From an uncultured Gemmatimonadales bacterium (GTDB lineage: Bacteria > Gemmatimonadota > Gemmatimonadetes > Gemmatimonadales > GWC2-71-9): 64,000 bases of DNA. The DNA lies in NCBI GenBank assembly GCA_963832055.1, contig CAWHST010000001.1, forward strand, positions 2,183 to 66,182. Direction: 5' to 3'. Under the pieces are notes generated by a model. It had not been told where the DNA came from. It was given only the letters and a program-made list of their open reading frames with translations, and did no database searches. Shown piece after piece: positions 1-64,000 of the stretch. The position numbers and the translations under genes were made by a program. Positions within the stretch are counted from its first letter, which is position 1, and each line of letters opens with the position of its first letter.

Positions 1-1076
1 TGTGGGCAGAGGCCTATGACCGCGACCTGCGGGACGTCTTCGCCGTACAGGAGAGATCGCCCAGGAGATCGTAGGCGCACTGGAGGGTGAACTCCGCGGT
101 GAGGAGACCACGATGGTGGTCCGTCCGACCGCCGACCTCGCGGCGTATGATCACTACCTCTAGGGACTGCACGCCGTAAACCAACGTAGCAGTGGATCCC
201 TGGTGCAGGCGGTGGCCTACTCCGAGCAGGCCATCGCGCGCGATCCGCGCTTTGCGCGGCCTATGCCGGCTGGCCGACGCTTATGTGCTGCTGCCGGTTA
301 CGGCGTGACCAAGTCGTCGGAAGCAGGCCGAAGGCCAGGACGGCCGCGGAGCGGCGCTGGCGCTCGACAGCACCCTGGCGAGGCCCATCCACGCTCTCCT
401 ACGCAAAATCCTGTTGGGTTCGGATTCGGCGGGGGGCCGAGGAGGGGTCCGGCGGGCGGTGGGCTGGACCGCGTTACCCGACCGCGCATCACTGGTACGG
501 CGACTTCCTCGGCGGACGGGGAGACCTGGAAGGGTACTTACAGGAGCTTCGGCGCGCCCAGGCGCTCGACCCACTCTCGCGGCAGATCGGCACCGAGGTC
601 GGACAGGCGCTCTACGCACTCCGCCGGAATGACGAGGCCGTCACCAGCTCCAGCAGGTGCTTCGGGCGGACCCGGCGTTTGCCGGCGCTCGCGTCACGCT
701 GGGGCGGGTATACGTCGAGCAGGGTCGGCTGGCGGAAGCCGTCGGCGAGTTCCAACAGGCAGTGGAACTCAGGGGTCGCAACGCGTTGGACGTGGCGTAT
801 CTCGCGTACGCCTATGCCGTGGCGGGCCAGGAGAGCGAGGCCCAGCGGTTGTTGGTCGAGCTCGAAGGGCGCTCACGTCGCGAGCACGTACCGCCGACGG
901 TGCTCGCCATGGTCCATATGGGATTGGGCGAGGACGAACGCGCGTTCGATCACCTGGATCGGGCCGTCGCCGAACACGATGGATGGATCGCTGAATCCAT
1001 CTTTTATCCAACATTCGACCCTTTGCGCTCGCACCCACGATATGCGGCGCTGCTGCAGGCGCTAGGGTTACGATAA
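1..1076 (+). pseudogene. C-terminal TolB-like/TPR region of a kinase/cyclase-type signalling protein, 5'-truncated by the window and broken
   Basis: Reads WAEAYDRDLRDVFAVQE...AAYDHYL*GL...ALDPLS...FDPLRSHPRY, paralogous to 35095-36497. In-frame TAG at 161-163 plus several frameshifts. Confidence 0.75.
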
Positions 1077-1431
1077 CGTGTCGTCCACCTCAGTCCGGCA
1101 GCGCTGATTGACCATGCGTTTGCGCCCTCGTGCGGCAGTATCGCGTGAGAAGCATGCCCGGTGCGGAGGGCGATGCCCACCCCATCAATGCCGAGGGCAC
1201 TCTCAGGGGCGGGCGGCGCTCCGCGTTTGGGAGCCCGGTTTATAGGTCCGAGATTCCGGCGGTAACTAGCTGCGGCTGACGGCTACCACGGGGACTACGC
1301 GGGTGGCGCGAAGTGGGACGAGAGGAGAGGGGAGCCAACCCACCGAGCCCCGTTCCGGCGGAAGAGGGAGTAGGGGGAATGACGCCACAGATTGGCGCGT
1401 CATGGAACAGTTCCACACGCCGGCCTGGTCC

Positions 1432-2676
1432 CTACAACTGCCGCTCAGCCAGCTCGCGGAAGGCGTCGGGAACGGAGCGGCGGGCGTCGAGGGCGACCGA
1501 GGCGTAGCCGACGGATTCCCAGCCGAAACGGTCACGGATCGCGTCGATGGCGCGGTCGGTGAGGAGGCGCGCCATCCCTCTCCTGGCGCCGGGGCGCCGC
1601 GCCTCGTCGGCGAGGCCGAGCGGCAGATCGAGCTGCACCACCGCCTGCTCCTCGATATGCGATACCGAGATGGCAAGCAGAGAGATCGCGCGTTCTTCGG
1701 GATGGCTCCTGAGGACGGCTCGCACCAGGTCCTCGGCGATCTCAGCGAGGATTGCAGTCGCGGCGACGGGTTGCGGCAGCGTCACGGCGTGGGTAACCGA
1801 GCGGAGATCGCCGAAGCGCACCCGCACCGTCACGGTCCGCCCGGACTTGCCCTTCGCCCGCAGGCGCGAGCCGACCCGGTCGGCAAGGTGGCGGAGCGCC
1901 GGGCGGATGATCGGGTCCCCGACGGGCCTTCGGCCGAGCGCCGATTGCGCTCCGGCCGAGTGGGCGTGGACATGGGTCCGGATGGCGCGAGGGTCGCGGT
2001 TCCAGGCGAGGGCGGCCAGCCTTTCGCCCGCGGCACCGCCGAGAAGCCGGGCAAGCGCGCCTGGGGAACTCTTCGCCAGGTCGCCGATGGTAGCGATTCC
2101 GCTTTCGGCGAGTCGCGCCCTGGTCGCCGGGCCGACGCCCCACATCATCTCCACCGGCAAATCATGAAGGAAGGCGAGCTCGGTCCCGGGGTCGACGACA
2201 ACCAGCCCGTCGGGCTTGGCGACCTGGGAGGCGATCTTGGCGAGGTGTTTCGTGCTGGCGACGCCGACGGAGATGGGAAGGGCCAGTTCATCGCGCACGC
2301 GTCGGCGGATCGCCGCGGCGATCTCGGCCGGCGTGCCGAAGAGGTGCGTGCAGCCTGCGACGTCGGCGAAAGCCTCGTCGATCGAGATCCGCTCGACCAG
2401 CGGCGTGAAGTCGCCCAGTACCCTGATCGCGGCGTCGCCGAGCCGTTGGTATTCCTTGAAGTGCCCGCCGACGAAGATCAGGTCGGGGCAAAGCGCTCGC
2501 GCCCGCCGACCCGGCATGCCGCCGTGGACGCCGAAGGCCCTCGCTTCATAAGACGCCGCGAGCACCACACCGCCCCCTACCGCGATCGGCTTCCCCTTGA
2601 GGGACGGATCGAGCATCTGTTCGACCGAGGCGTAAAACGCGTCCAGGTCCGCATGAAGGATTGTGGCCGTGTCCAT
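1432..2676 (-). CDS. dinB: DNA polymerase IV (Y-family)
   Basis: ILHADLDAFYASVEQ, AASYEAR, SIDEAF and KHLAKIAS motifs. Confidence 0.93.
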   Translation of the reverse strand: MDTATILHADLDAFYASVEQMLDPSLKGKPIAVGGGVVLAASYEARAFGVHGGMPGRRARALCPDLIFVGGHFKEYQRLGDAAIRVLGDFTPLVERISIDEAFADVAGCTHLFGTPAEIAAAIRRRVRDELALPISVGVASTKHLAKIASQVAKPDGLVVVDPGTELAFLHDLPVEMMWGVGPATRARLAESGIATIGDLAKSSPGALARLLGGAAGERLAALAWNRDPRAIRTHVHAHSAGAQSALGRRPVGDPIIRPALRHLADRVGSRLRAKGKSGRTVTVRVRFGDLRSVTHAVTLPQPVAATAILAEIAEDLVRAVLRSHPEERAISLLAISVSHIEEQAVVQLDLPLGLADEARRPGARRGMARLLTDRAIDAIRDRFGWESVGYASVALDARRSVPDAFRELAERQL

Positions 2677-2804
2677 GGCGAGGCGTGCCCGCGGCGGGCG
2701 GTGGCGTGGTAAGTGATGATGAGTCTACAAGGAGAACATACCAGGACATGACTTTCGGCTGTCAAGCGTCGGGCTCCCACCAAAAAACGCCCGATACTGC
2801 CTGG

Positions 2805-2827
2805 AGAAACTGTAGCAGAAACGGAGC
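2805..2827 (+). repeat. Tandem AGAAAC(T/G)G(T)AGC repeat, putative integrase arm-type site
   Basis: agaaactgtagc/agaaacggagc closely matches agaaactgcagc/agaaacggtagc at 15021-15044 next to a tRNA-derived att. Confidence 0.45.
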
Positions 2828-2900
2828 AGTTGGCGGCGGACTCTGGCTCAAGAACGACTCCGGGTATAGCCTAGAAGCAACCCGATACCGCTAGGTCTCT

Positions 2901-5866
2901 CTGAGCGAGACCCCAGAAAGTCTCAAGGCCACCCTGGCCGACCGCTACGTGCTCGAGCGCGAGCTCGGCCGTGGCGGCATGGCCACGGTCTATCTCGCCC
3001 GCGATCTCCGGCACGACCGCCCCGTCGCCCTCAAGGTCCTCCATCCCGAGCTGGCGCCATGCGCTGGGCCCCGAGCGGTTCATCCGGGAGATCCGGCTCG
3101 CCGCCCGGCTCGACCACCCGCACATCCTCCCGGTTCACGACTCCGGTGAGACGGCCGGCCGGCTCTGGTTCACCATGCCCTACGTGGAGGGCGAGTCGCT
3201 CCGGAGCCGCCTGGCGCGCGAGCCCCAGCTCCCGCTGGCGGACGCGCTGCGGATCACCCGGGCGGTGGCCGACGCCCTGGGATATGCCCAACAGCAGGGC
3301 ATCATCCATCGCGACGTCAAGCCGGAGAACATCCTGCTCCAGGGCGAGCGCTGCGTGCTCGCCGACTTCGGCGTCGCCCGCGCCGTGGACGCCGCCGGCG
3401 AGCGCCTGACGGAGACCGGCTTCGCGCTGGGCACGCCCGCCTACATGAGTCCCGAGCAGGCCGCGGCCGACCGCCACCTCGACCCTCGCAGCGACATCTA
3501 CTCGCTCGGGTGCGTGGTGTACGAGATGCTCGCGGGCGAGCCGCCGTTCACGGGGCGGACGGCCCAGGCCATCGTCGCCCGCCGGCTGGCGGGTCCCGTG
3601 CCCGACCTCTGCACGGTGCGTGACGTCCCGCGACCGGTCGAGCGCGTCATCCGGCAGGCACTGGCGCGCGCACCGGCGGACCGGTTCGCGGACGCGCCGG
3701 CTTTCGCGCGGGCGCTGGAGGCCGCGGCGAGCGCGCCCCGCGCGGCTGTGGGCCCCACCGTTCGACGAGGTCTGCTCGCCGCGGCGGCGGTGCTCCTGGT
3801 CGCGCTCGCCGGCGCCGCTATCTGGCTGCGCGGCCGGCCTCCCGCCGAAGTCGCCCGCGACGCCAACCTGCTCGCGGTCGCCCCATTCGAGGTGCTGGAG
3901 CCGTCACTCGAGGTCTGGCGGGAGGGCATGGGCGACGTGCTCTCCCGCACGCTCGACGGGGCGGGCCCGATCCGCACGGTGTCGCCGAGCGTGGTGCTCC
4001 GGCGCTGGAGCGGCCGCGCCGATCCGGCCTCCGCCGAGGAGCTGGGCCGCCGCACCGGGGCGGGGCTGGTCGTCTACGGGGCCGTGGCGCCGCGGGGGCG
4101 GGACTCGGTGACGCTCCGCGCCGCCCTGCTCGATCGCAGCGGCGGAATGGCAAAGACGGACATCGAGGTCTCGGGCGAGGTGGCCCGAATCGACGAGCTC
4201 GCCGACTCGCTGGGCATCCGGGCGCTGCGAGTGCTCTCGTCCAGCCGGGCGATCGGCTCGGTCCGCCGGACGTCGATCGGCTCGACGTCGCTGCCCGCGC
4301 TGAAAGCATTCCTCCAGGGCGAACAGTTCTACCGGCGGGGGCAGTGGGACTCGGCGCTCACCCGGTACGACCAGGCGATCGCCGCCGACAGCACGTTTGC
4401 GCTGGCGCTGACCCAGATGGACGCGGTGCTCGGCTGGTACCCGCCGACCTCAGGCGCATATCGGCCACAAGAGGAGTACCGGAGGCGCGCGATCCTCCAC
4501 AACCACGGGCTTCCCCCGCGGGATAGTCTCCTGATCGCCGCCGACTCCTTCGAACTCGCGGCGGAAGACATGACGGAGCCGGAGGAGTATGCCCGCATGA
4601 AATTCCGTGCGGTAGCGGCAGTGGAGGAGGTGGTCCGCCGCTACCCGGAGGATCCCAAGGGCTGGTATTTGCTCGGGGAATGGCGCTTGGGTGGCGCACA
4701 ACGCGTGGCCTATCGCGGTGCCGCCGGCCGTGTCGCTCGAGGCCTTCGCCCGGGCGATCACGCTGGATCCGGGGTTCGGCCCGGCCTACGAGCATATGCC
4801 GGCACTGTACCTGGCCCTGGGTCGGCCTGACGAGGCCCGGCGTTCCGCGGCTACCTACCTGGCCCTCGACTCGACCGCTCAGTACAGATCCGAAATCCGC
4901 CTGGCGGCGCTGTTGCTTGACTCGAGTGCGACCGCCAGGGCCGAGGCGGAGCGGATGCTCGACACGGCATCGGTCTACACCGTCTGGGGCGCTGCGTTCA
5001 ACCAGGCTCCTTCCTGGACCGACACGGCCGAGACCGCGATCCGGCTGCTGCGGCGCCTCGGCGAGCCGGGCCGAGGCGCCGGTGGAAGCGTTCCGTGGGT
5101 CCTCGACTCGGTCTCGTGGCCGAAGTACCTGGCGCACGCGCTCGCGTTCCGCGGCCACCTGCGCGAGGCCTTCGCGGCAAATGAGCGCCTGCTGCGCCAG
5201 CCGTCCGCCTCGCCGTGGAGCCTTTGGTTCGACACGTTCCACGACCTCAGCCTGCTCGGGATCGTACCGGATTCGCTGGCCCGCGCCACCTACGGACGCT
5301 CCCTGGAGTCGGCCGCCGGCTGGGCCGACGAGTATCCGCCACGTCACTTGAGGGGACTGCCGTGGTGGCTGTCGCGGGGCGACACGGTGGCCCTGGCACG
5401 CTTCGCTGCCCGCGCGGCTCGCGCGGGGCGGGCACCTCCCACCCCGCGCGCGGCCCTGCGGGCTCGGCTGCTCGGAGAGACGAGCGTCGCGTTCCTCGAT
5501 CTGGCGCGGGGCGATTCCACAGCGGCGATTCGGAAACTGAGCGCGATTCCCGACACGCTCTGCCTGGCGGACGGCGCCGGCACCTGCTTCCACCTGAACC
5601 TGACGCTGGCGCGGCTCCTGGCGACTCGCGGTGAGGATCGGCAGGCCGGCGCGTTGCTGGACCGCTGGCGGTGGAGCGGGGACGGCACGCCGTCGTTCGT
5701 CCTCGCCACTCTCGAGCTGGGCCGAATCGCCGAACGGCTCGGGGACAGGCGGAAAGCGGCCGAGTGCTATGGCTTCGTGGCGGCAGCTTGGCACCGAGCA
5801 GATCAGGAGCTGCTGCCCTACGTGGCGGAAGCGCGGGAAGGGCTGGCGCGGCTCGGCGGGGAGTGA
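2901..5866 (+). CDS. Hanks-type Ser/Thr protein kinase with TM helix and TolB-like/TPR extracytoplasmic domain (copy 1; frameshifts near 3057 and 4690)
   Basis: [24 protein letters not shown] and GTPAYMSPE motifs. Colinear with the intact 9309-12272 copy. The position equivalent to the start codon is CTG. Confidence 0.85.
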
Positions 5867-5900
5867 ATCATCTGAGGCCGCCCTAGCGGAGGACGTACCG

Positions 5901-8900
5901 ATGAGACCAGACCGTGTTAGCTCCTTCGGACGGGCAGTGCTCGCCGCAATCGGGCTTGCGCTCGGAGGGGGAACGCTCGCGGCGCAGACGACTGGTAAGA
6001 TCGAGGGCCGGGTGCGCGATCAGGCGGGCGCCCCCATCGCCAACGCCCAGGTGTTCATCGCGGGCACGGCGTTCAACGCCCTGACCAACCCGCAGGGCTA
6101 TTACTTCATCAACAACGTGCCGCCGGGCGACATCTCGGTCCGCGCGGCGTTTATCGGGTACAAGTCGACCCAGGTGGACGGCGTCCGGGTGTTGAGCGGC
6201 CAGACCGGCACGGTGGACATCCAGCTGGAGCAGACCGCGGTCGAGCTGCAGGAAATCACCGTGGTCACCCAGACGCAGCCGCTGGTGCCGCGCGACGAGG
6301 TCACCTCCAAGCAGCGCATCGACGGCGCCTTCACCGACAATCTCCCGGTCGACCGGCTCAACAACGTCCTGGCGCTGCAGCCGGGCGTGGTGGCGAGCCC
6401 GACCACCAACACCCTGTCGATCCGGGGCGGCCGCACCGACGAGGCGGCGACCTACGTGGACGGCGTGCCGGTGTCGCCGGGCTTCCGGGGCTTCGGATTC
6501 GCCACCTCCGCGGGCACCGAGATCGCGGTCGGCACCAACGCGCTGGAAGAGGCGTCGGTCACCACCGGGTCGTCGTCGGCCGAGTTCGGCAACGCGCAGT
6601 CCGGCATCGTGGCGGTGCAGACCCGCGCGGGCGGCACCCGCTACAGCGGCAACTTCGGCTATGAGACCGACGAGCCGTTCGGGGTCAAGAACGGCTACGG
6701 CTTCAACCGGTTCCAGGGCAGCTTCGGGGGGCCGGTCTATCAGAATCTCTCGTTCTTCGTGTCCGGCGCGCTGGAGGGGCAGCGCTCGGTGGTCACCGGG
6801 TTCGACGCCGACCAGGTGCCGATCTTTGTGCAGGCGGGCGTTGACACCGTCGTCGCCGTCCCCTCGGCGTTGGGCGATCCGACCGCGGACACCACGATGG
6901 TCCCGGTGTACAACCTCGCGGCGTTCCGGGGTGACTGCGACGCCTTCGCCGGCAGCGCCGACCCCGAGATCGCCAATAACTACGGCGTGGACTGCCAGGG
7001 CATCCGGACGCCGTACTCGCCCCGGACCACGTACAACATCCAGGGGCGGCTCAACTACAGCTACGGCACCGGGAGCCGGGTCTCGCTCACCGGGCTCGCC
7101 AGCCAGTTCCAGGGCCGCACCTTCGTGCAGAATCGGGACCTGATCGGCCGGACCCTCACCTACGGCAACCTGTACAATCCGGACGGGCTGCTCGCGTTCC
7201 GGAACTACAGCCGGAATCTGACGCTCAACTGGACCCAGAACGTGAGCAAGTCGGCTGAGCGGGCCCTGGCGCTGGAGACCTTCCTCTCCTACCAGGCGGA
7301 CAATACGCTCTCGGGGCCGATGACGCGGGAGGGCGAGCTCGATTCCCGTGACGCCTTCGGCGGCTTCCTCATCTCGCCGATCGATCACCTCTTCGACTTC
7401 GACAATTTCCCTATCAACGAGGAGCTGATCAACAACTTCCGGAACAGTGTCCCCGGCAGCCGGCGCTCGCCGCTCGATCTGGAGAACCGTGCCCAGTATG
7501 CCGCGGTGGACGCCTTCCGGAACAACGCGTACGGCCTCTACAACCGCGGCTCCGACGGCGCCGACCTCCAGTTCTTCGAGAGCGGCATCGGCGGTGCGGA
7601 CCACCACCCGGCTCAACATGTACCATGAGCGCCGGTACCTCGGGAAGGCCAACCTCGACTGGCAGGTGGACCGCTTCAACCGGGTCAAGCTGGGCGGCGA
7701 GTTCACCCGGTACACCATCAAGGCATACTCCCATTTCCTGGACGACCAGATCTTCTCCGAGGCGTACATCGAGCGGCCGATCCGCTGGAACGCCTTCGTC
7801 GAGGACCGGCTGGACCTCGGTGACTTAGTGCTGGTCGGCGGCCTCCGGTACGACTGGTATCACAGCCGCGCTTTCCGGCCCGCCACCTTCCCGGTGATCA
7901 ACACGCACCCGGTCTACGTAAACTTAGGGGCCGACTCGTTCTTCAACGACCCGACCTTGTGGGTGGAGGACGAGAGCCACGGCTACCTCAGCCCGCACGT
8001 GCAGGTGTCGTTCCCGGTAACCGACCGGACCAACTTCCGGCTGAGCTACGCCCACCAGGTGCAGGTGCCCGACTTCGCGGTGGTCTACAATAGCATCAAC
8101 ACCGACGTGAACCTGAGTGGCAACACCAACACCGTGTTCGGCTCCGACCTCGATTTCGGCAAGACCATCACCTTCGAGTTCGGCATCCGGCACGCGTTCA
8201 GCGACGACATGGTGCTAGACCTGGCCGCGTACAACAAGAACAACCTGTCCAACGCGGCGGGGCGCCTGATCCCCATGCCCGACCCGACCTCCGGCTCGAA
8301 CGTGAACATCCGCATGATCACCAACGCGGACTTCGGCAACACCCGGGGCATCGACGTCCGCCTCGACCGCCGTTTCGGCAACCTGTTCAACGGCACCCTG
8401 GCCTACACCTTCCAGGACGCCAAGAACACCGGCTCCGATCCGGAGACCTACATCGACTTCGGCTCGCGGGTCCTGAACGCGCTGTCGGGCGGCAACCAGC
8501 CGCCTCCACAGGCGATCCTGCCGACCGACTTCAGCCGTCCGCACACGCTGGCCGCCGCCGCGGCGCTCAACTTCCCCGACGACTGGAATGAGGGAACCGC
8601 GGTGGGCTCGATCTTCCGGAAGGTGGGTGTGTTCGCCACCTTCCGGTACGCCAGCGGCACACCGTACACCCGCTGCAGCCCGGGCGTGAGTGACCAGAGC
8701 GTCGTGTCGGGCGACAGCTGCAACCGCGTGTTCCCCGAGAGCCTCAACGGCGCGCGGCTGCCCGCCTTCCGGCAGCTCGACCTCAGGCTCACCAAAGGCT
8801 TCGGCCTCGGCGGCCTCGACGTCACCGCTTACCTGGACGCGCGGAACGCGCTGAACTTCCGCAACATCCTCCAGGTCTTCACCCAGACCGACGACATCGT

Positions 8901-9252
8901 CAACGCGGCCGAGCGCGAGGACCACTTTGCCGTCAACGCGGAGGATAATCGCGATGAGGCCGTTCGCTCGGGGGTCGACGTGTCCGAGGACGGCACCATC
9001 GATCTCACCTTCGGCGGCATCGACGACTCGCGGGCGGGGTGCGCAGGCTGGGTCACGCAGGACGGCCTGCCGGCCGCGCCGAATTGTGTCTACCTGATCC
9101 GGGCCGAGCAGCGCTGGGGCAACGGCGACGGACTCTACACGCTTGACGAGCAGCGGGCCGCGTCGGACGCGGTCTATGACACGATTCGCGGTGAGCACAA
9201 CTTCACCGGTGAGCCGCGGCGCATGCGGCTCGGCTTCGAGCTGAACTTCTAG
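5901..9252 (+). CDS. TonB-dependent receptor with N-terminal carboxypeptidase-regulatory-like domain (OAR-like; frameshift near 7595)
   Basis: GGAGG RBS, signal peptide, GKIEGRVRD, plug motif LSIRGGR...YVDGV, GLRYDW, C-terminal LGFELNF. Confidence 0.88.
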
Positions 9253-9308
9253 CCCCCGTTGGTGGGCTGTGGCTGTAGGCTTGGGATATCCCGATCTGGT
9301 ATCTCTCC

Positions 9309-12272
9309 GTGACCCAGACCCTCGAAGGGCTCAAGGCCGCCCTGGCCGACCGCTACCTGCTCGAGCGCGAGCTCGGCCGTGGCGGCATGGCCACGGTCTA
9401 TCTCGCCCGCGATCTCCGGCACGACCGCCCCGTCGCCCTCAAGGTCCTCCATCCCGAGCTGGCCCACGCGCTGGGCCCCGAGCGGTTCATCCGGGAGATC
9501 CGGCTCGCCGCCCGGCTCGACCACCCGCACATCCTCCCGGTTCACGACTCCGGTGAGACGGCCGGCCGGCTCTGGTTCACCATGCCTTACGTGGAGGGCG
9601 AGTCGCTCCGGAGCCGCCTGGCGCGCGAGCCCCAGCTCCCGCTGGCGGACGCGCTGCGGATCACCCGGGCGGTGGCCGACGCCCTGGGATACGCCCAGCG
9701 GCAGGGCATCATCCATCGCGACGTCAAGCCGGAGAACATCCTGCTCCAGGGCGAGCGCTGCGTGCTCGCCGACTTCGGCGTCGCCCGCGCCGTGGACGCC
9801 GCCGGCGAGCGCCTGACGGAGACCGGCCTCGCGCTGGGCACGCCCGCCTACATGAGTCCGGAGCAGGCCGTGGCCGACCGCCATCTCGACCCTCGCAGCG
9901 ACATCTACTCGCTCGGGTGCGTGGTGTACGAGATGCTCGCGGGCGAGCCGCCGTTCACGGGGCGGACGGCCCAGGCCATCATCGCCCGCCGGCTGGCGGG
10001 TCCCGTGCCCGACCTCTGCACGGTGCGTGACGTCCCGCGACCGGTCGAGCGCGCCATCCGGCAGGCACTGGCGCGCGCACCGGCGGACCGGTTCGCGGAC
10101 GCGCCGGCTTTCGCGCGGGCGCTGGAGGCCGCGGCGGGCGACACTCGGACGAGCACGCGGCCCTTCGTGCGGCGGGGCCTTCTTGCAGCCCTCGGTGGCC
10201 TCCTGATCGCGGCGGCCCTCGTTGGTCTCTATTCAGGCCTCCGCCCCGAGCCCGAGCGCGCGCGCGATCCGAACCTCCTCGCGGTTGCGCCGTTCGACGT
10301 GCTCGATCCGTCGCTCCAGCTCTGGCGGGAGGGGCTCGGGGACATCCTCTCACGCACCCTCGACGGCGCGGGTCCGATCCGGACGGTCTCACCGACGGTC
10401 GTGCTCCGACGCTGGAGCGGACGAGCCGATGAGGCCTCCGCCCACGAGCTGAGCCGTCGGACCGGCGCGGGACTGGTGGTCTACGGAGCGGTGGTGCCGC
10501 AGGGCCGGGACTCGGTGACGCTCCGCGCCGCCCTCCTCGAACGAGGTGGCAGGACGGCCAAGAGCGATGTGGAGGTGGTGGGTGAGGCCACTCGGATAGG
10601 CGAGCTTGCCGACTCCCTCGGAATCAAGGTCCTGCGGGTGCTCTCGCGGAGCCGGCCGATCGGGTCTGTCCGCTCCACATCGATCGGTGCGAGGTCGCTT
10701 CCGGCACTCAAGGCATTCCTCCAGGGTGAACAGTTCTATCGACGCGGGCAGTGGGATTCCGCGCTTACGCGGTACGATCAGGCCATCGCCGCCGACAGCA
10801 CCTTCGCGCTCGCGCTCTCACAGATGGGCACTGTGCTCGGCTGGAGACCGCCGACCGGGGGCGCGTACCGGCCCCGCGAGGAATACTTGTGGCGTGCGGC
10901 CCTTCACAATCACGGTCTCCCGGCGCGCGAGAGCCTGTTGATCGCCTCGGACTCGCTCAGACTTGCGGGGCTGAAGTCGGCGGACCCCGACTCGTTTGTG
11001 CGCCTGATATTCGGAGCGCAGGCCGCGGTGGAGGAGGCCGTGCGCCGGTATCCCGATGACCCCCTGCTGTGGTACGGGCTCGGCGAGGAGCGCCATGACG
11101 CGCCGTGGCCCATTCAGACGCCCCCGTCCACGGCAATGGACGCGTTCGCCCGCGCGATCGCGCTGGATCCGGGATTCGGGCCGGCCTACGAGCATCTGCC
11201 GGCACTGTTCCTGGCTCTGGGACGTCCGGACGAGGCCCGGCGTTCCGCAGCTACCTACCTGGCGCTCGACTCGACCTCGCCGGACCGATCCGAAATCCGC
11301 CTGGCGGCGCTGTTGCTGGATCCAAGTCCAGGCGGCAGAGCCGAGGCGGAGCGGATGCTCGACACGGCATCAGTCAACACCATCTATGGCGCCGCGATCA
11401 ACCAGCAGCTTGCATCCTGGCCCGACACGGCCGAGACCGCGATCCGGATGCTGCGGCGCCTCGGGGAGCCGGGCCGAGGCGACGGTGGTGGCCTTCCGTG
11501 GGTCCTCGACTCGGTCATGTGGCCGCGGTACCTGGGGCACGCGCTCGCGTTCCGCGGCCACCTGCGCGAGGCCTTCGCGGTCAATGAGCGCCTGCTGCGT
11601 CAGCCTTCCGCCTCGGCGTTTAGCTGGTTCCTCGACCCCCTGGTGGATCTCGGTCTGCTCGGGATCGTTCCGGACTCGCTGGCCCGCGCGACCTTCGATC
11701 GTGCTCTCGAGGCAGAGGCTGCCTGGGGGGGCTTCTTCACGCCCCGTCACTTGAGGGGGTTACCCTGGTGGCTGTCGCGCGGAGACACGGCGGCCCTGGC
11801 ACGCTTCGGCACCCAGGCGGCTCGGACGGCGCGGGCGCCCGGAGGGCCGCGCGCGGCTCTCCGGGCCCGGCTGCTCGGCGAGACGAGTGTCGCCTTCCTC
11901 GATCTGGCGCGGGGCGATTCCGCGGCGGCGATCCGCAAGCTGAGCGCGATCCCGGACACGCTCTGCCTGGCCGACGACTTCGCCGCGAATTGCTTCCACC
12001 TGAACCTGACCCTGGCGCGACTCCTCGCGGCCCGCGGGGACGATCGACGCGCCGGCGAATTGCTGGAACGCTGGCGATGGCAGGGTCGCGGCTCGCCGGT
12101 CTTTGTTCTCGCCACGCTCGAGCTCGGCCGCATCGCCGAACGGCTCGGGGACACGCGGAAGGCGGCCGAGTGCTATGGCTTCGTGGTGGCAGCTTGGCAC
12201 CGACCAGATCGGGAGCTGCTGCCCTACGTGGCGGAAGCGCGGGAAGGGCTGGCGCGGCTCCGTGTGGAGTGA
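9309..12272 (+). CDS. Hanks-type Ser/Thr protein kinase with TM helix and TolB-like/TPR domain (copy 2, intact)
   Basis: 987-aa ORF with complete kinase motifs, hydrophobic helix GLLAALGGLLIAAALVGLY and helical repeats. Confidence 0.92.
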   Translation: MTQTLEGLKAALADRYLLERELGRGGMATVYLARDLRHDRPVALKVLHPELAHALGPERFIREIRLAARLDHPHILPVHDSGETAGRLWFTMPYVEGESLRSRLAREPQLPLADALRITRAVADALGYAQRQGIIHRDVKPENILLQGERCVLADFGVARAVDAAGERLTETGLALGTPAYMSPEQAVADRHLDPRSDIYSLGCVVYEMLAGEPPFTGRTAQAIIARRLAGPVPDLCTVRDVPRPVERAIRQALARAPADRFADAPAFARALEAAAGDTRTSTRPFVRRGLLAALGGLLIAAALVGLYSGLRPEPERARDPNLLAVAPFDVLDPSLQLWREGLGDILSRTLDGAGPIRTVSPTVVLRRWSGRADEASAHELSRRTGAGLVVYGAVVPQGRDSVTLRAALLERGGRTAKSDVEVVGEATRIGELADSLGIKVLRVLSRSRPIGSVRSTSIGARSLPALKAFLQGEQFYRRGQWDSALTRYDQAIAADSTFALALSQMGTVLGWRPPTGGAYRPREEYLWRAALHNHGLPARESLLIASDSLRLAGLKSADPDSFVRLIFGAQAAVEEAVRRYPDDPLLWYGLGEERHDAPWPIQTPPSTAMDAFARAIALDPGFGPAYEHLPALFLALGRPDEARRSAATYLALDSTSPDRSEIRLAALLLDPSPGGRAEAERMLDTASVNTIYGAAINQQLASWPDTAETAIRMLRRLGEPGRGDGGGLPWVLDSVMWPRYLGHALAFRGHLREAFAVNERLLRQPSASAFSWFLDPLVDLGLLGIVPDSLARATFDRALEAEAAWGGFFTPRHLRGLPWWLSRGDTAALARFGTQAARTARAPGGPRAALRARLLGETSVAFLDLARGDSAAAIRKLSAIPDTLCLADDFAANCFHLNLTLARLLAARGDDRRAGELLERWRWQGRGSPVFVLATLELGRIAERLGDTRKAAECYGFVVAAWHRPDRELLPYVAEAREGLARLRVE

Positions 12273-12285
12273 GGCCGCGGAAACG

Positions 12286-12318
12286 GTCACTTACCGAGCA
12301 TCGGTGCCCGCTTCCCTA
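12286..12318. repeat. 33-bp att-associated motif GTCACTTACCGAGCATCGGTGCCCGCTTCCCTA
   Basis: Identical to 15182-15214 and similar to 33601-33631 and 15234-15264. Confidence 0.8.
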
Positions 12319-12337
12319 CCCCCGGCGAGTCGCGAGA

Positions 12338-12868
<531 letters not shown>

Positions 12869-13068
12869 ACCACTTCCTTTCCTCACGCGGCACATCCGCG
12901 CGGTTCTGATTGCGTTATGGAATCGGTTGTAAGCTAGATCGACTGATTTTATATCGCAATTGGTTTTGGAGTGCGCATGAACGCCCCACGCTAGGGCTGC
13001 CCGATCAATCTGACCGAATCGTCTTTGCTAGCCATTCACCGCCCGCCCAGCGAGCGCGACGGGATGCG

Positions 13069-13692
13069 TTAGACGGTGCGGGGTCGCCACGGCTCGTGCT
13101 CGTGCGCGAGCCAGACCAGCTCGGGGTCGAGCGCGCGCACCCGCAGCTGGCCTTCGGTGTGCGGCTCGTCGAGCTCGCCAAACCAAACCGCCACGTCGCC
13201 GCCAACGACGACCGGGCGCCCGCCAGTCTCGACGACGACGACCTGCATGCCGCGTGTGTGGCCCGGCGCCGGGACGAGCCGGAGCCCGGGAAGCAGCTCG
13301 AGTTCGCCGTCGACCGGCACGTACCGCACGCCGGGCGCCTCGACCCACTCGCGAATGGTGTAGTCGTCCTCGTTGCGCGCGTCGTCGAGCTCCCGACGCT
13401 GGACGTAGATCGGCCTGCCGGCGAAGAGGTGGTTGCCGCCGCAGTGGTCGAAGTGCAGGTGTGTGTTGACGACGATGTCGATGCCGGCGAGGTCGAAGTT
13501 CTGCTTGCTCAGTGGACGGAGGCGGGGATCGAGGTCGGCCACCGCCGGGTGCAGCTCCGTCATGCCGGTGTCGACCAGCACGCGCGCATCGGGATGGTCG
13601 ATGACGTGCACGTAGACCGGCATCCGCTCGCCCTCGGCGAGCAGGTCGGCAACGCGGACTGGCGTGATGGTGATTGAGGCGGGGGCGTTCAT
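13069..13692 (-). CDS. Metallo-beta-lactamase-fold hydrolase (AHL-lactonase-like)
   Basis: VLVDTG, THLHFDHCGG, APGHT, GDV. Confidence 0.85.
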   Translation of the reverse strand: MNAPASITITPVRVADLLAEGERMPVYVHVIDHPDARVLVDTGMTELHPAVADLDPRLRPLSKQNFDLAGIDIVVNTHLHFDHCGGNHLFAGRPIYVQRRELDDARNEDDYTIREWVEAPGVRYVPVDGELELLPGLRLVPAPGHTRGMQVVVVETGGRPVVVGGDVAVWFGELDEPHTEGQLRVRALDPELVWLAHEHEPWRPRTV

Positions 13693-13713
13693 TTCTCTCC
13701 CGGTCGCCCAGAA

Positions 13714-14203
13714 CTACTTCATCGCGATCACGTGCTCCACGAACTGATCGACGGCGATCTCGGTGCCCTGCGTAAAAGCCCGACGCTTTGTTTGTCTCGA
13801 GGTCCGCTTCATTCCGGTGCAGCGCCGTGAAGACGTAGCGAGTGCCGGTTCCCACGGTTTCCATCGTCATGATGGCGGTGATCGGAATGTCGTCAAAGAC
13901 AGCCGGACGATAGCCGGGGAACAACATGGAGGTCCAGACAAGTCGCTCCATCGGAATGACTTCCAGGAAACAGCCGAGGTTGGGAGACTCCTGACCGTCT
14001 CCCATTGCGATGTCGATGCTGAAGATGCCGCCCGGTCGCACGTCCATTTCGGCTCGCGACACACGCCCCCAAGGCTTGGGCATGTACCACTCCTTGAGAT
14101 GCTCCGGTTTCGTCAACGCTTCCCAGACGAGCCGCGTGGGAGCGTCGATGAACCGTTCGATGGCGAAATCAAGTTTCGGATTGATCGTGAATTGCTTGCT
14201 CAT
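13714..14203 (-). CDS. SRPBCC/AHSA1-family protein (frameshift near the 3' end)
   Basis: IERFIDAPTRLVWEALTKPEHLKEW, MDVRPGG; start overlaps the arsR stop. Confidence 0.82.
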
Positions 14204-14553
14204 GATTCTGATTCCTTCTCCTTGAGTTGTTTGACGTATTGGTCGAACCGGTCCAGTCGAGCTTCCCACAACTGACGACGCGCGGTCAGCCAGTCTTCAA
14301 CGACCTTGAACCGTTCGGGTGCGATCTCATACGTCCGCACTCGCCCGCGCTTTTTCGACTTCACCAGTCGGCTCTGTTCGAGCACCGAGAGGTGCTGCAC
14401 GAACGACGGGAGTTGCATGTCGAACGGTGCCGCCAGTTCGCTGACGGTGGCTGGTCCGACAGACAGTCGCTCCAGGACTTTCCGCCGAGTCGGGTTGGAC
14501 AAGGCGTGAAAAACGTCGTCAGCGGCTGCGGATTGAACCATTTCCGACACCAT
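14200..14553 (-). CDS. ArsR/SmtB-family transcriptional regulator
   Basis: VFHALSNPTRRKVLERL...SFVQHLSVLE...KKRGRVR. Confidence 0.9.
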   Translation of the reverse strand: MVSEMVQSAAADDVFHALSNPTRRKVLERLSVGPATVSELAAPFDMQLPSFVQHLSVLEQSRLVKSKKRGRVRTYEIAPERFKVVEDWLTARRQLWEARLDRFDQYVKQLKEKESES

Positions 14554-14601
14554 CCAAATGCTCGGGTTATCCGATCTGACCGAGGGATTCTACAGCCGTG
14601 G

Positions 14602-14627
14602 AATACTTTTGTAAATACCTAAGTATT
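14602..14627. promoter_or_regulatory. Putative ArsR operator (AATACTT-N12-AAGTATT)
   Basis: Perfect 7-bp AT-rich inverted repeat about 50 bp upstream of arsR. Confidence 0.5.
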
Positions 14628-14670
14628 GAGATGCAGTCATGGCCGCGCGTGGCGAGCGCTTCGATCTGCG

Positions 14671-14768
14671 GCCTAACGAACGCTGCAGCGGTGACGGGCG
14701 GTCTGAGGTAGCGCCGCCTGCGGCGGCGCGTTTATTTGATCGCCCACAGCTGAGCTAGGGCGTTAGGC
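14671..14768 (+). mobile_element. Integron attC site (98 bp)
   Basis: R'' GCCTAAC and R' GTTAGGC are complementary. L boxes GCTGCAGC/GCTGAGC have one extrahelical base. Inner stems GGGCGGTC/GATCGCCC and GCGCCGCC/GGCGGCGC. Confidence 0.8.
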
Positions 14769-14859
14769 GGACCGCACCTGCATCTCACCTACCAACAGCC
14801 CGATGACGACACCTTGCGAGCCGTGGTGGACTTCGTGAAGCCCGCGCCGCCAGGTTCGA

Positions 14860-14990
14860 CGAAAGGCGGTGCCGGCGCAAAGCACCTGATCGAAAGACAC
14901 GCCTCGGGCGCGCATTCATGCCCTTCCGCGACGGGGAGGTGGACTTGGATACTCCTGAGGATTATCCCACCTCATCGCCTGTGATCGAAG
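14860..14990 (+). pseudogene. C-terminal remnant of a MocA/YgfJ-like nucleotidyltransferase
   Basis: GAKHLIERH...MPFRDGEVDLDTPEDY resembles the D-x-D-T-P-E-D terminal motif. Confidence 0.4.
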
Positions 14991-15098
14991 CGAGGGAGAG
15001 CCAGTCCGCCCCCTCCATCGAGAAACTGCAGCAGAAACGGTAGCAAAGGCGCAGAAACGAAAAGGCCCGACCCACCGAAGTGATGTCGGACCTTCGAG

Positions 15099-15141
15099 TT
15101 GCCCTCCTGGGCTCGAACCAGGACTCTCCTGATCCAAAGTC
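15099..15141 (-). mobile_element. att site: degenerate copy of the tRNA-Gln 3' end
   Basis: Matches 39543-39586 except for one missing C and one G>A. Flanked by a hairpin (~15063-15094) and 12-mer tandem repeats (15021-15044). Confidence 0.9.
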
Positions 15142-15181
15142 GGTGCTGCCGGGCATCAGTTCCGGCCAAGTTGCCGGCACT

Positions 15182-15264
15182 GTCACTTACCGAGCATCGG
15201 TGCCCGCTTCCCTATCCCAAATCGACGGGAACGGTCACTTACCGAGCACCCGTGGACGCTTCCC
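15182..15264. repeat. Two tandem copies of the att-associated motif
   Basis: gtcacttaccgagcatcggtgcccgcttcccta followed by gtcacttaccgagcacccgtggacgcttccct. Confidence 0.75.
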
Positions 15265-15409
15265 TTCCCCAATATCCGGTGCCGGGGGCATCATCTGAAG
15301 ACAGCCAGCTCGCGGAGTTTCCCCGGGGCCGGTTGCTTGCCCGATCCACCCACATCCTGAGCGCCAGCGAAGGATACATGACCTTAGAAATGGCAGCCCT
15401 CCACTCCGT

Positions 15410-16005
15410 TCAGGGTGACATGAAGCCCATCCGCCGGAAGTAGAAGGCGTAGAACACGACCCAGAACACCGCCAGGCCCCGAGCCACGCCCCAGGATGCT
15501 CTCGATTCAACGCCTGAACACACCGCGCACGGCGGCGAGCGCCAGCACCGTCGGCGCGATCCGTACCACTCGCGCGAACACCGTCCACAGCAGGACCGCG
15601 CCCAGCGAAAGCCCCGAGTCGAACGCGACAGCGGCGTATACCTTGAGCGGCACGCCCCCGAGCACCAGCAGCAGCGTGTAGGGCAGGCCCGCCGGCTCTA
15701 ACGCTCGCGGCCCACGCGCTCGATCAGAGCCTCCGGATATCCCCGGCACCGGTCGAGGAACCCGAGGTAATCCACCCCCGGCAGCATCATCAGCATCCGG
15801 ATCGCCATGACCGCCACCATCGAGCCCGCGATCGACGCAGCCCAGGCGACCGCGCCGGCGCGTAGCGAGAAGAGCGTGGCAGCGCTGATGTAGACGTCAG
15901 GGACGATGAAGAAAGCGACGCCTTCCGCGAGCCCCCACCAGAAGCCCGCGCGTGCCGCGCTAGCCGCTCATCCGACGCGATGCGCCGGAGCCGTTCCGGC
16001 CGCAT
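15410..16005 (-). CDS. Hypothetical multi-pass membrane protein (frameshifted)
   Basis: Joined frames read FWWGLAEGVAFFIVPDVY...GGVPLKVYA...FWVVFYAFYFRRMGF. Confidence 0.55.
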
Positions 16006-16667
16006 GCCCGTTCCGCCGCTGTTCGGCGACCCGCCGGAATCCGAGATAGAGCAGAACCAGCGCACACGCCTGGACCACGTGGTAGACCGCGTTGTGATCG
16101 AAGTACACGGGGTGGAGCGCCACCTCGAGTTGCTGGAGCAGCGCCGCGCCGACCGAGAGGGCGAGGCCCAGTGCGATCAGCGTCCAGCCGCCTCGCTCGC
16201 GCAGCGCCTGCACCGCCGCGCGCCACCAGGAAGAGGAGGAGCGCGGGCGCGTAGAACCGCACGATGCTGCCGAACGACTCGTCCACCAGCAGCACGACCG
16301 CGGCGAAGGCCGCGGCGTACGCGGCCACGAGCCGGCGGCGGGTGCGCTCGCCGAGGCCCGGCGCGAGCACGCGCAGGCCCAGCTCGAGCAGCGCGGCGGC
16401 TGCCACGACGATCGAGAGCGACACCGGGATCCAGGCGATGAAACCCGGCGACGTGTCGCCGTCTCCGGCGGGAAGAAGGCGTGGAAGACCGCGCCCCAGA
16501 AGGCCGCGCTGGCGAGTCCGGCCATCAGGACGGCGGGCGCGAGCCCAGCGGTGCCGCGACGCCCCGGAGTCGCCAAGCCGCCAGGCGAACCACGCGCCGA
16601 GGATCGCGAGGCCGAGGTCGGTGAAGACGACGTCGGGATCGTGGATGGTGACCCCGAGCGCGCTCAC
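15968..16667 (-). CDS. DUF6962-like membrane protein (possible CREST-like hydrolase; frameshifted)
   Basis: HDPDVVFTD...GAVFHAFF...FDHNAVYHVVQ; GTG start overlaps the GDPD stop. Confidence 0.6.
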
Positions 16668-17583
16668 TCGTCCCGGATCTGCCTGGCGCGGAGCGGCTGA
16701 TCCGAGATCACGCCGTAGGGCTGCTTGGCGAAGGCGCGGCGCAGGTCGGCCTCCTCGTCCGGCGTCCAGATGAAGGCCGGCCAGCCCTTGGCGATCAGCC
16801 GGTCGGTCACGTCCTCGTCCACTTCGTGATTGATGCTGAGCAGGTCCGGGCTCACCAGCTTGCGCATCGCCCGGCGGATGAACTCCTGCCGGAGGAACCA
16901 GGGCAGGTCCACCCGGTCCTCCGGCCGGATCTCCGCGAGCAGCTCCGGGTTCCAGTTGGTGTCCATGAAGATGAGCGCGGTGCGGACCTCGGGATCGAGC
17001 CGCTTGAGCCGCCGCAGCACCAGCGGATTGAACGAGCTGAGCACCACGTCCGCGTGGGCGTCGTGCCGCCGGATGACCTCGACCGCGCGCTCCTCGATGC
17101 CGGTGGCGCCCGCGCCGGGCACCTTGAGCTCGACCATGAGGATGCCGCGGCCTTTCACGGTCGCGGACGAAGTCCTCGAAGGTCCGGACGTAGGCACCCG
17201 TGAGCGCGCTGTCGTACTTGGGGCCGAGGTCCAGCGCCAGCATCTCCGCGGCGGTCTTGTCCCGCACCTTGCCGGTGCCCGAGGTCAGCCGGTCCACGCT
17301 CAGGTCGTGGTAGATGACCAGCTCGCCGTCCCGGGTGAACTGTCCGTCCACGTCCACCCCGTCCATGCCCGCCTCCATCGCGCGCTCCACCGCGTAGAGG
17401 CTGTTGTCGGGCGCGTGGTCGCCGAAGCCGCGGTGGGCGAACACCAGGGTGCGCGCCGGCGCGCCGGACCAGGGTGCCGCGGTAGGGCGGCTCGTAGAGG
17501 AAGAGCCAGGCGCCGCCCACGCAGGAGCAGGAGCAGGATCGCGGCCAGCGACTGTCGCGCCAGAGGCGCCGCGCGCGGCGCAT
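16664..17583 (-). CDS. Glycerophosphodiester phosphodiesterase family protein with N-terminal TM helix (frameshifted)
   Basis: FAHRG, DGELVIYHD, MVELK, SSFNP, IWT, GVISDQP. Confidence 0.85.
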
Positions 17584-17588
17584 CGGCC

Positions 17589-19107
17589 TCAGCGCGGCTC
17601 GGTGTGGCCATAGCGCTCGTAGAACTGGCTGGAGAAGAGCTCGCCCGGATCGTAGAACCGCTTGCGCTCGAAGGCGTGCGCCGCGCCGGGGTAGGCGCGG
17701 TGGAGCTGGTCCGGCGTGGGGTAGAGCTGGTAGGTCAGGTAGTAGGTCCCGCCGTGCTCGATCGCGGCGTCCACCAGCTCGCGGGTCACCCGCGCGGCGT
17801 GGGCCTGGGCCTCGGGCGAGAGCCCGACGTTGCTCATCTGGATGATGGCGAACACCTCCTCGTCGCGGCGCGTAGGCCAGGGCCGGGGTGCGGTTGGGCT
17901 TCACGTAGCGCACGGTCGAGCTGAGCACGTTCATGTCGCCCGCGAGCAGGATCTCGCGGAAGCGGTCCATGAACGGCACGAACCGGTCTCGATCGGGACG
18001 TAGTACTCCTGGATGATGTCGGTGTCCCGGCTCGAGCGGTAATCGAGGAACTCGAGCGGCGCGAGCGGCGGCCGCATCGAGTTGTTGCGCGAGACGAGCC
18101 GGCGTGGCTCCGGCGCCCAGCTCCACCCGCTTCTGCAGCCGCCAGCGGAGCGACTTGGCCCAGTCGAACCGGCGGGAGAGGCCGAAGAAGAACCGGTCGC
18201 GCAGCACGTGCTCCTCCTCGGTCAGCTCGAAGCGCGGCGGTGCGGCCGTCCCGCACCCGGCTCCAGGTCACCGCGACCACTTCCCTGAGAAACCGATCCG
18301 GGTGGGGATCGATCGAGGGCCGGGCGAGCATCAGCACCACGTCGCTGTCGCCTTTGACCCGCCGCGCGAACCAGGCGGGGAACTCCCGGTAGTCCACCGA
18401 CTCGGACCGCTGCTCGTAGACCTCGTCGCGGGTGACCCGAAGGGTGACGTCGAGGATCACCCCGTACATCCCGTACCCGCCGATCACCAGCGAGAACAGC
18501 TCCGGGTTCTCGGTCCGGCTCACCTCGAGCACCCGCCCGTCGGCCAGCAGCAGCCGGAACCGCTCGACCACGTCCACCACCTGCATCACGTCCACGTCGC
18601 GGCCGTGGGCGTTGGCGCTGAGGGTGCCGCCTACGGTGAAGATGTTGGACGACTGCATGACCTTGATCGCGAGGCCCCGGGGCGCGATGGCGCGCTGCAC
18701 CTCGTCCCAGGTGGCGCCGCTCTCGACCGTGATCCGGGGCCCGGCCGTGTCGATCGCGCGGATGCGGTTGAAGGTGCGCATGTTGAGCACCACGCCGCCG
18801 GGCCGGTACGTGTGGCCGCCCTGGCTGTGCCGGCTGCCGGAGATGGAGACCTTGAGCCCGCGCGCCCGGGCGTCCCGGAGGACGGCCCGCAGCTGCTCGA
18901 TGTCGCGGGCGTCGTCCACCCGCTCGACCCGGGCAGGCTCCAGGCGGGCGACGTCCGCTCGGACGAGCGGGTCGTCCCGGCGCAGCAGGTCCCCGTACGA
19001 CACGACGAAGGTGCCGAGGTAGAGGAGCCAGGGCGAGCAGAACGAGTCCGAGGGCGGCCAGCGAGCCGCGCGCGGCGCTTGGGTCCGGCCACTGGTGTGC
19101 TGGGCAT
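17589..19107 (-). CDS. FAD-binding (PCMH-type) oxidoreductase, aldonolactone/DPR-oxidase-like (frameshifted)
   Basis: GSRHSQGGH, TVGGTLSANAHG, IGGYGMYGVI, GGTYYLTYQ, KRFYDP. Confidence 0.85.
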
Positions 19108-19179
19108 GCCTTGTGAGAAGATGGCCGAACTGGCAGTGCTGCATCGTAGTCCGGCGGACGTTGGTCGCGCCAGGGCGGG

Positions 19180-19803
19180 CTAGCGCCCGAGCAGCTCGGC
19201 GCAACGCTCCCGATCGAGCAGCATGAGGCTGCCGCGGCTCGAGCCCGCGCTCCGCGGTTCCGCCGGAGCGACTCTCGTGCCGGGTATAACGTCCGGCTCA
19301 GGCGGTGGCGCCACACGCGCCTCAGCCAGCACCCGCCGACAGGTCTCCCGCTGGGTCGCCTCGCGCTCGGCGGCCGCCCGGCGCTCGACCGCCGCCCAGT
19401 GGCGGCTCGCGCTCCACCGGGCGAAGGCGGTGCCCTGCGAGCCGAGGAAGATCAGCTCGCCGACGAGGAGCGCCGTGAGGAGCGCGGCGATCGCCGCGCC
19501 CCAGGTGAGCCGCCGCACTGCGGCGAGTGGCAGCGCCACCAGCGCTGTGACGCCCATGCTGGCCAGCGGGATCACCACCAGGAGGCCCGGCAGGGCGCCC
19601 CAGTCGACGTAGAGGCCGGGGCTGACCAGCGCGACGGCGACGGTCGCGAGCGCGCCGGTACCGGCACCCAGCAGGAAACCGGGGACGGGGCGGCTGGACG
19701 CCGGCGGATCCGCAGCTGGTATGGTCTCGATCCTGTGGGGAGTGACGAATGCAATCTGCGATCTGGCGCCGGCGGGTGCCAGACCTCGGTAGCTCTGTAG
19801 CAA
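19180..19803 (-). CDS. Hypothetical membrane protein (start uncertain)
   Basis: Three hydrophobic segments. Confidence 0.45.
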   Translation of the reverse strand: MLQSYRGLAPAGARSQIAFVTPHRIETIPAADPPASSRPVPGFLLGAGTGALATVAVALVSPGLYVDWGALPGLLVVIPLASMGVTALVALPLAAVRRLTWGAAIAALLTALLVGELIFLGSQGTAFARWSASRHWAAVERRAAAEREATQRETCRRVLAEARVAPPPEPDVIPGTRVAPAEPRSAGSSRGSLMLLDRERCAELLGR

Positions 19804-21091
19804 TGCCGGCTCCGCTAGCGCGACGGCAGGCTGCCGACGAGAGCGGCGGCGGCGCGCACTCGGGGGAGTTCCTCGCCGGGCGCGCGAGTGAGGTTGTGGT
19901 ACTCGAAGCGGCCATAGCGGTCCCCGACCAGCACTTCACCGACCACACGATCCTGATCGGAAACGTGGATGCCCGGCGTGGTTCGGGCGCACCACCAGGG
20001 GCAGCCTCCAGATGCCGAGTGCCTGTACCGAGTCCGCCACGATCGGCCATCGCGTTTCCGGCTGGACCTCGACCCGGCACGCCGCCCACCCCGACGAGCT
20101 TTGCACTACACGGCACCCCGATTGCCCGTTCAGCACCCAGTCCGGCTGCACTGACCGGCCCGTGGAGTCGCGCGATCGACGCCAGTAGAAGAAGACCTCA
20201 CCGGACGCCCAGTGAGGCGCTTCGAGCAGTCGAAGGAGCGGAACCGGTTGCCGGACCATGCCGCTGCCGACCGCGGCCAGCCGCAGCTCTCGCTCCGCCA
20301 CGGGAAGCGCGGCCGTGCGGAGCACGGGAAGCCCGGCGGCGCGGGCGACGGAATCGAGCACCGTCTCCGTGCCGAAGCTCGAGTCGCCGCCCCACAGATT
20401 CGCCGCGCCGCTCCGCTCATAGAGCGCGGTGGCACGCAGGCTCGAGAGCGTGCACCGCATGCCTTCCCGATCGACCTCGAAGCGGAGTGCATAGCCGTGG
20501 GGTCCGCCGGGCGGTGGCTCGAAGCTATGGATCGCGAGGTCCTTCCTGGGCGGTCCCAGGCGATGACGCCGAGCCCGGCTGAGCAGGGACTTCTCTGCTG
20601 CAGCCCCCGATCTCGCCCCCAATGCCCACCACGAGCGCGGTCACGGAGTCGCGGACCTGGGCCCAGCGTAGGCGTTCGCGGCGGGCCAGCGCCAGGTGCG
20701 GGCGGCGCTGAGGACCGCTCCCCGACTGGTCGCGATGCCAGACCGCGCCGCCGTCCCGGTAGTTGGCGAAGCACACGGTGGGCCGCCGCAGCCCAGCCCG
20801 TAGACTCGCGCCTGCCGCTGGGAAGGCATCGCAAGGGGTGGAGCTGTTCCGCCCGACTGTCCACCAGTGCGAGGATCTGGCGCCGGTCGGGAGGCTCGGA
20901 GCACGCCCCACCGCCGAGCAGCAGGGCCAGCGAGCGGAGCGGATGTCGCACGGGAGCGCCTACCTAGTCTCCGACTCCGGCATCCGTGTCGTTGCCGGGC
21001 CAGGGACCAGGAGGGCGCCACTTGTTTCGCCGGGCCCATGCGATGACGCCTGCCAGCACGGCGAGGGACAGGAGGAAGACCCAGAACATCA

Positions 21092-21598
21092 CTAGAGCTC
21101 GATCCCATACCGGGCGGCGATCTCCCGGTCGTGGTCCAGCGAGGCGGCCCGCTCCTTGGCGCGCGCCCGCAGCAGGTCCCTGGCGGTCTTGGCGCAGGGG
21201 GTCGCCCGATAGAGCGCCTGGAGCCGGTCCTCCTCGGCATCCGCCACGTCCGCGCGTTTCTCCGCCTCCGGGTGGGACATGCCTGCAAGGGCTGCCTCGA
21301 CGGGTCGGACCCATTCCGCCAGCTCTCCCGCGTCGCCCGCGATCCGCCAGCACCGAATGATCCGCGCGGCGAGCTCGTTCACGGCGTAGTGACCGAAGCG
21401 GCGGCCGTGCCAGGTCGCGGGCTTCCCTCCGTGCTCCCGCGCCAGGAGGAGGTCAACGGAGCCGATGTGTCCGTTGTCGCTCCGGCCGCCTTTCCGCACC
21501 ATCGTATCGCCCATGCTCCCGCGCTCCGATGCACTCCTGCTTTCCTGGGTCTTGCTGGTGCCGGCCATGGTGGGCCTCCTCGCTATCCTGGATCTCAT
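21092..21598 (-). CDS. Hypothetical helical protein, possibly phage-derived
   Basis: Coherent 168-aa ORF with no recognisable catalytic motif. Confidence 0.45.
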   Translation of the reverse strand: MRSRIARRPTMAGTSKTQESRSASERGSMGDTMVRKGGRSDNGHIGSVDLLLAREHGGKPATWHGRRFGHYAVNELAARIIRCWRIAGDAGELAEWVRPVEAALAGMSHPEAEKRADVADAEEDRLQALYRATPCAKTARDLLRARAKERAASLDHDREIAARYGIEL

Positions 21599-21911
21599 CC
21601 GCGCCTTCGTCTCTATGATCGTCGCCGCGCTGGGCGGTGTCTAGGGTGGGGGGCCGGCGAGGGGGGGCGACTGACGGGGCGCAGCCGGGGCCTGAACACT
21701 TTTCCGAATCAAACTCTCATATGGACCCTGCTCGGTGACGATGCTGTCGCGCCCACGGTCACGACTCGGGCCGGAACGGGCAGCCGGTTTGGGCGAGGGT
21801 AGGTCCAGCCTGACGTGGCTTGACTTGTCCGGGACCTTGCTTCATATCCGGCTCCAGACGTTGAGTGTTCCCAGGCTCGAGTTCCTCTTGTCCGAAGGAG
21901 GATGAGAGATC

Positions 21912-22253
21912 ATGGAATATCCACTGTCCTTTCTGCTGACCGTGCCGTACCTGCTGCCGATCGTGTTGACCATGCTTGCAGTGGCCGTCCTTTGGTTTGG
22001 TCTTCCCCGGGCTCCCCATTACCGCCGGCCCGGGCGATGGCGCGCCGGCCTCATAATGACCTCACTGGGGCTCATCGGCCTATGGCTGCTCCCTGCGGGA
22101 GTTTTCATGTTCGTCGGCAACACTCAGATTGATGGACTGCTGTTCATTCTTGCGCTGGTTTGTGCAGCGGGAGTGCTTGGTGGCGGGCTGCAGGCACTCA
22201 GCAGAGCCAACAACACGCCAAGCGACGATCGATGGGACAGCATTGTCGGCTAA
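21912..22253 (+). CDS. Small membrane protein
   Basis: Upstream AGGAGG, three TM helices, lower GC. Confidence 0.6.
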   Translation: MEYPLSFLLTVPYLLPIVLTMLAVAVLWFGLPRAPHYRRPGRWRAGLIMTSLGLIGLWLLPAGVFMFVGNTQIDGLLFILALVCAAGVLGGGLQALSRANNTPSDDRWDSIVG

Positions 22254-22525
22254 CACTCAGGCAGGCGAGCTCGCAGCACGAGCGTGGGCGCCTCAGCTCC
22301 CTTAAGCACCACGCTGAGGTTCCTACCCACTACGATCCCAGCTCAGGAAGCCGGCATGACGGCGCGCATGGCACGGGCGCCTGGCGCATATCGTCTCCTG
22401 GGGTCCGGGATGTAAGTTGGATAACGATCCGCTGAGCATTGCCAAGGCTACCACAGCCTTAACCACGGCTGATCTCACCGCCCCTTCAGCAGGCGCACTG
22501 TCGCTCTCCTACGTGGGAGACACTT

Positions 22526-23170
22526 ATGACGACCCGCCTCATCTTCAACGGCCAAGAGTACGACGGCCCCGAGGCCATGCCGCCAGACGTTCGAAACGCC
22601 TATCAGGTGATGCTGGACCAGTTGCAGGACAAGGACAAAGACGGTATTCCCGACGTACTCCAGGGCGGGAGCGCTGGAAAAAATGTGCTTGGAATGCTGC
22701 AAACCTCGGTGACCTTAAACGGGCGCCCCTTGGAGGGTATGGGCCTGCCCGCGCCCGTGCGGCACCTTATTGGAAACGTGATAGCTCACGGGATCAGCAA
22801 GGCCACCGCTCCCACTGAGCCGCACGGCAATGAGCCCCTCCTGCGGACGTTAGACACTGCCAGCCGGGTCACGGAGGGACTACTCGGAGTGCTGCTTGCC
22901 TGCGCAGCCGGCTTCGCCCTCGTCTTCGGCGTGGGCCTCATGTTTGCTATCGGTGGCGGACCAGAGCTTCTAAAGGATCGCTTGATAGTTGCCATCGCCG
23001 CGTTGCTAATTCTCGGCGGGCTCGACACCCAAGCCACCCGACTCGCAAGGCGGCGGCAGCCGCTCCTAGCACCGGATACCGCAGGGTACAGGCGCTTCCT
23101 GGTATGGAGCAGCCTTGGTTTGTTGCTCGCTGCGGTTCTGCTCCTTGGCCTCGCGTGGTTCCTGCCGTAA
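22526..23170 (+). CDS. Hypothetical membrane protein
   Basis: GGAG RBS; NGQEY...MPPDVR...DKDKDGIPD N-terminus; C-terminal TM helices. Confidence 0.65.
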   Translation: MTTRLIFNGQEYDGPEAMPPDVRNAYQVMLDQLQDKDKDGIPDVLQGGSAGKNVLGMLQTSVTLNGRPLEGMGLPAPVRHLIGNVIAHGISKATAPTEPHGNEPLLRTLDTASRVTEGLLGVLLACAAGFALVFGVGLMFAIGGGPELLKDRLIVAIAALLILGGLDTQATRLARRRQPLLAPDTAGYRRFLVWSSLGLLLAAVLLLGLAWFLP

Positions 23171-23701
23171 GGCAATTCCGGCACGCTTCCACTCAAAGGC
23201 GGAGACTATGTGTTCTGGGTACTAAGTGGAGTCCGATCTTCATGTTGCTGCTCCTAACTCGACGTAGAGGCAGCGTGCACTCCTCGCAGCGCACTCAGGT
23301 TGGCATCGAGCAGGAGGCGACGTCCGTCGTTTGCCGGACGTCTCCCTGGAGCGCCGCGGGGCTCGGCAATCTTTCCATGGCGCGCAGATGGGTGGGCTGT
23401 GTCCCGAGGATGAGCCGCTCATTGTACAGCCTCCGCCTTACGAATTCCCGCCGCTGATTAGGGTAAGCCGCTCCTCCCATTAAGCCTGGCAACAGCATGG
23501 GACAGCAGCGAGCCTAAAGGCTCGGCGCAGGCTTCCCGAGCCACCAGGAACGTTTTGCAGAGCCGGCTCGTCCCGAAAACGAAGCACCCGGCGATCACGA
23601 AAGTGACAGCGGGGTCGAGTGCCCTCCCCTGCTGGCCTTCCCGACCCGGTTTCTGCATCTTATCGATCGCTATCGGACTCGGCACCAACGGTAGTGGGGA
23701 C

Positions 23702-24115
23702 ATGGCTACACCATCATGGCAGGTCACGGGTCAATACTACGAAACCTGCAGTTGCGATTTTGTCTGTCCATGCGTTCCGGGGCAGCTGGCAGTCATGCCG
23801 ACCAAAGGGTTCTGCACGGTTGCAGTGGCGTTTCAGATCGAACGCGGCAGCTACGGCACGGTTCCACTCGACGGATTCGGCTTCATCGTTCTCTTATGGA
23901 CGCCGGAGGAAATGGGCAAGGGGAACTGGTCCGTCGGTGTCATCGCGGACGCGCGCGCGAATGCCGAGCAACGCGACGCGATCGCATCGATCGCGAGCGG
24001 GTCCGCAGGCGGTCCCATGGCTGCCTTGTCAGCGTTGGTTGGAAAGTTTCTGGGCGTGGAGTCGGCGCCGATCCGATTCGATCGTGGCGCCTGCGGAACG
24101 CTGGTCAGGATATAA
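23702..24115 (+). pseudogene. DUF1326-family protein, 3'-truncated
   Basis: WQVTGQYYETCSCDFVCPC...IERGSYG...DARANAEQRDA; ends about half-way through the family length. Confidence 0.7.
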
Positions 24116-24409
24116 TGATCGATGCCGCTAACGTCGCTCTATTGCTCAAGCACTAGCTCGAAGCTCGGCGCTTTCTCATCGCTGAGAAGTACGAGTTTAG
24201 CACTGCGTAGAAGATCAATTCGCTGTTCACGGCTCATCTTAGGCTCACTCCCTTCTCGAGGGATGAAACTCGGACTTGCTCAGACTTTTGCGGGATACGA
24301 ACTCTTCTTGTTCACCATGGTAGCACGTAAAGTATGAGCTACCTGACGTCATCCGGGATATCTGCGCCCGAGGGCGGGACCGGGCGTTCTACGAGTCACG
24401 GGTGATTGG

Positions 24410-24526
24410 AAGGATCTCCCGCTGGTTGACGTGAAAGCAACCGGGGGTTGGAGAGACACCAACACCCTTCTCACGTGCTACCAGCAGACCGATGAGGCGT
24501 CGATGCTCCGCGTGATGAATGCTCCC
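24410..24526 (+). pseudogene. Tyrosine-integrase C-terminal remnant
   Basis: KDLPLVDVKATGGWRDTNTLLTCYQQTDEASMLRVM, the same peptide as the remnant at 39278-39457. Confidence 0.8.
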
Positions 24527-24555
24527 AGTAACAGCGTGCTCGGCGGCTTCCCCTT

Positions 24556-25756
24556 TTATCTTTTGAACCGCGCCGCTTCCTCCGAGCCGCCGGTGACGTC
24601 GCCAGCGCTGTACGAATGCGCCCCGGCCCCGGCAAGCTTGCCGCCGGCGACAATCAGGTATTCCTCGCGAATGGGGCGGCCCTCGAACCAGCACTCCAGA
24701 ATCTCGCGCACTCCGGCCGCGTAGCGCGCTTGGGCCGACAGGCTCGTACCGGACATATGCGGCGTCATCCCGTGGTGCGGCATGGTCCGCCAGGGATGAT
24801 CCTTCGGGGCCGGCTGCGGAAACCAGACGTCGCCCGCGTATCCGGCGAGCTGCCCGCTCTCGAGCGCCCGCACGACCGCGTCGCGGTCGCAGATCTTGCC
24901 CCGCGCCGTGTTCACGATGTAGGCGCCCCGCTTCATCTTGGCGATGAGCGCGTCATTGAACAGATGCTCGGTCTCCGGATGCAGCGGGGCATTGATCGTG
25001 ACCACATCGCAGACCCGCACCAGCGACTCGGCGGTCGGGTGGAAGGTCAGCGCTCAGCTCTTGCTCGACCGCGTCCGGCAGCCGATGCCGATCGGTGTAG
25101 TGCAGCTTGACGTCGAAGGGCTTGAGCCGTCGCAGCACCGCCGTGCCGATGCGTCCGGCGGCGACGGTGCCGACCGCCATCCCTTCCAGGTCGTAGGAGC
25201 GGGACACGCAGTCGGCGATGTTCCAGCCGCCCTCGACGACCCACTGATACGACGGGATGTAGTTGCGCACCAGCGCCAGGATCATCATCACGACATGCTC
25301 GGATACGCTGATGCTGTTGCAATAGGTGACTTCGGCGACCGTAATCCCGCGCTCGATGGCGGCCTGCAGATCGACGTGATCCGAGCCGATCCCCGCCGTG
25401 ATCGCGAGCTTCAGCTTCGGTGCCTTGGCGATCCGCTCCGCGGTCAGGTAGGCGGGCCAGAACGGCTGCGAGATCACGATCTCGGCATCCGGCAGCTCTC
25501 GCTCGAAGACCGAGTTCGGGCCGTCCTTGTCGGCGGTCACGACCAGCGTGTGGCCCTGTGCTTCGAGAAACTTGCGCAGCCCGAGTTCGCCGGAGACGCA
25601 GCCGAGCAGTTGCCCCGGCTTGAAGTCGATGGCTTTGGGCGTCGGGAGCGTCTGGCCGCCAGGATAGCGTTCAAGCTTCGGGATGTCGTCGCGTGCGTAG
25701 GATTTCGGATACCCCGTCACAGGATCGTCGTAGAGCACACAGAGGACTTTTGCCAT
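24556..25756 (-). CDS. fdh: NAD-dependent formate dehydrogenase (frameshift near 25050)
   Basis: [48 protein letters not shown]. Confidence 0.93.
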
Positions 25757-26002
25757 TGCCAAGCCCTCCAATGGGGAGTGTGAGAGCCGAGTTGATCGGC
25801 GGCCCGCCGCCCGGCCGGCGATGTGCCACCGCCCTGAGAGGATAGCCTCGATCCGCTCGAGCAACCTGTCGATGGCCGTGGAGACAAGCTGCCCGATTCG
25901 GTGGGGCCACACAACGCGCCGGTCCGCCGCTCGCCGCCGGGGCCGCGATGGGTCCGCCGCACCGCGCCCAATTCCCCGGCCTGACTACGGTGGCGCGGTT
26001 CG

Positions 26003-26266
26003 CTACCTCTTCGGCGCCCCCGGCGCATTGTCACTTGTGAACACGTCGCGGTTCTTCGCGGTGTACGACGCCCAGTTGGGCGGGACCTCCTCCTCGTCGA
26101 AGATCGCCGTCACTGGGCACTCGGGCACGCACGCCCCGCAGTCGATGCACTCGTCGGGATGGATGTAGAGCTGGTCTTCCCCTTCGTAGATGCAGTCCAC
26201 CGGACAGACATCCACGCAAGAACGGTCTTTGACACCGATACAGGGTTCCGCGATCACGTACGTCAT
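26003..26266 (-). CDS. 7Fe/8Fe-type ferredoxin
   Basis: [26 protein letters not shown]...[13 protein letters not shown]. Confidence 0.9.
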
Positions 26267-26324
26267 GGGCGGGGGGACCCGGTTGCGGCGAGGAGCACGA
26301 GCACCCCGGCCAACCAAATCGCTT

Positions 26325-26729
26325 TCAGGCCGCTCCTCCTTCACAATCCAGTGCCTGGCCGTCCAGCACCCGAACGTGCCAACCGCAAGGGGGCGTGTCG
26401 ACCAAGCGCGAGGCGTGTTTGGGGCAACTCAAGGGTTCTTTGGCGGTCAGCGCTCCGTTCGGGGCGATGCTCAGAGTGTGGTGCGTCGCATCGTGGCGAA
26501 CGACGAGCGCCAGGCCGCAATGGGGACAGGCAAAAAAGTAGCCGGGCGACCAGCCAACTTCGGCGCTGGCCAACTCAAGCGTGCAGCGCACGCCCAGGTA
26601 GTCAAACCAGGCTTCCTTCGGCCATTCCACCCGATCTCCTTGAACCGCCGGGTGCCCAACGCGTGCGAAGTATGATGGCATGGGTTGTTTCCCCCAACAT
26701 TCCCTCCAATGGCCTGCCCCGGTCTCCAT
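26325..26729 (-). CDS. Hypothetical Cys-containing small protein (start uncertain)
   Basis: FACPHCG...LSCP...CGWHV; 3' end carries GGAGG just upstream of the ferredoxin region. Confidence 0.5.
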
Positions 26730-27005
26730 GCGCCAGCGGCCATGGCCGGCCGTAGCCGGGCAGTCGTACTGTTGACGGGACGAGAATCCGTGGGGAGGGC
26801 CGACTAACCGGCGGTGCGCGGGTTCAGGCCGAGGGCGGATAACCTAAGCGACTGCCCGGCGGGAGAGCATGGAAGGTGGCGCATGGATCACCGTAAGTCC
26901 TAATATACCATCGTGCGACCAAGGGCGCTACGAAGCGGCGTATGTCCCGCAGCCGTGCAGCGTCTGCGGGCGGGACTTCCAGCCGTCTAGCGCACCGACA
27001 GAGGT

Positions 27006-27365
27006 TTGACACTGACAAAAGGGGGACCAGGGATGCGGCGAGGCCGACGGGATCCGGAGTCGGTGATGCCGGGGGAGACACTGGACTTCTGGCGGGTCGA
27101 AGCAGTGGAGCCCGGGCGGCTGCTCAGACTCGCGGCCGAAATGCGGATTCCGGGGCGGGCATGGCTTCAGTTCGAGGTGACGCCGGCGGACGGGGGCAGT
27201 CTCATCCGGCAGACCGCGCTCTTCGATCCCGTCGGGGTCGGGGGTCTGTTCTATTGGTATGGGCTGTGGGGGATTCATCAGATGGTGTTCGCCGGGATGC
27301 TGCGCAACATCGCTCGCGCTGCGACAACGGCGGACGTGAGGGCGCCGTGCGAGCGGACGCCGTGA
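27006..27365 (+). pseudogene. C-terminal DUF2867 fragment of a YbjT-like SDR protein
   Basis: LDFWRVEAVEPGRLLRLAAEMRIPGRAWLQF, nearly the same as the C-terminus of 45775-47266; N-terminus missing. Confidence 0.8.
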
Positions 27366-28467
27366 CGCCCCCACGCCCGGCGGAATCTCCCGCCCTCGAA
27401 GACAAAGCGTTCCTGGTTCTGCTCGTCGCGGTATCGCTCGCCTTCGCCTGGATCCTCTGGCCGTTCTTCGGGGCGGTGCTCTGGGGGGTGATCCTCGCGA
27501 TCGTCTTCGCGCCGCTCTACCGGCGACTGCTGCGGTCCATGCGGCAGCGGCGCACGCTCGCCGCGCTCGCCACGCTGGTGATCATCCTGGTGCTGGTGAT
27601 TCTGCCGCTGACGCTGGTCACGGCCTTGCTGGTGCAGGAAGGGGTCGGCGTGTACGAACGCATCCAGTCGGGAGAGTTCGACATCGGCCGGTATTTTCAG
27701 CAGACCTTCAACGCGCTGCCCGGATGGGTCACCGAGCCTGCTGGACCGCTTCGGGCTGACGAACCTGGGCCTGGTGCAGGAGAGGCTGTCGGCCGCACTG
27801 AGGAAGAGCAGCCAGTTCCTTGCGGGACAGGCGCTGAACCTCGGCCAGAACACGCTGAACTTCGTTCTCAGCTTGTTCGTCATGCTCTACCTGCTGTTCT
27901 TTCTGCTGCGCGACGGTGACGCACTGGTCGAGCGTATCAGGGCGGCGATTCCGTTGCACCCGGAGCAACTGCGCACGCTCGCCAGCCGGTTCACCGGCGT
28001 CATCCGTGCCACGGTCAAAGGCACCCTCGTCGTCGCCGTCGTGCAAGGCGCGCTCGGAGGTCTGATCTTCTGGCTCCTGGGGATCCACGCGCCGGCTGCT
28101 CTGGGCGGCATTGATGGCCCTGCTGTCCCTGCTGCCCGCGGTGGGAACCGCGCTGGTCTGGCTGCCGGTCGCCATCTACTTCCTGGCGACCGGTGCGACC
28201 TGGCAGGGCATCGTGCTGACCGCGTACGGTGTGCTCGTCATCGGCCTGGTGGACAACGTGCTGCGCCCGATCCTGGTCGGCAAGGATACGAGGATGCCCG
28301 ACTACGTCGTGCTGATCTCCACGCTGGGCGGCATAGCAATCTTCGGCATCAACGGCTTCGTCATCGGGCCGGTGATCGCGGCGATGTTCATCGCGGTGTG
28401 GGGCATGTTCTCGGCGTCGAGGCCCGGGTTCAGGCCAGCCTCCGACATCGGCGTGCGGGAGGAGTAG
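27362..28467 (+). CDS. AI-2E family transporter (frameshifted)
   Basis: FFLLRDG, QGALGG, LPAVGTALVW, VDNVLRPILVG, GFVIGPVI. Confidence 0.88.
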
Positions 28468-28514
28468 CCGAACAGGCACGCAGCCTTCATGGAACCGACG
28501 GGGCGTTGAGCACA

Positions 28515-29882
28515 ATGAGCTTTCTCGGCTGGATGGCCCTCGGCGGCCTCGTGCTGCTGCTCATGGCACTCTCCTCCGCTTATCTGCGGAACCTCCCGAT
28601 CTCGACCTCGGCCATCTACCTGGCGCTGGGCGTAGCCATCGGTCCGCTCGGCTTCGGGTGGCTACGCATCGACCTGCGCGAGGCGGGGCCGTGGTTCGAG
28701 CGGCTCACGGAGGTCGCGGTGATCGTAGCGCTCTTCGTGGGTGGGCTCAAGCTACGGCTGCCGTTGCGGCACCCCGCCTGGGTCGCGGCCTACCGTCTCG
28801 CCGGGCCGGTCATGCTGGCGAGCATCCTTGGCGTGGCGCTGGGTGCCCACCTGCTGCTCGGTCTGGATCCGGCGATGGCCCTGCTAGCGGGCGCGGTGCT
28901 CGCCCCGACCGACCCGGTGCTGGCCAGCATGGTAAAGGTGGATAGCGCCACCGACCACGACCGGATGCGCTACGGACTATCGGGCGAAGCCGGGCTGAAC
29001 GACGGCGCGGCGTTTCCCTTCGTAGTCCTCGCCCTGCTCTGGGCGGAGCACGGTGGCCCAGGCGGCTGGATCGGCGAATGGGTGCTGGGGCGCGTAGTGT
29101 GGGCGGTGCCCGCCGGTCTGCTCCTGGGCTTCGGGCTCGGCCGCGCGGTGGGGCGACTCGCCATCTGGCTCCGCAGCCTGCAGCAGGACACCGGCGCGCC
29201 GAGCGACTTCCTGGCGCTCGCCCTCATCGCGCTCTCCTATGTCGGCGCCGAAACCATCGGCGCGTGGGGATTCCTGGCGACCTTCGCCGCCGGCGTCGGC
29301 CTGCGCCACGCCGAGCTGCACGTGACCCGGGAGACGCCGCATCCCGAGCAGATACGGAACCCTGCGCCGCTAGTCAGGGATCCCGCGACCGAGGCCTCGT
29401 CGCATCCGCCGGCGGAGGACCTGGTCGGCGCGAGCGTCGAGGCGGAGGAGCTGCGAGAGCCGGCAGTCGCCGCGGGCGTGCTGGTGGCGGAGACGATCTC
29501 GTTCGGTGATACGGTCGAGCGGCTGCTTGAGCTGCTGCTGGTGGTGCTGGTGGGGGTATGCCTCGCGACCCATTGGGACCTGCGGGCCGTTCCCCTCGCG
29601 CTCCTGCTCATGCTGGTGATCCGCCCAATCGCGACCCGGCTGCTGCTTATGGGTACGCCGACCACGAACCCCCAGCGCTGGCTCATGGGGTGGTTCGGAA
29701 TTCGCGGAATCGGGAGCCTCTACTACCTGAGCTACGCCCTGAGCCATGGCGTCTCGGGGCCGGCCGCGGCAGAGCTGGCGGGGGTGACGATCTCCGTCGT
29801 TGCGGGCAGTATCCTGCTGCACGGCATCAGCGCACGGCCACTTCTCTCCTGGTACGAGCGAAGGCTATCGGGCCAGCGATAA
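28515..29882 (+). CDS. Cation:proton antiporter (CPA1/NhaP-like)
   Basis: LAPTDPVLA, EAGLNDG, GWFGIRGIGS, SILLHGIS. Confidence 0.9.
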   Translation: MSFLGWMALGGLVLLLMALSSAYLRNLPISTSAIYLALGVAIGPLGFGWLRIDLREAGPWFERLTEVAVIVALFVGGLKLRLPLRHPAWVAAYRLAGPVMLASILGVALGAHLLLGLDPAMALLAGAVLAPTDPVLASMVKVDSATDHDRMRYGLSGEAGLNDGAAFPFVVLALLWAEHGGPGGWIGEWVLGRVVWAVPAGLLLGFGLGRAVGRLAIWLRSLQQDTGAPSDFLALALIALSYVGAETIGAWGFLATFAAGVGLRHAELHVTRETPHPEQIRNPAPLVRDPATEASSHPPAEDLVGASVEAEELREPAVAAGVLVAETISFGDTVERLLELLLVVLVGVCLATHWDLRAVPLALLLMLVIRPIATRLLLMGTPTTNPQRWLMGWFGIRGIGSLYYLSYALSHGVSGPAAAELAGVTISVVAGSILLHGISARPLLSWYERRLSGQR

Positions 29883-30279
29883 GTGATACGCCAACCGTGC
29901 GGAAGCACCTCCGCCGAACGATGTCGCCGCAGCCGGTCCGGCCGCTGACGTGCATCGGCTCCCCAAGATCTAGCCCGTCACCTGTGCCGCTGCGAATCGG
30001 TCGCTCAGGCGCCCGCGGGGGCCGGCCCAAGTGGACCTCCTGCGGCGTCCCCCCGTAAAGGTGAAGTGTTCGGCGGAGGGGGCGCGAGGCGCCGCAGCGT
30101 CATCTTGACAGGCCCGGTCACCTCAGGCATATCACCGGACGTCGCAGGGATTTGAGAGGCGCCATCTTGGCTCGGTGTCGAAGTCTCGGGATTTGGGGAA
30201 CTTGCATGGGCGAATAATGGGAAGTGGGGAGGCAAGGATGCAGTCCAATTGAAAGTTAAGCGGACGCGACGGAGATCAC

Positions 30280-31098
30280 TTGACTACTAGCTATGCGACG
30301 CGGCTCCAGGGGCATCTGGCAGGATACAGGCGGAGCCGGCTTGGTGTCCGCCAGGACGGCCTGTGGGTCAAGAATGGGAAAGCTTATCCACATATTCTGC
30401 CCCGCAAACTACGCTGACTCAATATTACAGAGACCATCCGTAAGGAATTCTGGAGTTACCGGCGTGACGAGCGTCTTCAGCTCCATCGCGACTTCCACCA
30501 CCTGACCTCCTCGCAGGCATTGGCGTTTAATCTCTTCTTCCCATTCTTCGGTCTTCGGGGCAATCAGTCGCCGCCGTTGCTTCAGGCGCTGGACCTGCCA
30601 ACCAGCGCAATCGAGGGCTGGGAATTCGAGAAGGTGCTGGATCGCTCTGAGGGCACGAACTTTGACTTCCACCTCTCGCTCACCGGTGGCCGTCAAGTCT
30701 ATTTCGAAGTGAAGTTGTGCGAACGTGGCTTTGGCAAGGCGAAGGCTGACGAACGTCACCTAAAGAAGCTCGACGAAATATATCGCGAGCGACTAATGGG
30801 CAAGGTGGGAGCCGATAGCCTGGCCGAAAAGATCTTCTTCCGGAATTACCAGCTGCTCCGCAACATCTCGTATCTATCCCTCGACTCTGAACATCAACTG
30901 ATCCTCATCTGTCCACAGGCAAACAAGGCACTCGAGGCCGGGCTAAAATTTTTAGAAGGTGCGCTGACCGACAAGATGCGTGGTGCGGTACGTGTCGTGT
31001 ATCTGGAACCGTTGTTAGCTGAGCTCCGGTCCCACTCAGGATTGGAAGCCCGAATTAAAACTCATGCCGAGCTGCTCGAAGAGAAGTACGTGATCTAG
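30280..31098 (+). pseudogene. PGN_0703-like putative restriction endonuclease (PD-(D/E)xK fold), in-frame TGA at 30415
   Basis: GGAGA RBS then TTG. YPHILP...HRDFHHLTSSQALAFNLF, TNFD, FEVKLCE, NYQLLRN. GTTAAGC at 30255-30261 precedes it. Confidence 0.7.
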
Positions 31099-31105
31099 TG
31101 CCAAT

Positions 31106-31138
31106 GCGCCCCTGCAGCTGATGCGTAAATCGTTAGGC
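31106..31138 (+). mobile_element. 3' half of an attC site (L' and R')
   Basis: gcgcccctGCAGCTGATGCGtaaatcGTTAGGC, a typical attC right arm. Confidence 0.7.
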
Positions 31139-31154
31139 AGCACCACAGACATCA

Positions 31155-32183
31155 ATGCCAGGCCGACTACCATTGCTGCGCGCCGATAAGCACGCTTGCG
31201 AATCCCCACACGTCGTGATAATCGGCGCGGGGGCGAGCCGGGCTGCTTGCCCAACAGGGGATGCAAACGGGCGCCCGCTTCCAGTAATGGCAGATTTGGT
31301 CGAGTTGGCGGGCCTGAAGGGTCTATTGCAGGAGGCCGGCGTCAGCTATGCCCCCGGGGAGAATTTCGAGATCATCTACGAACGTATCTCTGCCGACCCG
31401 GACAAATCGAATCTAGCCCGCACCGTCGAGGCACAGATCCGAGACTACTTTTCCGCCATCGTAATCCCGGATCGGGCAACATTGTATGACAAACTCCTTC
31501 TGTCACTGCGAGAAAAGGACTACATTGGCAGCTTCAACTGGGATCCGCTCCTCGCACAGGCCTACAAGCGCAATCGCCACCTGCGGGAGTTGCCGCACAT
31601 TCTCTTTCTTCATGGTAACGTAGATGCTGGTGCCTGCGTTGAACACCGCCAGAGGGGGTTCCTCGAACACTCGTGCCCGCAATGTAGGCGGCCCCTTGAT
31701 CCCGTCCCGCTTCTCTATCCCATCGGGGTCAAGAACTATGAGAGCAATCCGTTCATTCGCAACGAGTGGGCTGAACTGCGGGCGGCAATCGAGGATGCTT
31801 ACATCCTGACGATATACGGTTACGCTGCTCCTGCCTCTGACATGGCGGCCAAGGAGATAATGCTCGCAGCCTGGAAAGCTAACCAGTCCCTCGAGCTCGC
31901 GGAGATCGACATTGTCGACATCAAGCCACGGGCTGAGGTGGAGGCAACCTGGCGACCGTTCTTTGTGCGCACGCACTACGGAGTGTCCACGACAGCTTCG
32001 TGGCTCTTTCAGCACGCACGGCGATCGTGTGACCATTTCGCGATGGCGACCCTTCAATAGCGGCCCTGCAGGGAGACCCCGCTTCCCACTACTGACGAAC
32101 TAGGCACCCTCCACGAGTGGGCGGCGCCCTTGATTGCTCAGGAGATTGCGCTTCGAGACGACGGCACCCCATTCCCCTGCTGA
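31155..32183 (+). pseudogene. SIR2-like (Rossmann) domain protein, in-frame TAG at 32058
   Basis: HVVIIGAGASRA, SFNWD, FLHGNV, CPQC, YGYAAP. The frame continues 40 codons past the TAG to TGA at 32181-32183. Confidence 0.7.
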
Positions 32184-32193
32184 CCAGGTTGCC

Positions 32194-32214
32194 GCCTAAC
32201 CCGCGCACGCAGCC
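32194..32214 (+). mobile_element. 5' half of an attC site (R'' and L'')
   Basis: GCCTAAC-ccgcgcac-GCAGCC 11 bp after the SIR2-like stop; GCCTAAC complements the upstream GTTAGGC. Confidence 0.65.
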
Positions 32215-32253
32215 ACAGCGGTCAACACACCACCAACTCGTCGCGGGCTCAAG

Positions 32254-33051
32254 ATGGAATTCAAAACCCAGGCGTTCACGATCTCGGATCTGTACAATTG
32301 GTACAAAGCGGGAGAACTTTTCCTCCAGCCGAAATTCCAGAGACGAAAAGTGTGGAGGCCCGCTGCTAAGTCATACCTCATCGATACAGTGGTCCGAGGC
32401 TTGCCGATGCCAAAGATCTACTATCGAATGCAAGTCGACCCTACCTCGATCAAATCGGTAAGAGAAGTTGTTGATGGCCAACAGCGCCTGGACGCCATCT
32501 TTGGATATATAGACGACGCCTTCGCCGTATCGCGGACTCAGAGCAGTTTGATTGGAGGGAAGCGCTTCTCTGGTCTACAGGATGCTCTGCGCCAGAAGAT
32601 TCTCTCCTACGATATATCCGCTGACCTACTCATCGGGGCGGATGATGCTCAGGTTCTGCAAATCTTCGCGCGGATTAACTCATATAGCATAACCCTGAAC
32701 GCTCAGGAAAAGCGAAACGCCAAGTTCTTCGGACTCTTCAAGCAACTCGCATACGAACTTGGCAGCTCACACGTTGCGTTTTGGACAAACAGCCGGATTC
32801 TCAGCGACCAGAACGTCGCTCGTATGGCCGACGCCGAACTCGTGTCGGAGTTACTTGTTGGGATCATGGCAGGTCTGCAGGATAAGAAGAAGTCTCTTGA
32901 CCGTTTTTACGAACTTCACGAAGACAGTTTTCAGGAAGAGCGTCAAACAAGGCTTCGCTTTGAGAAGACCCTGAGTTGGCTCTCAGATAATGCCATGGAG
33001 GCCACCAAGAACACGATATTTCGGCGGAGAGCACGATGGTCAAAGCGTTAG
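32254..33051 (+). pseudogene. DUF262 (ParB/Srx-like, GmrSD N-terminal) protein, 3'-truncated
   Basis: QPKFQRRKVW, DGQQRL, FARIN, LNAQEKRNA; runs into a helicase fragment on the opposite strand. Confidence 0.85.
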
Positions 33052-33142
33052 AGCCGTGCCAGTCCAAGCTGATGACGGTGACCACTGCGTCCGGAAGGAT
33101 GCCACGGACCGCAGCGTCGGGTTGGAGGTCGTCCAATTTCAA
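33033..33142 (-). pseudogene. N-terminal stub of an SNF2-type helicase
   Basis: LKLDDLQPDAAVRGILPDAVVTVISLDWHGSNALT resembles the N-terminus of SNF2/DUF3883 helicases. Confidence 0.55.
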
Positions 33143-33426
33143 TGGGAGTAGCCTGCGCGCTGCTGTTGTGGGCTTCCGGAAGGCTTCATCGGTTGGGCTT
33201 TCTGTGGGAGTGCTGTTACGGACAACATCACGAGCTCTGCACCGGCAATGTCGCGTATCACGCGACAATGACCTACGAGCGGCCAGGCTACCCTGCCAGG
33301 AGGACGATGCGGTTGGTCTCAGGATGCTCTGGGAAGCTTGAACGTCCATCCTCAGGTGGGCACGCGCGATCTGGCCATTCATACTAGCTCACCCCGGTGA
33401 CAACCGCGACGATCCAGGGCTGGCCC

Positions 33427-33450
33427 AGCGGCACACAAAGCGGCACACAA
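33427..33450 (+). repeat. Perfect tandem 12-mer AGCGGCACACAA x2 (arm-type site candidate)
   Basis: Lies about 65 bp from the att, in the same relative position as the repeats at 15021 and 39470. Confidence 0.65.
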
Positions 33451-33476
33451 CTCAGCAGATTGCGTCAAGAAATGAC

Positions 33477-33511
33477 GAAGCGGCGTAGGCACCAATTGCT
33501 TACGCCGCTTC
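33477..33511. terminator. Hairpin next to the att
   Basis: GAAGCGGCGTA / TACGCCGCTTC 11-bp stem. Confidence 0.6.
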
Positions 33512-33514
33512 GAG

Positions 33515-33558
33515 TTGCCCCTCCTGGGCTCGAACCAGGACTCTCCTGATCCAGAGTC
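33515..33558 (-). mobile_element. att site: perfect 44-bp copy of the tRNA-Gln 3' end
   Basis: Identical to 39543-39586 and extends through the anticodon loop. Confidence 0.95.
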
Positions 33559-33632
33559 CTGTCGCCCAGACAGACATTTCCGACAACTTGTTGGGAATCG
33601 GCCACTTCCCGAGCATCGGTGCCCGCTTCCCG

Positions 33633-33682
33633 GCCGTAGTTTGCCCGCTCGTGCCCGGAGAAACTACGGCAAAACTACGGCA
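33633..33682. repeat. AAACTACGGCA x2 plus one inverted copy (arm-type sites)
   Basis: 33661-33682 is identical to 39470-39491; GCCGTAGTTT at 33633-33642. Confidence 0.8.
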
Positions 33683-34040
33683 CCCTCGGCGGTAGCCCAC
33701 CACGCCGGTGCCTCCTAGATACCCTTGGAGAGCACTGGACTCCCGACACCAGCGCCATGGAGAACAGGTACCACCGGCTTACCACACGCTTTCACCGCCC
33801 CTCATAGGTCTGAAGGGTAGAGAGATAATCCGGAAAAGTGTCGGTACGTTCAACCAGCCTTCGAACGCTCGTGGGATGGAGATAAGGAGCCGGTACCTCA
33901 CGTTTCCGCCTAAGCCGATACGCCGGCATCTCTTGCTAGCATTCGCCGGTCTTACACGGCACATTCCACTCGTCCCCATCGGCTTTGTGATCGCGGTCGA
34001 CTCGCCCTTAGCCAGAGCGGTCGCCTCCCCGAGCCATGTC

Positions 34041-36497
34041 ATGACCACCGACCTCCTGGACCAGTTGCAGGTCACTCTGGGCGCCGCCTACGCGGTGGAG
34101 CGCGAGCTAGGTGCCGGAGGGATGAGTCGCGTCTTCGTCGCTCAGGAGACCGCCCTCGGCCGCAAGGTGGTCGTCAAGGTGCTCCCGCCCGAGCTGGCCG
34201 GGGGCATCGACGTCGACCGCTTCCACCGCGAAGTCCAGCTCGCCGCCCAGCTCCGCCATCCGCACATCGTCCCTCTGCTCACCGCCGGCGAGGGCCGTGG
34301 CCTGCTCTACTACACGATGCCCTACGTGGAGGGAGCATCGTTGCGCACCTACCTCGACCGTCAAGGGGAGTTGCCGGTGGGTGAGGCGGTCAAACTGCTC
34401 CGGGAGGTAGCCGACGCGCTCTGCTACGCACACCGGCGGGGCGTCGTCCACCGTGACATCAAGCCGGAGAACATCCTGCTCGAGGACGGGCACGCGCTGG
34501 TCACCGACTTCGGCATCGCGAAGGCGCTCACCGCTCGTCTAGGCGCGGGTGGTGCGATGACTTCCGTCGGTCTCGCGGTCGGGACGCCCACGTATATGGC
34601 CCCGGAGCAGGCAGCGGCAGACCCGCACGTTGATCACCGGGCCGACCTCTATGCGCTCGGGGTGGTCGCCTACGAGGTCCTGACTGGCGACCCGCCTTTC
34701 CGCGGCCATACGGCGCAGCAGCTCGTCGGCGCGCACTTGACGCAGATCCCCGAGCCGGTCGCGCAGTACCGTTCCAGCATCCCTGGGACGCTCGCTGCGC
34801 TAGTCATGCGCCTACTGGAAAAACGGCCAGCCGACCGGCCGCAGTCAGCCGAAGAGGTGCTGCACGAGCTGGATGCCATGGTGGTGGCGGCGAGCGGCGG
34901 GACGGTCGCTGCGCAACCTGCCGAGCCCGCAGCGCAGGCGATAACGGCACGCCGGGGTCCTCTCGGCCACCGCGCGGCCGTCTACGTGGGACTGGCGGCT
35001 TTGCTGGGACTAGCGGGCTACGCCGTCGTCGCCCGCATCATCGACGGGCAGCCGGGCCGCGAGCCCTCCGTCAACGCGGCGGGCAGCACCGTCGGTGCCA
35101 GCGAGTGCCGGGACGGCGAAGTCGATTGCTGTGCTCCCGTTCGTGAACATGAGCGCCGAGCGGGAGAACGAGTACTTCTCGGACGGCATGACCGAGGAGC
35201 TGATCAACGCGCTCAGCAAGGTGGAGGGTCTGCGCGTGGCTGCCCGCACCTCGGCCTTCGCCTTCAAAGGCAAGGATGCCGATGTTCGGGAGGTCGGGGA
35301 GAAGCTCAGGGTGGCGACTGTCCTCGCGGGGAGCGTGCGGAGCTCGGGAACGAGGCTTCGCGTCACGGCGCAGCTCATGGACGCCGAGCAGGGCGTCCAA
35401 CTGTGGTCGGAGACATATGACCGCGAGCTGGCCGACGTGTTCGCCGTCCAAGATGAGTTGTCGCGAGCGATCGTGAGTGCGCTGAAGGTTACGCTTGCTG
35501 GGGACCAGGACGTGCCTCTCGTCAGTCGCCCGACCCAGAGTCTGGAGGCGTATAACCTCTACCTGCAGGGCCGCTACTCGTGGAACCAGCGGACCGAAGC
35601 CGGGCTCAAGCAGGCGGTCCGCTACTTCGAGCAGGCGATCACCATGGATTCGGGCTATGCCCAGGCATATGCCGGGCTCGCCGACGCCTATGTCCTCCTC
35701 CCCGAGCGCGGGCCCACGCGGCCAGCCGAGGTGTACCCCAAGGCCGAGGCGGCCGCACTCAGGGCACTGGCGCTGGACAGCACCCTCGCTGAGGCGCACA
35801 CCTCGCTCGGCTACGTCCTGGAGGTCAAGGAGCTGGGAGTGGCGGCGCGCCGAGCAGGCGTTCCGGCGCGCGATCGCGCTCAATCCGAGCTATGCCACCG
35901 CACATCACTGGTACGCCGAATGCTTGAGCTTGACGGGACGTCCAGACGAAGGCCTGGTCGAGCTCGAGCAGGCCTTAAGCCTGGACCCGCTGTCGTCTCA
36001 GATTCGCGCCCAGACGGGCTTGCAGCTCTACCGGATGCGTCGCTATGACGCAGCCATCGCGCAACTCCGCCAGACGCTCGATCTGTACCCGCGTTCCGCC
36101 CGAGGCCCATGATTGGCTCGGACGGACATATCTGTTAAAGGGGAGGCACGCTGAGGCACTCGCCGAAATGGAGACAGCAGTGAGCCTCACGGGACGTGGC
36201 TCGCTGGAGTTGGTGAACCTCGCCTACGTATACGCTGTGACGGAAGGAGGGAGCAGGCACATCCGAATCCGTGAGGAGCTCGAGGAGCGGTCGCGGCGTC
36301 AGTACGTCTCGCCCCTGGCGTTCGCGCGAATCTCCACGGGGCTGGGCGAGAAAGACCAAGCATTCGTGTGGCTGGACAAGGCCGTGGACGCGCATGACCC
36401 TAATTTACTGTTCGGTGTCTTCGACCCACTCTGGGATCCCCTGCGCTCCGACCCGAGGTTCACTCGAGCCTTGAGGCGGATGCGGCTGGAGTCGTGA
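34041..36497 (+). CDS. Ser/Thr protein kinase with TM, TolB-like and TPR domains (frameshifted)
   Basis: GAGGMSRVF, HRDIKPEN, DFGIAK, SIAVLPFVNMS, YFSDGMTEELI, DPLRSDPRF. Confidence 0.88.
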
Positions 36498-36567
36498 CTC
36501 GATCTCCAGGAACGGTGCCTACGCTGCGCAAGCAGCAGGTGGAGGCGGACCTGGGCGAGGAAGCCTC

Positions 36568-38243
36568 ATGAATGACCGCGCATTGCGGGTGACCTACCTG
36601 CTGGTACTGCTCTTGGGCTGTGCAGGCCACACCAGCCCGATCCCCGCGTGGAACAGTACGACCTGCTGATCACTGGCGGAACCGTGGTCGACGGCTCGGG
36701 CGGTCCTGCCTTCTAGGCGGATGTCGCCGTGCAGGGCGACCGAATCGTGCGTGTCGCCAGGGCGCACCTCGCACCCTCGAGTGCTACCCGGGTCATTGAA
36801 GCCGCCGGGAAGGTGGTCGCGCCGGGATTCGTCGACCTGCATGCCCATATCGAGCGCCTGCTGCAGATACCAGCGGCTGGGCACTACCTGCGCCAGGGCG
36901 TCACCACCCTGGTGGGAAACCCGGATGGTGGATGGCTCCCCCACCGGCCATCACCTTGGCCGCTCGGCCCATACTTGGATTCCGTAGCGGCTGCGCGCTT
37001 GGCTCCGAACGTGGCCTACTACGTCGGACACAATACGGTGCGACGCGAGGTATTGGGATTGGCGGACCGAGCGCCTTCGAGCGATGAGTTGGCACGAATG
37101 CGGTCGCTTGTAGCCAATGCGATGGGAGCCGCCGCAGTTGGCCTGTCGACTGGACTAGCGTACGCACCGGGAGCCTATGCCACAACCGACGAGATTGTCG
37201 CGCTCGCCCGCGTCGCCGCTGATTCTGGCGGTATCTACACCTCACACATCCGGAGCGAGAGCGATAGTCTCCTCGAGAGCGTCGCTGAGGCGATCAACGT
37301 TGGGCGTAACGCGCGCATCCCGGTCGTGATCGACCACCATAAGGCTTTCGGAAAGAAGTCGTGGGGGGCCAGTGTGCGCACACTCGCCCTGGTGGATTCG
37401 GCGCGCGCGGCCGGCGTGGACGTCATGATGAACCAATACCCATACATCGCGGCCTCTACGACCGTCGGTTCGATGGTACCGGCGTGGGCGTTCGCCGGCG
37501 GGGACACCGCATTCGCCCGCAGGCTCGCCAGCCCACCACTCCGAGACAGTCTGCTCCGGGGAACCGCGGCGTACCTTATGGGGCACGCTGGCGGGGACCT
37601 CCGCCTCGTGCAGATGGCCAGGGTCGACTGGATGCCGGAGCTGCAAGGGAAACCCCTCTTTGACTGGGCCATCGAACGTGGACTGATTCCCACAGCCGAG
37701 ACAGGGGCCGAATTGATCCTTGAAGCTTTGCGGCGTGGCGGTGCGACGGCCATTTACCACTTGATGGATGAAGACGACGTCCGCCGCATTATGCGCCATC
37801 CGCAAACGATGATTGCCTCCGATGGGCAACTGATCGTTCCCGGTGAAGGCCAGCCCCATCCACGCTCGTACGGCACTTACCCACGGGTCCTCGGCCGGTA
37901 CGTGAGAGAGGCGCACGTGCTCACGCTGCAGCTTGCCATTCACAAGATGACCACCATGCCAGCTGATCGGCTCGGTCTCAGGGATCGCGGAAGAATCGCT
38001 GAAGGAAGCCACGCTGACATAGTCGTATTCGATCCGGCTACGATTACCGATCGCGCGACATACCAGGCGCCCCATCAGTACCCGGAGGGGGTAGACTACG
38101 TTGTCGTGAACGGCGCCGTTACGGTTGAGGCCGGACGAATGACTGAGGCGCGTGCCGGTCGCCTCCTGAGGCATCACGTATCGCCTTGTGTGGGGCTGAT
38201 CAACGATGGAGGCGTGAAATGTGGTAAACTAGGGCGAAACTAG
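36568..38243 (+). pseudogene. N-acyl-D-amino-acid deacylase (amidohydrolase), in-frame TAG at 36714 plus a frameshift
   Basis: Lipobox-like LLGC, GGTVVDGSG, PGFVDLHAH, HPRSYGTYPRVLG. Confidence 0.85.
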
Positions 38244-38570
38244 GACAGGGCGGAAAAAAATCGGGAGGCCAGACACCACCCAAGTGGCGCTGGGCCTTCC
38301 AGCTGCCCATTCGTGCCACCTGCTACCGGGGTTTGATGACTTCATGCCGGACTTTGCCGTACTTTACTCGCTCAAGTGTCGAAGTTGGTTTGGCGCCCTC
38401 TCGACTAGCCCCTAGGAACGTGAAGCATCTTGTAGGAACCGAGCACACCGTCTCCCTACAGAACGTTAGTCTGGTAGCGAGTTTTCACGCGGCATCGTCG
38501 TCGCGCAAGCTCTGTGATCTTCCTGGTCACCGGGCCGATTGACACCTACCCAGAGTGAAGGAACCCTACC

Positions 38571-39056
38571 ATGGCAGCCTACTCGACCACCGCAGCATCT
38601 GGCGCAACGTCCGCCTCCGCAGCTGGTCTCGGGGCCAGCCTTGTCACCCTGGCAGGGATTGGTCTCGTGGGTTATGGCCTCATGTTTCTCGTCCGCAACT
38701 TCACCGGCTTCATCGAGCTCGGGCTGACGCCGGAACACGTAGGCGGAACACCGGAGCAGATCCAAGCGTTCAGCCCACGGCTCTACAACTACATCAGTCA
38801 CCTACAGGTCGCCGTGGCGGGGTTCATTATCGCCCTTGGGGTGGCGGTCATCGCCCTCGCCTGGCGAGGAATTCGCACCGGGCAACGCTGGGCCCTGTGG
38901 ACGGCCTTCCTTGCCCCGGTCATTGGAGTCGGGCTGGCTCTGCCGCTGCACTATATCTACGGTATCGGCACGTTCGGCCATCTCGGACTGATCTACCTTG
39001 ATGCGGGGATCCTCCTGATCGGGACGATCCTTGCCGGGAGAGCTCTAGCGCGCTGA
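38571..39056 (+). CDS. Hypothetical membrane protein
   Basis: Four TM helices with several His residues. Confidence 0.7.
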   Translation: MAAYSTTAASGATSASAAGLGASLVTLAGIGLVGYGLMFLVRNFTGFIELGLTPEHVGGTPEQIQAFSPRLYNYISHLQVAVAGFIIALGVAVIALAWRGIRTGQRWALWTAFLAPVIGVGLALPLHYIYGIGTFGHLGLIYLDAGILLIGTILAGRALAR

Positions 39057-39186
39057 CTGCGAGGGCTGTTGGCGCGGCCGAGCGAGCTTCGCCGCCGCCT
39101 AGCTCGCGCATGCAGATCATAAGGGACCGGCTTTCCGCAGGGGACAGGACCCTCCTCATGAAGATTCCTCAACAGGAGACCAAGAT

Positions 39187-39277
39187 ATGCCATCCGCAAC
39201 CAAGGCCGCTGCCAAGGTCCGTACAGCCCTTCTCGTGCGTCTCCAAGCCAAGCCTGGCAAGGAGGCAGAAGTCGCGC
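39187..39277 (+). pseudogene. N-terminal stub of an antibiotic-biosynthesis-monooxygenase-like protein
   Basis: AGGAG RBS; ALLVRLQAKPGKEAEVA. Confidence 0.55.
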
Positions 39278-39457
39278 GCCTGGCATCCGTTCCGCCGGAA
39301 ATGGGCCACCGAGCGAAAGGATCTTCCGCTGGTCGACGTAAAGGCAACGGGCGGCTGGAGAGACACCAACACGCTTCTTACGTGTTACCAGCAGACCGAT
39401 GAGGCCTCGATGCTCCGGGTAATGGAGGCTCCGCGAAAGGTGCGGGGTGTGGGGTAG
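39278..39457 (+). pseudogene. Tyrosine-integrase C-terminal remnant
   Basis: WHPFRRKWAT (HxxR)...GGW...CYQQ (catalytic Tyr), ending about 85 bp from the tRNA 3' end. Confidence 0.82.
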
Positions 39458-39469
39458 GCTAGAGCCGAG

Positions 39470-39491
39470 AAACTACGGCAAAACTACGGCA
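39470..39491 (+). repeat. AAACTACGGCA x2 (arm-type sites)
   Basis: Perfect tandem 11-mer, also present at the other end of the same element. Confidence 0.8.
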
Positions 39492-39506
39492 GGTGGGTAA
39501 ATAGAC

Positions 39507-39541
39507 GAAGCCCGGCAACACCTAAGTCGTTGCCGGGCTTC
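39507..39541 (-). terminator. Hairpin downstream of tRNA-Gln
   Basis: GAAGCCCGGCAAC / GTTGCCGGGCTTC 13-bp stem. Confidence 0.7.
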
Positions 39542-39542
39542 A

Positions 39543-39615
39543 TTGCCCCTCCTGGGCTCGAACCAGGACTCTCCTGATCCAGAGTCAGGCGTGTTGCCAG
39601 TTACACCAAGGGGCA
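39543..39615 (-). tRNA. tRNA-Gln (CTG)
   Basis: Acceptor TGCCCCT/AGGGGCA, anticodon arm CCTGA-CTCTGGA-TCAGG, T-loop TTCGAGC; no encoded CCA. Confidence 0.97.
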
Positions 39616-39675
39616 CCGCATCCAATTTTTCACCGCAACAGATTCATACGAGCAGCCGGCCCTGGACGCCGACCA

Positions 39676-39748
39676 TGGAGCTGAGGGGGATCGAACCCCT
39701 GACCTCTGCAGTGCGATTGCAGCGCTCTCCCAGCTGAGCTACAGCCCC
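39676..39748 (-). tRNA. tRNA-Ala (CGC)
   Basis: GGGGCTG/CAGCTCC acceptor with G3:U70, anticodon arm CTGCA-ATCGCAC-TGCAG, GGTTCGATCC. Confidence 0.96.
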
Positions 39749-39986
39749 GAAGGACCGGTAAACTAGCACCCCAACCCCCTCCCATCAACCGACCTACGGC
39801 GGCCCTCGGCCCCGATCCTTAGATTGTGCCCACCAGCTTCGGCCAGCCGCCCGCGATCGCGTGTCCGGTTTTCCCGTCCCCCACGCAATACCCGGTGCGT
39901 CCCCGAAGGCCTTCGCTGGCCCGGTACTTGGAACCGCCGCCCGAAAAGGTCCTTCGGGGTCGCGTAACTCTCCCAAGGAGAACAGC

Positions 39987-41685
39987 ATGCGGGAATCGAT
40001 GTTCCGCCGGTCGCTCGGCCTGGCCCTGGCCGCGGCACTCGCGTCGGCTGGCCTCGCCGTCGACCCCGGCGGTTGCCCAGGAGGTCCACCACCATCAGCC
40101 AGGCATGCCCACCGCCACTGACGTCGGCGACGCCGTGCCGCTGTACGACAACCTGGGCGACCTGCACCACAAGGTCACCACCGCCTCGACAGCGGCCCAG
40201 AAGTACTTCGATCAGGGGCTCCGCCTCACCTACGCCTTCAACCACGACGAGGCGATCGCCTCCTACACCGCGGCCACCCGCGAGGACTCCACCTGCGCCA
40301 TGTGCTGGTGGGGGATCGCCTACGCCATGGGGCCCAACATCAACGCGCCGATGGATACCGCGGCCTACAGGCCGGCGTACGCCGCGATCCAGAAGGCAGT
40401 GAAGCTGTCGCCCAAGGCGACGCCCTACGAGCGCGACATGATCCAGGCGATGGCCAAGCGCTACGGCCCCGAGCCCGTCGCCAACCGCGCCCCGCTCGAC
40501 TCGGCGTACGCCAAGGCGATGAAGACGGTGGCCAAGAAGTACCCGAGCGACCCCGAGGCCCAGACCCTCTACGCCGAGGCGCTGATGGACCTCACCCCCT
40601 GGAACTACTGGGACGGCCGGGGGACCAAGCCGCGCGCCGGGACGCTGGAGGTGGTGGCGACCCTCGAGCGCACCATCAAGCGGCTGCCCAACCACGCCGG
40701 CGCCTGCCACTTCTACATCCATATCGTGGAGGCCTCGACCACGCCCGCCCGCGCCCTCCCCTGCGCCGACCGGCTGGCCAAGCTGATGCCGGGCGCCGGG
40801 CACCTGGTTCACATGCCCTCGCACATCTACATGCGCACCGGCCGCTACGACCTCGTCGCCGACCACAACCACGAGGCGGTGGCGGAGGACCAGAGCTACC
40901 TCCAGGACCGGAAGCCGACCGGCTTCTACAAGTACACCTACTACCCGCACAACTGGCACATGCTGTGGATGGGCCTCATCCAGCTCGGCCGGGGTGCGGA
41001 GGCCATCAATGCGTCGCGCGAGCTGGTGAAGGTCATCCCGGTGGACGTGGTGGGGACGGTGCCGCCGCTCGAGCTCTACTTCCCCCCGCCCTATTGGACC
41101 CTGGTGCGGTTCGGGAAGTACGACGAGATGCTGGCCGAGCCGGCGCCGGCGTCGTCGCTCAAGTACACCAACGCCATGTGGCGCTACAGCCGGGGAATCG
41201 CCCTGGCGGCCAAGGGCAAGACCGCGGAGGCGCAGACCGAGCTCGACAGCGTGGCCGCGACCGCCGCGGCGACGCCGGCTGACGCGATGGCCGGGATCAA
41301 CTCCCAGAAGAGCATGCTCTCGCTCGCCGAGCGGCACCTGGCCGGACGGCTCGCGCTGGCGAAGGGCGACACGGCCGGGGCGATCAAGGCGTTCGAGCAG
41401 GCGATTCCCTTGGAGGACGGGCTGCTCTACGACGAGCCGCCCGCGTGGTACCACCCGATCCGGCAGGAGCTGGCCGGAGTGCACCTCGCCATGGGGCATG
41501 CGGCGGTGGCGGAAAAGCTGTACCGGGAGGACCTGGTGCATTATCCCAATAACGGGTGGTCGCTGTACGGGCTGGCGCGGAGCCTCGAGGCCCAGAAGAA
41601 GACCGCGGAGGCGGGGAAGGTGGATGCGCAGTACCGGAAGACCTGGGACAAGGCGGACGTGAAGCCGCTGGCGGTGGGGATGTAG
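39987..41685 (+). CDS. Secreted TPR-like protein (frameshift in the signal peptide)
   Basis: AGGAG RBS; AQKYFDQGLRLTYAFNHDEA, HAGACHFYIH, GHLVHMPSHIY, PNNGWSLYGL. Confidence 0.85.
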
Positions 41686-41712
41686 CGGAGAGCAGCGAAG
41701 CGGTAAAGAGCG

Positions 41713-41796
41713 AAAGAAGCGTGAACAGTGAACGGTGAAAAGTGAAAGGGGGCATCCTCCCTTTCACTTTTCACCGTTCACTGTTCACGCTTCTTT
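41713..41796. repeat. Heptamer-built palindrome, copy 1 (perfect 38-bp arms, 8-nt loop)
   Basis: AAAGAAGCGTGAACAGTGAACGGTGAAAAGTGAAAGGG and its exact reverse complement. Confidence 0.95.
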
Positions 41797-41811
41797 TCGC
41801 CGGTTGCTAGT

Positions 41812-43002
41812 CTACTGATACTGGATATACAACGGCACCGGATACAGCCCCCCGATCACCTGCTCCGGCGTCATCAGCCCGTCGTCCCCGCATCCCACCA
41901 GCTCGTACGTCACCCGGTCGCAACTCGGCTCGAACCCCGCCACCTTGGTCCGCGGGTCCCGGTCGTTCTTGTAGAACAGCTTGAATCCGGAGTACTGCAC
42001 CGGATGCGGCGAGATCCAGAAGCGGTAGGCATCCTGCTTGTGCGCCGCCGCGCCGAACCCGTCCATCTGGATCACGACCTGCACCCGGGGATCGAGCCGG
42101 ATGCTGTCGGTGTTGGTCAGCATCTTCCGGGTGAACCGGTGCACCACCAGCACCTTGGGCGGGAGCTTGTGCTCGGTCACCACCTCGGCGAGCACATCGA
42201 TCGCGTGGTTCACGTCCTCCGCATCGAGCGTCCCGATCCGCCGCCCCGGCACCCCGCCGTTCTTCATCGCGAACTCGGGGTCGAGCGCCAGGTGGATGTA
42301 CGGCCGCTGGAGGAACGGAACCAGCGGCTCCAGCTCCGCCGCGACGGTGCTGTGGCCGGTCTGGATGTCGAGGAACACGATCCAGCCCCGCTCCTCGGCC
42401 CACGACGCCACCGTGTTGATCAGACTGTCGCCCATTCGGAGCCGATACTTGTTCCCCGCCCCCGGCTTCCCCTGCGCCACGGTCGCGATCAGGTGCAGCG
42501 CCGGCATCACCTTTCGCTCGGGGTCGGCCAGCGCCCACGCCATCGCCACCTTTTCCAGCCGCGGGAGCATCGAGTCGGGCGGGACCTGGCCCATGATGCC
42601 CATCCGCGTCGAGCGCGGGTTGCCGTAGTAGGCGATGATGCGATGCTCGGGGAGCAGCGAGCCGGCGAGCGGCTCGGCGCCCTTGACCGGCCATCTCGCG
42701 GAGTCCGCCGGGCTCAGGACGAACGGCCGGGGGCCGCGCGCGCGGGTGCGCGGGGGAAGGCTGTCGCGCTTGGCCGCGGAGCTGTCGGAGACCGAATCGG
42801 CCGCGGCCGTGTCGGCCGCCAGGCTGTCCTTCCGTGTGGTGTCGGGAGGGGCGACGACGGGCCGTGGCTCCCAGACCTTGGGCTTCGGCGGCGGCGGCGC
42901 GGGCGTGGATGCGCCGGCATCGGCCACCTTGCGCGGCGAGTCGCCGCAGCTGCTGGTCGAGCCGATAATGACGAGGAGAACGCCGAGGGGGGAGCGAAGC
43001 AT
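41812..43002 (-). CDS. Hypothetical lipoprotein
   Basis: Signal with SSC, Pro-rich linker, IIAYYGNP, HLALDPEF, MDGFG, GFKLFY. Confidence 0.8.
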   Translation of the reverse strand: MLRSPLGVLLVIIGSTSSCGDSPRKVADAGASTPAPPPPKPKVWEPRPVVAPPDTTRKDSLAADTAAADSVSDSSAAKRDSLPPRTRARGPRPFVLSPADSARWPVKGAEPLAGSLLPEHRIIAYYGNPRSTRMGIMGQVPPDSMLPRLEKVAMAWALADPERKVMPALHLIATVAQGKPGAGNKYRLRMGDSLINTVASWAEERGWIVFLDIQTGHSTVAAELEPLVPFLQRPYIHLALDPEFAMKNGGVPGRRIGTLDAEDVNHAIDVLAEVVTEHKLPPKVLVVHRFTRKMLTNTDSIRLDPRVQVVIQMDGFGAAAHKQDAYRFWISPHPVQYSGFKLFYKNDRDPRTKVAGFEPSCDRVTYELVGCGDDGLMTPEQVIGGLYPVPLYIQYQ

Positions 43003-43114
43003 GCGAACTGCATGGTAGTCGCGGGCGGGGGCTGTGCCAAGCCGCTTCGGGATACGCGAAAGGCCCTGCCGGCTCCCCAAAATCGGCAGCCGACAGGGCC
43101 CCTGACGCTGACGG

Positions 43115-43690
43115 CTAGAGCCCGATGCGGACGCCGGCCGTGAAGGGCCACACCCAGGCGTTGCTGGTCCCCAACTCTTCTTCGTCGCCGAACGCGATGT
43201 CCCCCTGCGGGCTCAGAAGCAGCGTCACCCGCGGACTCAGCCGATAGCCGATCTTCGCGCCGACGTTGATCGCGGGATACGTGTTGGATCCGGCCCCATC
43301 CACGTCGAACGTCAGCGCGCCGGCCCCGGCATTGACGATCACCGACCACGGCGACTGCCCGGGTGACAGCAATTCGTAGCCGAGCTTCGCGACGTAGTGG
43401 TAGACGTTCACGTCGGGACCCTCTCCGCCTCCCGCCAGGTCCGCCCCCGAGTGGAAGCCGAGGTCCACGTCTCCCATCAGCCAGAGCCTGGGCGCGAATT
43501 GCACCGCCGCCCCTACCCCGACACTCGGCCCGCCATCGACGGCGTCCGAGATATCGAACGTCGGCACGTTGAACCCACCTCGCCCTTCGATCGTAACTCG
43601 CCGCTCCGTCCACTGAGCCTGGGCGGTCGAGGCAATCCCGAGGAGCATGAGACCGAATACCGGCGCGGCCCCGGATCGAATCCTTCTCAT
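43115..43690 (-). CDS. Outer-membrane beta-barrel protein
   Basis: Signal peptide, alternating beta-strands, terminal FTAGVRIGL. Confidence 0.8.
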   Translation of the reverse strand: MRRIRSGAAPVFGLMLLGIASTAQAQWTERRVTIEGRGGFNVPTFDISDAVDGGPSVGVGAAVQFAPRLWLMGDVDLGFHSGADLAGGGEGPDVNVYHYVAKLGYELLSPGQSPWSVIVNAGAGALTFDVDGAGSNTYPAINVGAKIGYRLSPRVTLLLSPQGDIAFGDEEELGTSNAWVWPFTAGVRIGL

Positions 43691-43721
43691 CGTTGTCTTC
43701 CTTAGTGGTCGTGACGGTTGG

Positions 43722-44414
43722 TCAGTTCAGGTCCTGGAGCAAGAGCAGGTCGAACGGCGCACCGCCGCCGGGGGCGTCCACCGCGATCGCGGTGCGTACC
43801 TGCCCGCTCGAAAGGGTGAGTGCGCCGCTGTCGATCACCACGGTCTTGCTGCCCGCCAGGGTGACGCGCACCTGGTACTCGCCAGCCGGCGCCTCGACGT
43901 AGTCGGCCACGTCGCCGAACTCCACGTCGCCTAGAGCGGGAATCTCGGTCGCGAGGTCCGCGTCGGGCGCGGTCACGTAGATGTCCACCGCCGGCGCGCT
44001 CGGCGCCCCGTGGATCGCCCGCACCTTCACGTTCCCGGCCGCGGGCTCGCTGTTGTCGTCTTCCAGCACCAGCGGCTCGATCGCGGCCACCAGGCCACTC
44101 GCGATCACCGTGTAGTCGGCGCCGTCCGTGAGAGTCACGTCGGCATCGATGACCGTGGTCGTGGTGCCTGCCGCGTTGACCTTCAGGTTCCGATCGCCCG
44201 AGGGCACACCGAGGTAGTCCGAGGCCGTCAGATACGGCACGTCGTCCAGCACCTCCGCGTCGTCCACCAGGACGTCCACATTGGGAGCGTCGGGAGAGGC
44301 GTGGACGATCCGCACGCTCGCCTCGCCGTCGGGGCCGGTGTTGTCGTCGTCATCGCTGCAGGCGGCGGTCAACGCGCCCGCGGCGAACAAGAGAGAAAGC
44401 AGCTTCAGCTTCAT
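43722..44414 (-). CDS. DUF4397 domain lipoprotein
   Basis: LTAAC lipobox; repeated VRIVHASPDAPNVDV / VRAIHGAPSAPAVDI. Confidence 0.88.
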   Translation of the reverse strand: MKLKLLSLLFAAGALTAACSDDDDNTGPDGEASVRIVHASPDAPNVDVLVDDAEVLDDVPYLTASDYLGVPSGDRNLKVNAAGTTTTVIDADVTLTDGADYTVIASGLVAAIEPLVLEDDNSEPAAGNVKVRAIHGAPSAPAVDIYVTAPDADLATEIPALGDVEFGDVADYVEAPAGEYQVRVTLAGSKTVVIDSGALTLSSGQVRTAIAVDAPGGGAPFDLLLLQDLN

Positions 44415-44463
44415 GAGAGCGTCCTGGCTCGAGTGATTTCGGGTCTGATGGCCACGGTCTGCC

Positions 44464-44682
44464 TTACTTGGCGAAGGCGGGCTGCCAGCGGTGCTGGATC
44501 GCCTTCCACTGGACCGCCTGATACAGCGCGGCTAGACCGACCACGATGTAGACCGCCCGACTGATCGGACTCAGATTGCCGAACAGGGTCCCGACGAGAT
44601 CCGACCCGGTCACTCCCACCACGCCCCAGTTGATGCCGCCCACGACCAGCAGCACGGCGGCGATTACGTCCAGCTTCTTCAT
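44464..44682 (-). CDS. DUF378 small membrane protein
   Basis: LLVVGGINWGVVG...DLV...LFG...VYIVVGLAALY. Confidence 0.88.
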   Translation of the reverse strand: MKKLDVIAAVLLVVGGINWGVVGVTGSDLVGTLFGNLSPISRAVYIVVGLAALYQAVQWKAIQHRWQPAFAK

Positions 44683-44707
44683 ATCGACCTCACGGTAAAG
44701 GATTGTT

Positions 44708-44806
44708 TGTCTAATGCCTGTCTAACAAGATAGGCACGATACTACCTGATTGTCAAGCTAATGTCTAAGTAATTTCCTTGACATTATATAGACATTGGTC
44801 TAGCTT
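44708..44806. promoter_or_regulatory. Divergent sigma70-type promoters with CarH-type 11-bp-phased operator repeats
   Basis: + strand TTGACA(44778)-17-TAGCTT. - strand TTGACA(44756)-18-TATCTT. T(A/T)GACA pairs 11 bp apart at 44708/44719, 44751/44762 and 44778/44789. Confidence 0.75.
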
Positions 44807-44812
44807 GGTCTC

Positions 44813-45778
44813 GTGAACGACGTCATCGATTTCGAGATCCCCCGCTATCCGGTTCGTCTAGTAGCGCTCCGCACCGGCCTCACCCCCCACGTCCTCAGGG
44901 CCTGGGAGCGGCGCTACGGCGTCGTGACACCCAGCCGCAGTGAAGGCGGGCAGCGGCTCTATTCCCCGCTGGACATCGAGCGCCTGCGCCGGCTCCGGCG
45001 GCTGACCGATCGGGGCCACGCGATCGGCCGGATCGGCTCGCTCTCCCTCGACGCGCTCGCCCGGCTGGATGCGGAGACCGCCGAGGCCGACGCGCAGACC
45101 GGTGGAATCGCACCGGAGGAGCGCTCGGATGCCGAGACCGTTCGCGAGTTCACGCTGGCGGCGCTGCGGGCGACCCGCCGGCTCGACGCCGCGGATCTCC
45201 AGGCTGTGCTGGAGCGCGCCGCGGTCACCCTCGGCGTCCCGGATTTTCTCGACCAGGTAGTGGCGACAGCGCTCGAGGACATCGGGCACGGCTGGGCCGA
45301 GAAGTCCGTATCGGTCGCGCAGGAGCACCTGGCGACCACCGTGTTTCGCCGGGTGCTCGGCTGGCTGCTCCGGGTGTATGAGGTGAGCGGGCCCGCGCCG
45401 AGGCTCGTGGTGGCCACGCCGCCCGGCCAGGTGCACGAGATGGGAGCGCTGATGGTGGCGGTCAGCGCGGCCGCCAAGGGATGGGGAGTGACCTATCTGG
45501 GCCCGGACCTGCCCGTCGCCGACCTGCTGAGTGCCGTCGGGCAGGCAGGCGCGCGGGCCGTGGCCATCAGCGTCGTTTACATCTCAGACGACCGCGACCT
45601 TCTGGTCGCGCTGCGCGACACCCGGGCCGGGCTGCCTGAGCGGATCCCGCTGCTACTGGGAGGCGCCGCGGCGCCCGAGATCCGTGCCCAGGCGGAAGCC
45701 GCGGGCGCGGTGGTCGTCGACTCCTTACCCGACCTCCGCGCGCTGCTCGACCGGCTGGCGTCCGAGGACGCCAAGTGA
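44813..45778 (+). CDS. MerR-family cobalamin-binding photoreceptor regulator (CarH/LitR-like)
   Basis: MerR HTH LRAWERRYG, W-x9-EH (WAEKSVSVAQEH), QVHEMG, YLGPDLP. Confidence 0.88.
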   Translation: MNDVIDFEIPRYPVRLVALRTGLTPHVLRAWERRYGVVTPSRSEGGQRLYSPLDIERLRRLRRLTDRGHAIGRIGSLSLDALARLDAETAEADAQTGGIAPEERSDAETVREFTLAALRATRRLDAADLQAVLERAAVTLGVPDFLDQVVATALEDIGHGWAEKSVSVAQEHLATTVFRRVLGWLLRVYEVSGPAPRLVVATPPGQVHEMGALMVAVSAAAKGWGVTYLGPDLPVADLLSAVGQAGARAVAISVVYISDDRDLLVALRDTRAGLPERIPLLLGGAAAPEIRAQAEAAGAVVVDSLPDLRALLDRLASEDAK

Positions 45779-47266
45779 GCCCCGGACAGGAGATCACCCT
45801 GCTCACCGGCGCCAGCGGCTACGTCGGAGGCCGGCTGCGTCGGGCGCTCGAGGCGGGCGGCCGGCCACTCCGATGCATGGCCCGGCGGCCGGAGTATCTC
45901 CGCTCCAGAGTCGCTCCCGGCACCGAAGTGGTCGCAGGCGACGTGCTGGATCCGGACTCGCTGGCGTCGGCGCTCCGCGGCGTGCACACGGCGTACTATC
46001 TGATCCACTCGATGGCCTCCTCCCGCGACTACGCGGAGAACGACAGGAAAGGCGCCCGGTCCTTCGCCAACGCAGCCCGTGACGCGGGAGTGCGCCGGAT
46101 CGTCTACCTCGGCGGGCTCGGCCAGGGCGAGCAGCTGTCCCGCCATCTCGCGAGCCGGCAGGAGGTCGGCCGCATCCTCCGCGAATCGGGCATTCCGACG
46201 ATCGAGTTTCGCGCCTCGATCGTCATCGGGTCCGGAAGTCTCTCGTTCGAGCTGGTGCGCGCGCTGGTGGAGAAGCTTCCGGCGATGGTCACGCCGAGCT
46301 GGGTGGACACGCCCACCCAGCCGATCGGCATCGAGGATCTCGTGGCCTACCTGGTCGCTGCGCTCGACTTGCCCGCCGGGGAGAGCGTGTGCTACGAGAT
46401 CGGCGGGCCCGACCGGGTGTCCTACGGCGACCTCATGCGGGAGTACGGCAGGCTCCGAGGGCTCCGGCGGGTGATGGTCCCCGTGCCCCTGCTGACGCCG
46501 CGGCTCTCCAGCCTCTGGCTGGCGCTGGTCTCGCCGGTGTACGCCCAGGTGGGACGCGAGCTGATCGACGGAGTGCGGAATGCGACGGTGGTTCAGGACG
46601 ACCGGGCACTCCGCGATTTCAGCGTGCGGCCACGCGGGATTCGCGAGGTACTCGCCCGTGCGCTGGTCAACGAGGATCTGGGATTCGCCGGCGACCCGCT
46701 GGTCCGACGCGCTCTCGTCCCAGCGGGCGCCTCGGGCCTGGGGCGGGGTCAAGTTCGGCTCCCGCCGGGTGGACTCTCGGGCGGCTTGGGTGGACTGCAC
46801 CGCGGAGGAGGCGTTCCGCCCCATAGCGCAGATCGGTGGCGACGCCGGGTGGTACTACGGAAATCGCCTCTGGCGCCTGCGCGGCCTGCTCGACCTCGCG
46901 GTTGGCGGTCCGGGATTGCGCCGCGGACGCCGGGACCCCGAATCGGTGATGGTGGGCGATGCGCTGGACTTCTGGCGGGTGGAGGAAATCGAGCCCGGCC
47001 GCTTGCTTCGGCTCGCCGCCGAGATGCGGCTTCCGGGCCGGGCCTGGCTTCAGTTCGAGGTCACGCCGGAGAATGGCGGAAGCCTGATCCGTCAGACGGC
47101 GCTCTTCGATCCCGTCGGGGTGGGTGGGCTCCTGTACTGGTACGGCCTCTGGGGAATCCACCAGCTGGTGTTTGCCGGAATGCTGCGCAGCATCGTCGGT
47201 GCCGCTCGTGCGCTGTCCGACTCCTCGGACGCCAAGGACTCATCCCGCCGGCGATCCGCCGCCTGA
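45775..47266 (+). CDS. YbjT-like atypical SDR with C-terminal DUF2867 (frameshifted)
   Basis: TGASGYVG, AYYLIHSM, GSGSLSFE, LDFWRVE. Confidence 0.88.
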
Positions 47267-47286
47267 GGCTCCCCGCCGTGCCCCCG

Positions 47287-48703
47287 ATGACCGACGATCT
47301 CCGCATCCATGCCGCCGCGGAGCCGGCACCCCGCCATGGCGGCGAGCACGTGCTCTACTGGATGCAGAGCACGTTTCGCACGCGGGACAATCAGGCTCTC
47401 GATTTCGGGATCGAGCAGGCCAACCGCCTCGGACTCCCGCTGCTCGTCTACCACGGTCTGAGGCACGACTACCCCTGGGCGAGCGACCGGCTGCACACCT
47501 TCCTGCTCCAATCGGTCGCCGACCTGTACCACGAATTCGACCAGCTTGGCATCCAGTACGCCTTCTATCTCGAGCGGGACGGCGACGACGCAGTCGCAAG
47601 AAGGGCGGCGGGACGGCCGTCGCCGCTGGTGGACCTCGCCCGCCGCGCGGCGCTCGTGGTGACGGATTACTTCCCCACCTTCCTCGCGCCGAGGCAGACC
47701 CGCGCTCTTCGCCGGAAGGTGGAGACGCCCGTGATCGCGGTGGACTCCGCTACGGTGGTGCCGATCCGATACCACGAGCGGGAGTATCCCACCGCCGCGC
47801 CGTTTCGCTCCCGGCTCATGGCGGCGCTGCCGCACTACCTCCACCGCTCGCCCAGCCCGGAGCTGAAGGTGCGGCACCGTGTCGACCTGCCGTTCGAGCC
47901 GACGGTCCCGGATGGCGGGATCGCGGAGCCTGGTGGCCTCGTGCGACATCGATCACTCCGTCGCTCCCGCGCCGGGTATCCGCGGCGGGCCGAAGGCCGC
48001 ACGGGAGCAGCTGGAGCGCTTCCTGGAGACCGGTCTGCCTCGGTATGCGGAGGAGCGCAGCGACCCCAACGCCGATGCCACCAGCCGACTGTCGCCCTAC
48101 CTCCACTTCGGCAACATCTCGCCGGTGGAGGTGGTGCTGCGGGCCAGGGAGGCGGGGCCGTCCGAGCAGTTCGCCAAGTTCCAGGACGAGATCCTCACCT
48201 GGCGGGAGCTGGCGTTCAACTTCACCCACTTCAACCCGCGGCATCGGAAGGTCGAGGCCATTCCCGACTGGGCGCGGCGCGAGCTTCGCACCGGCGAATC
48301 GGACGATCGTCCGGCGCTCTACACCGCCGAGGAACTGGAGCAGGCACGCACCGGCGAGCCGCTCTGGAACGCCGCCCAGACGGCGTACGTCCGGGACGGG
48401 TGGATGCCGAATCCGCTCCGAATGCTGTGGGGGAAGTCGGTGATTCAGTGGACCCGGAACGCGGAGCAGGCGCTCGCAATCCTCGAGCATCTCAACAACA
48501 AGTACGCACTCGACGGCCGCGATCCGAGCTCCTACCTCAACATCCTCTGGGTGTTCGGCAAGTTCGACCGGCCGTTCTATCGGCGGCCCATCTACGGGAC
48601 GGTGCGGTACATGTCGCTCAAGGCTGCGGAGAAGAAGTTCGATGTGCGGAGCGTGGTCGAGAGATACACCCGAAAAGCGGGAACAGTGAACAGTGAAAAG
48701 TGA
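47287..48703 (+). CDS. phr: Class II deoxyribodipyrimidine photolyase (frameshifted)
   Basis: VLYWMQ, SRLSPYLHFGNIS, LWNAAQ, RMLWGK, NNKYALDGRDP, RPIYGTVRYMS. Confidence 0.9.
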
Positions 48704-48769
48704 AAGGGATGAGACGGTAGCGCACCGACCCTCCTTTTCACTTTTCACTGTTCACCGTTCACGCTTTTC
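48672..48769. repeat. Heptamer-built palindrome, copy 2
   Basis: GAAAAGCGGGAACAGTGAACAGTGAAAAGTGAAAGGGA ... TCCTTTTCACTTTTCACTGTTCACCGTTCACGCTTTTC; overlaps the stops of both convergent genes. Confidence 0.92.
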
Positions 48770-49394
48770 CGGCTTTGCCCTCCAGACTCCCGGATCTCCC
48801 GGTCCTGACTCCTCGACAACGTCACCAGCGCGATGATTGCCCCCACCAGCGCCATCTGCATGTCCCATTGCGTGTCCCACACGTCTCCCTGAGTTCCCAG
48901 GAAACGCCTCCGCGGCCTCTCCCGACGCCAGCGCGGTCCAGAACTCGATCAGCTCGTACAGCGCGCTGAAGGCCAGGCAGAAGCAGACCACCACGAACGG
49001 CAGCCAGCGGCTCCCCCGGAGCGGCGACCTGCGGATGAAGACCTCCCGCGCCAGCATCGCCGGGATGAAGCCCTGGGCGAAGTGGCCGATGCGGTCGTAG
49101 TGGTTGCGGGCAAAGCCGAACAGGTCCTGGAGCCAGAACCCGAACGGCACCTCGGCATAGGTGTACTTCCCGCCGACCATCAGAATGACGGCGTGGATCC
49201 AGAGGAGGGTGTAGACCAGGCGGGTGAAGCGGAAGGGTCGGCCAGAGGAAGATCAGCACCGGAACGCCGATCAGGACCGGGGCCACCTCGAGGAACCAGG
49301 TGAAGCGGTCGTGCGGCGCGATGCCGGACCAGAGCAGCACGGCGGCCAGGGCGACCAGCAGAGCGGTCTCGTAGCGGGCAGGGCCCTGGTGCAT
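48745..49394 (-). CDS. DUF2238 (YjdF-like) membrane protein (frameshifted)
   Basis: PHDRFTWFLE, GGKYTYAEVP, RNHYDRIGHF, YELIE, GTQGDVWDTQWDM. Confidence 0.88.
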
Positions 49395-49416
49395 CGAATG
49401 GCCTCCGTAATGAACT

Positions 49417-49495
49417 GCGTGAAAGGTGAACAGTGAACAGTGAAAGGGATGGTCGGCCCGACCCCCTTTCACTTTTCTCCTTTCACCTTTCCCGC
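49417..49495. repeat. Heptamer-built palindrome, copy 3 (degenerate)
   Basis: GCGTGAAAGGTGAACAGTGAACAGTGAAAGGG ... CCCTTTCACTTTTCTCCTTTCACCTTTCCCGC. Confidence 0.85.
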
Positions 49496-50427
49496 TTTTA
49501 ATGGCCAGCCTACTCCGCGATACGGCACGTCCACCACCATCCCGTCCCGCGCGACCACGGTCTCCGGAAAGATCGCCCGCGCTTCGGCGAGCAGCTCGGG
49601 CGCGTCGCGGGTGTAGCGCGGGCTGATGTGGGTGAGCACGAGTCGCCGCACCCCGGCCTCGACCGCGACACGCGCAGCCTCGGCGGCGGTGGAGTGGCCG
49701 GTCTCCTTCGCGCGCTCCAGCTCGTCGCTGCCGAAGGTGGCCTCGTGGATCAGCAGATCCGCGCCCCGCGCCGCCTCGACGACCGCGAGACTGGGGCGGG
49801 TGTCGCCCGAGTAGACCAGCGTCCGCCCGCGCCGCGGCGAGCCCACCAGGTCCGCCGGCGAGATGGTCCGCCCGTCCTCCAGCGCGACCGTCTCGCCCTT
49901 GTGCAGCCGGCCCCAGAGCGGGCCCTCGGGCACGCCCAGCTCGCGCGCGCGCTCGGGGTTGAACCGGCCGAGCCGGGTGTGCTCGGCCAGGGCATAACCC
50001 ACGGTGTCGGGCCGGTGGTCGGTCTCGAACACCACGATGTCGTACTCGTCGCGGGCGAGCCGGTCGCCGGGGCGGATCTCGACGGATCTCGACCGGGAAC
50101 TTGTTGCGCTCGATGCCGAGCGAGATGGCCGCGCCGAGAATGCGCTGGGCGCCGCGCGGGCCGTAGAGCGTGACCGGCGCGGTCCGGTCCTGGAGGCCCA
50201 TGGTCCGGAGCAGCCCGGTGACGCCGAGGATGTGGTCGGCGTGGTAGTGGCTGAAGAAGATCTCGGTGAAGCGAGAACCCCACCCCGTACCGCATCATCT
50301 GCCGCTGATTGCCCTCGCCGCAGTCGAAGAGCAGCGTCTCCCCTTCGCGCTGGACGGCGAGCCCGGCGACGTTGCGATCGACCGTGGGCGTGGCGGCCCC
50401 GGTGCCGAGGAAGGTGGCGGTCAGCAT
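49469..50427 (-). CDS. rnz: Ribonuclease Z (frameshifted; 3' end uncertain)
   Basis: FLGTGAATP, FDCGEG, SHYHADH, GP-type exosite, YSGDTRP, HEATF, THISPRY. Confidence 0.92.
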
Positions 50428-50441
50428 GGGACCTAATAAAA

Positions 50442-50517
50442 GCGTGAAGGTGAAAGTGAAAAGTGAAAGGGAGAAGACGGTGCGACTCGTCTCTCCCTTT
50501 CACTTTTCACTTCACGC
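50442..50517. repeat. Heptamer-built palindrome, copy 4
   Basis: GCGTGAAGGTGAAAGTGAAAAGTGAAAGGGAGA ... TCTCCCTTTCACTTTTCACTTCACGC. Confidence 0.88.
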
Positions 50518-50521
50518 ATTC

Positions 50522-51446
50522 TCAGAACAGCTTCACCGTCACCGGGACCTTCCCGGATGCTTCTTCAGCTCGTCCAGCAGCTGCTGCATGGACTGCGACA
50601 GCTTCCGGATGTCGGTGTAGAAGCCGGTGTCCGTCGCGAACTTTCCGAGCGTGCCGCGGCCCTGGTTCATCCCGAGCAGCAGGCGTGTCGAGCCGGGCGC
50701 CGGTGGAAGTGAGCTGCGCCGTCATGCTCGGCCAGGTTGGCGGTGAGCGTGTCCGCGCGGTTGAGCGTCCGAGACAGGGCCGGATTGGCGAGCGTGCTGT
50801 CGAGCCGGGTGGTGAGCTGCTCCAGCGAGGCCATCGTCCGGGTGAGCTGGGCGGTCGGCCCCTTGTTCGCGTCGCCGTAGACCCCCATCGTCCGCTCCGC
50901 CGCCTTGAGCGTGCCCTGGAGCGCGGTGAGCGTCGCGTACAGCTCGTCCGCCGTGCGCTTGTTGACGATGTGCTGCGCGCCGAGCAGGACGCTGTCGGCC
51001 CGGTCGCCCAGGGTCTGGGCGAGATCGGTGAGACCCGCCGCCTGGCTGCCGATGATGATCCGGTCGCGGGTGAGCGACTGGGCGGCGTCGCCGGGATCGA
51101 AATCGATCGCCGCGTCGCCCACGAAGCCGACCGCCACGATCTGCGCGGTGGCGTCCACCTTGGGCACGATCTTATCCGGCAGCGTCACCGACACGATCAC
51201 CTTGCCCACGTCCGCCAGACGAATCCGCTCCACCGTGCCCACCGCCACCCCGGAAATCTTCACCACCGAGCTGGCCTTGAGGTTGCCGGCGGTCTTGAAC
51301 TGGATCTTCCAGAACTCGTCCTCGTCCGCGCCGATCGAGCTGCCCTTCAGCCAGCTCGACCCCACGACGAACAGCACGATCGCGAGGATCACGAGGCTGC
51401 CGACGGTGACTTCCCGCTTGTAGCTCAAATCCATGTCGCTGCTCAT
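50522..51446 (-). CDS. mlaD: MlaD/MCE family protein (frameshifted)
   Basis: TM helix, GNLKASSVVKISGVAVGTV, IDFDPG, helical C-terminus. Confidence 0.85.
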
Positions 51447-52196
51447 GCGGCGAAAGTGGCGTCCGGGAAGTCGCGCTCCAGGAACTCCTGGACCTTGGGA
51501 TTGCGCGACTTCAGGAACTCCTCCTGGCGTGCCCTGCTGCACGATCTTCCCCCCGGTGAGCAGCGCCAGCCGGTCCGCGGTGCGGAATGCGCCGCGTACG
51601 TCGTGCGTCACCATCACGCTGGTGACCCCCAGCTCGTTGTCGAGCCGCTTCACCAGGCTGTCGATCACGTCGGCGTTGACCGGGTCGAGGCCCGAGGTGG
51701 GCTCGTCGTAGAGCAGGTACTTCGGGCTCCCCGCGATCGCCCGCGCGATCCCCACCCGCTTCCGCATCCCGCCGGACAGCTCGGCCGGAAACTTCGCCAT
51801 CACCTCCGGCGCGAGGTTGACCAGCTTGAGGCACTCGGCCACCCGCTGCCGGGCGTAGTCCTCGTCCCGGTACTTGTCGCCGTCGGTGATGCCGAGGCGG
51901 ACGTTCTCGAGCACGTTCATCGAGTCGAAGAGGGCGCCGTTCTGGAAGACGTAGCCGATCCGGGAGCGGAGCTCGGCGAGCTCCTTCCGCTTGAGCCGGC
52001 CGACGTGCTGATCGTCCACCACCACGGTGCCCGAATCGGGGCGGATGAGCCCGATGATGTGCTTGAGGAGGACGCTCTTGCCGGTGCCCGACGGGCCCAG
52101 CAACGCCAGCGTCTCCCCCTCCTGGACGTCGAGATTCACGCCATCGAGCACGACCTGGCTGCCGAACCGCTTGTGGACGTCCCGGAGCACGATCAT
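51443..52196 (-). CDS. mlaF: Mla ABC transporter ATPase
   Basis: GPSGTGKS, LSGGMRKR, YDEPTSGLDP, VTHD. Confidence 0.9.
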
Positions 52197-52981
52197 TTGC
52201 TGAGGAGCAGGTTGGCGAGGAGGACGTCGAGCAGCAGGATGAGCACCGAGCTGCTCACCACCGCGCCGGTGGTGGCGCGGCCGACCCCCTCGGCGCCCTG
52301 CTGGGTATTGAATCCCATGTAGCAGGCGATGATGGTGATGGAGCCGGCGAAGAAGAACGCCTTGATCACCGAGTAGGTGGCGTCGAACGGGCGCCAGAAG
52401 TATCGGGCGCCGTAGGTGAAGTCCTCGTTGGTGATCGGCAGCACCATGGTCATGGAGAACCAGCCGGCGAAGATTCCCATCACGTCGGCCAGGATCACGA
52501 GCACCGGGATCATCAGGAACCCCGCCAGCACCCGCGGCAGGATGAGGTGGGACCCGGGCGACCGGCCCAGGCTCTCCAGCGCGTCGATCTGCTCGGTGAC
52601 CCGCATCGTCCCCAGCTCGGCGGCATAGCGCGCGCCGATCCGGCCCGCCAGCACCAGCCCGGTGAGCACCGGACCCAGCTCCAGCACGATGGACTCGACG
52701 ACCACGCCGGCGAGATAGTAGATCGGGATGGTGCCGGTGAACTGGTACCGCGCCTGGAGCGCCGTCACCGCGCCGGCGAAGCCGGAGATGAGGAGCACGA
52801 TGAACAGGCTGCCGACCCCGATGTTCCATGCCTCGGTCATGGTCCGGGGGAACCAGACCCGCCACTCGGAGAGGCTCCGGAGGGCGTCCCAGACCAGCAG
52901 GGAGACCCGGCCGACGTGGGACATGGCGTTGAGCGTCCAGCGGCCGACGAAGCGGCGGAGGTCGAGAGTCTGGGCGTCCAT
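52193..52981 (-). CDS. mlaE: Mla ABC transporter permease
   Basis: ELGPVLTG...AGRIGA..AAELGTMRVTEQIDALE, GAEGVGRATT. Confidence 0.92.
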   Translation of the reverse strand: MDAQTLDLRRFVGRWTLNAMSHVGRVSLLVWDALRSLSEWRVWFPRTMTEAWNIGVGSLFIVLLISGFAGAVTALQARYQFTGTIPIYYLAGVVVESIVLELGPVLTGLVLAGRIGARYAAELGTMRVTEQIDALESLGRSPGSHLILPRVLAGFLMIPVLVILADVMGIFAGWFSMTMVLPITNEDFTYGARYFWRPFDATYSVIKAFFFAGSITIIACYMGFNTQQGAEGVGRATTGAVVSSSVLILLLDVLLANLLLSK

Positions 52982-53062
52982 TTGGCGAGGAGCTAGGTAG
53001 CTTACCGTTCGATGCTGATGCCGGATGACTGATCACCGAGGGCTGCTACATCTTCGCCCCCC

Positions 53063-53771
53063 ATGCCGCGTAAGTCTAGGGCCGACCGCAAGCTCCAGGC
53101 ATCGGAGTTCCGCCGGCGCCTGCTCCGCTGGTTCCGGCGCCACGGCCGCGACCTGCCCTGGCGGCGGACCCGGGATCCGTACCGCATCGTGGTGTCGGAG
53201 TTCATGCTTCAGCAGACCCAGGTGGCACGAGTCGAGGCGTACTACCACCGGTTCCTGGAGCGCTACCCGTCCATCGAGACCCTGGCGGCGGCCCCCGCGG
53301 CGATGGTGCGGGAGAGCTGGGAAGGGCTGGGCTATTACCGCCGTGCGGCGAACCTCCACCGGCTGGCACAGGCGGTGGTGGCGGAGCACGGCGGGAGGGT
53401 GCCGGACGATCTCGAGGCGCTGGTGCGGCTGCCCGGTGTCGGCAGATATACGGCGGGAGCGGTGGCGTGCTTCGCGTACGAGCGCCCGACGCGCGGCCGT
53501 GGATACCAACGTCGCCCGGGTGATCCGGCGTGCGTTCCATCCCAGGCTGCGGGGCGCGACGGCGGCCCGCCGGGTCTGGGAGACCGCCGGGGCACTCGTC
53601 CCCCGCCGAGCTGGAAGTGCCTGGGCTTTCAACCAGGCGATCATGGAGCTGGGCGCGCTGGTGTGCACGGCCAGAGCCGCCCGGTGCGAGAGCTGCCCGG
53701 TCAGCGGCTGGTGTGAGACCGGAAGGCGGGTGCAGAGAGAAACAGCGGGAAAAGTGAACAGTGAACAGTGA
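53063..53771 (+). CDS. mutY: A/G-specific adenine glycosylase, short form (frameshift near 53490)
   Basis: RDLPWR, VSEFMLQQTQV, WEGLGYYRRA, LPGVGRYTAGA, VDTNV, C-x6-C-x2-C-x5-C. Confidence 0.9.
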
Positions 53772-53777
53772 ACGGGA
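53745..53777 (+). repeat. Left arm of heptamer element copy 5
   Basis: GCGGGAAAAGTGAACAGTGAACAGTGAACGGGA directly abuts the four-helix-bundle stop. Confidence 0.88.
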
Positions 53778-54140
53778 TTATCCAGGAAAGCGGCGACGGC
53801 GCTTGAGCAGGCCGAGCAGGAGGCGACAAGCGTGGTTCGCGTGCCGGAGAAGGCCCGCACCGGGGTCCTCCGGGAAGACCTCCGCTTCTACCCCCAACCT
53901 CAGGATCTCCGCTGTCTCGACGGCTGAGCCATAGGCCATACCCAGGTGGCGAGTGTAGTTAGGACTATCGCCGAACGAGTATCCCTCAGCAATGTTGAGC
54001 TCGACGCTCAGTGATGCCCGCTGAAGCTGGCTAAAGAGGGCGGCCGCGTGGGGCTTCCACGAGGCCTTGCTCAACCGAATCACTCCCAAACTGACCGAAT
54101 GTGCCTCCTGCCACGCCCGAAGCGACCTGTGATCTCGCAC
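53778..54140 (-). CDS. Four-helix-bundle protein (23S rRNA IVS-protein / Avd-like family)
   Basis: HRSLRAWQEA...LFSQLQRASLSVELNIAEG...HLGMAYGSAVET matches the family pattern L.VWQ...Q..RA..S...NIAEG...A.GS..E. Confidence 0.88.
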   Translation of the reverse strand: MRDHRSLRAWQEAHSVSLGVIRLSKASWKPHAAALFSQLQRASLSVELNIAEGYSFGDSPNYTRHLGMAYGSAVETAEILRLGVEAEVFPEDPGAGLLRHANHACRLLLGLLKRRRRFPG

Positions 54141-54176
54141 GAAGGGAAATTGGGAACCGCAAGCCCGATTCGTTGT

Positions 54177-54209
54177 TCCCTTTTACCGTTCACCGTTCAC
54201 TTTTCACGC
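54177..54209 (-). repeat. Right arm of heptamer element copy 5
   Basis: TCCCTTTTACCGTTCACCGTTCACTTTTCACGC; 28 of 33 positions complementary to the left arm. Confidence 0.88.
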
Positions 54210-54212
54210 TTT

Positions 54213-54677
54213 TCAAGGTACTGCGAGCATCGCCCCCCCAACCAACGCCGCCAGCGCCAACGCCCCCGCGATCGAGCCGGTCAGCCGCTGCCGCTGCCGC
54301 AGCTCATCGAAGTAGGCCGCATTGGGACCCAGGGGATCCATCCGCGCCAGCTTCGACGAGGTGGGCAGCCCGACCAGCAGCACGATCAGCGCCGCCACGA
54401 CACCCGCGCCCTGCATCAGGACGAGCCACAGGCTGAACCCGACCTGCCCACCCTGCAGGCTGGTCATCGCGAAAGTCAGCATCAGTCCGGACAACACCGT
54501 CAGCAGCGCCCCGGGCGCCACCAGCACCTTCTGCACCGCCGCCTGTGCCCGAACCACGGCGCCCAGCCGCGCCCGCTCCTCGTCCCTCGAGACGATGCCG
54601 GCCACCATGGACGCGAGTCCCCCGCCGATCCACACGGTAAAGCCTATGAGATGCAGGAAGACCCAGAGACGGATCAC
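54213..54677 (-). CDS. Hypothetical four-TM membrane protein
   Basis: FLHLIGFTVWIGG start; hydrophobic helices. Confidence 0.75.
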   Translation of the reverse strand: MIRLWVFLHLIGFTVWIGGGLASMVAGIVSRDEERARLGAVVRAQAAVQKVLVAPGALLTVLSGLMLTFAMTSLQGGQVGFSLWLVLMQGAGVVAALIVLLVGLPTSSKLARMDPLGPNAAYFDELRQRQRLTGSIAGALALAALVGGAMLAVP

Positions 54678-55102
54678 GAGGAGGACATCGCGGACAGGAT
54701 GGCATCGTCGATCGGCTGCCGTCCGGAGAAGCCCGCGTCGATCTCGTGCCAGTGGCTGATGCGCTCCTCGCCCAGCTTCCAGCAGAGAAAGATCGGCCGG
54801 TCTTCCCGGAGGGAGTAGAAATCCACCAGCCCGGCGTCGAATCCCTTGAAGACGCAGCCGACCGCCTCAAGCTCCTGGAGATAGCGGTTGATCTGATCGG
54901 CGTGGCGGGCCACATCCTCCCGCGCGGCGAGCAGCTCGCCGGTCTCGCCCCAGTCGGCGCGCGCGCCGCCGGTCAGCAGCTCGAAGCGCGATACGGCCGC
55001 GCGCCAGGCCGGATACTCGTGGGTGAGATCCTCGACGATCCGTCGCACCAGCGGCAACGTGCGCTCGGCTTCCCTGAGACTGAAGAGCTTGAAATCGGGC
55101 AT
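54674..55102 (-). CDS. DUF2203 family protein
   Basis: FSLREAERTLP, GLVDFYS, LCWKLGE..I.HWHE..AGFSGRQPI. Confidence 0.88.
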   Translation of the reverse strand: MPDFKLFSLREAERTLPLVRRIVEDLTHEYPAWRAAVSRFELLTGGARADWGETGELLAAREDVARHADQINRYLQELEAVGCVFKGFDAGLVDFYSLREDRPIFLCWKLGEERISHWHEIDAGFSGRQPIDDAILSAMSSS

Positions 55103-55142
55103 GCACAGGTTCCTTGATGATGCACTGCTGCGTCCCCAGAAG

Positions 55143-55229
55143 AGCGTGAACGGTGAAAGGTAAAAGGTGAACGGGGGGCAGCTGGCCGAGCTTCTTCCCT
55201 TTTACCGTTCACTGTTCACTGTTCACGCT
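55143..55229. repeat. Heptamer-built palindrome, copy 6
   Basis: AGCGTGAACGGTGAAAGGTAAAAGGTGAACGGGG ... CCCTTTTACCGTTCACTGTTCACTGTTCACGCT; contains the CBS gene stop. Confidence 0.88.
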
Positions 55230-55663
55230 GTTCTGTCCTTCTCGCCCCCGCCCTCATGCCCCCACACGATCTCCACCCCCGCCACTTGCTCCGGGTGGCT
55301 GATGAAGCCTACCACCCTCCGGTCGCTGTCCACCACCGTGATGGTGGGCCTGAGATGCGATTCGTTGGGGTCCAGGTCCATGCGGACCCGGTAGCCCTCC
55401 ATCTCCTGATCCGGCTCCACCACCGGTGAGTTGGTCCGCATGAGGGTGTCGACCCTGGTGTGCCAGGGATGCTTTCCCTCCGCCAGGCATCGGGTGACCA
55501 GGTCGCGGTCGCTCAGGGTGCCGAGGAATCGGCGGGTGCGGTGGTCGTCCACCACGGGGACCACCGAGATGTTGCGGGTCTTGAGCATGATCGCCACTTC
55601 GCTGGCCATCGCGCCGGCGACCGCGACGTGCGGATCGGGGACCATCGCTTCCGAAGCTTTCAT
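55223..55663 (-). CDS. CBS domain protein
   Basis: MKASEAM...VVPVVDD...GTLSDRDLV. Confidence 0.8.
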   Translation of the reverse strand: MKASEAMVPDPHVAVAGAMASEVAIMLKTRNISVVPVVDDHRTRRFLGTLSDRDLVTRCLAEGKHPWHTRVDTLMRTNSPVVEPDQEMEGYRVRMDLDPNESHLRPTITVVDSDRRVVGFISHPEQVAGVEIVWGHEGGGEKDRTA

Positions 55664-55694
55664 GTGGCTCAATTTGCCCCCTGAGGCATACGGG

Positions 55695-56525
55695 TCAAGG
55701 CCGTCCCACGGCCGCGAGCGCGTCGCGCGTGGCGCGATACCCGTCATCGGCATACTGGCGCGCGCGATCCACCCGGAAAGTGGCGCGCCGCTCCACCCGC
55801 GGCCGCACGTACACCAGCGGCGGCCTGCTGGCGTCCGCCCGCCAGAGCGCCACTTGGGCGGCAGTAGCGGTGGCCATGAGGGGGCCGACGGCCTCGTCAT
55901 GGGCCCGGACGAGGGGCGGGATGGACTCGGGACCCACGTCCACCGCGTCGAACCCGGGCCCGACGTCCACCCCCACTACCGTTTCACGCGCCAGTTTCGC
56001 GGCGACATCGAGCGGGAGCGGGCCGCGCAGCCCACCGTCCCCGCAGCGGCGGCCCGCCAGTCTTACCGCCGGCAAATACACCGGGAGCGCACAGGTCGCG
56101 CAGAGGACGTCCACCAATGGCGCATCCTCGCCCCCCTCGCCGAAGAGCAGTAGCCCGCCGGTATCGAGGTCCACGACGCTGATGGTGATCGGCACGGACA
56201 GGTCGGCGAACCGCCTGGCGGGGACGAGCTGTTCGATCGCACGCCGGAAGGGCGCGGCGCGGAGCAGCGACCGGGCGAAGAGTCCCTTCACCAGCGCGAG
56301 CGGATCCCGCGCCACGCCGGTCCTCCCCACCCCGGCGAGCCGTCCCAGGAGCGCCTCCCGGTCGGCTCCCCCTGCGAGCGCCGCCGCGACCACCGCCCCC
56401 ATCGAAGTGGCCACGTATCGCACCGGAGCGAGTCCGGCCTCCGCGACCGCCCGGGCGGCACCGACATGCGCGGCGGTCTTGGCGCCGCCGCCGCTCAGCA
56501 CCAGGGTGACCCCCGGCGCGCTCAC
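55695..56525 (-). CDS. Patatin-like phospholipase
   Basis: LSGGGAK, ATSMGA, DGG. Confidence 0.88.
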   Translation of the reverse strand: MSAPGVTLVLSGGGAKTAAHVGAARAVAEAGLAPVRYVATSMGAVVAAALAGGADREALLGRLAGVGRTGVARDPLALVKGLFARSLLRAAPFRRAIEQLVPARRFADLSVPITISVVDLDTGGLLLFGEGGEDAPLVDVLCATCALPVYLPAVRLAGRRCGDGGLRGPLPLDVAAKLARETVVGVDVGPGFDAVDVGPESIPPLVRAHDEAVGPLMATATAAQVALWRADASRPPLVYVRPRVERRATFRVDRARQYADDGYRATRDALAAVGRP

Positions 56526-56986
56526 GCCCGCTTCTGCCCCCGCCGGTGCTCCTCCGCTCTCGCGTAGCGCTCCCGCTCCTCGTCGGTCTCCGGCAGGAGG
56601 CGCGGCACCCGCTTGGGCTTCCCGTCGTCATCGATGGCCACGAACACCACGTGAGCGGTGTGGGTGTGCCGTCGCTCGCCGGTGCTCACCTTTTCGGCGT
56701 ACACGTCCACCGTGATGTCCATCGAGGAGTTGCCGACGAAGTCCACGGTCGCCACGCAGGTGACCAACGCGCCCACCGGGATCCGCTCCTTGAAGTCCAC
56801 CCGGTCGATCCTCGCGGTCACCGCCGGTCCGCCGGCATGCCGGATCGCGGCCACCGCCGCGGCCTGATCCACCAGCGCCATCAGCTCGCCGCCGAACAGA
56901 TCGCCCCGCACATTCTGCATGTGCGGCATGACGAAAGTGGTGATCGTCCCGGTGGAAGCGGACATCGGGCGGGAGTCGGCGGTCAT
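56522..56986 (-). CDS. Acyl-CoA thioesterase (hotdog fold)
   Basis: NVRGDLFGGELMALVD, VDFKERIPVG, VGNSSM. Confidence 0.88.
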   Translation of the reverse strand: MTADSRPMSASTGTITTFVMPHMQNVRGDLFGGELMALVDQAAAVAAIRHAGGPAVTARIDRVDFKERIPVGALVTCVATVDFVGNSSMDITVDVYAEKVSTGERRHTHTAHVVFVAIDDDGKPKRVPRLLPETDEERERYARAEEHRRGQKRA

Positions 56987-57100
56987 GGCAGTCGAGGCAT
57001 TCGCATGGCCGAAGATTGGTCCGACCTGTCGACTTTGCAAGATCGATCACCGGGTGCATACCTTGGGGATGATCGAGGGAACGGCAGCGGCGGAGGTGCG

Positions 57101-58923
57101 ATGAGGGGAGCGGACGGACGGTATCCACCCATCGAGTCCCATGCCATCATCGGCGACCTCCAGACCGTCGCGCTGGTGGGGCTGGACGGCTGCGTCGACT
57201 TTCTGTGTCTCCCCCACTTCGACTCACCCTCGGTCTTCGCCGGCCTTCTCGACGCCGACAACGGTGGAAGCTTCAAGATCGTTCCTCGCCTCGACCAGCC
57301 GCGCCACAAGCAGCTCTACCTCCCCGACACCAACGTGCTGCTGACCCGGTTCCTCGCCAGCGAGGGCGTGGTGGAGATCTCCGATTACATGCCGGTCCAT
57401 CCCCTGGAGCACACCTCCCGGCTGGTCCGCCGGGTCAAGACGGTCCGGGGAGAGATCCGCTTCCAGGTCCGGTGCGCCCCGCGCTTCGACTACGCCCGCG
57501 ATCGAGCACACGCTGGAGCTGGAGCCGGGTGGCGCGCGGTTCACGGGGGCCGACGGGTTGGTGCTGCGGCTGTCATCCACGGTGCCGCTCCGCTCGGAGC
57601 AGGGCGATGCCCTGGCCGACTTTACCCTGCGCGCCGGGGAGACCGCCACCTTCATCCTGGAGCAGGTGACCGGCAACTCGGCCTATCCCACCGACCTCGA
57701 TGCCTACGTCACCGGCTCGTTCAAGGAGACGATGAACTTCTGGCGCGAGTGGATGGGCCGCTCCAGCTACACCGGCCGGTGGCGCGACGCGGTGAATCGC
57801 TCCGCGCTCACCCTCAAGCTGCTCACTGCCCGCTGGAGCGGCTCGATCGTCGCCGCGGCCACCTTCGGGCTGCCCGAGACCATCGGCGGGGTGCGCAACT
57901 GGGACTACCGCTATTCCTGGATCCGAGACGCATCGTTCACCCTCTACGCGTTGACCCGACTGGGTATGGCCGACGAGACCGGCGCGTTCATCGCGTGGCT
58001 CGCCCGCCGCTTCGAGTCCTGCCGGCCCGAGACGCTCCGGACGCTCTACACCGTCGCCGGCGGAGCCGACGTGACCGAGCGGACGCTGGATCATCTGGAG
58101 GGCTATCGGGGCTCGCGCCCGGTCCGGGTCGGCAATGCCGCCGCCGATCAGCTCCAGCTCGACATCTACGGCGAGCTGCTCGACGCCATCTACCTGTACG
58201 ACAAGTACAAGGAGTCCACCAGCTACGAGCTCTGGGGACGGATCGCCGCACTGGTGGATTGGGTCGCCGACAACTGGCGGCTTCCGGACGACGGGATCTG
58301 GGAGGTGCGAAGCGGGCGGCGCGAGTTTCTCTACTCCCGGATCCTGTGCTGGGTGGCGATCGACCGCGGCATCCGCATGGCGGTCAAGCGGTCGTTCCCG
58401 GCGCCGTTGGCCCGGTGGCGCGAAGCGCGTGACGCCATCTATCGGGAGGTGCACGAGGGCTTCTGGGATCCGAAGATCGAGGCGTTTGTCGGGGTCAAGG
58501 GCACCACCCGGCTCGACGCCGCCTGCCTCATCATGCCGCTGGTGCGGTTCATCTCGCCCACGGATCCGCGGTGGCTCTCGACGCTCCGAGCGGTGGAAGC
58601 TCGGCTGGTGCAGGACTCCCTGGTCTACCGCTACGAGATCGAGGGGATCGAGACCGACGGGCTGGAGGGGGCGGAGGGCAGCTTCTCGCTCTGTTCCTTC
58701 TGGTACATCGAGTGCCTCTCCCGATCCGGCGACCTGCCGCAGGCCCGCTTCCTGTTCGAGAAGATGCTTGGGATACGCCAACCACGTCGGGCTGTACGCC
58801 GAGGAGATCGGACCGGCGGGAGAGCACCTGGGGAACTTCCCGCAGGCGCTCACTCACCTGGCGATGATCAGCGCGGCGTACGATCTCGATCGGAGGCTGT
58901 CGGGAGCCGGCTACGCGTCATGA
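57101..58923 (+). CDS. Glycoside hydrolase family 15 (trehalase/glucoamylase-like; frameshifted)
   Basis: [45 protein letters not shown]. Confidence 0.92.
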
Positions 58924-58950
58924 GATGCGCGGCGGGAATGTCTAAGCAAC

Positions 58951-59029
58951 AGCGTGAACAGTGAACGGTGAAAAGTGAAAGGGGTGTTCAGAGCTCTCCC
59001 TTTTACCTTTTACTGTTCACCGTTCACGC
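58951..59029. repeat. Heptamer-built palindrome, copy 7
   Basis: AGCGTGAACAGTGAACGGTGAAAAGTGAAAGGGG ... CCCTTTTACCTTTTACTGTTCACCGTTCACGC. Confidence 0.92.
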
Positions 59030-59038
59030 AGTTCACGT

Positions 59039-60894
59039 CTAGTAGTCCACCGGCCTCAGGTAATACTCCCCGATCGCCGTCGCACTCAGCATCGCCACCG
59101 TCGGCAGTCTTCGCTTCCAGTGGGTCGAGTCGAGGCGACGGCGGACCAGGTCCAGCTCCTCCTCGGTGTACCCCAGCGGAATGATGTCCGCGGTGCGGTA
59201 GCCGAGCAGGATCCAGTGGAGGATCGCGTCGGCCCGGGGATAGGAGATGCCGAAGTCGCCCTCGTCGGTCTGGCCCTGGATGAGGTCGGCGCTCGCGGGC
59301 TTGGAGACGATGACCTCCGGCACCTTCAGGTGCCGCGCGAGGGTCCAGACCTGGGTCTTGAACAGGTCACCGATCGGGTTCACCGGCGGTGAGTCGTCGG
59401 CATGCCAGGTGAAGTAGCCGAGCAGCCGCTCGGTCTTGTTGCCGGTGCCGACGGGAAGCGCGCGCTGGGCGGCGGAGATGTCGAACAGGGTGATCATGCG
59501 CGCGCGGGCCATGATGTTGCCCAAACGCGCGGGGTCGGGCGCGCCGCCGATCGCGGACGCCAGGCCGTCCACCGCGGCGCTGATCTCGACCGTCCTACCC
59601 TCGATGGCGAGCGCGTCGATCACCAGTTGGGCGTGCGCCAGGCTCTCCTGGCTGGAAGTGCGGTAGGGCATCCGCACGCCGATCACATTCTCCGCCCCGA
59701 GCGCCTCCGCCGCGAGAAACGCGACCAACGAGCTGTCCACGCCGCCGGATAGACCAATCACCACTTTCTCGAATCCGCGGCGGCGCTGCACTTCGTCCCG
59801 GAGAAACTCGACCAGCCAGCGCCGGGTGAGCTCGGGGTCGATGGCGAGCGGATCGGCGGATGGGCGGAACGGCGGAGCGGCGGACCGGCGGAGCGCGGCG
59901 GACGCGGCCCCGGGGCTTTCGCGCGTGGGTATCCTGTTGGCTCGCTTCTACAGCGGTCGCTTCGCCTGCACCCTTCCGCCGTTCCGCCGTTCCGTCGTTC
60001 CGCCCTTTTTCCCGCCTGCGCCGCGTGCAGCGATCCCAGCAGATGCGGCAGCCGCATCTCCAGATCCGCGAGGAGCGGCAGCTCGGCGCGGGCACGGGTG
60101 ATCTCCTCGAAGTCGAGCGTCGCCGGGATCAGCGCCTCCTCGAAGATCGGCCCTTGTGCCACCACGTCGCCCCGCGGCGACCCCACGATCGATCCGCCGG
60201 CAAATGCCTTCCCTCCCTCGAACCCCACCAGTTGCGCGAGGGCGACGTAGACGCCGTGCTCGCTCGCGATGTCCTGGACGATGCGGCTCCAGCGGCCGAG
60301 ACTCGCAGGGCGGCCCGGGCTACTGTCGTCTCCTGGCACCGGCCCGCGCGCGGGGCTGGCACTGGGCACGATGATGAGCTGGGCGCCATCCAGTGCCGCG
60401 AGCATCGGGGTGAACGAATGCCAGACGTCCTCGCAGATCAGGATCGCCGCCCGGCCCCAGGCCGTGTCGAACGCCTGGACGCTCCGGCCGGCCTCGACGA
60501 AACGCTCCTCGTCGAAGACACCGTAGGTAGGCAGGAACACCTTCCGGTGGACATGGCGAATCCCGGCATCGGGGCCGCCCAGCCTGGCGTAGATCGCCGA
60601 GTTGTAGAGGCGGTTCTGGTGGACCTCGTAGAAGCCCAGGGCGACGTCGAACGGCGGCGCCTTCGCGTCGCGGTGCTGTCCCGCCAAATCGTCGAACAGA
60701 TGGTCGGCGGAGATCGCGAGGTCGCGGACCCCTCCCTCGAGGAAATACCCGGTGAGCGCCGTTTCCGGCGCGACCATCAGGTCCGGCGGCTCGGCCCAGC
60801 CGCCGGCCTCCCGGAAGAGGACCCCCAGCCGGCAGAGGTTCTCTTCGTAGGCGCCCTTGTGGGGCCGGAGCTGGGCGATGGCAAGGCGGAGCAC
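59039..60894 (-). CDS. nadE: Glutamine-dependent NAD+ synthetase (nitrilase domain plus synthetase domain; frame break in the linker)
   Basis: APETALTGY, HRKVFLPTYGVFDE, ICEDVW; GLSGGVDSS, GTGNKTE, SADL. Confidence 0.88.
59855..60004. repeat. Octamer (GGCGGA-NN) inverted-repeat element inside the nadE linker
   Basis: GGCGGANN x5-6 at 59855-59904 facing (G/C)TTCCG(C/T)C x4 at 59973-60004. Confidence 0.8.
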
Positions 60895-61014
60895 ACCGGA
60901 AATGTAAGCTTTCGCGCATGCTTCGGTACATCGCCGCCCGGTGGGCGCACAGGCGGGCGCGACCTCCTGGACCTGCTTCGCCCGGGTGGATACGGGTGTA
61001 ATATTACGACCACC

Positions 61015-61480
61015 ATGCCCACGACCTTCCAGGCGCTCGAGCGCGTTCCCAACGCCTGCCAGCTCCTCCCCAACGTCGTGACCGGAGGCCAGCCATCCAC
61101 CGCGGATCTCGAGGCGTTTCGAGACGCGGGCGGCGGGATCGTGCTCGATCTCCGGGACCCCATGGAGCCCCGGCCGCTCGACGAGTCCGCGACCGCCGAG
61201 CGCCTGGGTCTGGAGTACGTGGTCGTCCCGGTTTCCGCGGGTACCATGACCGATGCGACGCTCGAGCGCATTCACTGCGATTCTGCGGGAAGCCGGCGAC
61301 CGGCCGCTGTTCATCCACTGCGGCAGCGGCAGCCGGGTGGGTGGCGCGCTGCTCCCCTACCTCATGCTGGAACACGGACTCGAGGAGGAGGACGCCATCG
61401 CCCAGGCGATGCGGGTCGGGCTCCGGAGCGCCGACCTGCTGGAGTGGGGGCTCGACTACGCCAGACGCAAGTCCATCTGA
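61015..61480 (+). CDS. PTP-like / DUF442 sulfurtransferase-like protein (frameshifted)
   Basis: TGGQPS, VLDLR, HCGSGSR (CX5R). Confidence 0.8.
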
Positions 61481-61492
61481 TCCCTGCGCGCT

Positions 61493-62407
61493 ATGGTCGT
61501 ACCTCTGCTGTTGGCGCAGGCACTCAGCACTCTTCCCGCCCCGACGGCGCAAGTCTGCGCTGAGCCCGATCGAGCTTCCCGAGCGGAGATCCTCCAGGCG
61601 ATGAGGGCCCACGGCGGGTACAGCATCACCAGCACTACCACCTCGATGCTCTTCGGGGCCGAGACGCTCCTCGCGATGGTTCGACGCAGAGAGCAGGACG
61701 ATCCCGGAAGTGGGCAGTTCCTCATCCATCAGTCGGACTGGTTCGCGGCGCACCTCGAGACCGCCGGCGTGACCTATGCCGAGATGTCGGCGTCGGCGCG
61801 GGCGGCCTTCGAGCATCATCAGGACGCCCTGGTGGAGTACGGACCGCAGGTGGTGGATCAGGCGGTGGAAGGCCCCCTGCCGCGCAGGGCCCTGGACGTC
61901 ACGATCTTCTGGCCCGACTCGGCGGGCGCCCCTTCCGGGTTCAGCTACAAGGACACGCTCTCGGTCCCCCGGATGGTGGTATACGACGACCGCATCGTCC
62001 GCTTCAAGCTGCTCGAGTACGATGACATGCTCGTGTTCGACGAGGTCAGCGGGATCTCGGTGCGGCCCATCGGATTCCTCTCCGCCGTGTTCGCGGTGAT
62101 CGGCAGGCCGGACCTGAAACAGACTCGCATCGCGGTTTCCGCCGACCACTGGCAGGTTGTGCGCGGCAAGGTGAAGCTGTTTCCGGGGCTCTCGAAGACC
62201 GGCACGGCGACGATCGAGCCGGACGGCCGCGGGCACGAGGGTATCCCACCGGAGCGAGACGACCTCACGGCCCTGAAGCAGCGGATGAGCCGACCGCTCG
62301 AGCTCAAGTACGGAGCGCCCTCGTGCCAGGCCCGCTTCAGGATGCGCCGCCACGGGGGGAGCTGCCAGCAAGTGATGGGGGGTGCCGGGAGGTGCGTCGG
62401 GAATTGA
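61493..62407 (+). CDS. Hypothetical secreted protein
   Basis: Signal-like N-terminus; 304-aa coherent ORF. Confidence 0.65.
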   Translation: MVVPLLLAQALSTLPAPTAQVCAEPDRASRAEILQAMRAHGGYSITSTTTSMLFGAETLLAMVRRREQDDPGSGQFLIHQSDWFAAHLETAGVTYAEMSASARAAFEHHQDALVEYGPQVVDQAVEGPLPRRALDVTIFWPDSAGAPSGFSYKDTLSVPRMVVYDDRIVRFKLLEYDDMLVFDEVSGISVRPIGFLSAVFAVIGRPDLKQTRIAVSADHWQVVRGKVKLFPGLSKTGTATIEPDGRGHEGIPPERDDLTALKQRMSRPLELKYGAPSCQARFRMRRHGGSCQQVMGGAGRCVGN

Positions 62408-62416
62408 GAGACGTCA

Positions 62417-62458
62417 AAAACGAGCGGGCCCCCGATGATCCGGGGGCCCGCTCGTTTT
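62417..62458. terminator. Bidirectional intrinsic terminator
   Basis: AAAACGAGCGGGCCCCC / GGGGGCCCGCTCGTTTT between convergent genes. Confidence 0.85.
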
Positions 62459-62474
62459 CCTGACTGAGTCTCGC

Positions 62475-64000
62475 TCAGCGCCGGCGACTGCCGCCCGACG
62501 ACGGGCTGCCTCCGCCACCGCTCCCGCCTCCACCTCGGCGATCACCCCCGCCGCCACCGCTCCAGCTCGACCCCGACGATGAGGACGGCGCCCGCTCGAC
62601 TCGCCCGCCGCCACCACTACTGCGATCGCCGCCGCGGTCGCCGCGGTCAGACGACCGGGGCTCCGACCGCGTTTCCCGCGGCGAGTCGTCCGAGCGACGA
62701 ACCGGACGCGCCTCCGGTTCCGGGCGCGACTCGCGCGCCGGGGAGGCCGCACGCGCCGGCGCCGCATCGCCTCGGCCCCGATCGTCCGTCGTCCTGCGCG
62801 GAGTCAGGTCCACCGGCAGGTTCTCCCGCCGCTCGCGGGCATCGGGAACCGCCCGCGGGTGTCTCTCGTGGCCGAGCCCGGCGGGCTTCGATCGCCGTCG
62901 ACTCATTCCGGTGGCGCTCAGCCGAACGCCGTGGCTCGGTGGACCCGATGGCGGTATTCCGGCGGTCGCCCAAATCGGTCCGGGCCGTGGTGCGCCTGGC
63001 CACCGTCGCCTCCGGACGCTCGACCTCGTGACGGTCCACCGCGCGGCGGACCGGCGAGGCATTGTCGGGCTCGGAGAACCGGGAGATCGGCGGGGTATAG
63101 ACCGTGTTCACCGCGCGGCCGAACGTGTAGCGGCGGTCGCGATAGTCGGTGCCCGCCAGGGTGCGGTCGCGGAACCGGTAGGGCGTGTAGGGCCGGTTCC
63201 AACGATCGTAGTAGCCGACGTTCCGGTAGTGGTACGGATAACCCCAGTGCGAGTAGTACGCCGGGCGATAGTAGTACGGCCGGTAGTAGTAGTACGGCCG
63301 GTAGTAGTACGGGTCGTAGAAGAACGGATCGTAGAACGGGTCGTACGCGTAGTGGAACGGCGAGTAGTAGTGCCGCCGGTAGAAGGGCCGGCCGAAGAAC
63401 AGGCTCACCGAGAGCCCGCTGCCGCAGCTCCGGTAATACCCGCAGCCGAAATCGTCGTAGTAGAAGCTGCTGTAGTACGACCGGTCGTAGGAGTAGTCGC
63501 TCGCGTAGACCCCGATCCACGACGTAGTAGTTCATGACGTCGTAGTCGAAGCTGCCCTGCGCCATCCGGCGCACCAGCTCGGTCAGCTCGGGCTCGGGGT
63601 CCTCCGCCAGCCGCCTGGGCTCGAGGGCCCGGTAGTCCCAATGGTCGCTGAGCACGAACTCGTCGAAGCGGAACGCCGAGCGGGAAACGGCGGCGTAGAC
63701 CGTGCCGCGGCCCGACCGGTCGCCGACGTCGAAGGCGTCGCGGCCGCCGCGGCCCTCGACCTCGTATTTCTTGCCGCCGCGGACGAAGTTGTCGTCGGTG
63801 GGGTCGAGCGGGAACAGGACGCGCAGGTGCCCTTCGGCGTCGGCGTGGAGCACGACCAGGTAGCCGTCGTCCTCGGTCCGCACGTGGACCCTGGCGCGGT
63901 CGCCCTCGGAGGAAACGCCCGTCGTTGTTGATCCAGATCTGAATCGGAGGATCGTCCGCGCTCGCGGCGGCCGGCCTGTCGGGGCCAGCCACGAGGAGGA
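62475..64000 (-). CDS. DUF4384 protein with Tyr-rich and Gly/Ser/Arg-rich tail (5'-truncated, frameshifted)
   Basis: VRTEDDGYLVVLHADAEGHLRVLFPLDP, YYRPYYYYRP repeats, low-complexity C-terminus. Confidence 0.75.

What the first reader, a model, noticed from the sequence alone, without database searches (positions are those of the whole stretch)
53745..54209. Four-helix-bundle gene sits inside the arms of a heptamer palindrome: the 'loaded' form of a dispersed element
Seen: a 120-aa four-helix-bundle ORF lies between two 33-bp arms that are 28/33 complementary. The left arm abuts its stop codon and the right arm lies 36 bp before its start. The same arms occur six more times nearby with only a short loop. 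Known: this family includes the proteins encoded in the loop of RNase III-excised 23S rRNA intervening sequences and the DGR accessory protein Avd, a nucleic-acid-binding oligomer. Inference: this is an IVS-like, stem-enclosed gene unit at mRNA level or a transposase-free mobile unit. The empty palindromes would be its non-autonomous forms or landing sites, and the protein may bind the GTGAANN repeats.
Basis: partly seen in the sequence, partly recalled or inferred. Interest (0 to 1): 0.85.

Follow-up and report, generated by a model that had tools for sequence, protein, structure and literature searches.

The report
Small gene inside a repeat hairpin
A small, well-conserved gene sits in the loop of a long hairpin whose arms are the same short tandem repeats that form about ninety gene-less hairpins elsewhere in this soil bacterium, and the same gene-in-hairpin design recurs in distant bacteria, which points to an unrecognised kind of self-perpetuating genetic element.

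Summary
Window 53778-54140 (-) encodes a 120-aa PF05635/TIGR02436 four-helix-bundle (4HB) protein. It is enclosed by two 37-nt arms, each made of four GTGAAMR heptamers. The unit has the same layout as about 70-90 gene-less hairpins in the genome, six of them in the window.

The design is general. In Gemmatimonadales, 64 of 66 PF05635 loci examined are enclosed by inverted arms, mostly tandem 7- or 8-nt units. Only 1 of 150 control genes is. The unit differs between paralogues and species, and each genome's dispersed hairpins carry the unit of its own 4HB gene. This genome has two 4HB genes and two tandem-unit hairpin families, one heptamer and one octamer, and they match one to one. Octamer arms occur in only one protein clade.

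The protein is under purifying selection (dN/dS 0.06-0.15). The unit occupies at least four loci, lies in both orientations, and shows presence, remnant and absence at the mutY locus. Cyanobacterial plasmids, a Saccharibacteria genome and an Azospirillum 23S rRNA IVS show the same design.

Best reading: a REPIN/RAYT-like, IVS-like hairpin cassette without a transposase. That the protein binds the repeats is inferred, not shown. RNase III was not found in 40 of 41 genomes of the order, so RNase III excision is doubtful here.

The parts
53741..53777 (.). Arm next to the stop codon: terminal AACAGC, four heptamers (GGGAAAA GTGAACA GTGAACA GTGAACG, 53747-53774), then GGA. It also holds the TGA stop of the mutY-like gene (53769-53771).
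53778..54140 (-). 120-aa four-helix-bundle protein gene (PF05635/TIGR02436). The motif Q38..R41..S45..N49..E52-G53 is conserved, and the C-terminal tail is basic (KRRRRF).
   Evidence: dN/dS against the G113 orthologue is 0.15
54141..54176 (-). 36-nt spacer between the upstream arm and the start codon. No sigma-70-like promoter was found. It diverges strongly from the G113 spacer, while the arms are nearly identical.
54177..54213 (.). Arm upstream of the gene: TCC, four heptamers (54180-54207), then terminal GCTTTT. Its last base overlaps the stop codon of the 154-aa membrane-protein gene.
41721..41789 (.). Gene-less hairpin of the same family (4+4 heptamers, 12-nt loop).
   Evidence: conserved in place in G113
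48679..48763 (.). Gene-less hairpin (4+4 heptamers, 28-nt loop). Its loop is reverse-complemented in the G113 orthologue.
49419..49494 (.). Gene-less hairpin with a partly degenerate right arm.
50456..50511 (.). Short, degenerate gene-less hairpin.
55146..55227 (.). Gene-less hairpin (4+4 heptamers). G113 has only the right-hand arm at this site.
58954..59028 (.). Gene-less hairpin (4+4 heptamers).
53063..53771 (+). Context: mutY-like gene, convergent with the unit. It reads in two frames in the window and ends inside the left arm.
54213..54677 (-). Context: 154-aa membrane-protein gene directly upstream of the unit on the same strand.

Best explanation
Shown: the feature is the gene-bearing ('loaded') member of a hairpin family. 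A PF05635 four-helix-bundle gene lies in the loop of a hairpin whose arms are four tandem GTGAAMR heptamers. The genome's roughly 70-90 gene-less hairpins have the same termini, the same number of units and the same GGR...YCC loop borders.

Gene-in-hairpin is the normal genomic form of PF05635 genes in this order, and it also occurs in other phyla. The 23S rRNA IVS is the special case in which such a unit lies in an rRNA gene. The arm unit (7 or 8 nt) is specific to the protein lineage. Each genome's dispersed hairpins carry the unit of its own 4HB gene or genes. Gene and hairpin population therefore co-evolve as RAYT genes and REPINs do, although the gene is not a transposase.

Inferred mechanism: the 4HB protein is a pentameric ring in its solved relative 2GSC and is related to the nucleic-acid-binding Avd. 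It probably recognises the tandem units of its own hairpin family as folded RNA or single-stranded DNA. It would then help maintain, copy or protect them. The hairpins sit at the 3' ends of genes, where a long stem can end or protect transcripts. The arms recombine or fold back, which flips the interior. The unit is mostly inherited vertically but relocates and decays over time.

My odds: about 0.85 that the loaded/empty family relation and lineage-specific co-evolution are real; about 0.35 that the protein binds the units and drives the family.
For: 1. Same layout for loaded and empty forms. The pattern is AAMAGC, then 4 x GTGAAMR, then GGR-loop-YCC, then 4 units, then GCTKTT. The loaded form reads GGA[399 nt]TCC.

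2. Enclosure by arms.
- 28 of 29 PF05635 loci have an enclosing inverted repeat with z of at least 3.8.
- 22 of 23 loci of G087, G091 and G095 do.
- 17 of 17 close relatives of the window's protein with both flanks do, with z of at least 6.
- That makes 64 of 66 distinct loci.
- Control: of 150 small called genes of G000, 1 has z above 4 and none has z above 9.

3. One-to-one match within this genome. The hairpin census of 230 gives 72 heptamer GTGAAMR, 41 octamer GGCGGAMS, 40 REP-like, 70 non-periodic and 7 other tandem. The genome's only two PF05635 genes carry heptamer arms and octamer arms respectively. The octamer-armed gene has about 21 GGCGGAAC units upstream.

4. Diagonal matrix across species. 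Counts are for GTGAAMR x3 / GGGGAAC x3 / GGRGAAR x3:
- G000: 141 / 0 / 0
- G078: 0 / 30 / 8
- G071: 0 / 0 / 53
- G051: 0 / 3 / 20
- G087: 11 / 0 / 0
Each genome peaks at the unit that flanks its own gene.

5. In the first 400 kb of G087 contig C1, 7 of 10 tandem-unit hairpins have the unit of one of that genome's six 4HB genes.

6. Protein tree of 59 rows. Period 8 occurs in only one clade of 21 rows (support 97/98): 17 rows with period 8, one with period 9, one non-periodic and two unscored. None of the other 38 rows has octamers. The window's clade of 18 rows (support 100/100) has only G[TG][GA]AA-type units.

7. dN/dS is 0.06-0.15 in 5 orthologue pairs.

8. The unit lies at four or more syntenic loci and is inverted relative to its flanks in 4 loci. 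A loop flip and a full-versus-half hairpin separate G000 from G113.

9. Other phyla. Seven of 8 loci from cyanobacterial plasmids and Azospirillum have z above 4, and the Azospirillum locus lies inside a 23S rRNA gene. In a Saccharibacteria genome, 3 of 4 loci above the Pfam cut-off have arms, one of them judged by eye.

10. The arms pair in both the minimum-energy and the centroid RNA fold, z -4.06.

11. Genus-wide, leaving out unpublished genomes: 17 of 24 genomes with at least 10 GTGAAMR x3 arrays have a clade-I gene, against 22 of 75 with fewer. These are hand tallies.
Against: - No binding, cleavage or copying activity was tested, and none is known for this family. The protein has no recognisable catalytic domain.
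- There are no target-site duplications, no transposase in the unit, and no reverse transcriptase in the 62%-complete genome. The means of spread is therefore unknown.
- Seven genomes have at least 10 arrays but no clade-I gene was found. Two of them are 97-98% complete (G097, G114). G069 has only a remnant.
- In G091 and G057, the exact GTGAAGA x3 of the arms occurs nowhere else.
- In the G087 sample, 3 of 10 tandem-unit hairpins have no cognate gene. Several G091 hairpin types have none either.
- Five of 6 window hairpins lie at the same place in G113, so turnover is slow.
- Cis complementarity at the variable positions is only 0.68, against 0.52 in trans.
- Related genomes are not independent, and most are fragmented MAGs.
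- In a re-run with flanks cut at the ORF ends, 5 of 59 loci fell below z 4.
- Descent alone, with arms inherited along with the gene, could give the link between protein clade and period.
Confidence: 0.55

Rival explanations
1. Cis-only stem. The arms are an RNA or DNA structure needed only for expression, insulation or stability of the 4HB gene itself. The gene-less hairpins are ordinary 3'-end hairpins that share units with the arms by descent (internal deletion of loaded units) or by gene conversion. The protein has an unrelated job.
For: - The arms pair in the RNA fold.
- Between G000 and G113 the arms are far more conserved than the spacer, and dS of the gene is 0.39.
- Hairpins persist in genomes where no cognate gene was found.
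- Gene-less hairpins are enriched between convergent genes: 29 of 70 against 324 of 1839 background intergenic regions (crude gene caller).
Against: - It does not explain why each species' whole hairpin population has changed unit together with the arms.
- It does not explain why unit period follows the protein clade over long times while unit sequence drifts.
- The protein is under strong purifying selection and is always kept inside the hairpin (64 of 66 loci).
Confidence: 0.2
2. Passenger gene that targets hairpin loops. The tandem-unit hairpins come first, and the 4HB gene is a small mobile cassette that lands in their loops, as an IVS sits at the tip of an rRNA helix.
For: - Loops are variable and can hold other elements. 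At least 8 of 41 octamer-hairpin loops hold a nested REP-like palindrome.
- IVSs sit at helix tips (PMC4990558, passages read).
Against: - At the mutY locus, none of the 24 non-loaded orthologous sites inspected shows an intact empty hairpin. The states seen are loaded, remnant, solo arm or nothing.
- Each paralogue would need its own loop specificity to give the clade-to-period rule.
- No integrase or nuclease lies in the unit.
Confidence: 0.12
3. Invertible switch. The inverted arms are sites for programmed flipping of the gene, giving phase variation.
For: - Both orientations occur at the same locus in different species.
- A loop has flipped between G000 and G113.
Against: - No strand-changing joints appear in the contigs of 4 soil runs. 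Only skips that turn out to be other hairpins were seen.
- No invertase gene lies nearby.
- Flips are seen between species, not within populations.
- This reading does not explain the roughly 90 gene-less copies.
Confidence: 0.04
4. Avd-type accessory protein of a diversity-generating retroelement.
For: PF05635 includes Avd. The octamer-clade paralogue hits the PHROG family 'Avd protein of DGR' weakly (E 3.7e-4).
Against: - No reverse transcriptase domain was found in the genome (the genome is 62% complete).
- The neighbours are a mutY-like gene and a membrane-protein gene.
- The window's protein has no PHROG or PADLOC hit.
Confidence: 0.01

Closest known systems
23S rRNA intervening sequences carrying an S23p/PF05635 ORF (Coxiella, Leptospira and others; PMC4990558, passages read)
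   Same: Same protein family. The ORF is enclosed by complementary ends that form a long stem. Tandem heptamers lie beside the ORF: the paper reports three GACAGAT units, variable between strains, with the RNase III cut at the first repeat. An Azospirillum 23S IVS fetched here has tandem-heptamer arms.
   Different: The window's unit lies between protein-coding genes, not in an rRNA gene. It has about 90 gene-less relatives. The protein is under purifying selection, whereas the paper reports decay of the Coxiella ORF. RNase III was not found in this order.
REPIN/RAYT systems (PMC3116915, PMC3337134; search listing and abstract openings only)
   Same: A low-copy gene is flanked by inverted copies of a repeat that is dispersed as short palindromes. 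Gene and repeat population are lineage-specific and mostly vertically inherited. There are no target-site duplications.
   Different: The gene is a 120-aa four-helix bundle, not a Y1 transposase. The arms are tandem arrays of 7- or 8-nt units rather than a single REP sequence.
Heptamer tandem repeats: cyanobacterial STRR and Xanthomonas GGGAATC arrays (PMC4692102, passages read)
   Same: These are tandem heptamers in intergenic regions. In X. campestris the paper reports 70 convergent (inverted) pairs. On cyanobacterial plasmids the 4HB genes fetched here are flanked by such heptamers.
   Different: That paper reads the arrays as G-quadruplex formers. Its main text does not mention S23, helix bundle or XCC0516. 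Whether XCC0516 is flanked by GGGAATC could not be checked here.
Avd, the accessory protein of diversity-generating retroelements
   Same: Same Pfam family and fold class. That it binds nucleic acid and reverse transcriptase as a pentamer is recalled, not checked in a paper here.
   Different: There is no reverse transcriptase and no template or variable repeats here.
MITEs
   Same: Short non-coding palindromic copies related to a longer gene-bearing form.
   Different: There are no target-site duplications and no transposase in the long form. Loops are unique to each copy.

Membership tests
PF05635 / TIGR02436 (23S rRNA IVS protein, four helix bundle protein) | Profile score above the curated cut-off | tested here: met
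   PF05635 65.9 bits against 33.8. TIGR02436 64 bits against 24.
PF05635 / TIGR02436 | Conserved motif GxxRxxxSxxxNxxE (as quoted in PMC3936711, passage read) | tested here: met
   Q38, R41, N49, E52 and G53 are invariant, and S45 is at least 90% conserved, in 16 aligned members including the window's protein.
PF05635 / TIGR02436 | Four-helix-bundle fold, pentameric ring | not tested
   Only sequence similarity to chain 2GSC_A, E 1.3e-7 over residues 2-82. No structure was predicted.
23S rRNA intervening sequence | Lies inside a 23S rRNA gene | tested here: not met
   Flanked by a mutY-like gene and a membrane-protein gene.
23S rRNA intervening sequence | Complementary ends form a stem that encloses the ORF | tested here: met
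   37-nt arms, 84% complementary. They pair in the minimum-energy and centroid folds.
23S rRNA intervening sequence | Excised by RNase III | not testable with these tools
   No RNA run holds the stretch. RNase III domains were not found in G000, in 0 of 5 genomes, or in 40 of 41 genomes of the order.
REPIN/RAYT | Low-copy gene flanked by inverted copies of the genome's dispersed repeat | tested here: met
REPIN/RAYT | The gene encodes an IS200/IS605-like Y1 transposase | tested here: not met
   The only families hit are PF05635, TIGR02436 and two related NCBIfam subfamilies scoring below their cut-offs.
REPIN/RAYT | Repeat population and flanking repeats change together between lineages | tested here: met
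   Matrix against the arms.
MITE | Target-site duplication at the ends | tested here: not met
   Direct repeats at the ends of 70 hairpins do not differ from shuffled pairings.
DGR accessory protein Avd | Adjacent reverse transcriptase with template and variable repeats | tested here: not met
   No PF00078 match in G000.
Intrinsic terminator | Short G+C-rich stem with a 3-8 nt loop followed by a T run | tested here: not met
   The consensus scan of 53300-54900 finds nothing at the arms. The gene-less hairpins have long stems with T-rich inner units, which that scan does not model.

The most novel reading that the evidence does not exclude
PF05635 four-helix-bundle proteins are the unit-specific, trans-acting partners of a class of hairpin replicators that spans several phyla and has not been recognised. 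These are palindromes whose arms are tandem 7- or 8-nt units. The rRNA intervening sequences, the cyanobacterial STRR heptamers and the Xanthomonas GGGAATC inverted pairs would all be special cases. The class would spread without a transposase and would account for much of the unexplained excess of heptamer repeats in bacterial genomes.
Probability: 0.3. Interest if true: 0.9.

Novelty: new variant of a known kind. Interest (0 to 1): 0.82.

Why it matters
PF05635/TIGR02436 is a large family with no known function, spread over many phyla. Until now it has been noticed only in rRNA intervening sequences, in DGRs (as Avd) and scattered among cas genes (PMC11270868 and PMC3936711, passages read).

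The results here give the family a defining genomic context. The gene lives inside a hairpin of tandem 7- or 8-nt units, and each genome's dispersed tandem-unit hairpins match its own genes. This ties three separately described oddities to one testable system: IVS elements, heptamer repeat excess (STRR and Xanthomonas arrays), and REP-like 3' hairpins.

It also predicts a simple experiment: cognate-specific binding of two paralogues from one genome to heptamer and octamer arrays.

If the protein does drive the family, this would be a self-perpetuating element that works without a transposase.

Tried and rejected
- Chance: rejected.
- The same GTGAA arms on the other PF05635 genes of relatives: not found on L003-L031. 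This at first looked like a refutation. A search for any inverted repeat then showed that they carry arms of other units.
- One heptamer type per genome: rejected. The 260-kb contig G091 C5 holds at least eight unit types.
- Exact GTGAAGA x3 as a dispersed family in G091 and G057: not found outside the arms.
- Classical transposition: no target-site duplication.
- Retro-mobility or DGR: no reverse transcriptase found in G000 (62% complete, so absence is not shown).
- RNase III: not found. I therefore do not adopt RNase III excision for this organism.
- Own sigma-70-type promoter: none found in 53300-54900. Alignment of the spacers gives only a weak TGGTAC-N5-GC word. Its spacing does not fit sigma-54, whose consensus I recalled rather than checked.
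- Defence-system and phage libraries: no PADLOC hit. One weak Avd PHROG hit for the paralogue only.
- Phage records: no tblastn match.
- The arm-less relative L018 lies between an ftsH-like gene and an alanine-racemase-fold gene, with no reverse transcriptase nearby.
- Expression: no RNA holder is listed for the stretch.
- Population contigs: the 'skips' across the interior carry other loops and other flanks, so they are other hairpins and not an empty allele. No strand-changing joint was listed.
- Integron attC cassette: considered and dropped. The arms lie on both sides, they are tandem units, and no integrase is nearby.
- Literature. No paper in the library holds both an STRR term and 'four helix bundle protein' or 'S23 ribosomal'. 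None holds both 'four-helix bundle' and REPIN or RAYT among the 10 listed. Searches also found no description of tandem-unit arms around PF05635 genes beyond the Coxiella IVS note.
- Supplementary files were not opened. The gene lists in the supplements of PMC4692102 may show whether XCC0516 lies beside an array.
- Not run: structure prediction, complex prediction, and the large protein database searches. The family assignment was already clear.
Full report
**The observation.** The window holds a 120-aa ORF at 53778-54140 on the minus strand. It scores well above the curated cut-offs of PF05635 (65.9 bits against 33.8) and TIGR02436 (64 bits against 24). Two 37-nt arms, 53741-53777 and 54177-54213, are 84% complementary and lie 399 nt apart. 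One arm abuts the stop codon. The other ends 36 nt before the start codon. The heptamer word is far above chance: 21 matches against 0.2 expected. Six short-loop copies lie in the window. The window is G000:C1:2183-66182, from a 3.99-Mb, 6-contig, 70% G+C assembly rated 62% complete. Close relatives are titled Gemmatimonadales MAGs.

**Anatomy of the family in this genome.** My scan finds 73 plus/minus array pairs. Seventy have loops of 7-62 nt, one has 405 nt between the heptamer arrays (the finding; 399 nt between the full arms), and two are false pairings. There are also 19 'orphans', mostly degenerate pairs. The gene-less hairpins follow a strict plan:
- terminal AAMAGC;
- four GTGAAMR units;
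- GGR, a 9-28-nt loop that differs from copy to copy, then YCC;
- four complementary units;
- terminal GCTKTT.

Fifty-five of 70 are exactly 4+4 units. The loaded unit follows the same plan, with GGA[399 nt]TCC in place of the loop. Complementarity at the variable unit positions is higher within a hairpin (0.68) than between hairpins (0.52; none of 1000 permutations reaches it). There are no target-site duplications. Some 12-nt loops resemble each other, and longer loops are unique. With a crude gene caller, hairpins are enriched between convergent genes (29 of 70, against 324 of 1839 background intergenic regions) and depleted between divergent genes (4 of 70, against 371 of 1839). Many overlap the end of a gene by 4, 11 or 18 nt, because the TGA inside the unit serves as the stop codon.

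**Relatives of the window's protein.** A protein search of 103 genomes of the genus finds hits at E 1e-8 or better in 64, including a subfamily 45-88% identical to the window's protein. I inspected 18 such loci, leaving out L038 from an unpublished genome. All 17 with both flanks are enclosed by inverted tandem arrays (z 6.0-53.6). The eighteenth is cut by a contig end and shows the upstream arm only.

The unit differs by species:
- GTGAAMR (G000, G113)
- GTGAAAR (G101, G077)
- GTGAAGA (G091, G057)
- GTGAACA (G046)
- GTAAASG (G081, G087, G011, G017)
- GGTGAAC (G094, G110)
- GGGGAAC (G078)
- GGGGAAR (G051)
- GGRGAAR (G071)
- a unit of about 20 nt (G095, G112, G067)

The dispersed arrays follow the arms. 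The table gives counts for three patterns:

| Genome | GTGAAMR x3 | GGGGAAC x3 (up to 1 mismatch) | GGRGAAR x3 |
|---|---|---|---|
| G000 | 141 | 0 | 0 |
| G078 | 0 | 30 | 8 |
| G071 | 0 | 0 | 53 |
| G051 | 0 | 3 | 20 |
| G087 | 11 | 0 | 0 |

Results against this picture:
- In G091 and G057 the exact GTGAAGA x3 word occurs only at the arms.
- By hand tally, without the four unpublished genomes, 17 of 24 genomes with at least 10 GTGAAMR x3 arrays have such a gene, against 22 of 75 with fewer.
- The seven exceptions include two nearly complete assemblies (G097, G114) and one genome with only a gene remnant (G069).

**All PF05635 genes.** PF05635 matches occur in 34 of 41 genomes of the order that were sampled. 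None of the 29 fetched relatives' loci L003-L031 has GTGAA arrays. A search for any inverted repeat across the gene is positive in 28 of the 29 loci with both flanks (27 of relatives plus this genome's own two; z of at least 3.8, and above 9 in 27; L018 has none). It is positive in 22 of 23 loci of G087, G091 and G095. After removing duplicates, 64 of 66 loci are enclosed. In a re-run with flanks cut at the ORF ends, 54 of 59 reached z 4. Only 1 of 150 control genes reached z 4, and none reached z 9. Most arms are tandem 7- or 8-nt units with a different unit at each paralogue. A few (L019, L022, L031, L102) are non-periodic inverted repeats.

This genome's only other PF05635 gene (C6:746063-746356) has about 21 GGCGGAAC units upstream and about 9 inverted units downstream. 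The genome also holds 41 dispersed octamer hairpins of that type. A census of 230 strong hairpins gives 72 heptamer, 41 octamer, 40 REP-like, 70 non-periodic and 7 other tandem. Nearly all tandem-unit hairpins therefore belong to the two families that flank the two genes. In 400 kb of G087, 7 of 10 tandem-unit hairpins carry the unit of one of that genome's six 4HB genes and 3 do not.

**Protein tree.** In a maximum-likelihood tree of 59 proteins, octamer arms are confined to one clade of 21 rows (support 97/98). That clade has 17 rows with period 8, one with period 9, one non-periodic and two unscored in that run. None of the other 38 rows has periodic octamers. The window's clade of 18 rows (support 100/100) has only G[TG][GA]AA-type units. 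Related rows share labels by descent, so this shows stable co-inheritance of protein lineage and unit length. It does not prove co-adaptation.

**Locus history.** The unit occupies at least four syntenic loci in the genus. At two of these loci it lies in either orientation relative to the flanks (L045, L049, L051 and L040). I examined the region downstream of the membrane-gene orthologue in 29 loci, leaving one unpublished genome out. Five are loaded (G000, G113, G101, G068, G065). Coordinates show further loaded cases (G094, G110, G051, G071, G072). G069 keeps a fragment with a stop codon, and G044 keeps a solo arm. G004, G103 and G116 run straight into mutY. Others hold a different REP-like element and a reverse-strand gene. 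None of the 24 non-loaded sites holds an intact empty hairpin. Against the sister genome G113 (about 96% identical over the region), 5 of 6 window hairpins are at the same place and one is a full hairpin here but a solo arm there. The loop of the 48679 hairpin is reverse-complemented. Interiors flip, hairpins are gained, lost or halved, and turnover is slow.

**Other phyla.** On cyanobacterial plasmids the gene is annotated 'four helix bundle protein' or 'S23 ribosomal protein'. It sits between cas6 and cas4, between cmr2 and cmr3, between the two ribonucleotide reductase genes, and elsewhere. Seven of 8 loci fetched have enclosing inverted repeats with z above 4, mostly tandem heptamers. The eighth (Nostoc pCC7120gamma, next to an ISL3 transposase) has heptamer arrays on both sides that are not complementary. 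The Azospirillum locus lies inside a 23S rRNA gene, so it is a true IVS with the same design. In a Saccharibacteria genome, 3 of 4 loci above the Pfam cut-off have tandem-unit arms, one of them judged by eye. The Coxiella IVS paper reports tandem GACAGAT heptamers upstream of the ORF, variable in number, with the RNase III cut at the first repeat (PMC4990558, passages read). A paper on Xanthomonas reports GGGAATC heptamer arrays with 70 inverted pairs, and its main text makes no link to this protein (PMC4692102, passages read).

**Function.**
- The protein is under purifying selection: dN/dS is 0.06-0.15 in 5 pairs.
- It keeps the family motif and resembles the solved chain 2GSC_A (E 1.3e-7).
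- The arms pair in the predicted RNA fold (z -4.06).
- Loaded units mostly lie downstream of a gene on the same strand and face a convergent gene (18 of 31 scorable loci, crude caller).
- No sigma-70-like promoter was found.
- No reverse transcriptase domain was found in G000.
- RNase III domains were not found in G000, in 0 of 5 genomes, or in 40 of 41 genomes of the order. The one hit is on a 1.5-kb contig. The controls ring in 8 of 14 genomes.
- No RNA run holds the stretch.

**Interpretation.** Three things are shown. The finding is the gene-bearing member of a hairpin family. Gene-in-hairpin is the normal state of PF05635 genes. Genes and hairpin populations share lineage-specific units. 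The closest analogues are the REPIN/RAYT relation and the rRNA IVS, but the gene is neither a transposase nor located in an rRNA. I infer that the protein recognises the tandem units of its own family and helps maintain or spread them, and that the hairpins act at the 3' ends of transcripts. The rivals are a cis-only stem, a passenger gene that targets loops, an invertible switch and an Avd role. They are weighed in their own sections.

**Caveats.**
- Unit and period labels come from my own scripts, and a few from reading the flanks.
- The gene calls are crude.
- Most genomes are fragmented MAGs of related species.
- Supplementary files were not read.

Noticed in passing
whole order; not a window feature: RNase III domains were not found in 40 of 41 Gemmatimonadales genomes with PF14622. 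The single hit is on a 1.5-kb contig. PF00636 was found in 0 of 5 genomes. The same searches ring in 8 of 14 control genomes. The order may lack a canonical RNase III, which could be why long perfect hairpins are tolerated in transcripts.
   Followed up: partly
window 53063-53771 (+), break near 53492: The mutY-like gene reads in two overlapping frames (ORFs of 217 aa and 248 aa). All contigs of four soil and rhizosphere runs that cover the place lack one base at 53492. The frameshift is therefore probably an assembly error or specific to this strain.
   Followed up: partly
window 59862-60005 (= C1 62044-62187); G000 C6:745950-746580: There is a second tandem-unit hairpin family with 8-nt units (GGCGGAMS), 41 copies genome-wide and one in the window. 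Its gene-bearing member is the genome's other PF05635 gene, preceded by about 21 GGCGGAAC units.
   Followed up: yes
G000 genome-wide, e.g. C1:168372-168533: A REP-like palindrome (TGTCATCCCGAGCGNAGCGAGGGATC) occurs in 40 copies. At least 8 copies are nested inside the loops of octamer hairpins. A related element lies downstream of the membrane gene in several relatives.
   Followed up: no
window 53769-53771 and many hairpins genome-wide: The TGA inside the GTGAAMR unit serves as the stop codon of the upstream gene. Gene ends overlap the arrays by 4, 11 or 18 nt.
   Followed up: partly
window 54141-54176; L034-L051 upstream spacers: A weak word, about TGGTAC-N5-GC, lies 15-25 nt inside the upstream arm in most relatives. 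In G000 and G113 the spacer is only 36 nt and a similar word lies on the opposite strand. The meaning is unknown.
   Followed up: partly
window 48679-48763 and 55146-55227 against G113 (L160-L162): Between sister genomes, one hairpin loop is reverse-complemented. Another site holds a full hairpin in G000 but only one arm in G113.
   Followed up: yes
L146, L147, L149 (cyanobacterial plasmids): The 4HB unit sits inside operons: between cas6 and cas4, between cmr2 and cmr3, and antisense between the two ribonucleotide reductase genes. On the Nostoc edaphicum plasmid, two more arrays of the same TAGGGAG unit lie nearby.
   Followed up: partly
G005 and G009 (genus relatives): The 'reversed pattern' controls of two searches ring strongly in single genomes (G005 29+26; G009 26+18). 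These genomes hold other heptamer families.
   Followed up: no
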